From Planctomycetota bacterium (GTDB taxonomy: Bacteria; Planctomycetota; UBA1135; UBA2386): 64,000 bases of DNA. A program made the position numbers and the translations under genes. The notes beneath the pieces are model-generated. The model made no database searches, had not been told where the DNA came from, and worked only from the letters and a program-made list of their open reading frames with translations. The stretch spans positions 1,088,001 to 1,152,000 of the forward strand of contig OZ245006.1 of the NCBI GenBank assembly GCA_965223545.1, read 5' to 3'. Below, in pieces: positions 1-64,000 of this stretch (position 1 is the first letter of the stretch; each line of letters starts with the position of its first letter).

Positions 1-80
1 CGAGCCGAGGAGCGTCCTGCAACGGCGTCCACTCGGCACGTCCGCACTGCAGCCGGGGGTTGTCCGCCACGGACGTAAAA

Positions 81-584
81 CTACGACTCTCCTTCTTCCC
101 CTTTCCCCAGTTCCCCCCCGGCTCTTTTTTCGTCGATCTCCAAGAACCGCGCTCGGTGCTCGGCGGTCGGCACCGGGCACTGGGCGAGTCGCCCGAACAG
201 CGCGTAGCGCACGCGCGCGACCAGGCCATAGCCGGCATCGAGGAGCAGGCCGGGCAAGAACGACAACACGCGGAACACGCGCCAACCGCCGCCGAGGCCG
301 GTCAACACGAACAGAGCAGCTCGGCCGCGGCACAGCAGCCGCTGTTGTTCGGTACCGGCGTCCGCCAACACGTACATCGTGCTCAACCGGTCGGGATTGC
401 CGCCGAGCGGCGGCAGCACGTCGGCCGCCAACGCGCCCTGCAGGGTGGCAAACCGGAAGCGGTCGCCGCGATCCCGCCGCAGCACGAACTGAACGAAGCC
501 GTGGCACATGCCGCACACACCGTCGAAGAACACCACGTGCCGGCCGGCCGCGGCGCGCAGCGCCACCGCCCCAGCCTCAGCCAC
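81..584 (-). CDS. DCC1-like thiol-disulfide oxidoreductase (DUF393)
   Basis: VVFFDGVCGMCHGFVQFVLRRD contains the DxxCxxC family motif, followed by FATLQG and YxxVAxxRYxLFG. Probable GTG start at 584 overlaps the rhodanese stop. Confidence 0.85.
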   Translation of the reverse strand: MAEAGAVALRAAAGRHVVFFDGVCGMCHGFVQFVLRRDRGDRFRFATLQGALAADVLPPLGGNPDRLSTMYVLADAGTEQQRLLCRGRAALFVLTGLGGGWRVFRVLSFLPGLLLDAGYGLVARVRYALFGRLAQCPVPTAEHRARFLEIDEKRAGGELGKGEEGES

Positions 585-1011
585 CGCCGATCGCGGTGCG
601 CAAGTGGGCGTAGCAGCGCTCGGCGGGCGCCGTCTCCTCGACCGGATAGCCCAGCGCCGCCCAGCCGGGCTCGACCTCGCCGCTCGGCGTGCGCGCGCCG
701 CCGAAGCCGCAGTGCATGTTGACGAGAGCCGAGAAGCCGGCCGCCGCCAACGCCTCGCAGGCGGCCAACGACCGGCCGCCGGCGGCACAGCCGACCACCA
801 GCTTGGCGTCGGCGGGAAAGTGCGCGCGCACGACCGCGACGAAATCCGGGTTGGCCTGCATGCCGGCGTCGCCGAAGGTCGCGAACGGGACGTTGTAGGC
901 GCCGGCCGGGTGGCCCGCGTCGAACTCGTCGGTGGTCCGCACGTCGAGGTAGACGTGGTCGGCGTCGATCAGGGGCCGCGCTTCTGGCGGCACAACGGTG
1001 CGGAAGCCCAT
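577..1011 (-). CDS. Rhodanese-like domain protein
   Basis: YLDVRTTDEFDAGHPAGAYNVP and the active-site loop GCAAGGRS. Confidence 0.9.
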   Translation of the reverse strand: MGFRTVVPPEARPLIDADHVYLDVRTTDEFDAGHPAGAYNVPFATFGDAGMQANPDFVAVVRAHFPADAKLVVGCAAGGRSLAACEALAAAGFSALVNMHCGFGGARTPSGEVEPGWAALGYPVEETAPAERCYAHLRTAIGGG

Positions 1012-1044
1012 CGACGACGAGCGTAACGCCGTCGCACCCGGCTG

Positions 1045-2520
1045 TCAGCCGCGCTTGGCAGCGTCGCGGAGCAACGCCGCGATCTCGGCCGCACCGCGGG
1101 CCTGCGCCAGCTGCAGCGGCGTCTGGCCGCCCCGATCCCACTTGTAGCCGACCGCGTGCAGGTCGGCGCCGGCTTCGATGCACCACTGGGCCAGATCGGC
1201 ATTGCCGCGCACTACACACCAGTGCAGCAAGGTGACGCCGAGGCTCTCCTGGTCGACCGACACGCCGCGCCCGCGCAGCAGCTCCGCCATCTCGACGCCG
1301 GCGCCGCCGATCGCCGAGTACCAGGCCACCGGGAAGTCGTGGGCGCCGCGCTCGTGCACCAACACGGGGTCGCGGTCGAGGAGAAAGCGCACGAAGTCGA
1401 AGTCGCCCAAGGACACGGCCGTCGGCAGCGACAGCGGCGCGCCGTGATCGAGATGGAAGCGGATGATGGCGTGGTTGCCCATGTGCGCGGCGGCCTCGAT
1501 CGCCAGCTCGTCGTCCGTCGACATCGAGAACACGCGGCGCCGGTCGGTGCCGACCAGCTCTCGCACGCGGTCGAGGGCATTGTGCGAGCTGCCGGTGATC
1601 CGGCTCTGGATCTCCTGGCGGACATCGCCGAGATCGGGCCGCCGCACCGGTTGGCGGTTGGCGTCGAAGGCGAAACGCGAGGCGCGGTGGTCGCGCGGCA
1701 GCGCGGCGACGTCGCGCAACAGCGCCACCCCCCGCTGCCAGCCGAGGACCTCGGCGAGCTCGAGCGGTGTGCGGCCGTGGTCGTCGCGATGGTCGGCGTC
1801 ACTGCCCTTGCGCACCGCCAAGCGCAGCAGCTGCTCGTCGCGGCGCAGCACGGCACCGTGCAACACCGAGTCGCCGCCGCGCTGCGCCGCGTTGGGATCG
1901 CTGCCGTTGCCCAACAGGTCGGTCAACGCCATGCGCGCGCCCTCCGGCGAACGACACTCCAGCGCGGCGCGCGGTGGCGTGAAGCCACTGCCACCGCGCG
2001 GTGCGGCGTCGGGATCGCAACCGTGCTGGCGCAGACGCCACAGATCGAGGCTGCCGGCGAGGGCACCCGCGTGCAGCAGCGTCCCGCCCGTGGACTGCAG
2101 GCGTGCGCACAGCTCGGGATCGTCGTCGGCGAGCGTCCGCAGGCGGTCCCAGTCCTCGGCGAACACGCACTCTTCGGCGTCCAGCACCAGGTCTTCGGCG
2201 CGCAGCGCCGCGGCAACTTCGGTGTGGCCCGCGAGATGGGCGAGCACGAACGCCGACCGCCCGGCGGAATCTCGGGTCGCCGCCAGCGCCGGCTCGGCGG
2301 CCAGCAGGCGCCGGACCGCGGCAAGATCGCCCGTCCGCACCGCGGCGAGCAAGGCCGCGGGATCGCCGCCCACCGCCGGCGCGGACCGCCGCCCGCGCCG
2401 GTCGCCAAGACGGCCGCCGCTCCGCACCGCGGCGGGTAGGACGGGTAGGGCGGGAAGGGCGGCCAAGCCACCGAGACCGGCCAGGACCTGACGCCGAGAG
2501 GGGTAGGGGTGCTGCATCAC
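1045..2520 (-). CDS. Tat-exported ankyrin repeat protein
   Basis: N-terminal SRRQVL twin-arginine signal plus a hydrophobic stretch. Ankyrin motifs GGTLLHAGA, GDSVLHGAV, GRTPLELA, GVTLLHWC, GQTPLQLA. Confidence 0.8.
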   Translation of the reverse strand: MMQHPYPSRRQVLAGLGGLAALPALPVLPAAVRSGGRLGDRRGRRSAPAVGGDPAALLAAVRTGDLAAVRRLLAAEPALAATRDSAGRSAFVLAHLAGHTEVAAALRAEDLVLDAEECVFAEDWDRLRTLADDDPELCARLQSTGGTLLHAGALAGSLDLWRLRQHGCDPDAAPRGGSGFTPPRAALECRSPEGARMALTDLLGNGSDPNAAQRGGDSVLHGAVLRRDEQLLRLAVRKGSDADHRDDHGRTPLELAEVLGWQRGVALLRDVAALPRDHRASRFAFDANRQPVRRPDLGDVRQEIQSRITGSSHNALDRVRELVGTDRRRVFSMSTDDELAIEAAAHMGNHAIIRFHLDHGAPLSLPTAVSLGDFDFVRFLLDRDPVLVHERGAHDFPVAWYSAIGGAGVEMAELLRGRGVSVDQESLGVTLLHWCVVRGNADLAQWCIEAGADLHAVGYKWDRGGQTPLQLAQARGAAEIAALLRDAAKRG

Positions 2521-2539
2521 TCAACCCCAGCGAACGGCG

Positions 2540-3145
2540 ATGCCCGCGGAGATCAGCAAACACAAAAAACAGATCCGTACGCGCAACCCACCACCGGCAA
2601 ACGTCCTCAACACCGTGCCCACCACGACCAGTCCCGGCACGAGCTGGCCCGCCGGCGCCGGCAACGACGAGGATGCGCGCTTTGCCAGCGCGTACCGACA
2701 GCTGCGCGATCTCGCGCGGCAGAAGCTGCGCGGCGAGCCAGCCACCGCGCCGGCCCCGACCGCGCTGGTGCACGACGTGCTGCTGCGCCTCGGCCTGCCG
2801 CGGTCGACGACGGCGGACGCGGCCGAGCTCGCGCGGCTCGCCGCCGGCGTCATGCGCCACATGTTGGTCGACCAGGCCCGCCGCCGGCAGCGCCGGCGGC
2901 AAGCCCTGGCGGCGCACGCCGACCGCACCACGCCGACCGATGACGAGCGGTTGCGGCAACTGCCCGAAGCGCTCGACCGCCTGGCGGCCTGTGATCCCGG
3001 ACTCGCCCGGGTCGTCGAGCTGCGCTTCCTGGTCGGTCTCGATGTCAACGACACCGCGGCCGCGCTCGGCATCTCGACCGCGACCGTGGTGCGCGATTGG
3101 CGGACGGCGCGCGCTTTCCTGCAGCGGGAGCTCGGCCAGCCATGA
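2540..3145 (+). CDS. ECF-type sigma factor (planctomycete kinase-associated type); true start may be further downstream
   Basis: AYRQLRDLARQKLR...PTALVHDVLLRL, MRHMLVDQARRR, VVELRFLVGL...TAAALGISTATVVRDWRTARAFL. ATGA overlap with the kinase. Confidence 0.85.
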   Translation: MPAEISKHKKQIRTRNPPPANVLNTVPTTTSPGTSWPAGAGNDEDARFASAYRQLRDLARQKLRGEPATAPAPTALVHDVLLRLGLPRSTTADAAELARLAAGVMRHMLVDQARRRQRRRQALAAHADRTTPTDDERLRQLPEALDRLAACDPGLARVVELRFLVGLDVNDTAAALGISTATVVRDWRTARAFLQRELGQP

Positions 3146-4746
3146 CCGATCGCATCGAGCGATGGCGGACCGTGCGCGCCGCGTTGGAGAGCCTTCGCGA
3201 TGCCCCCGCGGCGCACCGCGACACGACTCTCGCCGCTTGGCGGCGCCGCAACCCGACGCTCGCCGGCGAGCTGGAGGGCTTGTTGGAATGCGACCGGCGC
3301 ACCGAGCCCCTCTGGGCAACACCCCTGCCGGTACGACTCGGCATCGATGCCGGCAAACCCGACGCCACCCGGCCGCGCATCGACGGATGCGCTCTCGGCG
3401 AGCCCGCCGCCCGGGGCGGGTCGTCGACGGTCTACCGCGGCCGTGCCGCGGATGGCGCGGCGGTGGCCGCCAAGATCCTCGACCGCGCCGCGGTCCGACC
3501 GGGTCTCGAACGCCGCTGGTCGCTCGAGCACGCGACCCTCGCGCGCTTGTCACACCCGTGGATCGTGCAGCCGCGCGGCTGCGGCACGACCGCGGACGGC
3601 CTGCCGTACCTGCTGACCGACTGGGTCGATGGCCAGCCCATCGACCGGTACTGCTCCGCCCATCGGCTCTCGACGGCAGCGCGCGTCGAGCTGATCGTCG
3701 ATGTCTGCAGCGCCGTCCACCACGCCCACCAGCGGCTGGTCGTGCACCGCGACTTGAAGCCCGCCAACATCCTGATCACCGCCGGGGGCGAACCCCGCCT
3801 GCTCGACTTCGGCGTCGCCAAGCTGCTCGCCCGAGACCACCCGAACCTCGCCACCGAAGAGCTCGGGGCCGCGCCGATGACGCTGGCCTACGCCAGCCCC
3901 GAGCAGGTGCGCGGTGAGCCGGTGACGACGGCGAGCGACGTGTATTCGCTCGGCGTCGTCCTGTTCGAGCTGGTGTGTGGCGGCCCTCCGTACCGGACCG
4001 ATCCGAACGCTCCACATCCGGTCGGCGCGGTGCTCACCCACCCACCGCTGGACCCGCGCGCCACCGCCGCGCGCTGTGGCGCACCACCCGTATCCCGTGA
4101 TCTGGCGCTGGTGCTGCGGCGCTGCCTGGCCAAGGACGCGGCCGACCGCTACCCCTCGGCGGCGCACCTCGCCGACGACCTGCGCCGCTGGCTGCAGCAC
4201 CGACCGGTGCGCGCACGCCGGCGCAGCGCCGCGCGCTCGCTCGCTGCCTGGGCCAAGCGCCAGCCACTGCTGGCCGCGCTCGTGGTGGCCGCGATCGGCA
4301 CGGCGATCGGCGGCGGCGCGGTGGCGTGGCGAGATCTGCTGCAGGTGCGCACCAGCGAGCGCATCGCCTGGCGCGCCCACACGAGCGCCGTCGCGGCGAC
4401 CGGGGTCTTGGCAGACCTCCTCCGGCGCGGCGTCGCCGCCGGTGAAGACGGCGGCGATCTGCTGCGGCGCGGCGACGCGGCGTTGGCGCGGTTGCACGAC
4501 CTGCCCGAGGCGGCCGGGCGCCTCGCGCTGGCACTGGCAGCCCTGGCGCTCGACCTCGGCGATGCCGGCCGGGCGTCCCGCTACACCGCGACGGCGGAGG
4601 CGTACGTCTCGACCACGCGAGGCTTCGGCCAACGCGACCGCGAAGAATGCGCGCGGCTGCGCGCCGCGATCGCAGCGCGGTCGTCTACTTCTTCGGCGGC
4701 GCCGCGGACTCCGGCACCACGCGCAGCAGATCGCCCTCCTCGATGA
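3142..4746 (+). CDS. Ser/Thr protein kinase, membrane anchored
   Basis: VAAKIL, HRDLKPANIL, LLDFGVAKLL, YASPEQ, SDVYSLGV. Hydrophobic segment LLAALVVAAIGTAIGGGAVAW. ATG at 3142 overlaps the ECF stop. Confidence 0.9.
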   Translation: MTDRIERWRTVRAALESLRDAPAAHRDTTLAAWRRRNPTLAGELEGLLECDRRTEPLWATPLPVRLGIDAGKPDATRPRIDGCALGEPAARGGSSTVYRGRAADGAAVAAKILDRAAVRPGLERRWSLEHATLARLSHPWIVQPRGCGTTADGLPYLLTDWVDGQPIDRYCSAHRLSTAARVELIVDVCSAVHHAHQRLVVHRDLKPANILITAGGEPRLLDFGVAKLLARDHPNLATEELGAAPMTLAYASPEQVRGEPVTTASDVYSLGVVLFELVCGGPPYRTDPNAPHPVGAVLTHPPLDPRATAARCGAPPVSRDLALVLRRCLAKDAADRYPSAAHLADDLRRWLQHRPVRARRRSAARSLAAWAKRQPLLAALVVAAIGTAIGGGAVAWRDLLQVRTSERIAWRAHTSAVAATGVLADLLRRGVAAGEDGGDLLRRGDAALARLHDLPEAAGRLALALAALALDLGDAGRASRYTATAEAYVSTTRGFGQRDREECARLRAAIAARSSTSSAAPRTPAPRAADRPPR

Positions 4747-6280
4747 CGATCGCGCCGACCTGACGCACGGTCACCTGCAGCGCATCGCGGGCCGGCACGT
4801 TGCGCAGGCGCACGGTCACGCGGCCGCGCACGTCGGGGTGCACGACGATGTTGGTGCCGGTGATCTTCGCGATCGTGGCGATCACGTCACCGACGTCGCT
4901 GTCCTCGAACGCGAACATGACGCGCGGCAGCTGGGCGTCGGCGGCCTTGCGCGCCGGTGCCGGTGCGGGCTTCATCGGCATGAACATCGTCAGCTGCGCC
5001 GGCTCCACCAACTTGTCCAGGCGCCCGACCACGTCGCGGGTCATGGCGTGGCTCAAGCGCAGCACGACCGTGGCCCGACGGCTGTCGGACGCCGGGTCGA
5101 TCTTCATCTCCTCGACGGCGTAGCCGGCTTTTCCCAACCGCGTCACCACGGTGCCGAGGTCTTGCTCGGCTGCGTACTCGAACGCGACCTTGACGCGGGT
5201 CACGCCGCGCTCGACTGCCTTCGCCTCGTTCTTGCCCACCGCGGTCTTCTCGCTCTTGGACGCGACCGGGGCCGGGTCTTGCGCCGCCCGCAGCGGCGAC
5301 GTCCACGCCAACGACGACAGCTGCGCCAACACCACCACCGCGGCGCCGTGCGCAAAAGCCAACCACCGCGATCCGCGCAACAGCGGCACGCCCTCTCGTT
5401 GCAACAACATCTCCATCCTCCGACCGAACTCGGTCTGCACCGTCACCATGCCGAGCGCCACGGCGCGCGCGCGGCGCACCGTTGGCAAACGCTCGGCCAA
5501 GTCGATCATCGCGCGCGCGTAGGCCGCCCGGCTGATCTGCGCCGCCGCGCTCGCGTCGGCGAGCACCTCGGCGGCGCGGCGCGCCTCGCGCCGCAGCCAC
5601 CAGTACGCGGGGTGCCAGAACAGCAGCGGCATCATGGCCGCGAACAGCGCGCGGCCGCGCAGGTCGCCGCGGCGCAGATGCGCGGCCTCGTGGGCGAGCA
5701 CCGCGCGCAGCACACCGGCATCGCCCCGCGCCAGGCCGCCGGGCAGCACGACCGCCGGCCGCAGCAAGCCGCAGCAGAACGGCCCAGCCACGGCGTCGCT
5801 GACCAGCACGCGCACGCGCCGCTGGTCCTCTGGCAGCAGTGCCCGGACCACAGCGCCCGCCGGCCGCGCACGGCACAGCGTCCACAGCAACAGCAGCCAA
5901 GACGCGAACAGCCAAACCGTCAGCGCGGCCCCGCCGGCGAGCAGGACCACGCCCAGCAGCTCCGCCAGGCCCCATCCCGCCGGCACCGCGCCCGCTTCGG
6001 TCAAGGGCACGGACCCGATGGCGCTCTCCACGACCGCCTCCGATCGCGCAGCGTTCGACTCCGGCACAATCGACGGGGCGGGCGCAGCGGCCGACGGCGG
6101 TCGCGTGAACGCCAGCAGCAGCCATCCGACCCATCCGAGCGCGGCCAGCTCGGCGGTGCGCTGCCGCCACAGCGGCGTCCGCACGCGGGCGACCACGAGC
6201 GCACCGACCCCGATCCACAGCACCGAGCCGATGGCGAACACCGCGGCGTTGTCGCGCCACGCCAGGAACAAACTGTCCAC
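4685..6280 (-). CDS. BlaR1/M56 family metallopeptidase with C-terminal STN/secretin-N-like domain
   Basis: GPFCCGLLRPAVVLP, LAHEAAHLRRGD, FWHP, EVLAD. The C-terminus FEDSDVGDVIATIAKITGTNIVVHPDVRGRVTVRLRNVP resembles secretin N0/STN. Confidence 0.85.
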   Translation of the reverse strand: MDSLFLAWRDNAAVFAIGSVLWIGVGALVVARVRTPLWRQRTAELAALGWVGWLLLAFTRPPSAAAPAPSIVPESNAARSEAVVESAIGSVPLTEAGAVPAGWGLAELLGVVLLAGGAALTVWLFASWLLLLWTLCRARPAGAVVRALLPEDQRRVRVLVSDAVAGPFCCGLLRPAVVLPGGLARGDAGVLRAVLAHEAAHLRRGDLRGRALFAAMMPLLFWHPAYWWLRREARRAAEVLADASAAAQISRAAYARAMIDLAERLPTVRRARAVALGMVTVQTEFGRRMEMLLQREGVPLLRGSRWLAFAHGAAVVVLAQLSSLAWTSPLRAAQDPAPVASKSEKTAVGKNEAKAVERGVTRVKVAFEYAAEQDLGTVVTRLGKAGYAVEEMKIDPASDSRRATVVLRLSHAMTRDVVGRLDKLVEPAQLTMFMPMKPAPAPARKAADAQLPRVMFAFEDSDVGDVIATIAKITGTNIVVHPDVRGRVTVRLRNVPARDALQVTVRQVGAIVIEEGDLLRVVPESAAPPKK

Positions 6281-6676
6281 TCAGGCATCCTCCGCCGGCA
6301 CGGCCTCGAGGGCATCGACCAGGGCGCGCAGCCGCCGCAGCTCGTCGGCCGTCGGCGTGCGCAGCGCGATCGCGTTCTCCACCAGCTGGTCCAGCGAGCC
6401 GTCGAAGGCGCGCTGCAGCAGGCCGTCCAGCAGCCGCCGGCGGGTCGGCGCCGGCTCGACCAGCGGCCGGTAGACGAACGCGCGGTCGTGCCGCCGGAAG
6501 GCGACCAGCCCCTTCTCGCTCATCGTGCGCAGCAACGCCTGCACGGTGTTCTGCACGATGCCGAAGTGCGCCATCGCGGTGTGCACCTCGCGCACGGTGG
6601 CCTCGCCGCGTTGCCAGAGAATGCCCAGGATCTGCAGCTCGCGCTCGGTGGGCTCCGGGGGAGTCGGACTTGCCAT
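6281..6676 (-). CDS. BlaI/MecI/CopY family transcriptional repressor
   Basis: TERELQILGILWQRGEATVREV, TVQALLRTMSEKGLV, FVYRP, LLQRAFDGSLDQLV. Directly upstream of the M56 gene. Confidence 0.92.
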   Translation of the reverse strand: MASPTPPEPTERELQILGILWQRGEATVREVHTAMAHFGIVQNTVQALLRTMSEKGLVAFRRHDRAFVYRPLVEPAPTRRRLLDGLLQRAFDGSLDQLVENAIALRTPTADELRRLRALVDALEAVPAEDA

Positions 6677-6833
6677 AGCCCCGACATCGGCAAGCTGAGC
6701 GCACTCAGTTGAGAAGAATCGGAGCTCCCTCGCTGGCAGCGAAACGGCACCGCCAACGCTGTTTCGCCGCAGCTTCGCTCGCCTGAGATTCCCCGGTCGT
6801 CCGCCGATACGGCGTGCACAAAGAGGCCACGAG

Positions 6834-7280
6834 ATGAAGATCGCGATCGTCTACCACCGCGAGAGCAAGAAGGTGATCAACCTGCTCGGCACTCTCAACC
6901 AGGAGCGCTACGGCAAGAAGTCCATCACCCGGATCACCGCCGCCCTGGAGCAGGGCGGTCACCAGGTGGCGACCTTCGAGGGTGACCGCGACCTGATCGA
7001 CAACCTCGAGGAGTTCATGCCGCGCGTGATCAAGGGCGAGCGCCCCGGCATGGCCTTCAACCTCGCCTACGGGATTCAGGGCCAGGCTCGGTACACGCAC
7101 GTACCCGGCATCCTCGAGATGATCGGGCTTCCGTACGTGGGCTCGGGCCCGATGGCGCACTCGCTGCCGCACCTGCCCTACCCGATCGTCGAGCCGCGCA
7201 ACGAGGCGATCTCGTTCGGCGTCCAGATCGTCAGCGACGAGGACGAGCTGCGCGGCCCGCGGCGGGCGGTGGAAGGGTGA
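6834..7280 (+). pseudogene. Truncated, internally deleted D-Ala-D-Ala ligase-like ATP-grasp gene
   Basis: FNLAYGIQG..HVPGILEMIGLPYVGSG jumps straight to LPYPIVEPRNEAISFGV, so the DK..K/PTP segment is missing. Similarity ends at about 7251 with no C-terminal ATP-grasp domain. Confidence 0.75.
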
Positions 7281-8055
7281 ACACGCGCATGCCGGCGAAC
7301 GAGCCGCTGACCGGCCGCCGCTCGATCGGCAGGGGAATCTGCGCCAGATCGTCGCGCTGGATCAGGCCGTCGTGGCCTGCATGTCGTTGTGGATCGACTC
7401 CGCGATCTCACCCCGATAGAAGTCCTCGTAGCCGGCGGCGGCGAGCCGCCGCAGGGTCCGCGCGAGCACCGGCTGGCGCAGAATGTCGCCGGGGGCGTAC
7501 GCGCGGCGGCCCTCCTTGAGGAAGAACTGCGCCGCGGTACCGCTCTTGAGGTGCTTGAGCTCGCGCACCGTCAGCCGGTGCTGCAGCTCGCTGACCGGAT
7601 AGCCGCCCTCGGCGAGCTCGATCGCGGGCTGCAACACCTGCGCGAACGGCAGCCGGCCGTAGCGCTCGTGCAGATAGCCCAGTGCCGCCGGCGTACTGGG
7701 CACCGTGGTGGCCTGGTGTCCACGCCGCCGCTCGGAGGCCTTCGGCTCCGCCGGCGGCGTGCGGTGCGGCGCGCGCGAGGAGCCATCGACCGCGATCGTC
7801 TTGGCCTGCTCCGCGAGGTAGACCAGCGCCATCGTCTGGCCGCCGAGCCCCGAAGCCGCCGGCTCACAGACGCCGAGCGCGAAGGCAGCCGCGACCGCGG
7901 CATCGACGGCATTGCCCCCCGCCGCCAGTGTCCGCCCGCCGGCTTCGCTCGCACACCAGTGCTTGGGTGGCGACCATGCCGCCGGCGTCCGCCGCCAAAC
8001 GCTGCGGGTAGGTCGGAGTGGAGGCGGGTTTGGCTCGCTTCTTTGGAGCTTCAAC
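7252..8055 (-). pseudogene. ggt: Gamma-glutamyltransferase, frameshifted and 3'-truncated
   Basis: GGMVATQ (frameshift about 7963) HWCASEAG..GGNAVDAAVAAAFALGVCEPAASGLGG..VPST..FYRGEIA..DMQ (frameshift about 7375) HDGLIQRDDLAQIPLPIERRPV..FTLPPPAAGR, then an abrupt end. No small subunit or catalytic Thr. The 5' end is approximate. Confidence 0.8.
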
Positions 8056-8167
8056 GCCCGCCCCACGGCCGGTTGGCCGCCAACCTCGACAGACGCGGGC
8101 ACGCGTGCTCCTGTAACACCCGCGCACCGACGACGACCTATCCGTCCGCGCCCATGGCCCCGCCCGC

Positions 8168-11100
8168 ATGACCTCCACCCTCCCCGAGTCCGAGCGACCA
8201 CCGGCCTCCGGCGACGAGGCGGCACCGCTGACCTTCGGCCAGCAACGGCTGTGGTTGCTCTGGCAGATGGGGCGGCAGCTGACCGAGTACAACGTTCCGC
8301 AGGCGCTGCTGCTCGAGGGGGCGCTCGATCGGCGCGCGCTGGCCAGCGCGATCGATGCCGTCGTGCGCCGGCAAGCTGCCCTGCGCACGGCCCTCACCGA
8401 GGTGGACGGCGAGCCCGCGCAGCGAGTCGTGCCCGCCCGCGCCACCGAGTTCGCCGAGCTCGACTGCAGCGGGACGCCGGACCCGCTGCGGGCCGCGCTC
8501 GACTGGGCCGCCGGTCTCGGCGAGCAGCCGTTCGACTTCGGCGAAGGCCACCTGCTGCGCTGCGGCCTCGCCACGCTCGGCCCGCAGCGGTCCTTGCTGT
8601 CCGTGACCCTGTCGCACTTCGTCTGCGACGGCTGGTCGCTGGGCGTGCTCTGGCGCGAGATCGACCACTACTACGGCGGCGGCGACGGGCCCGCTCCGCT
8701 GCCCCGATCCCTGGTCGAGCACGCGCGGTGGCAACGCCAGCGCTTTCGCGAGCGGCGGCCAGCGCTGGTGCGCTACTGGCGCGAGGCGCTCAGCGGCGCC
8801 CCGACTCTGGTCCTGCCGACCGACGGCGAACGCACCTTCCGCAGCCCGCGGCGCGGCGCCCTGCTGCGCTTCGAGGTCGGAGCGGACACGCTGTGCGCGG
8901 CGCGCGCGCTCGGCGCGGAGTGCGGGGCGACGCTCTACATGGTGCTGCTGGCGGCGGTCAAGACCGTGCTCGCGCGCCACTCCGGTCAGAGCGACGTGGT
9001 GATCGGCTCGCCGATCGCGCACCGCGCCGAGCCGGCGGTCAAGCCACTGATCGGCATGGTCGCCAACATGATGGTGCTGCGCACCGACCTCGGCGGCGAG
9101 CCCTCGTTCCGCGACGTCGTGCAGCGCGTGCGCGAAGTGGTGATCGGCGCGGTGCAGCACTCGGAGATGCCGTTCGAGCAGCTGGTCGCCGAGCTGCGGC
9201 CGCCGCGCGACCGCACCCGCAACCCGCTGTTCGACGTCGTCATGGTGCTCGATGACGAGGCCGCTCCACCGCGCCTCGGCGATCTGTGCGCGCGCGAGCT
9301 GCAGCCGCCGCACACCACCGCAAAGTTCGACCTCACCTTGGCGATGGTGCCTGCGGGCGACGGCCTGCGCGCCGTGCTCGAGTACGACACCGACCTGTTC
9401 GCGCCTGCGCGCATCGAGCGCCTGGTCGGCCACCTGCAGCTGCTGCTGCGCGCCGGCGTCGACAACCCGCAGCAGTGCGTTTGGCGGCTGCCCATGCTCA
9501 CCGAGCGCGAGCTCGGCCGCGTGCTGCCAGGAGCCGCCCGGCTGGCGCGCGGCGCCGCGCCCACGCCGGTGCTGGAACGTATCGCCGCGCAAGTCGCCGC
9601 GCGACCCGACGCCACCGCGATCGTCGATCCCGACGGCACGCACCTCGCGTTCGGCGCGCTGTGGCAGCGCGCGGGCGCACTGGCGGCGCAGCTGCGCGCG
9701 CTCGACGGCGACGGGGACGCGATCGGAGTGCTGCTGCCGCGGGGCATCGACCTGGTCGTGTCCCTGCTGGCGGCGTGGCGCGCCGGCCGCGCCTACGTGC
9801 CGCTGGACCCGTTGCACCCGGCGCCCCGGCTGGCGGCGATGATCGACGATGCCCGCATCGGGTGTGTGGTCGCCGATGCCGTCGATCCCGCGCTCGAACC
9901 TCACCTGCGGGAGCGGGGTGTCGTCCACGTCGCGCCGCGCGCTCCGTCGCCGGCGGACGCGCCGCGGCCGAACGGCGCCGCCGAGACAGCGGGCGCGCTC
10001 GCCTACGTGCTGTTCACATCGGGCTCCACGGGTCGTCCCAAAGGCGTCGAGGTCACGCACTCGGGCCTGGCACACCTGGTCGACTGGCATCTGCGCCGCT
10101 ACCCGGTCGGCCCGGGCGAACGCGCCGTCTCGGTCGCCGGCGCTGGCTTCGACGCCTTTGGCTGGGAGCTCTGGCCCCCGCTCGCCGCCGGCGCCGCGGT
10201 CTGGCTCGCGGACGACGCCGTGCGCGCCGATCCGGCGCGGCTGTGGGCTTGGCTGCGGGACAACGCGGTGCATTGGGCCTTCGCGCCGACCGGCCTCGCC
10301 GAAGCGATGTTGCTGCAGTCCGGTCCCCCACCGCGACACCTCCGCGCATTGCTGACGGGCGGCGAACGCCTGACCCGCCGGCCGCCGCCGGCGCTCGGCT
10401 TCACCGTGCACAACCACTACGGACCGACCGAGGGCACGGTGGTCAGCACGGCGGCCCGCGTCGATCCGGGGCCGGCGGCCGCGGGATCGCCGCCGATCGG
10501 CACGCCGATCGACGGCACCCTCGCGCTGGTCGTCGATCGCTGGCAACAACCGGTTCCGGTCGGCGTCAGCGGCGAGCTGTGGATCGGCGGCGCCGGCGTC
10601 GCCCGCGGCTACCGCGGAGACCCCCAGCGCACGGCGGCCCACTTCGTCGAGCACCCGCTGCTGCCCGGCGTCCCGATGTACCGCACCGGCGACCAGGTGC
10701 GCTGGCGCGAGGACGGCCAGCTCGACTTCGTCGGCCGCCTCGATCACCAGATCAAGATCCGCGGGCTGCGGGTCGAGCTCGGCGAGATCGAGCACGCGCT
10801 GCGACGCCAGCCGGCGGTCGGCGAGGCCGTCTGCGTGGTGCAGGGCGGGGAGCAGGCGCCGCGCCTCGTCGCCTACGTCTGCGCCCGACCCGGGCACCCG
10901 CTCGACGTCGAGCAGCTGCGGGCCGCGCTGCTCGACGCACTCCCGATCGCCATGGTGCCCGCCGCGATCGTGCTGCGCACCGGGTTGCCGCGCACGGCGA
11001 CCGGCAAGGTCGACCGCACCGCTCTGGCCAGCGACGACGCGCGCCTCGAGCGCGGCGCCGCCGACCGCGAGCCACCGCGCGCCGGAGTCGAGCAGCGGCT

Positions 11101-14100
11101 GGCGGCGTTGTGGTGCGATGAGCTCGACCTTTCGCGCGTCGCCCGCGACGACAACCTGTTCGAGATCGGCGGCCACTCGCTGCACGCCATCCGCCTCCGG
11201 CGGCGCATCGAGCGCGAGTTCGGCGTCGCCGTGCCCGTCGCGCTGCTGTTCGAGCACAGCAGCATTGCCACCATGGCGGCCCACCTCGCCGGGCAGGATC
11301 CGGCGGCGCCGCCGGCGCCCACCGCTGCTGCGGACCGCAGCGCCGCGCCCGCCTCCGACAGCGATGGCGAGGCCGATGCGGCGATCGCGATCATCGGCAT
11401 CGGCGGACGGTTTCCGCAGGCAAAGACGCTGGACGAGTTCTGGGACAACTTGTGCGCCGGCCGCGAGGCGGTGCGCTGGTTCGACGACGCCGAGCTGCGC
11501 GCCGCCGGTGGGGTGCCGGACGCGCTCCTGTCGGACCCGCAGTACGTGCCGGCGCGCGCCATCCTCGAGGACATCGATCAGTTCGACGCCGGCTTGTTCC
11601 GCACCAGACCGCGCGAAGCCGAGCAGCTCGATCCCCAGGTCCGCCTGTTCTTGGAAATCGCCTGGCAAACCACCGAGGACGCCGGCTACGACCCCCGGCG
11701 CGTTCCCGGCGAGTGCGGCGTGTACGCCGGCTGCGGCATCAACAGCTACGAGCGCCACTGCCTGGCGCACAACCCCGACTATCGCGCGCGCACGCGCGGG
11801 TTCGAGCAATCGCTGGCCGACCAGCAGTTCTTGACGCTGCACGTCTCGCACAAGCTGGGCTTGCGCGGGCCGAGCCTGCAGATCGACACGGCGTCGTCGA
11901 CCTCGCTGGTCGCCGTCGTGCAGGCCTGCCAGGCGCTGCTCGCCGGCCACTGCGATCTCGCGCTGGCGGGCGGCGTCAACCTGTCGGTCCCCCAGCAGGT
12001 CGGCCACCTGTTCCGCGAGGGCGACATCAACTCGCCCGATGGCCACTGCCGGCCGTTCGACGCGGCGGCCGCCGGCACGGTCGGCGGCGAGGGCGCCGGT
12101 GCGGTGCTGCTCAAGCCGCTGCGCGCAGCGCTGCGCGACGGCGACCCGGTCCGCGCGGTGATCCGCGGCGCGGCGATCAACAACGACGGCAGTGCGAAGG
12201 TCAGCTTCACCGCGCCGAGCGTGCAGGGCCAGGTCGACGTCATCCGCAAGGCGCAGCGCAAAGCGGGCATCGACCCGGCGACGATCGACTACGTCGAGTG
12301 CCACGGCACGGCCACGGCCTTGGGCGACTCGGTGGAGATCGCCGCCCTGCGCCAGGCGTTCGCCGCCGGCGGAGAGCGCGCGGCGCGGTGCACGATCGGC
12401 TCGCTGAAGTCCAACCTGGGTCACCTCGACGCCGCGGCGGGCATCGCCGGCCTGCTCAAGACCGTGCTGAGCCTCGAGCGCGGCGCGCTGCCGCCGACGC
12501 TGCACTTCGAGACCGCCAACCCCGAGCTGCACCTCGACGAGTCGCCCTTCGAGGTCAACACGAGCTTGCGCGCGTGGCCGCGCCACCCGCATCCGCGCCG
12601 CGCCGCGGTCAGCTCGTTCGGCGTCGGCGGCACCAACGCGCACGTCGTGCTGGAGCAGGCGGCGCCGCCGCCGGCGGTGGAGAGCGCGGCGCCGGACGCG
12701 GCCGACGCGGCCTCCCTCCTGGTGCTGTCGGCGCGGAGCGAGGCGGCGTTGGCGCGCATGCGCACAGCGTTGGCCACCCATCTCGAAGCCGGCGGCGGCG
12801 GTCCGCTGCGCGATGTCGCCTGGACCCTGCAAACCGGCCGCCCCGCCTTTCGCCACCGCCACGCAGTGCTCGCCGACGACCGCGCCGGCGCCGTGGCCGC
12901 GCTGCGCGGGGAGCGCGGCTTCAGCGGCACGCGCAGCGACGCGAGTCCGCCGGTCGCCTTCTTGTTGCCCGGTCAGGGCAGCCAGCACGCCGGCATGGGC
13001 GCGGCGCTGTACCGGCACTGCGCCGCCTTTCGCCGCGCGTTCGACGAGTGCGCCGACGGCTTCGCGCCGCTGCTCGAGCTCGACTTGCGCAGCCTGTTGT
13101 GGGGAGACGAGCACGCCGCGCAGCGGGCGCGCCTCGACGAGACGCGGTTCGCGCAGCCGGCCGTGTTCGCCGTCGACTACGCCCTCGCCCGGACCTGGCT
13201 CGAGCTCGGCGTACGGCCCGCGGCGCTGCTCGGCCACAGCCTCGGCGACTGGGTCGCCGCGACCCTGCTGTCGGTGTTTCGGCTCGAGGACGCTCTCCGC
13301 TTGGTCGCGCTGCGCGGCGCGCTCGTGCAGCGGCTGCCGGCCGGCGCCATGCTGCACGTCGAGCACGCCGACGATCCCGTAGCGCTGCGTGGGCTCGGCG
13401 TGCCCGTCGGGGACGGACCGGCCGAGCTCGCGGTCGCCGCCGTCAACACCGAGGACAGCTGCGTGCTCGCCGGCACGGTCGCGGCGGTGGCGGGCGCCGA
13501 GGCCGCGCTGGCAGCCCGCCGGATCGGCTGCCGCCGGCTGGCGACGAGCCACGCGTTCCACTCTGCCATGATGGAGCCCGCCCTCGACGAGCTGGCGGCG
13601 GCGGTCGCCGCCACCGAGCGGCAGCCGCCCGACAGCGAGTGCGCGGTGTACTCGGCGGTGCGCGGGGGACGCATCGCCGCCGAAGCTCTCGCCGACGTCG
13701 ACTACTGGGTCGACAACCTGCGCCAACCGGTGCGGTTCGCCGCCGCGCTCGCCGCGTTGCGACGCGAAACCGCGGCCGTGCTGCTCGAGGTCGGCCCGGG
13801 ACAGGCGCTCACCGCCGCGGGCCGCGCCGGTGGCGACGGCGCGATCGCGATCCCCACCGCCCCGCACCCGGCGCGCGCCGCGCACGAGCTGCGCGCTTGG
13901 CGCGGCGCCGCCGGCCAGCTGTTCATCCGCGGCGTCGACCTGCGTTGGGAGGCGCTGCACGACGGTGAGCGGCGGCGGTGCTCGCTGCCCGGCACGGTCT
14001 TCGCGCGCGAGCGCTACTGGATCGAGCCGCACGCGCCGCACGCGCCCGCGCCGCGGCAAGCCGCGACGGCCAGCGAGGACCGCCTGCCGCGGGAGCAGTG

Positions 14101-17100
14101 GCTGTCGGCGGCGACTTGGCAGCGCGCCGGGCGCGTTCCAACCGCGACGGACACCGGCGGCAAGTTTGCCGTGCTGACCGGCACGCCCGCGTCGCGGGCG
14201 TTGGCCGACCGGCTGGCGGCCGGCGGCGCCGCGGTGCGACGCCACGACGCCGGCTCGCTCGACGACGCCACGCTGCGGGCCTTGCTCGCGGACTCGGGCA
14301 TCGACGCAGTGCTGGTGGCGCACGAGCTGGCGGCGGACGCGCCGGCGACGCCACCGCTCTGGCAGCTGCTCGAGCGGTGCCACCAGCTGCGCACCGCGGG
14401 CGACCGCGACTTCCCGGCGGTGGTCGCGGTCACCGACGGCCTGCTGCCGGTCGCCGGCGAGGCCATCCGACAACGCCACCGGGCGGCCGCCCTCGCCGCG
14501 TGCCAAACGCGACGGCAGTCAGGCTGGATCGACCTGCCCGCGCGCTTCGCAGCCGAAGACTGTGACGCAGTCGCTGCGCTGGTCCGGCGCGCGCGCGGCG
14601 GAACGGTCACGGCGATCCGCGACGGCCTGCTTTGGCAACCGACACATCGAGGCCTGCGGCCCGGCAGCGCGCGCCCGCTGCGCTGCGACGGCACGCATTG
14701 GATCACCGGCGGCACCGGCGGCGTCGGCACCGCCCTCGCGACCGCGCTCGCCGACGCCGGCGCCGAGCGGCTGGTGCTGATCGCGCGGCAGCCGGCCAGT
14801 GCGGCCGCGCTCGCCCGGCTGGCACCGCTGCGCGCGCGGGTCGACGTGCGGATCGTCCGCGCCGACGTCACCGACGCCGCTGCGCTGCGCGCGCTGCTCG
14901 CCGAAACCGGGCCAGTGCGCGGCGTGGTGCACGCCGCGTGCCCCCGCCCGGACAACGACAACGAGGCCACCATCGCGGCGGTGCTGGCCGCCAAGATCGA
15001 CGCCACCGAGCACCTCACCCGACTGCTGGTCGCGCAGCCGCTGCAGTACTTCTGTGTCTGCTCGTCGCTGGCAAGCGTTCTGCCCACGGCCAGTGAAAGC
15101 CGCGTGCGCGCGGCCTACGCCGCGGCCAACGCGTTCCTCGACGCCTGGGCTCAGGACCGCCACCCCTGGCCGACGGTGGCAATCGGCTGGGAGACCTGGC
15201 GCGAGGCAGGCATGGCGCGCGCGGCGCTCGGCGACGAGGCCGCCGACGCGCACCCCGAGCTCGCCCTCGGGCTGAGCGACGCCGACGGCCGTTGGGTGCT
15301 CGGTGCGGCCCTCGGCATGGACGAGCCGCTGGTGCGGGTGTCGACCACGGCGCTCGAGGATCGCTTGCGCGACGTTGCGCCAGCGCCGAACTCTCCCGCC
15401 CCGCGGCCAACCGCAGGGTCGCAGACCGCCGGGCCGGAGTCGATCGAGGCCGCGCTGCGCGCGGCGCTGCTGCCGCTGCTGGGCGTCGATCGGATCGAAG
15501 CCGAAGACGACTTGTTCGAGCTCGGCTTCGACTCCCTGGTCGGCCACCGCTGGATCGCCCGCCTGCGGCAAGCCGGCATCGAGCTGCCGCTGCGCGCGGC
15601 GTTGGAGACGCCGCGGCTGACCGCGCTGGCTGAGGTCGCGCGGCCGATCGAGGCGTCCACTGACGCGCGCGAGCACCCGCTACTCGGCGCGACGCTCGAG
15701 TGCGGTGCGTCGCGCGGCCGCTGGCAATCGACCCTGAGCCCGAGCCGCGACTGGGTTCTCGGCGAGCACCGCGTCGGCGGCCGCGCGGTGCTGGTGGGCA
15801 GCGCCTACCTGGAGCTGGCACGCGCCGCATTCGCCGCCTTCCGCGCCAGCGAACGCGACGCCGACGGACCGGTCGAGATCCGCGACCTCACCCTGCTGCG
15901 CCCGATCACGGCGGCGGACGGCGGCAGCGCGACGCTGCACACCAGCGTGCGGCGCGACGCCGAGAGCGCCGCGTTCGAGGTCTCGGCCGGTGAGCACGGC
16001 CCGCCCTTCGCCACCGCCCGCCTGCGACCCCACCGCGACGCTGACCCCGCCCCGTTGGACCTGGCCGGGTTGCGCCGGGACGGCCGCCGCCTCGAGCCCG
16101 CGGCCGCGCCGACTGCCAGTGGCGCCGCCTTCGGCCCGCGCTGGCGTTGTCTGCGCCAGATCTGGCACTGTGCGGAGGGAATGCTGGCCGAGCTGCAGCT
16201 GCCCGCCGCCCACGCCGAGGCCGACGCTGCCTTCGCGCTGCACCCAGCTGTGCTCGACGCGGGGGTCTGCATCGACGGCGCGCCAACGGCGCAGTTGGTG
16301 CCATTCGCCTACGAACGCGCCACCGTCTACGGCCCTGTGACTGCGCACTGCTTCGCCTGGACGCGAGTACGCGCGCGCGCCGAGCGACAGTGCGTGGTCG
16401 ACGCGGACTGGGTCACGCCGGCCGGTGAGACGTGCCTGTCCGTCCGCGGCCTCGTACTGCGCCGCGCGTCACCCCGCGACAACGCCCGCCTACACATCGC
16501 CACCCCCGGCCTGCTGGAGACCCTGACGCTGGTGCCGGCACCGCGCCGCCCGCCGGCCGCCGGTGAGATCGAGATCGCGGTCGCCTTCGCCGCGCTCAAC
16601 TTCAAAGACGTGCTGCTCGCCCTGGGCAAGATCAGCCACGACGGCAACGCCGAGCCCCCGCTCGGCTTCGAGTGCGCCGGCACCGTCGTGCGCGTCGGCA
16701 CGGGCGTCGACGGACCACACGTGGGCGACTCCGTCGTCGCCCTGGCCCCCGGCGCGGCGGCGCACTACGTCACGTGCGCCGCCAACGCGGTCGCCCGCTG
16801 CCCTGACGGACTCGACCTGGCAGCGGCCGCGACACTGCCCGGCGCCTACCTCACCGCGCACCACGCGTTGGTGACACTGGCAGAGCTCCGGGAAGGCCAG
16901 CGCGTGCTGATCCACGCCGCCACCGGCGGAGTCGGCAGCGCCGCTGTGCACGTCGCTCGCGTACGCGGCGCGGAGGTGCTGGCGACCGCCGGCTCCCCGG
17001 CCAAGCGCGCGCTGCTCCGCGATCGCGGCGTGCGCCACGTCGCCGACTCACGCAGCGACGCATTCGCAACGATGGTCGGCGCCGCGACCGACGGCCGCGG

Positions 17101-17434
17101 CGCGGACATCGTGCTCAACTCCACCACCGGAGCGTTAGCAGCGACCAGCGTAGGTGCGGTCGCCGCCAACGGCCACTTCGTCGAGCTCGGCGTCGCGCTG
17201 CCCGAAGCCGCCCACCGCCGCGGTGACATCCAAGTCCATCGCGTCGTGACCGGCCCCGGCACGCCGTCGTTCGACACCGACTGGCAGGCGGTGGGCGCCG
17301 GCCTGACCGGCGGGGTGTTGCCGCCACTACGCGCCACGGTGTTCGCCGCGGAGCGCGCGGCGCTGGCGTTCGAGCTCATGGCGCGGGGCGAGCATGTTGG
17401 CAAGGTGCTGCTCCACTTTCGCGGCGACGGGTGA
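8168..17434 (+). CDS. Hybrid NRPS-PKS: C-A-PCP-KS(C->S)-AT-KR-ACP-DH-ER
   Basis: C: SHFVCDG. A: FTSGSTGRPKG, YGPTE, YRTGD, GKVDR. PCP: GGHSL. KS: DTASSTS, HGTAT, GHLDAAAG. AT: GHSLG, HAFHS. KR: GGTGGVG, YAAAN. ACP: LGFDSL. DH: HPLLG, HRVGG, HPAVLD. ER: LNFKD, HAATGGVG, GKVLL. Confidence 0.95.
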   Translation: MTSTLPESERPPASGDEAAPLTFGQQRLWLLWQMGRQLTEYNVPQALLLEGALDRRALASAIDAVVRRQAALRTALTEVDGEPAQRVVPARATEFAELDCSGTPDPLRAALDWAAGLGEQPFDFGEGHLLRCGLATLGPQRSLLSVTLSHFVCDGWSLGVLWREIDHYYGGGDGPAPLPRSLVEHARWQRQRFRERRPALVRYWREALSGAPTLVLPTDGERTFRSPRRGALLRFEVGADTLCAARALGAECGATLYMVLLAAVKTVLARHSGQSDVVIGSPIAHRAEPAVKPLIGMVANMMVLRTDLGGEPSFRDVVQRVREVVIGAVQHSEMPFEQLVAELRPPRDRTRNPLFDVVMVLDDEAAPPRLGDLCARELQPPHTTAKFDLTLAMVPAGDGLRAVLEYDTDLFAPARIERLVGHLQLLLRAGVDNPQQCVWRLPMLTERELGRVLPGAARLARGAAPTPVLERIAAQVAARPDATAIVDPDGTHLAFGALWQRAGALAAQLRALDGDGDAIGVLLPRGIDLVVSLLAAWRAGRAYVPLDPLHPAPRLAAMIDDARIGCVVADAVDPALEPHLRERGVVHVAPRAPSPADAPRPNGAAETAGALAYVLFTSGSTGRPKGVEVTHSGLAHLVDWHLRRYPVGPGERAVSVAGAGFDAFGWELWPPLAAGAAVWLADDAVRADPARLWAWLRDNAVHWAFAPTGLAEAMLLQSGPPPRHLRALLTGGERLTRRPPPALGFTVHNHYGPTEGTVVSTAARVDPGPAAAGSPPIGTPIDGTLALVVDRWQQPVPVGVSGELWIGGAGVARGYRGDPQRTAAHFVEHPLLPGVPMYRTGDQVRWREDGQLDFVGRLDHQIKIRGLRVELGEIEHALRRQPAVGEAVCVVQGGEQAPRLVAYVCARPGHPLDVEQLRAALLDALPIAMVPAAIVLRTGLPRTATGKVDRTALASDDARLERGAADREPPRAGVEQRLAALWCDELDLSRVARDDNLFEIGGHSLHAIRLRRRIEREFGVAVPVALLFEHSSIATMAAHLAGQDPAAPPAPTAAADRSAAPASDSDGEADAAIAIIGIGGRFPQAKTLDEFWDNLCAGREAVRWFDDAELRAAGGVPDALLSDPQYVPARAILEDIDQFDAGLFRTRPREAEQLDPQVRLFLEIAWQTTEDAGYDPRRVPGECGVYAGCGINSYERHCLAHNPDYRARTRGFEQSLADQQFLTLHVSHKLGLRGPSLQIDTASSTSLVAVVQACQALLAGHCDLALAGGVNLSVPQQVGHLFREGDINSPDGHCRPFDAAAAGTVGGEGAGAVLLKPLRAALRDGDPVRAVIRGAAINNDGSAKVSFTAPSVQGQVDVIRKAQRKAGIDPATIDYVECHGTATALGDSVEIAALRQAFAAGGERAARCTIGSLKSNLGHLDAAAGIAGLLKTVLSLERGALPPTLHFETANPELHLDESPFEVNTSLRAWPRHPHPRRAAVSSFGVGGTNAHVVLEQAAPPPAVESAAPDAADAASLLVLSARSEAALARMRTALATHLEAGGGGPLRDVAWTLQTGRPAFRHRHAVLADDRAGAVAALRGERGFSGTRSDASPPVAFLLPGQGSQHAGMGAALYRHCAAFRRAFDECADGFAPLLELDLRSLLWGDEHAAQRARLDETRFAQPAVFAVDYALARTWLELGVRPAALLGHSLGDWVAATLLSVFRLEDALRLVALRGALVQRLPAGAMLHVEHADDPVALRGLGVPVGDGPAELAVAAVNTEDSCVLAGTVAAVAGAEAALAARRIGCRRLATSHAFHSAMMEPALDELAAAVAATERQPPDSECAVYSAVRGGRIAAEALADVDYWVDNLRQPVRFAAALAALRRETAAVLLEVGPGQALTAAGRAGGDGAIAIPTAPHPARAAHELRAWRGAAGQLFIRGVDLRWEALHDGERRRCSLPGTVFARERYWIEPHAPHAPAPRQAATASEDRLPREQWLSAATWQRAGRVPTATDTGGKFAVLTGTPASRALADRLAAGGAAVRRHDAGSLDDATLRALLADSGIDAVLVAHELAADAPATPPLWQLLERCHQLRTAGDRDFPAVVAVTDGLLPVAGEAIRQRHRAAALAACQTRRQSGWIDLPARFAAEDCDAVAALVRRARGGTVTAIRDGLLWQPTHRGLRPGSARPLRCDGTHWITGGTGGVGTALATALADAGAERLVLIARQPASAAALARLAPLRARVDVRIVRADVTDAAALRALLAETGPVRGVVHAACPRPDNDNEATIAAVLAAKIDATEHLTRLLVAQPLQYFCVCSSLASVLPTASESRVRAAYAAANAFLDAWAQDRHPWPTVAIGWETWREAGMARAALGDEAADAHPELALGLSDADGRWVLGAALGMDEPLVRVSTTALEDRLRDVAPAPNSPAPRPTAGSQTAGPESIEAALRAALLPLLGVDRIEAEDDLFELGFDSLVGHRWIARLRQAGIELPLRAALETPRLTALAEVARPIEASTDAREHPLLGATLECGASRGRWQSTLSPSRDWVLGEHRVGGRAVLVGSAYLELARAAFAAFRASERDADGPVEIRDLTLLRPITAADGGSATLHTSVRRDAESAAFEVSAGEHGPPFATARLRPHRDADPAPLDLAGLRRDGRRLEPAAAPTASGAAFGPRWRCLRQIWHCAEGMLAELQLPAAHAEADAAFALHPAVLDAGVCIDGAPTAQLVPFAYERATVYGPVTAHCFAWTRVRARAERQCVVDADWVTPAGETCLSVRGLVLRRASPRDNARLHIATPGLLETLTLVPAPRRPPAAGEIEIAVAFAALNFKDVLLALGKISHDGNAEPPLGFECAGTVVRVGTGVDGPHVGDSVVALAPGAAAHYVTCAANAVARCPDGLDLAAAATLPGAYLTAHHALVTLAELREGQRVLIHAATGGVGSAAVHVARVRGAEVLATAGSPAKRALLRDRGVRHVADSRSDAFATMVGAATDGRGADIVLNSTTGALAATSVGAVAANGHFVELGVALPEAAHRRGDIQVHRVVTGPGTPSFDTDWQAVGAGLTGGVLPPLRATVFAAERAALAFELMARGEHVGKVLLHFRGDG

Positions 17435-18030
17435 GCGTCTGGGGCCGAGAATCCTCGAGCGGCAACAACATTTCCGAAGGCCGGTTGTCGTCGGGACTTC
17501 GATACCGCAACTCCCGCACGCTCGAAAGCAACACTGGCGTCTGCGCTCAGCGCGGCCGCGGCGACCGCGGGACCCGCGACCGACGCTCGGGTCGCGGAAT
17601 GCTCCGTGTTTGGTTGCGGCCTCGGCCACGCTGAGCCTCAGGGTCCGCAAATCATCGCGCGGCGACAACCTTTCGGAAGGCTCGATGCCGCTGGACTTCG
17701 ACAACGCAGCTCCCGGAGGCTCGAAGACAACACTGGCCTCTGCGCTCAGCGCGGTCGCCGGCGACCGCGGGACCCGCGACCGACGCTCGGGTCGCGGAAT
17801 GCTCCGTGTTTGGTTGCGGCCTCGGCCGCGCTGAGCCTCCGGCGCCTCGAATCGTCGAGCGGCGACAACATTCTCGAGGCGACGTCGCCGCCTTGGCAGC
17901 GACGCTGCCGCGCCGGAGGCTCGGAGAGACAGTGCCTCCTGGCTCAGCGCGGCGGCGGATGGGTCGGGCCTTCCAAGCCGCTCCGGGAAAAGCGGCATCC
18001 GAGTTTGCGGCCTCGGCCGCGCTGAGAATC
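17431..18030. repeat. Tandem array of three ~200-bp units, each with an internal inverted repeat (REP/BIME-like)
   Basis: gcgaccgcgggacccgcgaccgacgctcgggtcgcggaatgctccgtgtttggttgcggcctcggcc occurs identically at 17561 and 17761. A third degenerate unit ends at about 18026. Each unit has gctcagcgcgg ... cc(a/g)cgctgag arms. Confidence 0.85.
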
Positions 18031-18295
18031 CGACCCGTCGGGTGACTTGGCTCGGCCGCTCGACCGAAGCCAGGGCTCCCTTCACCCCGTCACGAGCCGC
18101 AAGTAGGGGCAGGGGAACCGGGCGACTCCTTATATTTCGCCGGTTGGTCGCTTCCGCCGGCTGGATTCAGACCCATTCGCACCGCGGTCTACGGACACTA
18201 TGGCGACGTCGCTCTTTACGAAAGACCATTTGGAAATGTGCGGTGGCTCTCCAGACAAAATCTGAACCAAAGGTCGTCGCGCTGAACGCGCCCAA

Positions 18296-19705
18296 TCATC
18301 TCTTAGCAAGCAATTCCGCAATGGCCGCACCCAGTCCCGAAGTCGGGCGAGCCGCTTCGAGGTCCAAGAACCTGCCATCTGCGTCGACCAGGAAGTAGTG
18401 CGGCACCCCCGAAACTCCGAACGCGGTGTAGGGTGCCGATTCGAACCCACCACCGGCCCACAAGCGATGTTCGTTGGCAGACGCCAAACCGCGCTCCTTC
18501 AACGCATCTCGCCATCGTTGTTGTTCATCGTCGACGTTGAGACTCACGAATGCGACGCGGTCGTCCCCACGATAGCTCTCGACGAGATTCTCCCACGCAG
18601 CCGCTTCAACCTTGCAATGCGGACACCAACTCGCCCAGAACTCGATAACGACGAGGCGGCCGTGCAGCGCCGTTGCAGTAAACGCCTTACCTCGTTCGTC
18701 GATGGCCTTGACCGCTGGCGCCGGGCGACCCGGCTGCAGCCCACGCGTCCGGTCCGCGTGCTCTCGCACGATATCCATTAGTGCTGACGATGCCGTGTTG
18801 TTGAGCGCCTGCACAACAGCTGCACGGCCCTCATCATCCAGACCCTCCAATCTGCGAATAGCGCTACGGCCGAGCATGTAGTGCCGCGCGGCATCGTCGG
18901 CCGCCGAAGCACTCACAAATCGAAACCACTCTTCGTGTTGCGACTCGCCCGTCGGACCATCGTGCAGCAGCTCTAGTGGCCTCTGCCACCCACCGTCTGC
19001 CGTCAAATAGTGGGAATCGATAGGCAATAGAGTTCGCGCATATTCCAACAGCGCCGCGGCACTCGCGTCGTCGCGCTTGAAACGGGCGTGGGTCTCGAAT
19101 GCGTACTCGACTCGTGACGCTATGCCTCGCCGCAAGTAGTGCGCTTCGACTTCGCTGAGCTGACCGGCTGTGTGGGCGGCGGCTACTTTGGACCTGGCAG
19201 TCCCGCTCAGTCGGTTGACCGCGTCGATAAACGCTGGCGTCTCGCTCTTCAGCGGGAACGCCATGATGTCGAGCAGACTCGCGAACTCCTGCGCCAAGGT
19301 GTTTGCCTTGTCGTCGACAGGAAACACCATACCGTCTGCCAATCGCTCGACATCGCCGCGGAAGGACGTCGTCTTGCCAGGACGCAAGAAGAGCGGCACT
19401 ACTCGAAGCTGGTCCAAGACTAGAAAGGCTGTGCACGGAACGGATACTGCGGCGCGCCCTTGCAGACGTCCATCAGCAGCAACCGTGACCCGCCCTGCCG
19501 ACGTTTGCCTGAGTTTCCAAAGGTCCAGGACCAGAAGCGGATATTGCCCCGGAGGGCAGTGCCGCAGTAGGCCTTCGACGTCGGCATGACCTACCCCCGG
19601 CACTTCACTGCCAGGTGGCGCCTCGTTTTGGTGGCGCGGAACGACCGTGCATGACGGCAACCACACGAACGTGAGGGCGAGTAAGGAATTGCGATTCCTT
19701 GACAT
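18296..19705 (-). CDS. TlpA/ResA-like thioredoxin-fold lipoprotein with N-terminal extension
   Basis: Signal and lipobox MSRNRNSLLALTFVWLPSC. C-terminal VVIEFWASWCPHCK..FVSLNVD..GVPHYFLVDADG. Visibly lower GC than the flanks. Confidence 0.85.
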   Translation of the reverse strand: MSRNRNSLLALTFVWLPSCTVVPRHQNEAPPGSEVPGVGHADVEGLLRHCPPGQYPLLVLDLWKLRQTSAGRVTVAADGRLQGRAAVSVPCTAFLVLDQLRVVPLFLRPGKTTSFRGDVERLADGMVFPVDDKANTLAQEFASLLDIMAFPLKSETPAFIDAVNRLSGTARSKVAAAHTAGQLSEVEAHYLRRGIASRVEYAFETHARFKRDDASAAALLEYARTLLPIDSHYLTADGGWQRPLELLHDGPTGESQHEEWFRFVSASAADDAARHYMLGRSAIRRLEGLDDEGRAAVVQALNNTASSALMDIVREHADRTRGLQPGRPAPAVKAIDERGKAFTATALHGRLVVIEFWASWCPHCKVEAAAWENLVESYRGDDRVAFVSLNVDDEQQRWRDALKERGLASANEHRLWAGGGFESAPYTAFGVSGVPHYFLVDADGRFLDLEAARPTSGLGAAIAELLAKR

Positions 19706-19884
19706 GGCTTGATTCTCGAACCGAAAAGGCACGCTCTTGGTGAGACCCGACTCCGAACACAATGCGCGTTCTGTAACGAGTTGCCTGCAACCGCCTCGGC
19801 GGCTTCACTGTAGCGGGAGCCAGAGGCCGGGGCAACGCCAGGCCAGACCCAAGGTGGTAGCTCCCGACACGATCTTCGCTTTTC

Positions 19885-22800
19885 CTACCAGTCCGCGCCG
19901 CCAACGAACCTCCGGCGCAACGCGTCCAGCGGCTCGAGTCCCGCTAGCACGACGTCAGCGCTCAAACCGAAGTCGAGCAGACAAGCGATCTCGTCCACCC
20001 CTGCCGCGACCAGCCGTTGCACCATCGCGACCGCGGTGTCGACGCTGCCGAACAGCGCTCCGTCACGCAGATGACCCTCGACGGCGTGCTCGAGCCAAGC
20101 GTCCGCGTTCGCGCGCAGCGCGCGGCGCTCCGCCGAAGCCGCGTCGAGGCGCTCCTCGTGCTGCGCCAAGAACGCGCGCAGGTAGCCACGCATCGGGGCG
20201 CGCACCGCGTCGAACACGGCCGCGTCCGGGGCCCCCAAGTAGCAGTGCAGCATGACGGTCACCTGCCCTGGGCCCTCGTGGCCGGCTGCGCGGCGCAGCT
20301 GCCGGTACTCGGCAATGCGTTGTGCCAGCACGTCGATCGGCTGGTTGACCAGGCCGGTGAGCACGTTGGTGCCGAGCTCGGCGGCGAGCCGCCAGGTCTC
20401 GGGGTTGGCGGCGATCGAGATCCACAGTGGCAGCTCCGCTTGCACGGGGCGCGGCAAGATACGCACCTCGTGCCGGCCGCCGTCGCAGTCGTCGAACGCG
20501 ACGCTCTCACCCGCCCACAGCGCGCGCAGCTGCTCCAGTTGGCGCCGCGTGTCGGCGCCGCGGGTGGCGTGCGACGAACGCGCCAGCACGAAGTCGCGCG
20601 GATGCCAGCCACAGGCCACCGACAGGCCGACGCGGCCGCCCGACAGGTTGTCGATCACCGCCCAGTCCTCGGCGACGCGCACCGGGTGGTGCAGTGGCAG
20701 CACCACGCTGCCGGCGCGGAGCGCGATGCGCTCGGTCGCGGTCGCCAGCGCCGCGGCGGTGACCGCGGGGTTGGGATACAGACCGCCGAACGCCTGAAAG
20801 TGCCGCTCGGGCGTCCAGACGGCGGCGAATCCGGCGCGGTCGGCGGCGCGCGCGCACTCGAGCAACAGGCGATAGCGTGCGGGCTCGGTCGTGGTGCCGT
20901 CGGCGGAGAAGAACAGCAGGCTGAACTGCACCGCGCCCGCCGCCGACTCCGCTGGCGGCGCCACGCGGGGCGCGGCGGGCACCGGCGCCTCCAATGGTGC
21001 CGCGGATCGCGCCGGGGGCGCAGCCCCATCGACACCGTCCGCATCGGCGGCGAGCGAGCTGGCCGGGGCGTCGCGCAGCCGCGCCGCCAGCGCCGCCGCG
21101 CTGGGCGCATCGAACACTTCCCGCAACGTCACGGTCCGCCCGGTGCGCTCCTCGAGCTCCGCGATCAGCGAGAACGCGAGCAACGAGTTGCCGCCGAGCT
21201 CGAAGAAGTCGTCGTCCGCGCGCGCGGCGTCACCGAACACGTGCTGCCAGGCAGCCAGGGTCGCCACACCGAAATCGACTGCGGCGGCCGGAGCACGGGC
21301 AGCCGGCGCGGCGGCCCCGGTGGCGGCCGCCGCAGCAGTGCGCTCGACGGGGCGCTCGACCGGCGGACTCCACGGCAGCCGCACCCGGGCAAACGGGTAG
21401 CCGGGCAGAGAGACCCGACGCGCGGGCCGCTCGCCGCGCACCACGCGCCAATCGACCGCCACGCCGGCCGCCCAAAGGGCAGCCACAGCTTGATCGCAGG
21501 CGCGCTGAGCGTTGCGCGCGCGCGGATCCAGCCCGGCGACCACCACCGGCTGGTCGGGGTGCGCTGCGAGCTGGCCGACCAACGCGCTGCCGACCCCGAC
21601 CTGCAGCAGGACGCGCGCTTCTCGCGTGGCGCGACCGACCGCCGCCCACAGCCCCTCGGCGTCGTCGCCGCACAGCACGGGTGGTGCACCGCCGTCCCGC
21701 TCCGGCCGCGCCACCGCGCCACCGAGGGTCGCTCGCAGCGCTGCTTCGACCGACACCGCGCCGACCACCGCGCGCGCCGCGTTGGTCGCGCCGGTGCCGC
21801 TCGCCACCAGCGCCACGGGCGCGCCCAGCGCGCGCTGCCACCACTCCGCGGCCGCGATCTGCAGGGCGGCGTGGGCGGCCCGCGCCTCGGCGGCATCCGC
21901 CGGCGGCGGTGCAGTCCCCGCGAGCCACGCCGCGGCCGCGCCGCCACCCAGGTCTTGCAGCACTCGCGCACCGCGAGCGAGGGCGGCGCCCAGCGCGGGC
22001 CCCGCCTCGCGCCACGCGGAGAGCCACTCCCCAGCCGGCAGCGGCTCGCCGTCCGCGAGCACCAGCCCGACCGGCGCTTCTGGCAGCACGGCGCGCACCG
22101 CGCCGGCCGCGACCCTCTGCAGCGCCGCGGCGGCCTCGGTCGTGCTGTCGGCCACCAACGCAACGCGGTGCAGCAGCGCACGACGCCCACTCTGCAGCGT
22201 GTGCGCCACCGCCGCCAGCGACGGACCCTCTGCCTGCAGGTGCCGCGCGACGGCCGCCGCCGCCGCGAGCACCGCTTCGACGGATTGGCCCGAGAGCGGC
22301 AGCACCTCGCTGCGCACTGCCGCGTCGCCAGCCGAGGTGCCCGACTGCTCTGCCGCGGAGTCCGGGGCCTCCTGCACGACGACGTGCGCGTTGGTGCCGC
22401 CGACGCCGAACGCGCTGACCCCGGCGCGGCGCACGCCCGACCGCGGCCAAGGGCGCAGCGCATCGTTGACGAAGAACGGCGTCCGCGCGAACTCGATCTC
22501 GGCGTTGGGCCGGCGGTAGTGCAGGCTCGGCGGCACCACGCCGTGCTGGACGGCGAGCACGGTCTTGATCAGGCCGGCGACACCCGCCGCGGCGTCGAGA
22601 TGACCGATGTTGGTCTTCACCGAGCCGAGCGCGCAGCCGCCCGCTTCGACGCCGCCGAACGCCTCGGTCAACGCCGCCACCTCGATCGGGTCGCCGAGCG
22701 CGGTACCGGTGCCGTGCGCCTCGACCATGCCGATGCTGTCCGGCCGCACCCCCGCCACCGACAGCGCCTCGCGCACCACGTCGATCTGCCCGGACACGCC

Positions 22801-23643
22801 GGGCGCGGCAAAGCCCGCCTTGGTGCCGCCGTCGTTGTTGATCGCCGAGCCGATCAACAGCGCGCGCACGGCGTCCCCATCCGCGACCGCGTCGGCGAGC
22901 CGCCGCAGGACCACGACGCCGACGCCATTGCCGGTGACGGTGCCGGCGGCGTCGCGATCGAACGCGCGGCAGTGCCCGTCGGGTGAGGCGATCCCGCCCT
23001 CGACGTAGCGATAGCCGCGCTCCTGCGGCCACGCGATCGCGACCCCACCGGCGAGCACGAGATCGGCATCGCCGGACAGCAAACTCTGGCAGGCGAGATG
23101 CACCGCCACCAGCGACGTCGAGCACGCCGTCTGCACGGCCACGCTCGGCCCGCGCAGGTCGAGGTGGTAGGACACGGTGCTCGGCGTGAAGTCGACGTCG
23201 CGCTCGATGCGGTCCTGGACCGCCGACGCCGGACTCGACGCGGCGGTGCCGGCGGAACTCGGCCGAGCACCGGCGAACACGCCGATGCGGAGCGCGCTGC
23301 GCGCGGGATCGTGACCCGCATCGTCGAGCGCCGCCCAGCAGCACTCGAGGAACACCCGGCGCTGCGGGTCCATGCGCGCCGCCTGCCCCGGCGGGATGCC
23401 GAACACGGCCGCGTCGAACGCCTCGGCATCGGCCAGACAACCCCGCGCCTTCACGTAGCGCGGGTCGTCGAGCACCGCCTGGTCGACGCCCGCGGCGCGC
23501 AGCGCGGCCGAATCGAAGCGCGTGATGCCCTCGCGCCCGTCACACAGCAGCCGCCAGAACGCGGCGGCATCAGCGGCGCCCGGAAAGCGACAGGCCAGAC
23601 CGGTGACCGCGATCGAATCCGCTGGCGCTTCTTGACCGTTCAT
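19885..23643 (-). CDS. Type I PKS: KS - degenerate AT - ACP - luciferase-like monooxygenase (MupA/Atu3671-type LLM)
   Basis: KS: QTACSTSL, EAHGTGT, GHLDAAAG. The AT region lacks GHSxG and HAFH/YASH. ACP: DFFELGGNSL. LLM: FSLLFFS, AVWTPERHF..FGGLYPNP, RAGSVVLPLHHPVRVAEDWAVIDNLSGGRVG, GVDEIACLLDFG. Confidence 0.92.
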   Translation of the reverse strand: MNGQEAPADSIAVTGLACRFPGAADAAAFWRLLCDGREGITRFDSAALRAAGVDQAVLDDPRYVKARGCLADAEAFDAAVFGIPPGQAARMDPQRRVFLECCWAALDDAGHDPARSALRIGVFAGARPSSAGTAASSPASAVQDRIERDVDFTPSTVSYHLDLRGPSVAVQTACSTSLVAVHLACQSLLSGDADLVLAGGVAIAWPQERGYRYVEGGIASPDGHCRAFDRDAAGTVTGNGVGVVVLRRLADAVADGDAVRALLIGSAINNDGGTKAGFAAPGVSGQIDVVREALSVAGVRPDSIGMVEAHGTGTALGDPIEVAALTEAFGGVEAGGCALGSVKTNIGHLDAAAGVAGLIKTVLAVQHGVVPPSLHYRRPNAEIEFARTPFFVNDALRPWPRSGVRRAGVSAFGVGGTNAHVVVQEAPDSAAEQSGTSAGDAAVRSEVLPLSGQSVEAVLAAAAAVARHLQAEGPSLAAVAHTLQSGRRALLHRVALVADSTTEAAAALQRVAAGAVRAVLPEAPVGLVLADGEPLPAGEWLSAWREAGPALGAALARGARVLQDLGGGAAAAWLAGTAPPPADAAEARAAHAALQIAAAEWWQRALGAPVALVASGTGATNAARAVVGAVSVEAALRATLGGAVARPERDGGAPPVLCGDDAEGLWAAVGRATREARVLLQVGVGSALVGQLAAHPDQPVVVAGLDPRARNAQRACDQAVAALWAAGVAVDWRVVRGERPARRVSLPGYPFARVRLPWSPPVERPVERTAAAAATGAAAPAARAPAAAVDFGVATLAAWQHVFGDAARADDDFFELGGNSLLAFSLIAELEERTGRTVTLREVFDAPSAAALAARLRDAPASSLAADADGVDGAAPPARSAAPLEAPVPAAPRVAPPAESAAGAVQFSLLFFSADGTTTEPARYRLLLECARAADRAGFAAVWTPERHFQAFGGLYPNPAVTAAALATATERIALRAGSVVLPLHHPVRVAEDWAVIDNLSGGRVGLSVACGWHPRDFVLARSSHATRGADTRRQLEQLRALWAGESVAFDDCDGGRHEVRILPRPVQAELPLWISIAANPETWRLAAELGTNVLTGLVNQPIDVLAQRIAEYRQLRRAAGHEGPGQVTVMLHCYLGAPDAAVFDAVRAPMRGYLRAFLAQHEERLDAASAERRALRANADAWLEHAVEGHLRDGALFGSVDTAVAMVQRLVAAGVDEIACLLDFGLSADVVLAGLEPLDALRRRFVGGADW

Positions 23644-23730
23644 CGTTCCTCGAGCCGGCTGCGCTGCGGACCCGCGCGCCCATTGTGGCGTGGTGCCGGC
23701 GGATTGGCCAGAGCCCGGGCCGCGATCGAT

Positions 23731-24642
23731 CTACGCGAGCGCGTGCTCGAACGCGGCCCGCAACGCGGCCACCTGGGCGGCGTTGCAGACCTCTGGCGTC
23801 GCCCGCGGGCTATCCGGATAGACCTCGGTCGTCGTCGTGTAGCGCGCATCCGTCACACCGCCGCACAAGCCGAGGCGCGTATAGGGGTAGAGGATGACGC
23901 CATGCTGGATCACGTCGGAGCCAATGATCTGCCCGCGCTCATCGGGCGGCGCGATGTGCGTGACCTTCTCCACGCCGGCGATGATCGCCGCCTGGAACTC
24001 GCGCTGCGGATTCTCGGAGTCGCCGACCGTGTAGAACCCGTCGGGGATCGTGCCGGGCTCGAATGGCTTGCCGTCCCGCGCGGCGAGTGCCGGCCGAAAC
24101 TCCTCCTCGTCGCTGTCGGTGGTCTCGTGCAGGTCGAGATGGAGGAGAAACTCGACGCCCGCCTCGGCCACCAGCGAGATCACCGCGGCCGCCTCCTCGG
24201 AAGGACTGTCGGGGACGAAGGAGCGGTTGGGATCGACGGCGTGCGGATTCCAGCGGTGGATCACCTCGTAGCCCCATGGGCTGACGCACGGCGCGACGAG
24301 GAAGTTGAGCCGGTCACTGTAGTCGGCCGCTGCGGTGTGCAGGAAGGCGAGCGCCCCCTGCACGCCACTGGTCTCGTAGCCGTGCACGCCGCCCGTGATC
24401 AGCGCCCACGGCGCGCCCGGCACCGGCGCGCGGCTGCGCGCCGCCATCAGTGGGTAGCGCGCGGGATCGACACTCAGTGCGCCGTACTGGAAGACCTCGA
24501 AACCGGGCACGTCCTGCAGCTTGTCGAGGACCTCGTCGCGGTAGCTCCGGCGGATCTGGCAGCGCTCACGCCAGAGAGCCTTGTCGGCTTGGGTCCACGG
24601 CTCGCCGGGCGTGCCGATCGGGTAGGGGATGGGAGTGCTCAT
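23731..24642 (-). CDS. M14 family zinc metallocarboxypeptidase (ASTE/ASPA-like)
   Basis: GGVHGYETSG, DPNRSF, HLDLHET, TTTEVYPD. ATG at 24642 overlaps the upstream stop (ATGA). Confidence 0.88.
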   Translation of the reverse strand: MSTPIPYPIGTPGEPWTQADKALWRERCQIRRSYRDEVLDKLQDVPGFEVFQYGALSVDPARYPLMAARSRAPVPGAPWALITGGVHGYETSGVQGALAFLHTAAADYSDRLNFLVAPCVSPWGYEVIHRWNPHAVDPNRSFVPDSPSEEAAAVISLVAEAGVEFLLHLDLHETTDSDEEEFRPALAARDGKPFEPGTIPDGFYTVGDSENPQREFQAAIIAGVEKVTHIAPPDERGQIIGSDVIQHGVILYPYTRLGLCGGVTDARYTTTTEVYPDSPRATPEVCNAAQVAALRAAFEHALA

Positions 24643-25640
24643 GGGCGGGTCGGGGTGGAACACGACCACTCTACTCGGCGACAGAGCGCATGACGCAATC
24701 CGAGGATCGCGAGAAACGTCAGCAGGTACGCCAGGGTGCCAAGCGGCCACATGAGCGAGCGCAAATCGCTCGGGGTGGCGGGGATGAGCTTGACGGCGGC
24801 AAACCACACCGCGCACAAGACAGTCGGGATCGTCGCACCCCAGAACACGTCGAACGCCGAGACGCGATGCGCCATGTCGATGCGATGGACGAGGAGGAGC
24901 GATCCCAGGCCACCGGTCAAGCAGATCGCCGCGTACTTTCCGATCCGGTGGTCGAGCAGGATCCCGGCTTCGCCGATCTCGCGCAGGTGATTGGGGCAGC
25001 CCAAGACATGCGCCAACCACACCACGGCTCCACCAAAAGCGCACATCGCGACCGAGACCGAGATCCGCGTCGACCATGCCGGTCTGGTGTGGATCATCAG
25101 GGATGCGACTCCCATCGCGAGACCGCCGAGGCCACACAAGAGCACGACGGGAGCGGAAGCGGCACGGATACACGCCAGCTTGTCGACGTGGCCTCCCAAG
25201 GTGACCGGCCACGATGCCATGAACACGAGGACCGCCAAGCCGCCGAGGACCCCCGCGGCAAACGAGCACGTGAGCACTGCACGCGCCGCCGTCCTTTGGG
25301 GCACCTTGGGCGCAGCCGTTCCGCGGAACCGGTAGCCCGCGCCGCGCACGTTCTCGACGTAGCCGCGCGCATCCGGTGAGACCGCGCCCAGGACCTTGCG
25401 GATCTGACTGATGGCGGCGTAGACGCTGTCGTCCGTCGCGCTGGCCGGCCAGAACTCCTCCTTCAGAGTCGCCTTGGTCACGATCTCGCCCGGGCGGCGG
25501 GCGAGGTAGGCGAGGACGTCGAACGCCTGCCCCTGCAAACCCCGCACCGGGGCGCCGTCACAAGCCAGTCGCCGGCCGGGGACATCGATCGTGAATGCCC
25601 CAAACCGCAGGTGATCGACGTCGAGACCGGGGCCCACCAT
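24639..25640 (-). CDS. Winged-helix (OmpR/CadC-type) DNA-binding protein with about 6 C-terminal transmembrane helices
   Basis: LRFGAFTID..AFDVLAYLARRPGEIVTKATLKEEFW..ISQIRKVLG..YVENVRGAGYRF, followed by six hydrophobic segments. Confidence 0.8.
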   Translation of the reverse strand: MVGPGLDVDHLRFGAFTIDVPGRRLACDGAPVRGLQGQAFDVLAYLARRPGEIVTKATLKEEFWPASATDDSVYAAISQIRKVLGAVSPDARGYVENVRGAGYRFRGTAAPKVPQRTAARAVLTCSFAAGVLGGLAVLVFMASWPVTLGGHVDKLACIRAASAPVVLLCGLGGLAMGVASLMIHTRPAWSTRISVSVAMCAFGGAVVWLAHVLGCPNHLREIGEAGILLDHRIGKYAAICLTGGLGSLLLVHRIDMAHRVSAFDVFWGATIPTVLCAVWFAAVKLIPATPSDLRSLMWPLGTLAYLLTFLAILGLRHALCRRVEWSCSTPTRP

Positions 25641-25869
25641 TCGAATGACCGCTCCTCACACCGCGCAACGGCGATTCAAAGTCTGATTTGGTCGCTCGCA
25701 AGTGCCGCGAGCCAAGACAGCAAGCACCATTCAGCGAACGATCAGCATCTTACGCCCGAGTTGTGCGTACGCAGGGGACCAAGTGCCCTTGGCAGCGAGC
25801 GTGGATGGGCCCGCGGTCGCGATCCGCTCGAGCCGGTCCAAGGGCGTGGTCTTTTTCCGGAGACAACGC

Positions 25870-26007
25870 ATGCGTTTCATGACCATCTGCGCCCTCGCGC
25901 TCTACCTCTTCACCCGTCCCACAACGGCGCTCGCCGACACACTGCCGCCTTCCCTTGACGGGGGTGCACCGGTCCTGGCCGCCTCCGTCACAGCCGCGGG
26001 TAACTAG
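25870..26007 (+). CDS. Putative small secreted peptide (45 aa)
   Basis: GGAGA ribosome-binding site before ATG 25870. MRFMTICALALYLFTRPTTALA|DTLPPSLDGGAPVLAASVTAAGN has an A-L-A signal peptidase site. Confidence 0.4.
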   Translation: MRFMTICALALYLFTRPTTALADTLPPSLDGGAPVLAASVTAAGN

Positions 26008-26079
26008 CCGCGAATCCAGTGGTGGACCCCGTCCGCGCCGTGGCGAGTGCAGCGGCGCGGAATTTGCTCCTAACGGCCC

Positions 26080-26106
26080 GCAACACTTCGCAACCCGCCG
26101 GTGTGT
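26080..26106 (+). promoter_or_regulatory. Possible ECF-type autoregulatory promoter (GCAAC-N15-GGTGT)
   Basis: GCAAC at 26080 and GGTGT at 26100, about 10 nt before the ECF ATG. Pattern resemblance only. Confidence 0.3.
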
Positions 26107-26114
26107 CCCCCTGC

Positions 26115-28208
26115 ATGAGCACAACACCGTCCATCAGCGCTCTTCTCGAGCACGAGGACTTCGTCCGCCGGCTGGCCCTCAGCCTGGCGGCCGACCCCGC
26201 ATTCGCTGACGATCTGGCGCAGGACACTTGGCTCGCCGCGCTGCGGCGGCCACCCGAGACGCTGGCCTCGGTGCGGAGCTGGCTGGCCCGGGTGATGCAC
26301 AACCAGGCCAAGAACCAAGTGCGCGCCGACCACCGCCGCCGGCGGCGCGAAGCCGCGGCGGCGCGGCCCGAGACCGATGCCAGTGGCGCTGAGGCGCGCG
26401 AACGGCTGGCACTGCAGCACCGCGTCGTCGAAGCGGTCTTTGCCCTGCACGAACCACACCGCTCGGTCGTGCTGTTGCGCTACTACGACGGGCTGAGTTC
26501 GGCCGAGATCGCTCGCCGGCGCGGCGTCCCAGCGGCCACCGTGCGTTCGCAGCTCAAGCGCGGACTCGACGCACTGCGCGGCCAGCTCGACCGGGAGGTG
26601 CCGGGCGGGCGCACCGCGTGGACCACGCTGCTGCTGCGCTTCGCGGGCCGCGCGCCAGGGGCTGTTGGAGGGGGCGCGAAGATCGCGGCGGCGGCCGTCG
26701 CTCTGCTGGCCGCCGGCGCCGTGGCGGTGCCGGCCGCGGCCTGGAGCACCGCCTCCCCACCGCACATCGCCACCGTCGCGTCGCTCCAACTCGCCCCAAC
26801 CTCGCCAGGACCCGCGACCGCGCCGGCCGCGGCAAACCCGTCCCGGTCGCAACCCGCCGCAGGGGAACAGGAAGCGCAAGACCCCATCGAGCGCAAGACG
26901 CCGATCGAGCTCACGGCGCTGGCAGAACACGTCCAGGCCTTGTTGCGACAGCGCATGCTGACGCCGGCGCCCGAGCACGTGGATCCTGTCCTGCAAGGAC
27001 TGCGCGGCACAGCCGGCACGCATGGGGCCGCACGGGTGCTCCGCCGCGAAATCTGGGACGCCGCGGTGAACCCTCCGCTCGGCATCCCCGGCGGCGGCGC
27101 ATACTTCTCCTTCCACCGGCAGAGCCACAGCTACGGCGACGAACCGGACGTATCCCTGTCCATTGGGCGCTTCAGCTCCGGGTTCTACGGTGGTTCGCGC
27201 GGCTACCTCCTCGATCTGGGCAGCACTCCACTCGCGGCGGTCACGACGCTGGCCGAGCAGGAAGGAGACGCGCAGGCGGCCCCGGAGCTGAACGCTCAGT
27301 GGAGGCATCTGAGCGCGGACGCCGGCACCACAGACAGCGGCCACGATGACGCCTACGACCGGGAGGCGGAGCGACTGGGACTGCGGGACAACGTCGTGGC
27401 CCGCACCGGCCGCACCTACCTGCTGCGCGCATTGCTCGATCGCGAGCACGATGTCTTGGTCGCGTTTCGGTCGGTGCACGAGGATCAGGACGGCCACACC
27501 CTGGTGTGGCGCGTGCTGAAGACGTTCGGTTCCTACGGCGATGGCTCGACGTCTGCACCTCCTGCGACAAGGGGCAAGGCTCCCGCGTGGCTGCGACGCA
27601 AGACCTCAGAACAGCTCATGAAGACCTTGGACGAAATCCGCACCCGAGGTGAAGAAGCGCTCCTCGAGGTTCCGCATCAGCTCGCGCGCCGGTTCCGAGC
27701 GTTCGCGCGGCGCCACGGCCAGGGCTTGTGTCGCCTCCTGCACCGCGGCAAGTGGGACGCCATCACTCACAGCCAGGGTGGTGGCGCCTTCTTCTCCTTC
27801 GTCACCGAACGGCACCACTACCAGCACCAGCCAGACATCCTGCTCGAACAAGGCGTCTACCGCTCGGGGTTCGCGGGTTTGAACCGCGGCTTCGTCCTGG
27901 ACCTCGGGGACATCCGGCTCGAGCACGCGGATCGCATGCCGCCGTCACTCGACGAGGCCGGCCGACGCGCCTGGCGCTTTCTGCAAGACATGGTGCCGGA
28001 ACGGACCGATTACGGATTCAAGGTGAGCGACGACGACCACCAAACCGCCTACACCATGGGCCTCACCCGCGCGCCACGCGGGGTCGCCGGCCATTGCTAC
28101 CTGCTGCGGTCGGTGTGCACCGAGCACGACGTCACCGTGGTGTTCGAGACGCTCGGGGTCGACGACGCGGGCCACACGCTGCGCTGGCGCATCCTGAAGC
28201 AGCAGTGA
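26115..28208 (+). CDS. Sigma-70 family ECF with transmembrane helix and duplicated unknown C-terminal domain
   Basis: Region 2: FVRRLALSL..ADDLAQDTWLAAL..WLARVMHN. Region 4: LHEPHRSVVLLRYYDGLSSAEIA..TVRSQLKRG. TM: IAAAAVALLAAGAVAV. Two GGGA(Y/F)FSF...YLLR...HDV.V.F...GHTL.WR.LK repeats. Confidence 0.88.
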   Translation: MSTTPSISALLEHEDFVRRLALSLAADPAFADDLAQDTWLAALRRPPETLASVRSWLARVMHNQAKNQVRADHRRRRREAAAARPETDASGAEARERLALQHRVVEAVFALHEPHRSVVLLRYYDGLSSAEIARRRGVPAATVRSQLKRGLDALRGQLDREVPGGRTAWTTLLLRFAGRAPGAVGGGAKIAAAAVALLAAGAVAVPAAAWSTASPPHIATVASLQLAPTSPGPATAPAAANPSRSQPAAGEQEAQDPIERKTPIELTALAEHVQALLRQRMLTPAPEHVDPVLQGLRGTAGTHGAARVLRREIWDAAVNPPLGIPGGGAYFSFHRQSHSYGDEPDVSLSIGRFSSGFYGGSRGYLLDLGSTPLAAVTTLAEQEGDAQAAPELNAQWRHLSADAGTTDSGHDDAYDREAERLGLRDNVVARTGRTYLLRALLDREHDVLVAFRSVHEDQDGHTLVWRVLKTFGSYGDGSTSAPPATRGKAPAWLRRKTSEQLMKTLDEIRTRGEEALLEVPHQLARRFRAFARRHGQGLCRLLHRGKWDAITHSQGGGAFFSFVTERHHYQHQPDILLEQGVYRSGFAGLNRGFVLDLGDIRLEHADRMPPSLDEAGRRAWRFLQDMVPERTDYGFKVSDDDHQTAYTMGLTRAPRGVAGHCYLLRSVCTEHDVTVVFETLGVDDAGHTLRWRILKQQ

Positions 28209-28210
28209 CG

Positions 28211-30337
28211 CTACTGCAGCTGCACCTGCAGCGCGTCGCTCAGCTCGAACGGTCCCGCGCAACCGCGGTCACACCGCACCGCCCACTGCGCCACGAACGT
28301 CGCCCCCACCAGGCTCGGCAGCGCGGGGAGCGGCAGCGGTAGCGCGGCGTTGCCGCGCTGGTCCGAGACCGCTGGCACCAGCACCGCGCCGTTTGGGTCG
28401 ACCCGCAGCGTGCACGCGCCCAGCGGCAATGAAGCGACCGACGTGCCCAGCACGGCGACCGCCGCGGTGCTTCGCTGGCTGTCGCGCAGGCGTACGGTAA
28501 ACGCGGCGTTGCCGGTCACCGCGCATCCGGCTGCGGTGTAGCCGCCGCGGCCGCAGCGGCCACCGAGGTCCGTGGTCACGCCGTCGTCGCTGCGGAACAG
28601 CACCATGCCGAGATGATCGGTGAGGGCCAGCGCGTTGTCGTTCTGGGTCGTAGCGTCCGCATGGTGGCTCGCCACCGCCGGAAAAAGGCGATACCGACTG
28701 CGTGGCGTTGTCCGCGTCTGCGTCACGAACGGACCCTCGCACGGCAAGCAGTCGAATGGATCCACCGACATCACCATCGAGTTGTCGTTCGCGTCGAGGT
28801 AGCTGAGCGTATACGAGTTGCCGCTCCACGCTACGCTCGCGAGCGGCGTCACCTGCGGTAGGAGGATGCCAGCGGTCGGACTCGTCACTGGCCCGATCAC
28901 GCGCTCTTGCCCGACGTACGCCACCTCGTCCGTAGAGTCCCAGAACACTGGCAAGCACGCGAGCTCTCCGTCCTCATTTGCGTAGGTGATCAGCCACTGC
29001 CGCCCGTTGCCGTCGACGTCAGGCTGGCTCGCTCCCACTCCCGCTTGGCCGAGCCCACCTTGGTCCAGGACGTTGAGGTTGCGGTCGATCACCGCTGCCT
29101 GCAGGTCCCCATTCAGCAGCCACACGGCAAGGTGCCGGCCTTCGAGGCCGTTCCCCTTGGAGACGACCAGCTGACTGTTTGTGTCGGCCGGGCCCAACGA
29201 TGTCTGGCTGATGACCTTGCCGTTGTAGGTCGCATCGATCTCGAGCTCAGCAGCTACGATCGTGCGCTGCGTTCCGTTGACTTCGTTCCAAACAATGAGG
29301 AGATCGTCGTCGAGCAACGTCGACTCACCGCCGATGTCGAAGGCCTCCATCGAAAGTCCGCGACCAACGCGAATATACGCCCCGAACACAGTGACCCCAT
29401 TCTGGACATAAAGTGAGGTCAGCCAAATGGGAAAGGTTAGGTGCGCGGGACGTGACAAGACACCACCGACAAAAGCGTCTCGTAACCGGACGTAAGACGA
29501 ACTCGGGGACAACGCGTTCCCATTCGAGGGGTATGAATAAACAACTGGATTCCAGCTTCCGTCCGGAGCCACTAGGATTCCTTGCCCCGACGAGAAATAC
29601 CCGTTGGGGTACGTCCCGCTGATCATGTAGAAGCCGTCCGCCCCCCCAGCCGCCACATCGACTTCGCCATCCCCCCATTGCCCTGGAGGCGGCTTCCTAA
29701 GAATGCCGCTAATCAAGGGATCGACGAGCAACGGCAGCTCCGCACGCGCGACAAACTCTGCGCCAACCCGAAGCCGCACCAGACCGGCCTCGTACTCGAG
29801 AACGCCGGGACTCTGTTCCCCGGCCGCGTCGATCGCAGTGACGCCCCCCATTCGCCATCCTGACCCGGTTGCATCGCGAAAAACGAGACCCCGCCCCTCG
29901 GCGACACCCTGCAGGTCGCACTCCAACCCGACTTCGATCAAGAGATCGCCGCTGCCCTCCGGCAACGCGGTGAGGAGAAAGCTCTGCTCGAGACCCCGGG
30001 CGACGGTCTCGTAGCGCTCGGTGACTACGCCGTGCACGTACTCCGCGCGCCGGCGACCGTCGACAAGTCGCGGTTGGCCGCCGTGAGCGCCCAGCCGCTC
30101 ACCGCCGTCGCGGCGCGCCTCGATGAAGCGCAACGCGAAAGGTGTGGGAACGCCGTTGGCACCCGACACCGAGAACGCCACCCCGCCGGGGCGTAGAGCG
30201 ACCGTCAGCCCGCTCGCCAGCACTGCTCGGAAGTCCGCGTCGAAATGGGGGGCGGCAATCGGCTGGTTGGGCACCTGCGGAGCCAAGGCGAGGACCGGAG
30301 ACAACAACAACGTCAGAGGGGGCTTCATGGTGGTCAT
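28211..30337 (-). CDS. Secreted hypothetical protein (paralog A)
   Basis: Signal-like MKPPLTLLLSPVLALAPQ. N-domain ends in LPLLVDP. Highly similar to 30427-32553. Confidence 0.8.
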   Translation of the reverse strand: MTTMKPPLTLLLSPVLALAPQVPNQPIAAPHFDADFRAVLASGLTVALRPGGVAFSVSGANGVPTPFALRFIEARRDGGERLGAHGGQPRLVDGRRRAEYVHGVVTERYETVARGLEQSFLLTALPEGSGDLLIEVGLECDLQGVAEGRGLVFRDATGSGWRMGGVTAIDAAGEQSPGVLEYEAGLVRLRVGAEFVARAELPLLVDPLISGILRKPPPGQWGDGEVDVAAGGADGFYMISGTYPNGYFSSGQGILVAPDGSWNPVVYSYPSNGNALSPSSSYVRLRDAFVGGVLSRPAHLTFPIWLTSLYVQNGVTVFGAYIRVGRGLSMEAFDIGGESTLLDDDLLIVWNEVNGTQRTIVAAELEIDATYNGKVISQTSLGPADTNSQLVVSKGNGLEGRHLAVWLLNGDLQAAVIDRNLNVLDQGGLGQAGVGASQPDVDGNGRQWLITYANEDGELACLPVFWDSTDEVAYVGQERVIGPVTSPTAGILLPQVTPLASVAWSGNSYTLSYLDANDNSMVMSVDPFDCLPCEGPFVTQTRTTPRSRYRLFPAVASHHADATTQNDNALALTDHLGMVLFRSDDGVTTDLGGRCGRGGYTAAGCAVTGNAAFTVRLRDSQRSTAAVAVLGTSVASLPLGACTLRVDPNGAVLVPAVSDQRGNAALPLPLPALPSLVGATFVAQWAVRCDRGCAGPFELSDALQVQLQ

Positions 30338-30426
30338 TCCGAAACCGCGGCCGTACACCCCTCGCACCCCGGGCCCATTATGGCCCTACCGCCACGCTTT
30401 GACCAGCGACCCAGGCGCGGCCCGCC

Positions 30427-32553
30427 CTACTGCAGCTGCACCAGCAGCGCGTCGCTCAGCTCGAACGGTCCCGCGCAACCGCGGTCACACCGCACCGCCC
30501 ACTGCGCCACGAACGACGCCCCGACCAAGCTCGGCAGCGCGGGGAGCGGCAGCGGCAGGGAGGCGTTGCCGCGCTGGTCCGAGACCGCCGGGACCAGCAC
30601 CGCACCGTTCGGGTCGACCCGCAGCGTGCACGCACCGAACGGCAGGGAAGCCACCGCGGTGCCCAGCACGGCGACCGCCGCGGTGCTTCGCTGGCTGTCG
30701 CGCAGGCGCACGGTGAACGCCGCGTTACCGGTCACCGCGCAGCCGGCCGCGGTGTAGCCGCCGCGGCCACAGCGACCACCGAGGTCCGTGGTCAGGCCGT
30801 CGTCGCTGCGGAACAGCACCATGTTGAGCCGGTCGGTGAGGACGAGCGCGTTGTCGTTGTGCGTCGTCACATCGGCGTGATGGCTTGCCATCGCTGGGAA
30901 TAGGCGATACGGCGTTCGCACTTGGGTGCGCGCTTGCGTGACCAACGGTCCTTCGCACGGTAAGCAGTCGAACGGGTCCACCGACATCACCATCGAGTTG
31001 TCGTTCGCGTCCAGATAGCTGATCGTGTACGAGTTGCCGCTCCAGGCCACGCTCGCGAGTGGGGTCGGCTGCGGCAGGAGAATGCCCGCCAGCGGAGTCG
31101 TCACTGGGCCAATCACTCTCTCCTGCCCGACGTACGCGACTTCGTCGGTCGAATCCCAGAACACCGGCAAGCACGCCAGGTCGCCGTCCTCATTGGCGTA
31201 GGTGACCAGCCACTGGCGCCCGTTGCCGTCGACGTCCGCCTGGCTCGCCCCCACGCCCGCCGGGCCGAGCCCACCCTGGTCCAGGACGTTGAGGCCGCGG
31301 TCGATCACCGCTGCGTGGAGGTTTCCGTTCAGCAACCAGACGGCCAGGTGCCGGCCTTCGAGGCCATTGCCCTTCGAGACGACCAGTTGGCTGTTAGTGT
31401 CGGCGGGGCCGATAGACACCTGCCGGATGACCTTGCCGTTGTAGGTCGCGTCGATCTCCAGCTCTGCAGCGACGATCGTGCGTTGCGTGCCGTTGGTTTC
31501 GTTCCAAACGACCAGCAGGTCGTCGTCGAGGAGCGTTGACTCTCCGCCGAGGTCGAAGGCCTCGATCGACAATCCGTTTCCCACGCGAATGAGCGCGCCG
31601 TAGGCCATCGCACCACTGCTCACATAAACCGACGTCATCCAGATGGGAACTGACTGATGGGGCGGGCGAGAAAGAACGCCGCCGACGAAAACATCTCGCG
31701 CTGGAAGATAGGCGCAACTTGGCGACAACGCGTTCACAGAAGGGTGCGTAACGGCACGAGGACCATAGCTTCCATCAGGGCCAACCAACGTCGCTCCTCC
31801 AGCGGCGCCATACCAGCCCGCGTAGGTCCCATTGACCATGTAGTAGCCATCCGGCCCGCCGGCCGCGACGTCGACTTCGCCACCCCAAGCGCCCGGCACC
31901 GGCGGCTTTGGCAAAATCCCACTGATCAATGGATCCACGAGCAGAGGGAGACGAGCCCGCGCCAAGAACGTCGCCTCGACCCGAAGCCGCACCAACCCAC
32001 CGTCGTACTCGAGGAACCCGTGACTTCTTGCGCCAGCTGCGTCGATCGCAGTGACCGCACCCATCCTCCACCCAGCCCCATTGGAGTCTCGAAACGCGAG
32101 ACCCCGCCCCTCCGCAACACCGTGCAGGTCGCACTCCACCCCGAGCTCGATCAAGAGATCGCCACTGCCCTCCGGCAACGCCGTGAAGAGGAAGCTCTGC
32201 TCGAGACCGCCGGCGACGATCTCGTAGCGCTCGGTGACCACGCCGTGGACGTACTCGGCGCGACGGCGACCATCCACGATCCGTGGCATGCCGACGGCGG
32301 CAGCCAGCCGCTCCCCTCTCTCCCGCCGAACGCCGATCAGGCGCAGGGCGAAACAGACCCGGTCGCCTGCCACGGAGAACGCGACTTGGTCAGGGCGCAA
32401 CGTGACGGAGAGGCCTCCGGCCAACACCGCGCGATGATCCGCCCCGAACCGATCCTCTCCAACCGATCGGTCGGAAATGTCAACGAGAGCATCAGCCGTG
32501 GGGGTCTGCGCGTTGGCTAGCGCGGCAACAGCAACAACCAATAGGGTTCTCAT
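30427..32553 (-). CDS. Secreted hypothetical protein (paralog B)
   Basis: GGAGA RBS, then MRTLLVVAVAALANA|Q. Tandem paralog of 28211-30337. Confidence 0.82.
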   Translation of the reverse strand: MRTLLVVAVAALANAQTPTADALVDISDRSVGEDRFGADHRAVLAGGLSVTLRPDQVAFSVAGDRVCFALRLIGVRRERGERLAAAVGMPRIVDGRRRAEYVHGVVTERYEIVAGGLEQSFLFTALPEGSGDLLIELGVECDLHGVAEGRGLAFRDSNGAGWRMGAVTAIDAAGARSHGFLEYDGGLVRLRVEATFLARARLPLLVDPLISGILPKPPVPGAWGGEVDVAAGGPDGYYMVNGTYAGWYGAAGGATLVGPDGSYGPRAVTHPSVNALSPSCAYLPARDVFVGGVLSRPPHQSVPIWMTSVYVSSGAMAYGALIRVGNGLSIEAFDLGGESTLLDDDLLVVWNETNGTQRTIVAAELEIDATYNGKVIRQVSIGPADTNSQLVVSKGNGLEGRHLAVWLLNGNLHAAVIDRGLNVLDQGGLGPAGVGASQADVDGNGRQWLVTYANEDGDLACLPVFWDSTDEVAYVGQERVIGPVTTPLAGILLPQPTPLASVAWSGNSYTISYLDANDNSMVMSVDPFDCLPCEGPLVTQARTQVRTPYRLFPAMASHHADVTTHNDNALVLTDRLNMVLFRSDDGLTTDLGGRCGRGGYTAAGCAVTGNAAFTVRLRDSQRSTAAVAVLGTAVASLPFGACTLRVDPNGAVLVPAVSDQRGNASLPLPLPALPSLVGASFVAQWAVRCDRGCAGPFELSDALLVQLQ

Positions 32554-32593
32554 GATCACGGTCTCCGTGTCGAGGTGTCGGAGTGGTCGGCGG

Positions 32594-34502
<1,909 letters not shown>

Positions 34503-34712
34503 TCCTTCTACCTCAGCCTTCGAGCCTCAGAGCGTCCTGAGCACCTTGACACGATCACGAGTATCAACGCCTACGCCAAATGGTCAACCCCCACGGCCTC
34601 GCCCTGAAGCCGCGACGCATCGACCGGAAACCCGTGGATCGCGCCCGCCCGCCGCCTATTCTCTGCCGGCGAATGCCGGGCCGGCGCGCCGGCCCCCAAC
34701 CCCTCTCGAGCC

Positions 34713-35603
34713 ATGACTTTCGAACAGCAGCTGAACAAGATCAAGACCGCCGACGGCTTCATCGCCGCGCTCGACCAGAGCGGTGGCAGCACCCCCAAGG
34801 CCCTGCGTCTGTATGGCGTGGAGGAGTCGGATTACTCGGGCGAAGCCGAGATGTTCGACAAGATCCACGAGATGCGCACGCGCATCGTCACCGACCGCAC
34901 CTTCAACGGGGATCGCATCCTCGGCGCCATTCTGTTCGAGATGACCATGGACCGGCAGATCGGCGGCAAGGGTTCGGCCGAGTATCTGTGGCAGGACAAG
35001 AACGTGGTGCCGTTCTTGAAGATCGACAAGGGGCTCGAGGCGGAAGCCGACGGTGCGCAGCGGATGAAGCCGATGCCGGGGTTGGACGCGCTGCTGGCGC
35101 GCGCCAAGACGCACGGCGTGTTCGGCACCAAGGAGCGCTCGGTGATCAAGCACGCCAACGAGACCGGCGTCAACGCGGTCGTCGACCAGCAGTTCGAGGT
35201 CGGCCACCAGGTGCTCGCCGCGGGGCTGGTGCCGATCTTGGAGCCCGAGGTCGACATCAACAGCCCGACCAAGGCCGAGGCCGAGCAGATGCTGAAGAAG
35301 CGCATCCACGAGCAGCTCGGCAGCGTCGCCGACGGCAAGCAAATCATGCTCAAGCTGACGCTGCCCAGTGAGGACGGCTTCTATGCGGACGTGATCGCCC
35401 ACCCCAAGGTGCTCAAGGTCGTGGCGCTCTCCGGCGGCTACAGCCGCGAGGAAGCCAACGCCAAGCTCACCAACAACAAGGGCATGATCGCCAGCTTCAG
35501 CCGCGCGCTCACCGAGGGGCTGAGCGCGCAGCAGAGTGACGACGAGTTCAGCCGCACTCTCGACGGCGCCATCCAAAGCATCTTCGACGCGTCGAAGACC
35601 TGA
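34713..35603 (+). CDS. fda: Fructose-bisphosphate aldolase class I
   Basis: GFIAALDQSGGSTPKAL, ILGAILFE, PFLKIDKGL, FGTKERSVI, PILEPEV, MLKLTLP, VVALSGGYSR, IASFSRAL. Confidence 0.95.
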   Translation: MTFEQQLNKIKTADGFIAALDQSGGSTPKALRLYGVEESDYSGEAEMFDKIHEMRTRIVTDRTFNGDRILGAILFEMTMDRQIGGKGSAEYLWQDKNVVPFLKIDKGLEAEADGAQRMKPMPGLDALLARAKTHGVFGTKERSVIKHANETGVNAVVDQQFEVGHQVLAAGLVPILEPEVDINSPTKAEAEQMLKKRIHEQLGSVADGKQIMLKLTLPSEDGFYADVIAHPKVLKVVALSGGYSREEANAKLTNNKGMIASFSRALTEGLSAQQSDDEFSRTLDGAIQSIFDASKT

Positions 35604-35628
35604 GCGGCGGCGGCCGCGCGGCGATGCG

Positions 35629-37017
35629 ATGACGGCGGGCGCGGACAGCGGGTCGCCCCGGCCGCGCGGCCGGCCGGTGGCGGTCGGCGACATCCGGCGC
35701 CTGCACATCGAGCGCCTCGCCGACGGCCCGGACGGGCTGGCGCGGATCGACGGCTACGTCGTCTTCGTACCCGGCGCGTTGCCGGGTGAGGACGTGCGCG
35801 CCGAGATCACCAGCGCCAAGGCCAAGCTCGCGCGCGCCGCGCTGCGCGGCGTCGAGCGGCCCGCGGCGACGCGCGTCGCGCCCGAGTGCCGGCACTTCGA
35901 CGAGTGCGGCGGCTGCGACTGGCAGCACTGCGCCTACGATGCCCAGCTGCAGTTGAAGACCGCCCGCGTGCGCAGTGCGCTGCAGCACGCCCTCGGCGCT
36001 GCCGCAGCGGAGGTCGTGGCCCCGATGGTCGGTCCGCTGCAACCGTACGAGCAGCGCACCAAGGTCGCGCTACAGCTCGAAGTCCACGGCGGGCGGCTGC
36101 GCGCCGGCCTGCGGCAGCGGCGCAGCATGCAGCTGGTGCCGCTGCACGAGTGCCCGGTGAGCCAGGCGTCGGCGTTCGCGCTGGCGCGCGCCGCCGCCAC
36201 CGCCCTGCGGCGCGGCGTGCCGGAGGCGGAGCAGTCCGCGCTACGCGCGGTCGTGGTGCGCGCCGCGGCGGGCACCGGCGAACACGCGGTGCTGCTGGTC
36301 GCCGGCCGCCAGCACGTGACCGGGGTCGACGCGGTCGCCGGCGAGCTCGCCGACGCAGGCGCGACGACGGTCGCGGTCAACCTCAACCCCGGCCCGCGCG
36401 CGCGCCTGCTCGGGCCGCGCACGCACGTTGTGCACGGCCCACCGCGCATCACCGAGCGGATCGACGGCCTGACCTACCAGTGCTCCCCGGCCGCGTTTTT
36501 CCAGACCTCGGCCTTCGGCGCGGAATGGCTGGTGCAGAACGTGCCCGCCCTGCTGCGCGCCGGCGCCGACGACCGCGCGCTGGATCTCTACTGCGGCGGA
36601 GGACTCCTGTCGCTGGCGCTGGCACGGACCTGCCGCGCGGTGACCGGCGTCGAGCGCAACGCGGCCGCGGTCGGCGACGCGCGCGCGTCGGCCGCGGCCA
36701 GCGGGCTGCACAACGCGAAGTTCACCTGCGGCGCGGCCGCGCAGGTCGCCCGCCGGCTGCTCGACCGCCGCGGCCCGCGCACGCAGATCGCGGTGCTCGA
36801 TCCACCGCGCGCCGGCTGCGACGCCGAGTTGCTGGATCTGATCGGCAAATCGGACCTGCAACGATTGGCCTACGTATCGTGCGATCCATCCGCGCTGGCC
36901 CGCGACGCGGATGCGCTGACCGAGCGCGGCTTCGCCCTGCAGCACGTCCAGCCGCTCGACATGTTTCCCCACACGCACCACGTCGAGTGCGTCGCGGTGA
37001 TGCAGCGCCGCCGGTAG
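35629..37017 (+). CDS. rlmD: 23S rRNA (uracil-5)-methyltransferase RlmD/TrmA family
   Basis: TRAM domain (FVPGALPGE), C..F..CGGC Fe-S motif, AFFQ, LDLYCGGG, LDPPRAG, YVSCDP, DMFPHTHHVE. Confidence 0.88.
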   Translation: MTAGADSGSPRPRGRPVAVGDIRRLHIERLADGPDGLARIDGYVVFVPGALPGEDVRAEITSAKAKLARAALRGVERPAATRVAPECRHFDECGGCDWQHCAYDAQLQLKTARVRSALQHALGAAAAEVVAPMVGPLQPYEQRTKVALQLEVHGGRLRAGLRQRRSMQLVPLHECPVSQASAFALARAAATALRRGVPEAEQSALRAVVVRAAAGTGEHAVLLVAGRQHVTGVDAVAGELADAGATTVAVNLNPGPRARLLGPRTHVVHGPPRITERIDGLTYQCSPAAFFQTSAFGAEWLVQNVPALLRAGADDRALDLYCGGGLLSLALARTCRAVTGVERNAAAVGDARASAAASGLHNAKFTCGAAAQVARRLLDRRGPRTQIAVLDPPRAGCDAELLDLIGKSDLQRLAYVSCDPSALARDADALTERGFALQHVQPLDMFPHTHHVECVAVMQRRR

Positions 37018-37117
37018 GGACACCCCCCCAACGCGCGCAGTTTCTCGCCGATTCGGCCTCCGGTGCCGGCACGCGCTGCCGGTTTCAGAGTCGTCTCCCA
37101 CACCGGAAAGGCCATCG

Positions 37118-37537
37118 ATGCTCTCAACCAAGCGCTTCCCGATCTCCGCACTGCTAACCCTATCGACTGTGTGGCTCTGCACCGCCGCGGTGCCGGCACC
37201 GCCGGCCGACCACGCTCGCGCGGACCGAGCCGCCGCCGTCGCCCTCGATGCCCGGATGGAGACCGGAATCGGCGTCTGGATCTTGCCCGGTGCCGCGCAA
37301 GTCCCGCTCGGCGCGCTGATTCAGGTGCTCAACGACACCCCCCACACGATCTCCGTCACCATCCGTAACCAAACCACCGGAACTCTCGAGCACAAGGTCG
37401 ACGTCAAGGCCTGGGGGTCGACCTCATGGACGGTTGCGGGCACTGCCGGGGACACCCTCAAGACCGAGGCCAAGCGCGGCTCCCGGCTGCTCGAGGATCA
37501 CGTCCACACCATCGTACTGGACAACAAGGTCCCGTGA
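37118..37537 (+). CDS. Small secreted hypothetical protein
   Basis: Signal-like N-terminus, beta-rich mature part and coding-like codon usage. Confidence 0.6.
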   Translation: MLSTKRFPISALLTLSTVWLCTAAVPAPPADHARADRAAAVALDARMETGIGVWILPGAAQVPLGALIQVLNDTPHTISVTIRNQTTGTLEHKVDVKAWGSTSWTVAGTAGDTLKTEAKRGSRLLEDHVHTIVLDNKVP

Positions 37538-37559
37538 GCACGGTGCACGGCTCCGGCGA

Positions 37560-39902
37560 TCACGGCACGGTGACGCGGGCGACGTTGGACACCGCCTGCA
37601 CGCGCCCCTGTGCGTCGTACACGAACCCCACCGCGTCCAACGTGGTCCCGCTCAACGCAACCGCCACCGCCGCCGGCAGCCGGAACGGCGCGTTTGGGTA
37701 CGCCCCGGCGGCCCCCGTCGCGGCGAAGTGGAACGGGTTGCCGACCGCCATGGCCGCACCGAGGCTGGCCGCCGTCAACGCGTCCGGCTCGAGCCCGAGG
37801 ATGTGGCCCGCCGCGAGCGGCCGGTGCGTCGCCAACGAGAACAGCGTATAGCCGCCGGCGAACCCGCTCGGCGCGCGCAGCAGCTGCACGTCGAGCTGAC
37901 CCGGCGCCGGCGCGTCGAGCCGCAGCTCCATCGCCGAGCGGTCGCGCAGCCCGCCGGTGCCGCTGGTCACCAGCGCGTAGTCGACGTCGAACGCCGCCGT
38001 CTGCACGTGCGCATCCTGGCGCACGGCCGTGGCGCGCACGTCGATGCGCGCGACACCGCTCGGCGGCGACGCGAGCCACACGTTCTCCAGCGTGTCGACG
38101 TCGTTGGCGGTCCCGCCCGGCAGGCTGAACATGTTGGCCTCCAGCCCGAAGTTGCCCCAGTAGGCCTGCCCGTCCGGCGCGGTCACCGCCAAGTCGACGC
38201 TGTTGATCCGCGTCGGGTTCGCCGCCGGCATCGCCGGCGGCTCGGCGTGCGTCATCGTCACCCGCAGCTCCGGCGTGCCGGGCGGCACCCAGACCCAGTA
38301 CGTCTGCGTCTCGCCCTGCCGCAGCACGTCGAGCTCATCGATGACCAGCATGCCGTCGCGCTGACGCCACAGCTGGGCGACGTCGGGCATGCCCCAACCC
38401 TGGTGGTTGCGCGCCATGTCGTGGTTGGCACCCGAGAACGCGTGCTGCCGCGCGGTGTTGACCAGCAGCGCCTTCGTCGTGGTGAAGTGCGGCGTGTAGT
38501 CGAAGCGCGACTGCCAACCGGGCGCCGCCGGATAGCCGAACGCGCCGTCGGTGAACAGCTCGATCGCCAGGCCGACGAAGCCCGCCACGATCGAGGTCGA
38601 GCCCGAGGTTCCGCCGAAGCTTGCGTAGCCGGTCGGCCCACCGCCAACCGTATCGATCGAGTCGTAGTGGTGGCTCAGCTCGGGCTTGATACGCCCGTCG
38701 GTCGTCGGCCCGCCAGCCGACGTGTTGCACCAGCAGTCATCGGCGAAGTTGAGGTTCTCGAAGTGCATGTAGCCCGCGACGGCGATGATGTTCTTCGCCC
38801 ACGCGGTCGGCCGCCCGACGTTGCCGGGGCTGTTGCCGGTCGGCTGCGTGATCGGCAGGTCGTGGTCGAACAGGATCTGGTCCATCTCCGCCGACCGCGC
38901 CGTGTAGGCGTTGGTGCGCGGATAGCCCCACGCCGCCGACTGGAACATCGCGCGGTAGGGCTGCGCCGGATCGACCAGCATGCCGACCAAGGAGTGGCGG
39001 GTGGACTGGTTGATGACGTAGGCGAGGTCGGTGTAGAGCCCCTGCCCGTCGGGCAAGACACCGCGCACCTTGGGCACCAACCCCGCGGCGAACATCACGC
39101 CGAAAGTCGCGGTGCCGTGCGCACTCGTGCCGCCCTGCACGACCGGGATCGGCGCCGAGCGGTAGGGGTTGGCGGCAAACTCCGGGTGCGTGGCGTGCAC
39201 GGCCTCGAGCACGTGCCCGCGCACACCCTTGCCGGTGTGGCCGCCGATCGACTCGAGGAACGTCGCGCCGCCGAGAATGCGCACCAGGTCCATGTCCAGC
39301 TCGATCGCGCCGGCCGGCTCGATCCAGCACACCTGATCGGCGCGCGCGACCGCCAGCAGCTGCGCCGGCGTCAGCGTCGCCTCCGCCACCAGCCCTTCTC
39401 CCGGTGGCAGCTCGAGCGTGCCGCCGACGCGCTCGATGGCGCGCGCCAGCGGCGCGGCGTCGACGACCGGCTCGGTCAACACCAACACGTAGCGATCGCG
39501 CACCAGCGTGCCGGCATCCAGCGCACACAGCAGCTCGGGGGCCAGGCGGAACGCCGGATGCCACGGCCCCACCCAGCGGATTCCATCGCGCGCGGCGACC
39601 TGGGCGGCCGCGGCGGCCGGGCCGCGCACGAGGTATGCCTGCTCCGGCACGTAGCGACACAGGGCCAAGCCTGCACCAGTGACCGCCGCGCGCAGGTCGT
39701 CGGTCCACGGCGCCTCGGCCTGCACGCAGAACAACGCCTCGCCCGGCGCCGCGCGCAGCGCGTCGGGCACGACGAGTGGCACGGCGAGCGGATCGACCGA
39801 GTGCCCCGCGACACAGACCGACTGCGCGCGCGGCGCGGCGCCAACGGCGAGGGTGGTGAGGACGGCGGCGAACAGAGACGCGGGGTGGCACGGATTCGGC
39901 AC
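37560..39902 (-). CDS. Secreted S8 subtilisin-like serine protease
   Basis: Signal peptide, propeptide, SAHGTATFG (His), PTGN (oxyanion Asn), DGRIKPEL, FGGTSGSTS (Ser), QGWG. The catalytic Asp position reads Glu. Confidence 0.85.
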   Translation of the reverse strand: MPNPCHPASLFAAVLTTLAVGAAPRAQSVCVAGHSVDPLAVPLVVPDALRAAPGEALFCVQAEAPWTDDLRAAVTGAGLALCRYVPEQAYLVRGPAAAAAQVAARDGIRWVGPWHPAFRLAPELLCALDAGTLVRDRYVLVLTEPVVDAAPLARAIERVGGTLELPPGEGLVAEATLTPAQLLAVARADQVCWIEPAGAIELDMDLVRILGGATFLESIGGHTGKGVRGHVLEAVHATHPEFAANPYRSAPIPVVQGGTSAHGTATFGVMFAAGLVPKVRGVLPDGQGLYTDLAYVINQSTRHSLVGMLVDPAQPYRAMFQSAAWGYPRTNAYTARSAEMDQILFDHDLPITQPTGNSPGNVGRPTAWAKNIIAVAGYMHFENLNFADDCWCNTSAGGPTTDGRIKPELSHHYDSIDTVGGGPTGYASFGGTSGSTSIVAGFVGLAIELFTDGAFGYPAAPGWQSRFDYTPHFTTTKALLVNTARQHAFSGANHDMARNHQGWGMPDVAQLWRQRDGMLVIDELDVLRQGETQTYWVWVPPGTPELRVTMTHAEPPAMPAANPTRINSVDLAVTAPDGQAYWGNFGLEANMFSLPGGTANDVDTLENVWLASPPSGVARIDVRATAVRQDAHVQTAAFDVDYALVTSGTGGLRDRSAMELRLDAPAPGQLDVQLLRAPSGFAGGYTLFSLATHRPLAAGHILGLEPDALTAASLGAAMAVGNPFHFAATGAAGAYPNAPFRLPAAVAVALSGTTLDAVGFVYDAQGRVQAVSNVARVTVP

Positions 39903-39941
39903 GGCGAGAACCTCCGCCGAGATCCTAAGTGCCCGGCGACC

Positions 39942-42290
39942 TCAGGGCGTCAACCGCAACGCCACCGGGTTCGAAACCATGGCAAAGCTCCCGAGCAGGG
40001 TGTAGGCGAAGTGCGCGGTCAGACCCGTGGCCGCCGGCAAGGGCGGCAGCGCCACCCCGGCGGTGCCCGCCCCGGCGGCGTCGAGCGTGCCGACGAAGCC
40101 GGGGAACAACGAAGTGTTGGCGAAGGTCGCCACGATCTGGGTGAACGGGTCGGGGTTGAGGGGTAGCCGCGCGCCCCCCGGCAGCGGCAGGCCCGGCGCC
40201 GTGCCGGACACCGAGCCTAGCACGGCGTAGCTCTGGCCGGCGTGCAGTGCGCCGGCGACCAGGCTCAGGCCCAGGTCTCCGCCCGTCGATGCCGGCAGCG
40301 CGCTGCGATCCCGCCGCAACGGCATCGCCGGATCGAGCAGCACGGCTGCCCCTTCACTGATCGCCGATACCCAGAGATTGCCCTCGCCGTCGAACGCGCA
40401 GTCGCCGAGCTGATAGTGCGGCAACGGCGACGAGCCGAAGCTCCACGTCTGCCAGCGGCTGGGATCGCGGATGTCGCCGTCGATGATCACCGCGCCGTTG
40501 GGGTACGGCACCACGGTCGAGGTGTCGCGCGTCGCCAAGCCGAGGACGCCGTCGGCACGCACGTCGACGCCGGTGACGACGGGCGCGGGCAACGGCGAGT
40601 TGCGCAGGTTGTAGACCCAAAACGCCTGCCGGTCCCAGTGCACGAGACCGCGGCCGGTGCCGAACCACAGGGTGTCGTCGGGCGCCACCGCGAAGCTCTG
40701 CACGCCGCGGAGGTCGAAGAAGAAGTTGACGTTGGGCAGCTCGAGCTTGCCCCACTGCGATCCGTTCCAGTGGTGCACCTCATCGCCGTCCGCCACCCAC
40801 AGCTCGCCGCGGCTGTCGGCGACCATGCCGGGCAAGCCCGAGTTGGAGAACGACGCCACCGGCTCGAGCACCCACGTCGTGCCGTCGAAGCGGTAGATCG
40901 GGCCGAAGGTCGAGGCGGCGAACAACCGGCCCTGCGCGTCTTCCGCGAAGTGCGTGATCAGCGTGGTGCCGAGCGCCGGCGTGTTCCGGTAGTTCCAGAA
41001 GCCGGTGAACGTCCCGCTCGCCGGATCCCAGCGCCCGATGCCGTTGCCCCCCATCCAGCCGACGCCGTTGCGGTCCTCGTAGTAGCCGCCCATCGGCTCG
41101 CTGCCGGCGAACGGATACGGCTCGGAGCCGCCGTTGTGCTCGCCCCAGTTGCGCCACCGCGACCCGTCGAACCGGCTCAGCCCCGACTCCCCACTGGCAA
41201 CCCACAAGTTGCCCGAGCGATCGAGGTCGAAGCGGTCGACGAAGTAGTCGCCGATGCCGGTGTTGAACGTGCTGTAGACCGCGACGACCGATCCTGCAGC
41301 GTCGAAGCGCCGCACCGCCCCGGGCCCCGCGATCCACACCTCGTCGCTGCCCGGATCGGGCGCGATGTCGACGGCGCGGATGCCGAGCTGGGCGAACGTC
41401 GAGAACGACTGGCCACCGTCGCGCGTGACGCGCACCGTGCCGTTCCAATCGCCGAGGAACACGCTGCCGTCGTCGTCGACGCCGATCGAGTACGGCGTCG
41501 CGCCGGCCGGGATCCGGGTGAATGCGGTCGCCGGCGGCGCCGCCGGGTCGAAGCGGTAGAAGGCATTGCTGCGCCCCGAGCGCACGCGCAGCCAGACGAT
41601 GCCGGCGGTGTCGACGGCCATGCGGCTGAAGATGTCCACCCCGGCGCCGTGTAGCTGCCAGGTCACGCCATCGAACTCGGCCACGCCGAAGTGCGACTCC
41701 GCGGCGACGAACACGTGGCCGCGCTGGTCGACGGCGAGCCCGCTCAAGCCGGAGAACACGCCGGGCCAGGGCAGCTCGGCGCCGATCGTGAACTGGCGCC
41801 ACGACCCGCCGTCGAACTCGAACAGAGCGCCACCGGTGATCGACGAGGTGTTGTTGACCCAGATGTGCCCGTCGGGCGCCACCGCGACGTCGCGGATCAC
41901 CGGATGCAACAGCGGCGAATTCGCCGGCGTGTAGGTGGTGGAGACCCCGTTGGCCCAGTGCACGAGACCGCCGTCCGTCGCGATCCAGGCGGAACCGTCC
42001 GTAGCCCAAGCAAGATCGTTCGGGAAGGCCGACGGAAAGCCCCCGACCCGGGTGCCGTACGTGGTCCACAGGTCGGTGCCGCGGTGGTAGAGGCCGACGC
42101 CCCCCTCCCGCCAGAACGGCCAGCGCGCGCCGACCCAGAACAGTCCGTCCGGGGCGAACCCGATGGTGCGGATCTCTTCGCCCGGAACACCGCTCCCACC
42201 GGGACGGACGAGCTCCATGGTTTGCGTACGGGGAACACCGGAGAGGGCGGCCAGGAGGGCCAGGGCACATACGGAAGAGACGGGGCGCAT
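39942..42290 (-). CDS. Secreted beta-propeller protein (two-component regulator propeller-like repeats)
   Basis: Signal MRPVSSVCALALLAALSG. Repeats of DG..W..T..GL..(F/W)DG..W and NSPLP. Start is 42290 or 42308. Confidence 0.8.
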   Translation of the reverse strand: MRPVSSVCALALLAALSGVPRTQTMELVRPGGSGVPGEEIRTIGFAPDGLFWVGARWPFWREGGVGLYHRGTDLWTTYGTRVGGFPSAFPNDLAWATDGSAWIATDGGLVHWANGVSTTYTPANSPLLHPVIRDVAVAPDGHIWVNNTSSITGGALFEFDGGSWRQFTIGAELPWPGVFSGLSGLAVDQRGHVFVAAESHFGVAEFDGVTWQLHGAGVDIFSRMAVDTAGIVWLRVRSGRSNAFYRFDPAAPPATAFTRIPAGATPYSIGVDDDGSVFLGDWNGTVRVTRDGGQSFSTFAQLGIRAVDIAPDPGSDEVWIAGPGAVRRFDAAGSVVAVYSTFNTGIGDYFVDRFDLDRSGNLWVASGESGLSRFDGSRWRNWGEHNGGSEPYPFAGSEPMGGYYEDRNGVGWMGGNGIGRWDPASGTFTGFWNYRNTPALGTTLITHFAEDAQGRLFAASTFGPIYRFDGTTWVLEPVASFSNSGLPGMVADSRGELWVADGDEVHHWNGSQWGKLELPNVNFFFDLRGVQSFAVAPDDTLWFGTGRGLVHWDRQAFWVYNLRNSPLPAPVVTGVDVRADGVLGLATRDTSTVVPYPNGAVIIDGDIRDPSRWQTWSFGSSPLPHYQLGDCAFDGEGNLWVSAISEGAAVLLDPAMPLRRDRSALPASTGGDLGLSLVAGALHAGQSYAVLGSVSGTAPGLPLPGGARLPLNPDPFTQIVATFANTSLFPGFVGTLDAAGAGTAGVALPPLPAATGLTAHFAYTLLGSFAMVSNPVALRLTP

Positions 42291-42489
42291 CGTTTGGCTC
42301 ACTCGCATCAGAAGACGTTCACTCGAGATGGAGTTGCCGGTCGGTGGGGATCGACTGCACTCCTGATCGGGGATGGGCCCGCACGCCCACCGAGTTCGCG
42401 TTACTCGCTCGTAACAGAGCGCGGGCGCAGCGGGCCAGAAGACGCGCACGAGCCGCACGGCCCGGGGCTTGCACGTTGCGGCGATCGCG

Positions 42490-43872
42490 ATGGCAAGCAA
42501 CTCCGTACTGTGGTTCCTCGGCGCGACCGCGACGCTCGCCGCCGGATGCACGCAGCCCATGCCAGTGCGCCCACCGGCGCACGGCCAGGAGCGCGTCGAG
42601 GATTTTGGCGCGTTGGTCCCCCGAGCCGGCACTCCGCGCGCGCACACTGCGGTGCGCCTGGAGCGCGTCACGACCGCGGTGCCGTGGCCGCGCGGACTCG
42701 CCTGGGTCGACGGCGAGCTGGTCGTGCTGGCCCGCGGCCGGCACCGCCGCGCCGGCGGCATCGACACCGCGATCGCCGATCGCTCCGGCAGTCTGTTCGC
42801 CGTCGATCCACACATCGTCGAACCGGTCCAGCCAGGCCGTGCCGCCGGCGCCGCGGTGCGCAAAAACGCGCGCCTGCTCACCGCCCCCCAGCAGAATCCG
42901 TTCTTGCTGTACACGGGCGGCGAGCCCCGCGCCGACACGCGCATGGATCGGCCGTACTGCACGCTGATCTACGACGACGCGTCGCGCAATCTGTTCGTCT
43001 GCGGCTACAGCGGCGTGGATCTGCCGGCCAACGTCTTCCGCAAGAACGCCACCGACTCGATCCACCGCTTCGACCTGCGCACCCAACGCTGGCTGCCGGT
43101 CGAGCTGCACGACGCTTCGATCGTGCCACCGGCGGCACTCGGCCGGGTCGTCGCCAACACCTACTACCCCCACCACGACCCCGCACAGAACGCGGCGCCG
43201 CACGGCTGGCTCAACGGCCCCAATGGCGGCTGCGTCGCTGGCCGCTATCTGTACTGCACCGGCAAGGACAACCACAGCATCGCGCGCTACGACCTCGAGG
43301 CGGTGCGCCGCGACCCGCACGCTGCACCACCGCCGAGTCAGCGCGTGCTCGGCGCCGAGGTGCTGGTGCGGCATCCCGGCGGCACGCGAACGATGCAGGC
43401 CCTCGGGCCGAGCGCCGCGGTGGCGCGTGACGGCTGGCTGTACGTCGGCTACCGCACCTCGTCGGTCGTGCTGCGCTTCGCCATCGACGACGACGGCGCG
43501 CTGCGGCAGCCGGCGATCGGCGAGCTGATCGCGGTGTTCGAGCCGTGGCGCGCGGCGCGCGGGCGCAGCGCCAACTTGATCGACCTGGCCTTCAACCACC
43601 GCGGCGAGCTGTTCGCGTCGTGCGCGACCGATGGCCGCATCTGGCGCATCGGTATCCCCGACCCAGCCACGCCATTCTTCGGTGACGACAGCGGCGAGCG
43701 GCCGGCCAGCGCGCCGCCGTACATCGACCTCGCCGCCCACGTCGGCCACAAGACCAACTGCGGCAACATCACGTTCGACGCCGAGGACCGGCTGTACCTA
43801 TGCTCCGGCAACTACGACGCCGGCACCGACTTGGCGGGTGTCATCTACCGCGTCGTCGAGCAGTCCGAGTGA
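42490..43872 (+). CDS. Hypothetical lipoprotein, probable beta-propeller
   Basis: Lipobox LAAGC. WPRGLAW, GPNGG, GPSA..DGWLYVG, IDLAFN, GNITFD blade-like motifs. Confidence 0.7.
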   Translation: MASNSVLWFLGATATLAAGCTQPMPVRPPAHGQERVEDFGALVPRAGTPRAHTAVRLERVTTAVPWPRGLAWVDGELVVLARGRHRRAGGIDTAIADRSGSLFAVDPHIVEPVQPGRAAGAAVRKNARLLTAPQQNPFLLYTGGEPRADTRMDRPYCTLIYDDASRNLFVCGYSGVDLPANVFRKNATDSIHRFDLRTQRWLPVELHDASIVPPAALGRVVANTYYPHHDPAQNAAPHGWLNGPNGGCVAGRYLYCTGKDNHSIARYDLEAVRRDPHAAPPPSQRVLGAEVLVRHPGGTRTMQALGPSAAVARDGWLYVGYRTSSVVLRFAIDDDGALRQPAIGELIAVFEPWRAARGRSANLIDLAFNHRGELFASCATDGRIWRIGIPDPATPFFGDDSGERPASAPPYIDLAAHVGHKTNCGNITFDAEDRLYLCSGNYDAGTDLAGVIYRVVEQSE

Positions 43873-43894
43873 GCAGGGAGACTTGGCCCCCACC

Positions 43895-44914
43895 ATGCGC
43901 CTTCATCCGACCGTGCGCCTCGCCCCCGTCCTGCTGCTGCTGACCGCCTGTGGAGGCAGCACCGACGTCACGCTGTACGTCGCGCTGGACGAGATGCACA
44001 GCAAGCAGCTGATCGAGCAGTTCACCGCCGAGACCGGGATCCGGGTCAACGCGCGCTTCGACACCGAGGCCTCGAAGACGGTCGGTCTCGTCAGCGCGAT
44101 CGTCGAGGAAGCCGCGCGGCCCCGCTGCGACGTGTTCTGGAACAACGAGCTGGCGCACACCGTCCGCCTGGCGCAGAACGGCCTGCTGGCGGCCTACGCG
44201 TCGCCGGCGGCGGCGACCATCCCGGCGCAGTTCAAGGACGCGGAGCACCACTGGACCGGCTTCGCCGCGCGCGCGCGCATCTTGATCGTCAACACCGAGC
44301 GAATGCCCGACCCCGCGCGGTACCCGACCAGCATGCGGGATCTGCTGCAGCCGCGATTCGCCGGCCAGTGCGCCGTGGCGCGCCCGCTGACCGGCACGAC
44401 GCTGACGCACTTCGCCGCGCTCGAGCACGTGCTCGGCGAAGCCGAGTTCGACCGCTTCGTCGACGGCCTGTTCGCCAACCGGGTGCAGCTGCTGCAGAGC
44501 AACGGCGCGACGATGCGGGCGTGCGCCGAGGGCGCGGTCGCGTTCGCCTTCACCGACACCGACGACTTCCACGTCGCGCTCACCAAGGGCCATCCGGTGG
44601 CGGCGGTGTTCCCCGACCAGGGCGAGGGCGAGATCGGCACGATGCTGATCCCCAACTCGATCGCCCTGGTGAAGGGCGCGCCGCACGCCGAGGCCGGGCG
44701 GCGGCTGATCGACTGGGTGTTGGCGGAGCGGGTCGAGGCGTTGTTGGCGGCCTCCCGCTCGGCGCAGATCCCGGTGCGCGCCTCGGTGCCCGGCCCCGGC
44801 GCACCGCAGATCCTCGGCATCGGCGCATTCCGCGCGATGCGGTGGGACCCGGCGGCCACGGCTGCCGATCTCCAAGGCGCCGCGACGCGGTTCGCGCGTC
44901 GGTTCAGCCAGTGA
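43895..44914 (+). CDS. ABC transporter substrate-binding lipoprotein, Fe3+/thiamine (FbpA/FutA-like) family
   Basis: Lipobox LTAC. F..ETGI.V, DVFW, WTGFAARARILIVNT, PNSIALVKGAPH. Confidence 0.85.
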   Translation: MRLHPTVRLAPVLLLLTACGGSTDVTLYVALDEMHSKQLIEQFTAETGIRVNARFDTEASKTVGLVSAIVEEAARPRCDVFWNNELAHTVRLAQNGLLAAYASPAAATIPAQFKDAEHHWTGFAARARILIVNTERMPDPARYPTSMRDLLQPRFAGQCAVARPLTGTTLTHFAALEHVLGEAEFDRFVDGLFANRVQLLQSNGATMRACAEGAVAFAFTDTDDFHVALTKGHPVAAVFPDQGEGEIGTMLIPNSIALVKGAPHAEAGRRLIDWVLAERVEALLAASRSAQIPVRASVPGPGAPQILGIGAFRAMRWDPAATAADLQGAATRFARRFSQ

Positions 44915-46518
44915 GCCGGAACGCCGTGGCACGCCTTTGGCCGCTGTGGTGCGCGCTCGGCTTCGTCGCGGTCTTCGTCATCGCGCCGCTCGCGCTCCTG
45001 CTGGCGCAAACCGCGCTCGACGACGGCGGCTTCTCGCTCGACGCCTACCGGCAGATCCTGGCCGAGCCGAACGACCGCCGCCAGCTGCTCGCCTCGCTGC
45101 TGCTGGCGACCACCGCCACCGCGGTCGCGTGCGCGCTCGGCTTCGGCCACGCCTGGTGCACCTACCGCACCGACGTGCCCCTCGGCCGCTGGCTCGGCCC
45201 ACTCGGCGTCGCGCCGCTGGTGCTGCCGCCGATCCTGATCGCGATGGGCTTCGCCGACCTCGCCGACGTCGCCGGCTTCTGGCCGTGCGCGGTGCTACTC
45301 GGCATCTGCTACGCGCCCTTCGTCGCGGTGATGACCGCGCGCGGTCTGCGCAGCGTCGACGGGCGCAGCTACGAGGCCGCGCTGCTCGCCCGCGGGCGCG
45401 GCCCGGCCGATCGGATGCTGCTGCGCATGGTCCTGCCCGAGGTCGCCGCCGGCTGCCTGTTCGCGTTTCTGTTCGTGATCTCCGAGCACGGCGTGCCCGA
45501 GTTCCTCACCGTCAAGGGCAAGACCTGGCACACCTACGCCGAGGGGATCTTCGCGCGTTGGACCCGGCGCGCCACCGGCGTCGAGCACGCGGACCTGATG
45601 AGCCCGATCGTCACCGCGGTGCCGCTGGTTTGCATCATCCTGGTGGCGCTGGCGGCGGCGCTCCGGTTGCGGGCACACACCACGGTGGGCGGCGACTTCC
45701 GCCCCCTCCCGCTGCGGCGGTTCGGCGCGGCGCGCGCCCCCGCGCTCGGCTGGTGCCTGCTGTACCTCGGCGCCGGCGTCGGCCTGCCGCTGGTCGTCAT
45801 GGCGCGCTGGGCGGCCGGTTCGACCGCCGCCGCGCCGATGTCGATCGACACCCTGCGCGCCAGCTTTCGCGGCGCCCTCGCCGAGGACGGCACCGACCTC
45901 GCCTACACCGCGGCGATCGCCGCCGCCGCCGCGCTCACCGTCGCCCTGGTCGCGCTGCCGCTGGCGCGGCGCGCGGCGCGCGGTGTGCGCGGCATCGAGG
46001 CGCTCAGCGCCCTGCCGCTGGCGGTGCCGGCAGTCGTGCTCGCCATCGGCATGGTGGCGCTGTTCAACAACCCCACCGCCGCCCGCGTCTACGCGGTCAC
46101 CGGCGACTTCTACGACTCGTGGGGCATTCTGGTGGCCGCCTATGCCGCCCGGCTGCTGCCGTTCGGTGTGCTGACGTTGGCGCACGCGCAGCGCCGGCTG
46201 GCGCCGAGCCTCGAGGACGCCGCCCGGCTCACCGGGCGCGGCCGATGGGCGATCGCGCGGCGCATCCACCTGCCCTTGGTCGCGCCAGCGCTCGCCTCGA
46301 TGGCGTGCCTGGTCTTCATCCTCGGCATGCGCGAGCTGGACACCGCGGTCGTGCTGCCGGCCGGCAACGGCACCGTGCCGCGCCGGCTGTCCAACATCGT
46401 CCACTTCGGCGGCGAGGAGGCCGGCGGCGCGCTCGCGTTGCTGGCGCTCGGAGTTGCCATCCTGGTGCCGGCCGTCGTGGTCGTCGTCACGGGCCGTAAG
46501 CTGCAATCCCTGTCATGA
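44911..46518 (+). CDS. ABC transporter permease (FbpB-like, two BPD domains)
   Basis: Multiple TM helices with two EAA loops (YEAALLARG, LEDAARLTG). GTGA overlap with the binding-protein gene. Confidence 0.88.
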   Translation: MSRNAVARLWPLWCALGFVAVFVIAPLALLLAQTALDDGGFSLDAYRQILAEPNDRRQLLASLLLATTATAVACALGFGHAWCTYRTDVPLGRWLGPLGVAPLVLPPILIAMGFADLADVAGFWPCAVLLGICYAPFVAVMTARGLRSVDGRSYEAALLARGRGPADRMLLRMVLPEVAAGCLFAFLFVISEHGVPEFLTVKGKTWHTYAEGIFARWTRRATGVEHADLMSPIVTAVPLVCIILVALAAALRLRAHTTVGGDFRPLPLRRFGAARAPALGWCLLYLGAGVGLPLVVMARWAAGSTAAAPMSIDTLRASFRGALAEDGTDLAYTAAIAAAAALTVALVALPLARRAARGVRGIEALSALPLAVPAVVLAIGMVALFNNPTAARVYAVTGDFYDSWGILVAAYAARLLPFGVLTLAHAQRRLAPSLEDAARLTGRGRWAIARRIHLPLVAPALASMACLVFILGMRELDTAVVLPAGNGTVPRRLSNIVHFGGEEAGGALALLALGVAILVPAVVVVVTGRKLQSLS

Positions 46519-47528
46519 ACATCGAGCTCCACGACGTCGCCCTGCAACGCCGCGGCTTCGGCCTCGGGCCGCTCTCGTTGCGGATCCCCGCCGGCGGCAG
46601 GGCAGCGGTCATCGGCCCGTCCGGCTGCGGCAAGACCAGCCTGCTGCGCTGTATCGCCGGCCTCGAGTCGCCGAGCGGCCGCGTCGAGCTCGGCGGGCGC
46701 ACCGTGAGTGGCGACGGCACCAACGTCGCGGCGGGCGACCGCGGCATCGGCTTCGTGTTCCAAGACGGAGGCCTTTGGCCGCATCTCGACGCGGTGGAGC
46801 ACGTGCGCTTCGCCGCTCCACGGCTGGACGTCAAAGCGGCGCGCCGGCAGCTGGCGCAAGTCGGCATCGAGCACCTCGCCGGGCGCCGGCCCAACGCGAT
46901 GTCGGGCGGCGAGCGCCAGCGGCTGGCGCTGGCGCGCGCCCTGGCCGGCGAGCCCCGCGCCTTGCTGCTGGACGAACCACTGCAAGCGGTCGACGTCCAT
47001 CTGCGCGACAGCCTGCGGATGCTGATCCGCGACCTGGCGACCGAGCGCGGACTGACCACCGTCTTGGTCACGCACGACCGCGAGGACGCGCTGGCGGTCG
47101 CCGACGACCTCTTCATCCTGCACGGCGGACAGCTGGTCGAGCACGGCGACGCCGCGGCCCTGCTGGCCGCCCCGGCGAGCGCCTGGACCGCGGAGTTCCT
47201 CTGCGGCGCCGCATGCTTCCCGGTCACCGCCCGCGGCGACGGCGACGTCGACACCCTGTTCGGGCGATGCCCGGCGCCACCGACCCCCGACGCCGAGCTC
47301 GTCGTGCTCGGCCACGACCTGTCGCTCTCGCCGGCGACCAACGGCGCCCCGCGCGCGCGGATCCTGCAGCAGCTGCCCACCGAGCGCGGCCTGCTGGCGA
47401 CCATCGAGCTCGGCGGTCGCACGCTGCACGTCGCCTGCCCCGAGTCCCTGCGCGGGGCCACCGACGCCGGGGTCGCGCTGCGCAACCCGCCGCGGCTGCT
47501 GCCGCGCCACGCCGAGGTGCGGCCATGA
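46515..47528 (+). CDS. ABC transporter ATP-binding protein (FbpC-like)
   Basis: GPSGCGKT, MSGGERQR, LLLDEP, VTHD. Confidence 0.92.
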   Translation: MNIELHDVALQRRGFGLGPLSLRIPAGGRAAVIGPSGCGKTSLLRCIAGLESPSGRVELGGRTVSGDGTNVAAGDRGIGFVFQDGGLWPHLDAVEHVRFAAPRLDVKAARRQLAQVGIEHLAGRRPNAMSGGERQRLALARALAGEPRALLLDEPLQAVDVHLRDSLRMLIRDLATERGLTTVLVTHDREDALAVADDLFILHGGQLVEHGDAAALLAAPASAWTAEFLCGAACFPVTARGDGDVDTLFGRCPAPPTPDAELVVLGHDLSLSPATNGAPRARILQQLPTERGLLATIELGGRTLHVACPESLRGATDAGVALRNPPRLLPRHAEVRP

Positions 47529-48487
47529 GCGGCGTCGCCCGCGCCGGTGCGGCCCTGCTGCTGGCCTCGGCCATCGCCGCCTTCGTGTGGTTCGTCGCCG
47601 GCGACGAGCAACCGAGTGGCGCCGACGCGCCGCGCTGGCACAGCGCGGCCCAATGCGCCGATTGCCATCGCGAGGTGTACGACGAGTGGCACGACTCACA
47701 CCACCAGATCGCGTTTCTCAACCCCGAGGTGCGCAAGCTCAGCGACGACTTCCGCAACAAGGAGTGCCAGGCGTGCCACCTGCCGCGGCCGGTATCGCTG
47801 ACGGGCTACGAGCAGCGCACGCTGCCGCGCATGACCGAGCCGGACGAGGGCATCAGCTGCATCACCTGCCATCTCGGCGCCGACGGCGGCATCCTCGCGC
47901 GGCACGACCGACCGGATGCGCCGTGCGCGCCGCGCGCCGATGACGCGTTCACGACCGAGCGCATGTGCGCCAGCTGCCACAACCAGCACAAGACGACGGA
48001 CCAGTGGCGCGCAAGCGGCTACGCGTTCGACGGCGTCGGCTGCAACGACTGCCACATGCCCGAGCGCACGCGAATCAGCGGACGCATCGGCCGCTTCCAC
48101 GGTTATCCGGGCGCGCACGACGTCGACATGCTGCGGGCGGCGGCGACGTTCACCGTCGAGAAGGGCGAGGGCGAGCTGCGCGTCGCGGTGACCAACAGCG
48201 GCGCGGGACACAACTTTCCCACCGAGGAACGGCACCGGGCGGTCGACGTGGTCGTGCGTTTCGACGACGGCGAGTGGAACCAGGTGTACCGCCTCCGCCA
48301 GCCCTACCGCGACGAGGTCGGCGAGGACACCCAGCTGCCGGCCGGCGAGACGGTGACCATCCCAGTGCCGATCCCGCCGGGCAGCGAACGCGCCACGGCG
48401 CGGCTCTGGTACCGGCTGACGCCGTACATCGGCGATGACGACCCGCGCAGCACGCTGCTGTTCGAACGCGAGGTGACGCTGCGGTGA
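47525..48487 (+). CDS. Multiheme (5 x CxxCH) c-type cytochrome
   Basis: CADCH, CQACH, CITCH, CASCH, CNDCH(MP), an N-terminal hydrophobic anchor and NSGAGHNFPT. Confidence 0.9.
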   Translation: MSGVARAGAALLLASAIAAFVWFVAGDEQPSGADAPRWHSAAQCADCHREVYDEWHDSHHQIAFLNPEVRKLSDDFRNKECQACHLPRPVSLTGYEQRTLPRMTEPDEGISCITCHLGADGGILARHDRPDAPCAPRADDAFTTERMCASCHNQHKTTDQWRASGYAFDGVGCNDCHMPERTRISGRIGRFHGYPGAHDVDMLRAAATFTVEKGEGELRVAVTNSGAGHNFPTEERHRAVDVVVRFDDGEWNQVYRLRQPYRDEVGEDTQLPAGETVTIPVPIPPGSERATARLWYRLTPYIGDDDPRSTLLFEREVTLR

Positions 48488-49734
48488 GTGGTCGTCCGGG
48501 CCTCCGCACCGCGACCGCAGCAATGGCGGGTCTGCTCGTCGCCGGGTGCGGCGACGAGCCACACCCCCCGCCTAGACCTCCGTTGGTATTGCAGCCGCGC
48601 GCGGACGAGCTCGAGGCCATCGCGCGGGGCGCGCCGGCGGAGGCCGCGGCCGAAGGCGACCGCGAGCTGCACGACCTGGTCGACGCGGCGTTCCTGCCGG
48701 GGGTTGCCACGCCGCGGCTGGCGGCCAGCGCGAAGCGCACTCTGCTGGAGCACTCCAGCGCCGCGCGCGCGCTCGAAGGCGCGCTCGGACACGACGACGC
48801 GACCGTGCGCAGCCATGCCGCCTACGAGCTCGGCCTGCGCGGCGCGCAGTCGGCGCAGCTGCCGTTGTTGCACCGGCTGCGCTACGAGACCGACGATGGG
48901 GTGCGCATCTGGCTCGCCAGCGCGCTGGCCCAGCTGGGCAACGACGCCGCGCTGCCGGTGCTGATCGAGGCGATGGACGACGGCCAGCTGGCACCGGTCG
49001 CGGGCGCGCGCGCCATCGAGCGGTGTCGGGCCGCCGGCGTGCCGCTCGCCGACGAGCCCACCTACGCCAGCCTGCGCGCGGAGTTGGCGCGCCTCCACCG
49101 GCACTGGGTCGAGCACGGCCACCCCGGCACCGATCCAGCGGTCTTGCAAGAGGACACCGCGGGCCGCATCGCGCAGCGACTGCTCGGCCTGCGCGCGTTC
49201 CAGCTGCGGGGGGTCGACGAAGCGCGCTACGTGTTGGCGCGACTCGGCACGCTGCCGCTGCCGCTGTTGCGCACGGCCCTGTCGGCCGAGGAGCGTTACC
49301 TGCGCGTCCACGCGCTGGAGATCGTCAGCACCATCGGCCACCCGGCCCGGCCACTCGCCGACGCGGTGTTGCCGCTGCTCGACGATCCACTGGCCAAGGG
49401 ACAGGCCGCACAATGCCTGGGTGCGTTGGGCGCGACGCGCGCGATCCCGCATCTGCGCGCGCTGCTCGAGACCCCCGACGTCGAGCTCCGTGCCGCCGCC
49501 GCCGGCGCCCTCGGTCCGCTCGGTGACCGCGCCTCCGCCCCCGCGCTGCAGGGTCTCCTCGACGACGAACGCCAACCGATGGACGTGCGTGTCATGGCCG
49601 CCTTCAGCCTGGGCTGGTTCGAGCTCGATCGGCCGGCGCTCGGCTTCCTGCGGGATCTGGAGCAGCGCGACGGCTATCACGCGCCCACGCTGCGGGCGCT
49701 GATCGACGCGCTGGACGCGGCGAGCCGCCGCTGA
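48484..49734 (+). CDS. HEAT/PBS-lyase repeat lipoprotein
   Basis: Lipobox LVAGC. Repeats VRSHAAYELG, VRIWLASALAQLG, AAQCLGALG, LRAAAAGALGPLG, VRVMAAFSLG. Confidence 0.8.
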   Translation: MSGRPGLRTATAAMAGLLVAGCGDEPHPPPRPPLVLQPRADELEAIARGAPAEAAAEGDRELHDLVDAAFLPGVATPRLAASAKRTLLEHSSAARALEGALGHDDATVRSHAAYELGLRGAQSAQLPLLHRLRYETDDGVRIWLASALAQLGNDAALPVLIEAMDDGQLAPVAGARAIERCRAAGVPLADEPTYASLRAELARLHRHWVEHGHPGTDPAVLQEDTAGRIAQRLLGLRAFQLRGVDEARYVLARLGTLPLPLLRTALSAEERYLRVHALEIVSTIGHPARPLADAVLPLLDDPLAKGQAAQCLGALGATRAIPHLRALLETPDVELRAAAAGALGPLGDRASAPALQGLLDDERQPMDVRVMAAFSLGWFELDRPALGFLRDLEQRDGYHAPTLRALIDALDAASRR

Positions 49735-49803
49735 CCCCCACCGCGACGTTGCAGTCGCTCGACCACTGCGCAGCGCTACGCGCAGTTGCTAAGCTATCCC
49801 GAC

Positions 49804-50940
49804 GTGAAGTCAAGCAAGGGTTACGCCCTGGTGACGTCGGCCGTCCTCGGTGCCTTTGCCATCGGCGCGCTGCTACAGCGGCTGGGGGGCTGGCCGTTTC
49901 CCGGTCATGCCGGGCCTCGGCTCGAGTTCTTGGGCACGCTCGCCGATCCAACGCGCACGGCACGCGGCCGGTTCTTCGTGCCGAAGGTGGCCCGCGGCAA
50001 GAAGGACCTGCTGCGGTGGCATCCCGTCGCCGGCCACGTCTACGTGCCGCACGCGCGGCTCGAGTGGGACTGGCCGGAGTACGAGCGTGGCACGATGCAC
50101 CGCCGGATCAACAACCTGGGATTCTGCCGCGACACGGCGGTCACCCTCGACCGTCCGGCCGACACCTATCGCGTCTTGGTGACCGGCGACTCGCACGTCG
50201 CGGGCTTCGTCGACAACGATCACAACTTCTGCCACTTGCTCGAGCAGAAGCTGACCGCCGCGACCGGCCGCCGCTACGAAGTCCTCAACGCCGGAGTCAT
50301 CGCCAGCGGCCCACACAACTACGCGGGTCAGATCGAGCGTCACTACGACATGGAGCTGGACTGCGTGTTGGTCGTCGTCTACGGCGGCAACGATTTTCTC
50401 AACGCCTGCTCGACCGCGGCCGTGCGCGGCACGTTGACCTATCCGGAGCGCAGCCCGGAAGAGCTCGACGCGATCGAGCGCGCGACTGACTACACGCCGG
50501 TGCAGCAGGGCGCGAACCAGGCGTTCCTGTTCGGGCGCTATCCGGACCTGCGCGACCGCGTCGAGGCCGAGGTCCGCGACCAGATCCGCTGGATCCGCAC
50601 CCTAACCCATCGCTCGAATCTCGAGCTGGTGATCGCCCTGCTGCCGACCAAGGACGAGGTCGAATGGCCACGGATGACCGAGGATGCGCTCCGCGCTGCC
50701 TACGCAGTGACCGTCGATCCCCTGGGAATGCGCGCGGACGAGCTGCGCGTCAACCGCGAAATGACCGTGCGGCTGCGCGACTGGCTCGCAGAAGCCGACT
50801 TCCGCGCCATCGACCTGCACGACCCACTGACCCGCGCCGGCGGCAAGCTGTTCTGGGACACGGACTATCACCTCGCCACCGCCGGCCACCGCGCCGTGGC
50901 CGAGGCGCTGGTCGAGCCGATCCTCGACGTCAGTCGTTGA
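49804..50940 (+). CDS. SGNH/GDSL hydrolase family protein (AlgX/AlgJ-like)
   Basis: NNLGF, RVLVTGDSH, EVLNAG, GGND, DYH..AGH. N-terminal TM helix. Start is uncertain (49786 or 49804). Confidence 0.78.
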   Translation: MKSSKGYALVTSAVLGAFAIGALLQRLGGWPFPGHAGPRLEFLGTLADPTRTARGRFFVPKVARGKKDLLRWHPVAGHVYVPHARLEWDWPEYERGTMHRRINNLGFCRDTAVTLDRPADTYRVLVTGDSHVAGFVDNDHNFCHLLEQKLTAATGRRYEVLNAGVIASGPHNYAGQIERHYDMELDCVLVVVYGGNDFLNACSTAAVRGTLTYPERSPEELDAIERATDYTPVQQGANQAFLFGRYPDLRDRVEAEVRDQIRWIRTLTHRSNLELVIALLPTKDEVEWPRMTEDALRAAYAVTVDPLGMRADELRVNREMTVRLRDWLAEADFRAIDLHDPLTRAGGKLFWDTDYHLATAGHRAVAEALVEPILDVSR

Positions 50941-50970
50941 CCGGCTTCTTGGCGGGCGTCGCGGCCACCG

Positions 50971-51933
50971 TCACTTCTGCCCGCGCGCGCGCAGCCGCGC
51001 GCGGCTCTCGCGCGTGTGCTGATACACGCCGCGCGCATCGGTCGCGACCAGCACCCCCTGACGCAGCCAAGTCGCGATGGTGCCCGCCGGAACTCCGCGC
51101 TCGAGAAGCTGCGCGCGCGTGATCCGCGCCGCCGCACGCCGCGCGCCGCGCTTCGCCGCGGACTTCCGGCGTCCCTTGCCCGCACGACGGCCGGCGGCTG
51201 GCGCCTGCTCCAGCGCGCCGTCCCAGTCGATGGTGATGCCGAAGACGGCTTCGAGGTCCGCATCGAGATTGGGATCGCGCGCTTTGCCGGACTCCGGCGC
51301 TGCTGGCGCCGCGTGGGCGATCAGCTCGGCCGGAGACACGCCGCGCAGCGTGAACAACAGCTCGGGCTGCTCGTCGAGGCGCGCACCGACGCCGTACAGC
51401 ACGGCTGCCAGGTGCTTGCACAGATGCGCCCAATCGGGACACGTGCAGGTCATTTCGACGTGGGCCAAGTCGGGCAGCAAGCCGGCCCGCGGCTCGACCA
51501 TCGCCTTCATCACCTCATCGGCGAGCCGCCCCTCGAGCAGCTCGACCAACGAGCGGACTCCGCCCGCGCATCGACTGACGATGTCGCGCCAGCGCCGCGC
51601 CGGACACGGCGCGATCTCGATCGCCTGGGAGTAGAGCGTCGAGCCCATGACCGAGGCCTTGATCGCGCCGACCTCGATCGACAGGTCGATCACCGACCCG
51701 TTGCGCACGTAGGTGCGCCCGCGCGGCAGGCGGTTGGCGAAGTCGTGGAACGACTCGATGTGCCGGCACCAGGTCTTGCCCCAAAAGGAGTACGCGATCT
51801 TCTTGCCGACGCTCACCGGGGACAGCGGCCGCCCCAGCTGCTTGGCATAGTAGGCCTCGCGGGCCGAGGCCCAGCGCCGCTGCTCGACCGGTACGTAGCG
51901 ACCGAACTTCCGACCTCCGCGGCGGCTAGCCAT
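50971..51933 (-). CDS. SWIM zinc finger protein
   Basis: CTCPDWAHLCKH motif; RLPRGRTYVRNGSV; LLFTLRGV. Confidence 0.88.
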   Translation of the reverse strand: MASRRGGRKFGRYVPVEQRRWASAREAYYAKQLGRPLSPVSVGKKIAYSFWGKTWCRHIESFHDFANRLPRGRTYVRNGSVIDLSIEVGAIKASVMGSTLYSQAIEIAPCPARRWRDIVSRCAGGVRSLVELLEGRLADEVMKAMVEPRAGLLPDLAHVEMTCTCPDWAHLCKHLAAVLYGVGARLDEQPELLFTLRGVSPAELIAHAAPAAPESGKARDPNLDADLEAVFGITIDWDGALEQAPAAGRRAGKGRRKSAAKRGARRAAARITRAQLLERGVPAGTIATWLRQGVLVATDARGVYQHTRESRARLRARGQK

Positions 51934-54643
51934 CGCCGAGGCTCGCCTTGCGGTGATCGAGGGCCAGCAGCGCGAGCAGCTCGTCGCTGTCGAGCTCGGT
52001 CAGCGCCTGCTCGGCGCCGCCGCTGACCAGGACCTCGCGCGCCAACGCCTGCTTGCCGTGGATCATCGCATCGATCCGCTCTTCGATGGTCCCGCGGCAA
52101 ACCATCTTGTGGACGACGACCGGTTGCCGTTGGCCGATGCGAAAGGCGCGGTCGGTGGCCTGATCCTCGACTGCCGGGTTCCACCACCGATCGAAGTGCA
52201 CGACGTGCGCAGCCTGCGTCAGATTGAGACCGGTGCCGCCTGCACGCAGTGACAACACGAAGAACGGCGGCCCCTCGTCGCGCTGGAAGTCCTCCACCAG
52301 CGCGCGCCGCGCGGCGACTCGCGTGCTTCCGTCCAGCGTCAGACCGGGCCGCCCGAAGACCTCTTCGAGATGCCGCGCGAGGGGCGCGACCATCTGGCGG
52401 AACTGGGTGAACACCAAGACCTTCTCCTGGCGCGCGGCGAGCACGCCGGCAATCTCACGCAACCGCGTGAGCTTGCCCGAGTGGCGCGCGTCGTACTGCT
52501 CCTCTTTCAGCCACTGCGAAGGGTGATTGCAGATCTGCTTGAGAGCCAGCAGGGTCGCGAGCACCAACCCCCGACGCGCGATGCCGTCCGCCTCCGTCAG
52601 CTTGCGCTCGAGATCCTTTACCGCGGCCGCATAGAGCGAGGTCTGCCGGCCGCTCAGCCCACAGTGCACCGACATCTCGGTCTTCTCGGGCAGATCGTCG
52701 ATCACCGACCGGTCGGTCTTCATCCGGCGCAAGACATACGGGGCGATCAAGCGGCGCAGCGGCGCATAGCCGAGCCCGGGACTCGCGTCGAGTCGCCGGA
52801 TCCAGTCGGCGAACTGCTTGGCCGAGCCGAGCAGGCCGGGGCACAGGAAATCGAACAGCGACCACAGATCGGCGAGGTGGTTCTCGATCGGCGTGCCCGT
52901 CAACGCGACCCGGCTGCGGCAACGGACGGCCTTGACCGCGCGCGCGCGCTTGGTGCGCGCGTTCTTGATCGCCTGCGCTTCGTCGACGACGACCAGACCG
53001 TACTCGTGCTCGGCCAGCCCGGCGTGGCGCGCAACCGTCTCGTAGGTCGTGATCCTGACGTCGGCTCGCGGCGGCGCCGCCACCGCGTCCCGCAGCTCAG
53101 CGGGGCCAAGCTCGCTGCCGTGCAGGACCTCGACGCGCAGCTTCGGCGCGAAGCGTTCGAGCTCGCTGCTCCAGTTCGCGATCAGCGACGCCGGCACCAC
53201 CAGCAGGTGCGGGCCGCGCTCGCCCTGCGCCCGCAGCGCGAGGATCGCGGCGATGACTTGCACCGTCTTGCCGAGCCCCATGTCGTCGGCCAGACACGCC
53301 CCCAACCCGAGCCGGCTCAACAGAATGACCCAGCGCACGCCATCGCGCTGGTAGGGGCGGAGCTCGCCGGCCAAGCCGGCGATCGGTGCCTCGTCGGCGA
53401 CGGGCGCGCGCAGCTGCCCGAGCAACTCCGCCAACCACGGACCGGCCTCCACCGCCGACCACTCGGCATCGTCGTCGCCGACCGCGGCGGAGTCCTCGGC
53501 CACGCCCCCGACGCCGGCGAGCAGACGCATCCCCTCGCTGAACGACAGCTTGCCGTCCGCGGCCTCGTCGACGATGCGCTCCAGCTGATCGATGGCCTGG
53601 TTGAGCTTCTCGGGATCCACCTCCACCCAGCGCCCGCGCACCAGCCGCAGACCGGCTGGCCCCGAGAGAAGCTCGCCGATCTCGTCGGGGTCGAGCACTT
53701 CTCCGCCGAGCTGCAGGTCGATGCCGAAATCGAGCATCGCGTCGAGGCCGATGCCCGAGCACCGCTCGACGCCCAGCGTCAGCCGCGCCTGCGGCCGCGC
53801 ACGCCGGCCGCGCCACCAGTCGGGGACGCGGACGATCACGCCGCTCGCCTCGCAATCCGGCACCGCGTTGAGGAACTCCCAGGCCTGCGCGGCGGTCCAC
53901 GCCACCGGGCGGTAGATCTCGTCCGTCTGCACGAGCCGGTCGATGACCGCGCTGCGCCGCGCCGCGGCGTCGACGGGTCGCAGCATGTGGAGCAGGGCGT
54001 CTCGATCACCCTTCGCGCGATGCACGGCACGGCCGAGCGGCACGTGCACGAGCGCACCGCGGCGGTCGACGCCGCCGACGTAGGTGGCGAGGAACGCGAA
54101 CGGCCACAGGGGATTCGACTTCTGCTCCGCCAGGTGGAACACGACCCGACCCGCACCGTGCCATGCGCGGTTTTGGCGCTGCAGGAACTCGTGCACGGTC
54201 TCCCCGGTTTCGCCCAACGCCGCGCGCACGTAACCGTGCAAAGCCCGCCAGCTGTCCGCCAGGCCGTCGGCGGTCAGGTACTCGGCGCCGCGCATGGGCG
54301 GTGCACGCTCGACCAACCCGGCCAACGCGCCAGCTGGCGGCGGCAGCTCCTCCTCGAGCTCTGTGCGCCGCGCGAGGCACAGGACGTACTCGGTACTCAG
54401 CTGGCGGCCGAACGCCAGCGTCGCCGGCAGCTCGGTCTTCAGCTCGCGGCCGGCGAGGTGCAGCAACCCCGCCCCGAGGCCCTCGTCGAACGCCTTGCGG
54501 ATTCGACCCGCCGCGGCCGCCGACAAGGAGCCAGGAGCCGCCGCGCTCTCGAGGCGCAGCGCCCCCGCCGGCGTAACCACGAGCTCGACCCCGGCGCGCG
54601 CGCCGGTGCCGGTCGCGGGGCGAGATCGACTCGTGGCGGGCAT
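51926..54643 (-). CDS. SNF2-family (DEAD/DEAH) helicase
   Basis: LRPYQ, LADDMGLGKT, DEAQAIKN, TGTPIEN, KQICNHP, SLRAGGTGLNL, WWNPAVEDQATDRAFRIGQ. Confidence 0.93.
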   Translation of the reverse strand: MPATSRSRPATGTGARAGVELVVTPAGALRLESAAAPGSLSAAAAGRIRKAFDEGLGAGLLHLAGRELKTELPATLAFGRQLSTEYVLCLARRTELEEELPPPAGALAGLVERAPPMRGAEYLTADGLADSWRALHGYVRAALGETGETVHEFLQRQNRAWHGAGRVVFHLAEQKSNPLWPFAFLATYVGGVDRRGALVHVPLGRAVHRAKGDRDALLHMLRPVDAAARRSAVIDRLVQTDEIYRPVAWTAAQAWEFLNAVPDCEASGVIVRVPDWWRGRRARPQARLTLGVERCSGIGLDAMLDFGIDLQLGGEVLDPDEIGELLSGPAGLRLVRGRWVEVDPEKLNQAIDQLERIVDEAADGKLSFSEGMRLLAGVGGVAEDSAAVGDDDAEWSAVEAGPWLAELLGQLRAPVADEAPIAGLAGELRPYQRDGVRWVILLSRLGLGACLADDMGLGKTVQVIAAILALRAQGERGPHLLVVPASLIANWSSELERFAPKLRVEVLHGSELGPAELRDAVAAPPRADVRITTYETVARHAGLAEHEYGLVVVDEAQAIKNARTKRARAVKAVRCRSRVALTGTPIENHLADLWSLFDFLCPGLLGSAKQFADWIRRLDASPGLGYAPLRRLIAPYVLRRMKTDRSVIDDLPEKTEMSVHCGLSGRQTSLYAAAVKDLERKLTEADGIARRGLVLATLLALKQICNHPSQWLKEEQYDARHSGKLTRLREIAGVLAARQEKVLVFTQFRQMVAPLARHLEEVFGRPGLTLDGSTRVAARRALVEDFQRDEGPPFFVLSLRAGGTGLNLTQAAHVVHFDRWWNPAVEDQATDRAFRIGQRQPVVVHKMVCRGTIEERIDAMIHGKQALAREVLVSGGAEQALTELDSDELLALLALDHRKASLGDG

Positions 54644-54750
54644 GCGGATCGCCAGCGTGCCGTCACCGCCTGCCGCGCGCAACAGCACCACGCACGGGGA
54701 GGCACCCTGCCGACCGCGTTATTCTCATCACGGTGAACCACCCGAGTTTC

Positions 54751-54837
54751 CGAGGTTCGAATGAAGGGCTTGCATGCCCTGATCGTCAGGGGATGACTGC
54801 GCGAGGGACCACTCCCGGCCTTCTCATTCCAACTTCG
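54751..54837. other. Intergenic structured element (imperfect ~19-bp inverted repeat enclosing two hairpins)
   Basis: cgaggttcgaatgaagg pairs imperfectly with ccttctcattccaacttcg. Inner hairpins ccctgatcgtcagggg and gggaccactccc. Confidence 0.4.
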
Positions 54838-54849
54838 TGGTGCCCCCCC

Positions 54850-57546
54850 TCAGTGGCCCGGCCCCAACAGCACGGCGTTGCCGAACAACACTCGCAGCCC
54901 CCCCTGCATGCCGCGAAAGTTGGGGTCGTCGGCGAACGCGATGACGTGGCCGCGGCCGTGCGGCTGGTGGACCAAGAACGCTTTCTGCGCCAGCTGCCGC
55001 GCGGTGTCGTCCCACGCCAAGCCGGAGACCACCAGCTCGTCTTTGGGGGCGTAGACCGCGACGTTGCGCCCCTGGTCGAGCTTGACCGGCGTGTAGATGT
55101 TGCGCGTGGTCACGATGGCCTGCGCCTCGCCGGAGTAGCCGGCGGCGAGCCAGTGCTCGTCGTCGAGGTGCAGGCGGACGATCGCGCCGGGAATGCGGTC
55201 CGGTGGCTCGGAGTCAGGCAAGACCGCCTTCTCGTAGTCGAAGGGCTGCGCGGCGGGCGCACCGCCCTCGGCGGGAGAGGCTTGCTCGGCACCGTCGCCC
55301 GTGTTGCGGGGCGCCGCCTTCTCGCCGGCGGCCGTCGGCTGGCGCTGCTCCTGCTTGGTGGCCAGCAGGGCCACCTTCTCCCCCGTCAACCAACGCGTCG
55401 CCTCACCCAACGCGACCAGCGTGCCGCCCGCCCGCACCCAGGCGCGCAGGCGGTCCGCCGCGCCGTCGAGCACGCCGCCATAGCCACCGCCGCTGGGGAT
55501 GACTAGCACGTCGTAGCGGTCGAGCTCGGCGCGGCTCAACCGGCGCGCGCGCAGCAGCGTCACCGGCTGCCCGATCTGCCGCTCGAGCGCGAATCGGCAC
55601 CACCCCGCCGAGTAGGAGCTGGTCGGGGAATCCCACAGCAGCGCGACGCGCGCCGCCGGCAGGTAGCGGACGTGGTTGCTGCCGAAGCCAACGCCATCCT
55701 CCACCCACGACGAATCGACGGCGACGAACTCGGCCGCCGAGTCCGCCGCCGCCTCGACCACCAGCTCGTGCAGGTCGTCCGGGTTGTGGGCAACCTTGAC
55801 CAGCAGGGTTCCCGCCGGATAGCGACGCCCGTCATGCGTGAACGGACGGTCGGTGCCGTGCACCCGCACTCCGGCACGCCAGAGCGCGGCGAGCGCACGC
55901 AGCGCCGCGTGGCTTCCCCACGGTACCAAGTAGGCCAGCTTGGCGACCGCCGGCGGCGGCGCCGACAGCGCGGGCGCATCCTCCTGCCGCCGCAAGTCGG
56001 CTGGCAGGACCTCGTGGGTCGTCCACGCCTCGACGCCCCACAGCAGCGGCAGCGACCAAGCGGTGACGTCGTAGATGTCGGTCGAGCGGCGCTGCCGCCG
56101 GCGCTGCTCGGCGCGCTCGACGAACGCCGCGTCCATCGGGGTGTGCCGCGACAAGAGCGCGTCGACGAGTCGGCGCGCCGGCTGTGCGCGGCGCACGACC
56201 CAGGTTCCCGCCGGCATCACCCGCGCCTGCGCCTCGTCGCGATCGATGCGTTTGACCGCCGCCAGCCGCAACGCAGCCGGCGCCGAGTGCACTTCCACTC
56301 CTTGCTGCATCAGCGATCGCACCAACTCGATCGTACGGCCGGGGTCGCGGCCGGGTGGCAACAGGTACGCCGACGGCCCGTCCGCCGGTGGCTGCGCGGC
56401 GCTCTGGCGGAACGCGAGGAAGCTGCGCAGCAGCCCCTGCCGCTCGCGCGCCGCGGTCTCGATGGTCGCCAGCGAAGCCACGAAGTGACGCCGCACGCTG
56501 TCGGCATAGGTCAGCGTGGTCTCGTCGTTGCGCCGCAACAGCAGGCCGCGCACCGAGGCCTGCTCGTAGGTCATGCCGATGCTGCCGTGGAACATCGGCC
56601 AGCCCTCGCCATAGCCGGGGTAGAACGCGTCGAACACCTCGCGGGTGAAGTAGTCGAACCGCATGGCGTCGAACCACCGCCCGTTGTTGCGGCCGAAGAC
56701 CTCGAGCCAGCGCCGCTGGTCCGCGGTGATCTCGGGGTTGATCGGGTCGGCCGGCGGCGGGAAGTAGTAGCTCGAGTCCCCTCCCATTTCGTGCAGGTCG
56801 ACGTAGACCAGCGGAAACCAGCGCAGGAACGCGCGCACGCGCGCCGCGGTCTCGGGTTGGGTCAACCCGATCCAGTCCCGGTTCATGTCGAACAGGTAGT
56901 GGTTGGTGCGCCCACCGGGCCACGGCTCGTCGTGCTCGGCCGCCTGCCCATCGGCGTCCGGCCACCGGCCCACCGTCTGGCGGAAGTGATGCACGAAGCG
57001 CTCCCGGCCATCCGGATTCTCGAGCGGGTCGATGATCACCAGCGCTTCGCGACGGGCCAGGTCCGCCACTTCTTCGTCCTGCGCCGCCGCCAGGTGATAG
57101 GCGGTCAACAGCGCCGCGTCGGTGCCGGAAATCTCGTTGCCGTGTACCGCGTAGGCAAGCCAGGTCACCGCCGGCAGAGTCTCGACGAGCGAGGCGGCCC
57201 GCTCGGCGGCGAGACCGCGCGGGTCAGCCAGCGCCTGCATGCCGGCACGCACCTCGGCCGCGTTCGCCAGTCGGTCCGGCGACCCGATGACGAGATAGTG
57301 CAGCGGCCGCCCCTGCCAACTCTCTCCGTAGCGATGAAACGCGACCCGCGGCGACGCTTCGGCGAGCGCGCGCGCATACGCGGTGGCCTCGTCGGGCGTG
57401 GTGATGCGCGTGCCGAAGTCGTGGCCGACGACATCGCGCAGCCTCGGCACCGCCGGGTCGTACGCCGCTCCGGGAAGCGGTTCGAACTCCTGACCAAAGA
57501 CGGCGCCTGCCAACAGCAGCGGCGCCACACGACCGAGCCCACGCAT
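54850..57546 (-). CDS. Secreted M14 zinc carboxypeptidase with C-terminal glutamine-amidotransferase-like domain
   Basis: [34 protein letters not shown]-terminal [16 protein letters not shown]. Confidence 0.9.
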
Positions 57547-57599
57547 CGCGCCAGGCTACGGCGCAGCCGGGGCCGGGCCAAGCCGGGGGCCGCGAACGG

Positions 57600-58247
57600 T
57601 CAGCTCGGCAGCGACTGCAAGAACGCGTCGGCCTCGTCGATCGAGCGCTGCATTTCCTGGATCAGCTGCCCGACGTTGGACTCGATCTGCACGACCTGGT
57701 CCTGCAGCGAGCTGATCGCCTGGGCATTGAGGTTGTGCTTGAGGAACAAGACCTGGTCGTTGAACGCGGTCAGCACCGGAGCCATACGGGTCTCGGCCGC
57801 CCGCATCGCGCCGATCAACTGGTCGTAGCGCCGCTGCGTATCGGCGCGCAGCGCCTCGCTCTTGCGCTTCATCTCCGGCGAGCTGAACTGCTCGATCTCC
57901 TCGCCCCACTCCGAAAACATGTCACCCGCCACCGCCTCGATGCTGGCGATCCGTTGGGTGACGTCGTCCGCCGAATTCTTCGACCGGGTGTACTCCTTCG
58001 ACAGCGTCGTGTAGCGGCTCTCGAGCTCGCCACCCTCGAAGCCGGTGAGCGCCTTGAAGGCCTCGAACGTGGTCTGAAACTGCTCCTTGGCCTCGGTCTG
58101 GCTCTCGCGCGCATCCTCGACGCGGTCGACCAGAAGGTCGCGCTTGGCGAAGCCGAACGCCTCCATGGTGGAGTAATAGACGCTGTCGCAACCCGCCACG
58201 ACACAGGCGAGCAACGGCACGACGCAGCGAAGCGTGGACGTGTTCAT
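57600..58247 (-). CDS. DUF2959 family lipoprotein
   Basis: Lipobox [43 protein letters not shown]. Confidence 0.88.
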
Positions 58248-58415
58248 GGCAGCAAAGAATGCCGATGGCGCGCGACGCGAACAAGCGCGCGCTCCGGTCT
58301 CCGGAAACCCCGGAGCGCCAATCCCGGAGAATTCCGGAAGGCCTTGCCCGCCGGCGTGCGCGATCCTGGACGGGTTGCAGTCCTTAGAGCGCGCGCCCAG
58401 CGCGCCGGAGCCCTC

Positions 58416-59117
58416 ATGTCCACCATGCCCCAGCGCCTCGGCGCAGAGTTCCTCGGCACCTTCTGGCTCGTCCTCGGCGGTTGCGGCAGCGCCGTGCTCG
58501 CCGCCGCGTTCCCCGACGTCGGCATCGGCTTGCTCGGCGTGTCCCTCGCGTTCGGCCTGACGGTGTTGACGATGGCGTACGCGATCGGCCACATCTCCGG
58601 CTGCCACCTCAACCCGGCGGTGTCCTTGGGGCTTTGCGTCGGCGGGCGGTTTCCGGCGCGCGAGCTGCTGCCGTACACCGTCGCGCAGCTCGCCGGTGCC
58701 GCCGCCGCGGCGGCCGTCCTCTACGTCATCGCCAGCGGCAAGGCCGGCTTCGAACTCGGCGGCTTCGCCGCCAACGGTTACGACGGGCACAGCCCCGGCG
58801 GCTACGCGCTGGTGGCGTGTTTCGTCGCCGAGGCGGTGCTGACCTTCGTGTTCTTGTTCGTCATCCTCGGCAGCACCGACCGCCGCGCGCCCGCGGGCTT
58901 GGCGCCAATCGCGATCGGCCTGTGCCTCACGCTGATCCACTTGGTCAGCATCCCGGTGACCAACACCTCGGTGAACCCGGCGCGCTCGACCTCGCAAGCG
59001 CTGTTCGTGGGCGACTGGGCGCTGTCTCAGCTGTGGCTGTTCTGGGTCGCGCCGCTCGCCGGTGCCGCTGTCGCCGGCATCGTCTACCCGCTGGTCGCCG
59101 GCAGGGACGAGGGCTGA
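58416..59117 (+). CDS. aqpZ: Aquaporin Z
   Basis: [44 protein letters not shown]. Confidence 0.96.
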
Positions 59118-59148
59118 GCCCGCCGCGGACGCGCGGACGGAACCGACC

Positions 59149-60135
59149 TCACCGCACGGCGGCCTCGCGCAGACGCAGCTGCGCCGGCCCGCCGGCATCG
59201 CGACAGTCCAGGCGGGCGCCGGCGCCGAACGGCAGCGTCCAAGAGCGCGGGCGATGCCCGAACGGGAAGCCATAGGCGACCGGGATGCCGAGATCGGCGG
59301 TGCGCTCGTGCAGCACGGCGGTGATCGCCGGGTCCTCGCTGGCGAGCGGTCGCCCCTCGGTGTGGAAGTCGCCGAAGATCACGCCGGCGGCGCGCTGCAG
59401 GAAGCCGCCCAGCCGCAGCTGGGTCAGCATTCGGTCGACGCGGTACGGAGCCTCGTCGACGTCTTCCAAGAACAGCAGCGCGCCGCGGGTCTCGATCTGC
59501 CACCGGCTGCCGAGCAGCGCGGTGACCAGCGTCAAGTTGCCGCCGACCAACCGCCCCTCCGCCGTGCCCGGCGTGATCGCGTGCGGCACGTGCTCGCCGT
59601 CCGCCGGCAAGGGCACCGGCGCCGCGCGGCCGAGCAACGTGCGCTGCAAAGTCTCGAAAGCGCCACTCGGCGCCAGCTCCTCGCCGTGCGCCACCATCGG
59701 CCCGTGCAGACCGACCAGCCCGACCTCGCGCCACACGGCCGCCAGCAGCGCGGTCAGGTCACTGAAGCCGACGATGGGCTTGGGATCCCGGGCGAGGCCC
59801 TCGAACTCCAGCCGCTCGAGAATGCGCATGCAGCCGTAGCCACCGCGGGTCGCGAAGATGCCGCGGATCTCCGGGTCGTCGATCGCAGCCTGTAGATCGG
59901 CCGCCCGCGCCTCGTCGGTGCCGCCGAGATAGTCGCGCTGGTCGCGCGCGTGTGGCATCAACACCGGCTCGAGCCGCCAGCTCTTCAGCCGCGCCAAACC
60001 GCGCCGCAAACCCTCGGCGTCGCGCACTGGGCCGGCGGGAGAGAGCACGGCGACGCGGTCCCCCAGCCGCAGTGCCGGTGCGCGCCGCACCCGCCGCTGC
60101 GGCGACTCGATGGAATCTGGAACGGAAGCCGGCAT
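59149..60135 (-). CDS. LD-carboxypeptidase (S66)
   Basis: RGGYG, GFSDLT, HGPM, GGNL, LFLED, FGH. Confidence 0.92.
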   Translation of the reverse strand: MPASVPDSIESPQRRVRRAPALRLGDRVAVLSPAGPVRDAEGLRRGLARLKSWRLEPVLMPHARDQRDYLGGTDEARAADLQAAIDDPEIRGIFATRGGYGCMRILERLEFEGLARDPKPIVGFSDLTALLAAVWREVGLVGLHGPMVAHGEELAPSGAFETLQRTLLGRAAPVPLPADGEHVPHAITPGTAEGRLVGGNLTLVTALLGSRWQIETRGALLFLEDVDEAPYRVDRMLTQLRLGGFLQRAAGVIFGDFHTEGRPLASEDPAITAVLHERTADLGIPVAYGFPFGHRPRSWTLPFGAGARLDCRDAGGPAQLRLREAAVR

Positions 60136-60147
60136 CGCCCGCCGACG

Positions 60148-61071
60148 TTACCCGTTGGCCGGCACGGGATCGACGCGCGCCAGCCGCGCGTAGAGCGCGG
60201 TGAGCCGTGCGGCCGCGGCACGGTGGCGCGCCGCGCGCCCCGCCGGGGGAAGCTGATGGCGCAGATCGCGCGCCCGCCACAAATGGTACACCGCGCGCTC
60301 CAGCGCTCCCTCGTGCTCGGCGATCGCGGCCATCTCCCAGTGCGCCTCGCCGTGGTCGGGGTCGAGCAGCAGCAGCTCGCCGAGCAGCGCCCGCGCCTCG
60401 TCCAGCGCGCCGGCATCGACCTCCAAGCGCGCCAGCTCGAGCAGCGCCGGCGCCCGGCCAGCGGCGCGCTGCCGCGCCATCGTCAGCGCCGCGCGGGCGC
60501 CCTCGAGGTCACCGCCGGCCCGCAGCGCCCGCCCGAGCAGCAGCTGCGCCGCGGCGTCGCCCGGCACCCGCGCCACCGCCTGCCGCAACAACCGCACGGC
60601 GGCCTCACGCCGTCCCGCCCGCAGCCAATGGGCGGCCAACGCGGTGCGCGGCTCTGCCAACTCGGGGCGCGCCTCGATCAACGCCCGCAGCCGCGCCTCG
60701 GCACCGGCCGGATCGTCAGCGACGTCGGCCGCCGCGCGGTTGATGGCGGCGCGCACGTGGCCCGGGCGCCGCGAGAGCAGCGCGTCGTAGTGGCGCGTCG
60801 CCTCGGTGCGGAGCGCGGCCGCACGCGGCCCGGACTCCAGCTCGGCGGCGCGCTGCTCGAGCGCCACCGCGAGGTTGAACTGCGCGTTGTCGTCGGCGGG
60901 ATCGTCCGCCAGCGCGGTGCGATACTCGGCGACGGCCGCTTCGAGCTCCCCGCCGGCGTGGTGATAGACGCCGCGGTTGAACGCGGTGCGCACCGGGGTG
61001 ATGCCGGGGCCGCCGCCGAAACAACCAGCCGCGGCGAGCACACCGGCGACGACGAACACCCTAACGCCCAC
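60148..61071 (-). CDS. TPR repeat lipoprotein
   Basis: Lipobox AAGC. FNRGVYHH..A...Y..AL..DP..AQFNLA and further TPR-like helices. Confidence 0.8.
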   Translation of the reverse strand: MGVRVFVVAGVLAAAGCFGGGPGITPVRTAFNRGVYHHAGGELEAAVAEYRTALADDPADDNAQFNLAVALEQRAAELESGPRAAALRTEATRHYDALLSRRPGHVRAAINRAAADVADDPAGAEARLRALIEARPELAEPRTALAAHWLRAGRREAAVRLLRQAVARVPGDAAAQLLLGRALRAGGDLEGARAALTMARQRAAGRAPALLELARLEVDAGALDEARALLGELLLLDPDHGEAHWEMAAIAEHEGALERAVYHLWRARDLRHQLPPAGRAARHRAAAARLTALYARLARVDPVPANG

Positions 61072-62230
61072 GGCGCTCCTCTCGCTGACCGAACGGCGCG
61101 GCCCGCCCTTCGTTCCACAGCGGACTGAAGTCGCCGACCGGCGCCTCGAGATCGGGCTCGTCGTCGCCGAACAGCAGCACGGACGGATCCGCGCGCATCT
61201 TGCGCAGCGCCATCTCCGCCTGCCACACCGCCCGGCGCAGGCGACGCACGGTCTCCGCCACTTCGCCCCGGTTGTCGGCGATCACACCGCCGGCGCCGCG
61301 CAACATCCCGGTGGCGTCGCCGAGCACGGTGCGCAGGTCGGTCTCCAGCGCCGCCAGCCGCGCATCAGCGTCCCGGGTGGCAGCCACCAACTCCGCCAAG
61401 ACGTCACGGACACCGGGGCGCACGTCGCCGACCAGCGCGCTGCTCTCGTCGAGCAGCTGCTCGGCGCGCGGCAGGGTCTCGTCGAGCACGCGGCCGCGCA
61501 GCGCGGTGATGGCCTCGTCCAGGTTCCGCACCATGGCTTGCGCCGGTTGCAGGATGCGCTGGTCGACGCCGGTCGCCGCGCCGGCGTCCAACAGGCGTCG
61601 CGCGTCGGCCAGCCCGGCGCCCAGGGTCTCCAGGACGGCGCGCACCCGGCCGAGGCCGTCCGGCCCCAGCAGGTCGTCGTTGATGGTGCTGACGACCGCG
61701 TCGATCCCGCGCAGGATCGGCACCGTGGCATCGACGACCGCGTCCCAACCGGCGACGGGTCGAGCCCGCAACTCGACGGGGGCCGCCGCCAGCTGCTCGC
61801 CGGCGGTGGGCGCGGGAGCGTCGGCTGGCCACGTGCCGGGATCGAGCACCAGGTAGTGGCGGCCCAAGAACCCGTCCTGGCCCAAGCCGACACTCGCGCG
61901 CTCCACCGCCAGCCGCAGATCGAGGGCGTCGAGCGAGAACGAGACCTCGACCAGATGCCCGTGCCGCGGCGTCGGGCTCGCCGGGTCGACCTCGCGCGCT
62001 ACGAGGCGCAGCTCGCGCACCGTGCCGACGCGGCGGCCGGCGACGGTGACCTTGGCGCCGGCGTCCAGCGTCTTGACGTCCGAGAAGTGCGCGTGGCACA
62101 AGAGCTCGCTGCCGCGCGCGGCGGCGAACAGGTCCAGATCACCGACGCGGAAGGCAAACAGCGCGAACAGCGCGACGGCCGCCAGGACGAACAGGCCGGA
62201 GACGATCTCGTTGCGCCGGTAGCTCGCCAT
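61061..62230 (-). CDS. MCE/MlaD family protein
   Basis: EIVSGLFV TM, FSDVKTLDAGAKVTVAGRRVGTV, GFLGRHYL, helical tail ending DPSVLLFG. Confidence 0.85.
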   Translation of the reverse strand: MASYRRNEIVSGLFVLAAVALFALFAFRVGDLDLFAAARGSELLCHAHFSDVKTLDAGAKVTVAGRRVGTVRELRLVAREVDPASPTPRHGHLVEVSFSLDALDLRLAVERASVGLGQDGFLGRHYLVLDPGTWPADAPAPTAGEQLAAAPVELRARPVAGWDAVVDATVPILRGIDAVVSTINDDLLGPDGLGRVRAVLETLGAGLADARRLLDAGAATGVDQRILQPAQAMVRNLDEAITALRGRVLDETLPRAEQLLDESSALVGDVRPGVRDVLAELVAATRDADARLAALETDLRTVLGDATGMLRGAGGVIADNRGEVAETVRRLRRAVWQAEMALRKMRADPSVLLFGDDEPDLEAPVGDFSPLWNEGRAAPFGQREERRGR

Positions 62231-62235
62231 CTCGT

Positions 62236-63051
62236 CTACATCAACAGGTCGCGCAGGTAGTCGCGTTCGCTGGTGGCACCGCGCTGCGGGCCCTCGAGGG
62301 CACCGGTGCGAAACTGCCGCACGCGCGGATCGTCACTCGAGCGCAGGGTGTCGAGATCGCCGTCCAGGATCACCTGTCCGCGGTCCAGCATCACGACATG
62401 ATCGGCGATGCGCTCGACGCTTTCCATCACGTGGGTGACCACGCAGCTGGTGATGCCCATGGTCGTCTTCAGCTCGTTGATCAAGTGATCGATCCGCGTC
62501 GTCGCGATCGGGTCTAAGCCGGCGGAGGGCTCGTCGTAGAACAGGATGCGCGGATCGAGCGCCAGGGCGCGCGCCACCGCCGCGCGTTTCTGCATGCCGC
62601 CCGACAGCTCGCTCGGCAGCCGGTCGGCGGCGTGCAGCAGGTCGACCTGGTGCAGCTTGATCTTCACCATCGTGTCGATGGTGTCCGCGTCGAGGTCGGT
62701 GTGGTAGCGCAGCGGCAGCGCCACGTTTTGGGCGACGGTGAGCGAGTTGAGCAGCGCGCCGCTCTGGAACATCACGCCGAACTGCCGGCGGATCCGGTCG
62801 GCGTGCCGCCCCCGTGCCGCGCCGAGATCGTCGCCGAGGATCACGACCTGGCCCGCACTGGCCGGCTCGGCGCCGATCATCACTTTCAGCAGGGTCGACT
62901 TGCCGCCCCCCGAGCCACCGAGAATGCACAGCGTCTCGCCCCGCCGCACCGAGAACGACACGCCGCGCAGTACCTCGACCGCGCCGTAGCGCTTCTCGAC
63001 GGCGCGCACCTCGACCGCCACTGCGCCGTCGTCGGTGCCGACTCCCGTCAT
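62236..63051 (-). CDS. mlaF: MlaF/Mkl-type ABC ATP-binding protein
   Basis: GGSGGGKST, FQSGALL, LSGGMQKR, YDEPSAGLDP, VTH. ATG 63051 overlaps the permease stop. Confidence 0.88.
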   Translation of the reverse strand: MTGVGTDDGAVAVEVRAVEKRYGAVEVLRGVSFSVRRGETLCILGGSGGGKSTLLKVMIGAEPASAGQVVILGDDLGAARGRHADRIRRQFGVMFQSGALLNSLTVAQNVALPLRYHTDLDADTIDTMVKIKLHQVDLLHAADRLPSELSGGMQKRAAVARALALDPRILFYDEPSAGLDPIATTRIDHLINELKTTMGITSCVVTHVMESVERIADHVVMLDRGQVILDGDLDTLRSSDDPRVRQFRTGALEGPQRGATSERDYLRDLLM

Positions 63052-63857
63052 GACAGCAGGTAGTTGACCGAGAACGCGGTCAGCACGGCGTCGGCGACGA
63101 CGACCACCACCAGCCCGGTGACGACGGCGACCATGGTATAGCGGCCGAGTCCGGTGGGCCCGCCCTCGGCGATCAGGCCGAAGTAGCAGGAGACGACGCT
63201 GATCAACACGGCGAACACCGTGGCCTTCAACAGGCCGCTCCACAGGTCGGCCAGGCCGAGGTACTGGAACGTGTTCTCGGCGTAGTAGGACAGCGGCAGG
63301 TCGTACACCGCGTCGGCGACGACCGCGCCGCCGAGGATACCCATCAGATAGGCGATCACCGTCAGACACGGCAGCATCACCAGCAGCGCCAAGAAGCGCG
63401 GCGCGACCAGGTAGCCGGACGGCGGAATCGCCATCGTCTCCAGCGCCAGCACCTCTTCGTTCAGCTTCATCGAGGCCAACACCGCCGTGAACGAAGCGCC
63501 GATCCGCGCGGTCATCACCACCGCGGTCATCAGCGGACCCAGCTCGCGCACCACCGCCAGCGCGACCAGCCCGGGCGCTTCGTGGATCTGGCCGTAGCGC
63601 TGCATCACGTCGCCGGTCTGCAACACCATGATGGCGCCGACCAGGAAGTTCACCAGCGCGACGATCGGCAGCGAACGCGCGCCGACGTTGCAGAGCAAAG
63701 GCGGCAGCTGGTCGCGCAGCGCGCCGGCGCCGCGCAGCGGTGCCACGGTCGAGTGGTACAGCGCCGCGCCGAACACGTGCGCCATGCCGGAGGCGTGCTC
63801 GAGCGGCCGCCGCACCGCGGCGTGCACGAGCCCCTCGCGCGCCGGCACCGCCGTCAC
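63048..63857 (-). CDS. mlaE: MlaE family ABC permease
   Basis: RELGPLMTAVVMTARIGASFTA..MKLNEEVLALETM..YLVAPR. Confidence 0.88.
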   Translation of the reverse strand: MTAVPAREGLVHAAVRRPLEHASGMAHVFGAALYHSTVAPLRGAGALRDQLPPLLCNVGARSLPIVALVNFLVGAIMVLQTGDVMQRYGQIHEAPGLVALAVVRELGPLMTAVVMTARIGASFTAVLASMKLNEEVLALETMAIPPSGYLVAPRFLALLVMLPCLTVIAYLMGILGGAVVADAVYDLPLSYYAENTFQYLGLADLWSGLLKATVFAVLISVVSCYFGLIAEGGPTGLGRYTMVAVVTGLVVVVVADAVLTAFSVNYLLS

Positions 63858-64000
63858 CGCTTCTGACCGTCCCGCTCGATGACGAACAGCGGCTGCAGCT
63901 GCGCCAGCTCCAGCACCGAGTCGACGCGCGCGCTGGGATTGCGCAGCACGAAGCGCGCGCCCTGGCGCCCGGCCTGCTTGAGGCCCTGGATCAGCACCGC
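63854..64000 (-). CDS. STAS domain protein (MlaB/anti-anti-sigma-like), 3' part only
   Basis: Minus strand reads AVLIQGLKQAGRQGARFVLRNPSARVDSVLELAQLQPLFVIERDGQKR*. GTGA overlap with mlaE. Confidence 0.75.
   Translation of the reverse strand, partial: AVLIQGLKQAGRQGARFVLRNPSARVDSVLELAQLQPLFVIERDGQKR

Follow-up and report, generated by a model that had tools for sequence, protein, structure and literature searches.

A serine ketosynthase shared by two genera in a tail-to-tail NRPS/PKS gene pair from Planctomycetota

In the loading modules of polyene synthases, ketosynthases (KSs) with serine in place of the catalytic cysteine are described as decarboxylating only, or as reduced in condensation (PMC12843615). 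The same account portrays natamycin CAL-ACP-KS(S)-AT-ACP as having an idle upstream part and a KS that decarboxylates. The colibactin protein ClbI carries a serine KS that follows a PCP, and PMC10491745 calls the role of its Ser178 uncertain; whether a natural serine KS can accept and elongate a chain is unsettled. A non-elongating type, KS0, is defined in PMC7327777 by loss of the HGTG histidine. MupA, a luciferase-like monooxygenase (LLM), is reported to α-hydroxylate an ACP-bound thioester (PMC10952193).

We analyzed a window of 64,000 nt from a Planctomycetota genome (hereafter G000), in which gene 1 and gene 2 lie tail to tail on opposite strands. The features of gene 1 are as follows.

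8168..17434, + strand: gene 1, a hybrid NRPS/PKS of 3088 aa, C-A-PCP-KS(Ser)-AT-KR-ACP-DH-ER
8219..9511, + strand: condensation (C) domain, SHFVCDG, second His and Asp retained
9587..11008, + strand: adenylation (A) domain of Leu type, nearest solved relative McyB, not of ClbH-A2 type; pocket read as DAWFLGHVVK by PheA numbering
11093..11287, + strand: PCP, GGHS serine present
11381..12667, + strand: KS with Ser replacing Cys, both His and the Lys retained
11894..11896, + strand: TCG, encoding the serine at the KS catalytic site
12959..13840, + strand: acyltransferase (AT) of malonyl type, GHSLG and HAFH
14690..15205, + strand: ketoreductase (KR), TGGTGGVG, K/S/Y/N retained, small deletions close by
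15440..15637, + strand: ACP (GFDS), preceding DH and ER
15674..16474, + strand: dehydratase (DH), His (EHRVGG) and Asp (HPAVLD) retained
16559..17413, + strand: C-terminal enoylreductase (ER), GGVG motif retained

The initial annotation had read DTASSTS in the gene 1 KS, with TCG at the catalytic position and intact KS histidines and AT motifs, and we confirmed each of these observations; the histidines lie in HGTAT and KSNLGHL. All other catalytic residues that we checked, those of KR, DH and ER included, are retained. The HGTAT histidine is kept and the cysteine lost instead, which rules out assignment of this KS to the KS0 type. No TubC_N docking domain was found ahead of the C domain.

Gene 2 and the region between the two genes contain the following.

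17432..18040, no strand assigned: dispersed repeat of 200 bp, present three times
18296..19762, - strand: low-GC gene with a thioredoxin/redoxin domain
19885..23643, - strand: gene 2, 1252 aa, KS(Cys)-AT remnant-ACP-LLM
19915..20925, - strand: full-length FMN-dependent luciferase-like monooxygenase of the MupA/Atu3671 family (TIGR04020)
21076..21255, - strand: ACP, GGNS serine present
21589..22071, - strand: AT remnant, catalytic motif gone, in-frame deletion of about 105 aa
22369..23619, - strand: KS, QTACSTS (codon TGC), HGTGT, KTNIGHL

The picture of a normal KS beside an AT region with neither GHSxG nor HAFH also held up, and this region gave no Pfam AT match. It spans 161 aa, compared to 267-275 aa in intact homologs, with ASG in place of GHS and the HAFH stretch deleted. 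The earlier domain calls were right on the KSs and ATs and missed both the gene 2 monooxygenase, which scores 428 bits against TIGR04020 (cut-off 244; model positions 1-341), and the placement of the gene 1 ACP before DH and ER. As a module without an AT, gene 2 resembles trans-AT modules in this respect. No stand-alone AT gene was found near the pair; potential malonyl suppliers in G000 are seven cis-ATs and one stand-alone AT, the sole one over the cut-off in this 91% complete genome and FabD-like by sequence. Gene 1 and gene 2 contain no starter or release domain. Both reading frames are uninterrupted, over 3088 codons (GC3 0.91) and 1252 codons (GC3 0.89). A truncated gene lies upstream, where a GGT gene is located.

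G009, from a second genus of the family, has an equivalent tail-to-tail pair without the thioredoxin/redoxin-domain gene in between. Its KS carries the identical TCG serine, from which we conclude that the serine is real and old, and its partner AT is intact (GHSLGE, HAFH). In both Ser-KS orthologs the KS has kept its His/Lys/His, the AT its motifs, KR, DH and ER their catalytic residues, and both carrier domains their serines. A sequencing or assembly error at 11894-11896, which the initial annotation had already doubted, now has a vanishingly small probability: the window protein is known from a single contig, but TCG recurs in an independent assembly of another genus, which effectively refutes this source of the serine. 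Cysteine is present in 8/9 type I KSs of G000.

Because the G009 partner AT is intact, the serine KS and AT loss are not obligately reciprocal. Their co-occurrence in homologous clusters, a point raised by the initial annotation, was seen at 0/1 orthologous locus, and AT-degenerate modules also adjoin cysteine KSs (G000 C1:3079038; G009 C32 and C36). From these comparisons, the gene 2 AT loss is a change separate from the KS serine. The proposal that the two proteins complement each other therefore survives in part: gene 2, if working, needs malonyl in trans, but a designed reciprocal pair is not what the ortholog and the cysteine-KS cases indicate.

The gene 1 A pocket is identical to that of the cysteine paralog on G009 C32, so the serine came without a substrate switch. 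In a 44-row IQ-TREE, the two genes each have a sister in a paralogous pair on G009 C36, which makes the partnership older than either defect. Trees were otherwise built with FastTree, and the IQ-TREE set leaves out ClbK, ClbO, L078, L082 and most database rows.

The Ser-KS ortholog pair is 68% identical with an omega of 0.27, compared to 60-75% and 0.20-0.39 for seven cysteine ortholog pairs; by rough estimate, omega is at most 0.50 across all domains. The dN/dS comparison thus yields a KS value within the cysteine-pair range, but unique substitutions are more numerous in the window copy than in the ortholog, both for KS (57 vs 24, p=3e-4) and for DH (57 vs 22, p=1e-4). This excess extends to KR and the pseudo-KR, and no comparable KS/DH asymmetry was found in the cysteine control pair. 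Identity over AT/KR/DH/ER is 49/45/38/49% in the Ser pair versus 72/70/57/66% in a cysteine pair of the same layout, and in the C domain it is 55% versus 50%.

A Ser-KS of the gene 1 type was found in two genomes only, G000 and G009. An order-wide motif pattern that admitted the cysteine codon as well as serine matched 3/339 genomes, with serine in 2/6 matches, again G000 and G009. A scan of the genome collection returned 21 loci, 10 of them KSs and the other 11 chance matches. A metagenome scan gave 10 loci (four type I Ser-KSs in long ORFs, two KS fragments in short ORFs and four without a KS), none of which is a gene 1 ortholog; a protein search with the gene 1 KS region also returned no ortholog, its matches being dominated by multi-KS proteins. 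The permuted protein was confined to G000 and G009 in a DH-ER search of 91 family genomes. Among 1.84 billion representatives, ACP-before-DH-ER order occurred in 4 of the best 150 matches, all of them matching G000 or G009 proteins; the order filter also let AT-DH through, and these four true ACP-DH cases were picked by inspection. Serine KSs directly after A-PCP modules retaining Asp235 are also present in L072, L082 and L091. Across hybrid-type KSs, well-supported branches force at least three origins of serine, and the best tree has six.

We tentatively favor the reading that gene 1 is a working, probably slower, elongating module that acts via a serine O-ester. Gene 2 would receive malonyl in trans from any malonyl-AT, and the pair would belong to a genome-dispersed NRPS/PKS set. 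The A domain would load an amino acid resembling Leu. The peptidyl chain would pass from the PCP onto the KS serine, and condensation with malonyl-ACP followed by full reduction by KR, DH and ER would yield a γ-amino-acid unit. KR, DH and ER require a β-keto product, and the retention of their catalytic residues argues for elongation. Gene 2 would use malonyl to extend an acyl chain, and the LLM domain is predicted, by analogy with MupA, to α-hydroxylate the ACP-bound thioester; that gene 2 acts before gene 1 is only slightly favored. Starter and release may be supplied by modules elsewhere in the genome. We count against elongation the restriction of this Ser-KS to two genomes, the window-copy rate excess, the low AT/KR/DH/ER identity and the behavior of polyene Ser-KSs.

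In an unlikely alternative, which takes the complementation proposed by the initial annotation to its strongest form, the Ser-KS would, like those of polyene loading modules, prime a chain by decarboxylating malonyl-ACP and do no more. The gene 2 Cys-KS would condense, possibly on the gene 1 ACP with its KR/DH/ER, and the gene 1 AT would load both ACPs. The natamycin module, with its idle upstream part, provides a precedent (PMC12843615), and L086 has KS(S)-AT-ACP-KS(C)-no AT within one protein. The absence of a starter domain from the pair fits as well, with no FAAL-type match in G000 (91% complete), as does the absence of TubC_N from both Ser-KS proteins, compared to its presence in 2/3 of their cysteine paralogs. 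However, the G009 partner AT is intact, AT loss also accompanies cysteine KSs, and the upstream C, A and PCP motifs are retained, with C conserved no less than in the cysteine pair. We consider it improbable that the pair is a split self-priming line, in which the Ser-KS would make acetyl from malonyl, the gene 2 Cys-KS would condense in trans on the gene 1 ACP with KR/DH/ER, and the gene 1 AT would feed both ACPs, allowing deletion of the gene 2 AT in the window lineage; the hydroxylated chain would then return to the N-terminal C domain of gene 1, having to pass from one protein to the other repeatedly.

The roughly twofold rate of the window copy in KS and DH makes relaxation a live rival, if an unlikely one: selection on the locus may be relaxed, or the locus may be in slow decay, at least in G000. 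On this view the serine inactivated the module in a common ancestor and the AT loss is later erosion. The excess in KR and pseudo-KR, the small deletions around KR, the AT loss, the inserted low-GC gene and repeats, and the truncated upstream gene are all consistent with decay, whereas the long open frames with high GC3, the low omega values and a full-length monooxygenase above its cut-off count against it. Furthermore, the other checked catalytic residues are retained although unrelated orthologs of the two genera frequently share just 50-79% identity. The serine, retained across these genera, could also carry out further chemistry on the residue attached to the PCP; ClbI, with the same substitution and post-PCP position, forms a cyclopropane from tethered SAM (PMC10491745). 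We regard this as quite improbable, as the A domain retains Asp235 and lacks the ClbH-A2 signature (PMC5490422), a common clade with ClbI is rejected, and the G009 C32 pocket precedes a cysteine KS.

The gene 1 module offers a clean test of whether a natural serine ketosynthase can elongate: Ser and Cys paralogs of equal domain order, one with the same A pocket, share two genomes without SAM chemistry, and a cysteine paralog of gene 1 lies at G000 C1:3467686. Given the repeated origins of serine in hybrid-type KSs, software that labels these domains dead may misinterpret such assembly lines. For PKS engineering, the placement of ACP before DH and ER is a useful example of a naturally permuted module.

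Compared to canonical cis-AT reducing modules (KS-AT-DH-ER-KR-ACP), gene 1 has an identical domain set but the order KS-AT-KR-ACP-DH-ER. Gene 2 lies above the cut-off of the MupA/Atu3671 family, and its exact KS-AT-ACP-LLM layout recurs in 70/119 of its homologs listed; it differs in its deleted AT, GHSxG being present in 83/85 monooxygenase-bearing homologs. Like the polyene modules of nystatin, amphotericin and natamycin (PMC12843615), gene 1 combines Ser for Cys and retained KS histidines with a malonyl-type AT, and like natamycin it has a carrier module upstream of KS(S). Polyene KS-S modules stand first, with upstream domains absent or inactive, whereas C, A and PCP motifs are retained in both gene 1 orthologs, and downstream come KR, DH and ER, all with their catalytic residues. 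The nearest parallel in layout is ClbH-ClbI, overlooked in the earlier statement that serine KSs usually do not follow a PCP (PMC10491745): in both systems A-PCP is followed immediately by a Cys-to-Ser KS that keeps both histidines, together with an intact AT carrying HAFH. AT-degenerate cysteine-KS modules occur within the colibactin system too, no AT match being found in ClbC, ClbK or ClbO. However, ClbH-A2 loads SAM and has Asp235 replaced (ASASFVGE, a signature also present in L066, L073 and L075), whereas the gene 1 A domain is of Leu type with Asp235 (FDAFGWE in the window, FDAAVWE in the ortholog). The ClbI serine is tied to cyclopropane chemistry and this A domain points elsewhere, so retention of the gene 1 serine is unexplained by that parallel. 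Gene 1 also fuses the NRPS and PKS parts and continues into KR-ACP-DH-ER. A single clade of the gene 1 KS with ClbI is rejected by the AU test (p-AU 4.4e-8); the gene 1 KS is not a ClbI ortholog, and its serine arose independently.

Gene 1 and gene 2 lie tail to tail in the window with the following features.

7362-8225, gamma-glutamyltranspeptidase-like gene, spanning only profile positions 3-193 of 512
8168-17434, + strand, gene 1, hybrid NRPS/PKS of 3088 aa, Pfam order C, A, PCP, KS, AT, KR, ACP, DH, ER
11894-11896, TCG, catalytic codon of the gene 1 KS, motif DTASSTS
17432-18040, three copies of a 200-bp repeat
18296-19762, low-GC gene, thioredoxin/redoxin domain at the C terminus, situated between gene 1 and gene 2
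19885-23643, - strand, gene 2, convergent to gene 1, 1252 aa

HGTAT, KSNLGHL, GHSLG, and HAFH were all read in gene 1. The gene 2 KS is normal (QTACSTS, HGTGT, KTNIGHL), and its ACP carries GGNS. A Pfam domain search returned no AT match in gene 2, where the AT span is 161 aa compared to 267-275 aa in intact homologs, with ASG in place of the GHS motif and the HAFH stretch deleted in frame. The pairing described in the initial annotation, a serine KS with an intact AT in gene 1 and a cysteine KS with a degenerate AT in gene 2, thus stands on motifs, codon, and Pfam domains. That reading overlooked the ACP-DH-ER order of gene 1 and the full MupA/Atu3671 luciferase-like monooxygenase (LLM) of gene 2 (428 bits against a cut-off of 244). 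Elsewhere in the window's genome (G000), the 200-bp repeat has 77 matches of at least 150 bp and the gamma-glutamyltranspeptidase three further homologs; the gene at 18296-19762 is single copy, with a GC3 of 0.67.

The same tail-to-tail pair occurs in G009, a genome of the same family and another genus; the ortholog protein's database label is Planctomycetota. Its gene 1 ortholog has the identical domain order, DTASSTG, and the same TCG codon, and its gene 2 ortholog reads KS-AT-ACP-LLM and retains both GHSLGE and HAFH. The serine is therefore older than the AT loss and independent of it, and the reciprocal-defect design proposed initially is unsupported. GHSxG is kept in 83 of 85 monooxygenase-bearing gene 2 homologs, with P0032 being one AT-less protein among them. 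In a paralogous pair on G009 contig C36 (L047:6362-13676 and L048:3049-12369), both ATs are degenerate: one member is an AT-less KS-ACP protein with a degenerate monooxygenase, the other a hybrid with a Cys KS. G000 has a second AT-less KS-ACP protein (C1:3079038), near two hybrids with Cys KSs. AT loss is thus frequent in the group, regardless of which residue the KS carries. The C36 pair adjoins a cassette of discrete A, AT, 3-hydroxyacyl dehydrogenase, and ACP genes, which we take to resemble an aminomalonyl supply set; G000 yielded no close match (best 35-39%). Directly upstream of the G009 gene 1 ortholog is a cupin/JmjC gene (L043:513-1328, contig C10), whose 72% ortholog in G000 lies far off, at C1:5788841-5789647.

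An IQ-TREE phylogeny of 44 KS rows groups the two Ser-KSs together (100/96), nested in a 12-row clade (99/97) whose remaining rows are Cys. The C36 hybrid KS is sister to the Ser-KS clade (91/98), and the gene 2 KS groups with its G009 ortholog (99/96) and also with the KS of the C36 partner (96/94). From this branching, a single duplication probably copied both genes together, prior to either defect. Placing the two Ser-KSs in one clade with ClbI, the Ser-KS protein of the colibactin ClbH/ClbI pair, and its relatives was rejected (p-AU 4.4e-8). The serine is rare, found at 1 of 118 scored sites among the 120 closest shorter PCP-KS matches. Pattern scans returned KSs at 10 of 21 loci in the genome collection and long-ORF KSs at 4 of 10 metagenome loci. 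Nine of the resulting 14 Ser-KS systems (window counted, L078 and L082 merged) directly follow an A-PCP module, a share partly built in, since the pattern was aimed at the hybrid-type motif and certain rows are related to one another. One locus, L086:2191-11220, encodes the reciprocal layout in cis, as a single protein KS(Ser)-AT-ACP-KS(Cys)-no AT-DH-ER-KR-ACP.

By Nei-Gojobori, which is rough on these high-GC genes, omega is 0.27 for the Ser-KS ortholog pair (68% identity) and 0.20-0.39 for seven Cys-KS ortholog pairs (60-75%). Compared to the Cys-KS ortholog pair of the same layout, the gene 1 orthologs are less alike in A (49 vs 64%), AT (49 vs 72%), KR (45 vs 70%), DH (38 vs 57%), and ER (49 vs 66%), and more alike in the condensation domain (55 vs 50%). 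Across 10 regions and 2 outgroups, excess substitutions on the window copy showed up in KS and DH whichever outgroup was used (p 1e-4 to 8e-4), and in KR and pseudo-KR under one of them; nothing in the control pair fell below 0.05. Against a pseudogene, both genes have open frames and GC3 of about 0.9, and the KR, DH, and ER catalytic residues of gene 1 are kept. From these comparisons, the window lineage has undergone drift or specialisation.

G000 (8.1 Mb, 2 contigs, 91% complete) has nine type I KSs, eight with Cys, dispersed over the chromosome with 14 condensation-domain matches. It also has seven cis-ATs and a single stand-alone AT over the cut-off, FabD-like by sequence. The gene pair has no starter and no thioesterase; five sites elsewhere gave thioesterase matches, and a search of the 91% complete genome found no FAAL-type match. 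One- and two-module NRPS/PKS genes are scattered (C1:292-306 kb, 3046-3083 kb, 3467 kb, 4785 kb, and others), some adjoining sulfotransferase and glycosyltransferase genes, and most of their KSs have a one-to-one G009 ortholog.

We favour gene 1 as a working module acting through a serine O-ester, with all catalytic steps inferred: the chain would be held on the KS serine, and KR, DH, and ER would act on the beta-keto product. This reading is favoured because those domains need such a product, the upstream NRPS motifs are kept, and ClbI sets a precedent, in that a beta-keto thioester can arise from its Ser-KS module sited after a PCP (10.1101/567248). The main alternative is polyene-type priming, in which the module upstream is idle and the Ser-KS solely decarboxylates, as described in PMC12843615. 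Such priming fits the missing starter of the pair, but would give KR, DH, ER, and C-A-PCP nothing to do, barring a function across proteins. The gene 2 monooxygenase would alpha-hydroxylate the ACP-bound chain, as MupA does (PMC10952193); annotation places a comparable domain in microginin micD (PMC9594780). Of the 85 monooxygenase-bearing homologs, two run on into a C domain and two bear a thioesterase, so gene 2 acting before gene 1 is only slightly favoured.

Precedents exist singly for Ser-KSs, AT-less modules, and monooxygenase-bearing modules. What is new is a Ser-KS of independent origin that follows a module for a plain amino acid and comes with a complete reductive set and matched Cys paralogs, together with the KS-AT-KR-ACP-DH-ER order. 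That order occurs in 4 of the best 150 matches from 1.84 billion representatives searched, all four matching, in length and layout, proteins from G000 or G009. A literature search, with most subscription papers outside its reach, found neither this order nor any Ser-KS after a PCP except ClbI.

The gene 1 A pocket, its residues assigned by PheA pocket numbering, is DAWFLGHVVK, identical in the window, the G009 ortholog, and the Cys paralog on G009 contig C32. It is one residue off McyB, the best solved match, which prefers Leu. FAAL-ACP-C-A-PCP-KS(Ser)-AT modules were observed at L073:5902-16086, L075:3-6758, L066:3961-14116, and L076, in Herpetosiphonaceae and Thermoanaerobaculaceae; from the three A domains aligned and the grouping of the KSs with ClbI, these are likely cyclopropane-type modules outside enterobacteria. 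In ClbI, Ser178 follows the ClbH PCP, the cyclopropane derives from tethered SAM, and the serine's role is called uncertain (PMC10491745). L066, L073, and L075 served as a positive control: the ClbH-A2 signature is present in their A domains, and on the tree their KSs join ClbI (93/90). ClbH-A2 lacks Asp235 (PMC5490422), whereas the gene 1 A domain keeps the Asp; judged by its sequence, gene 1 is not a ClbI-type module.
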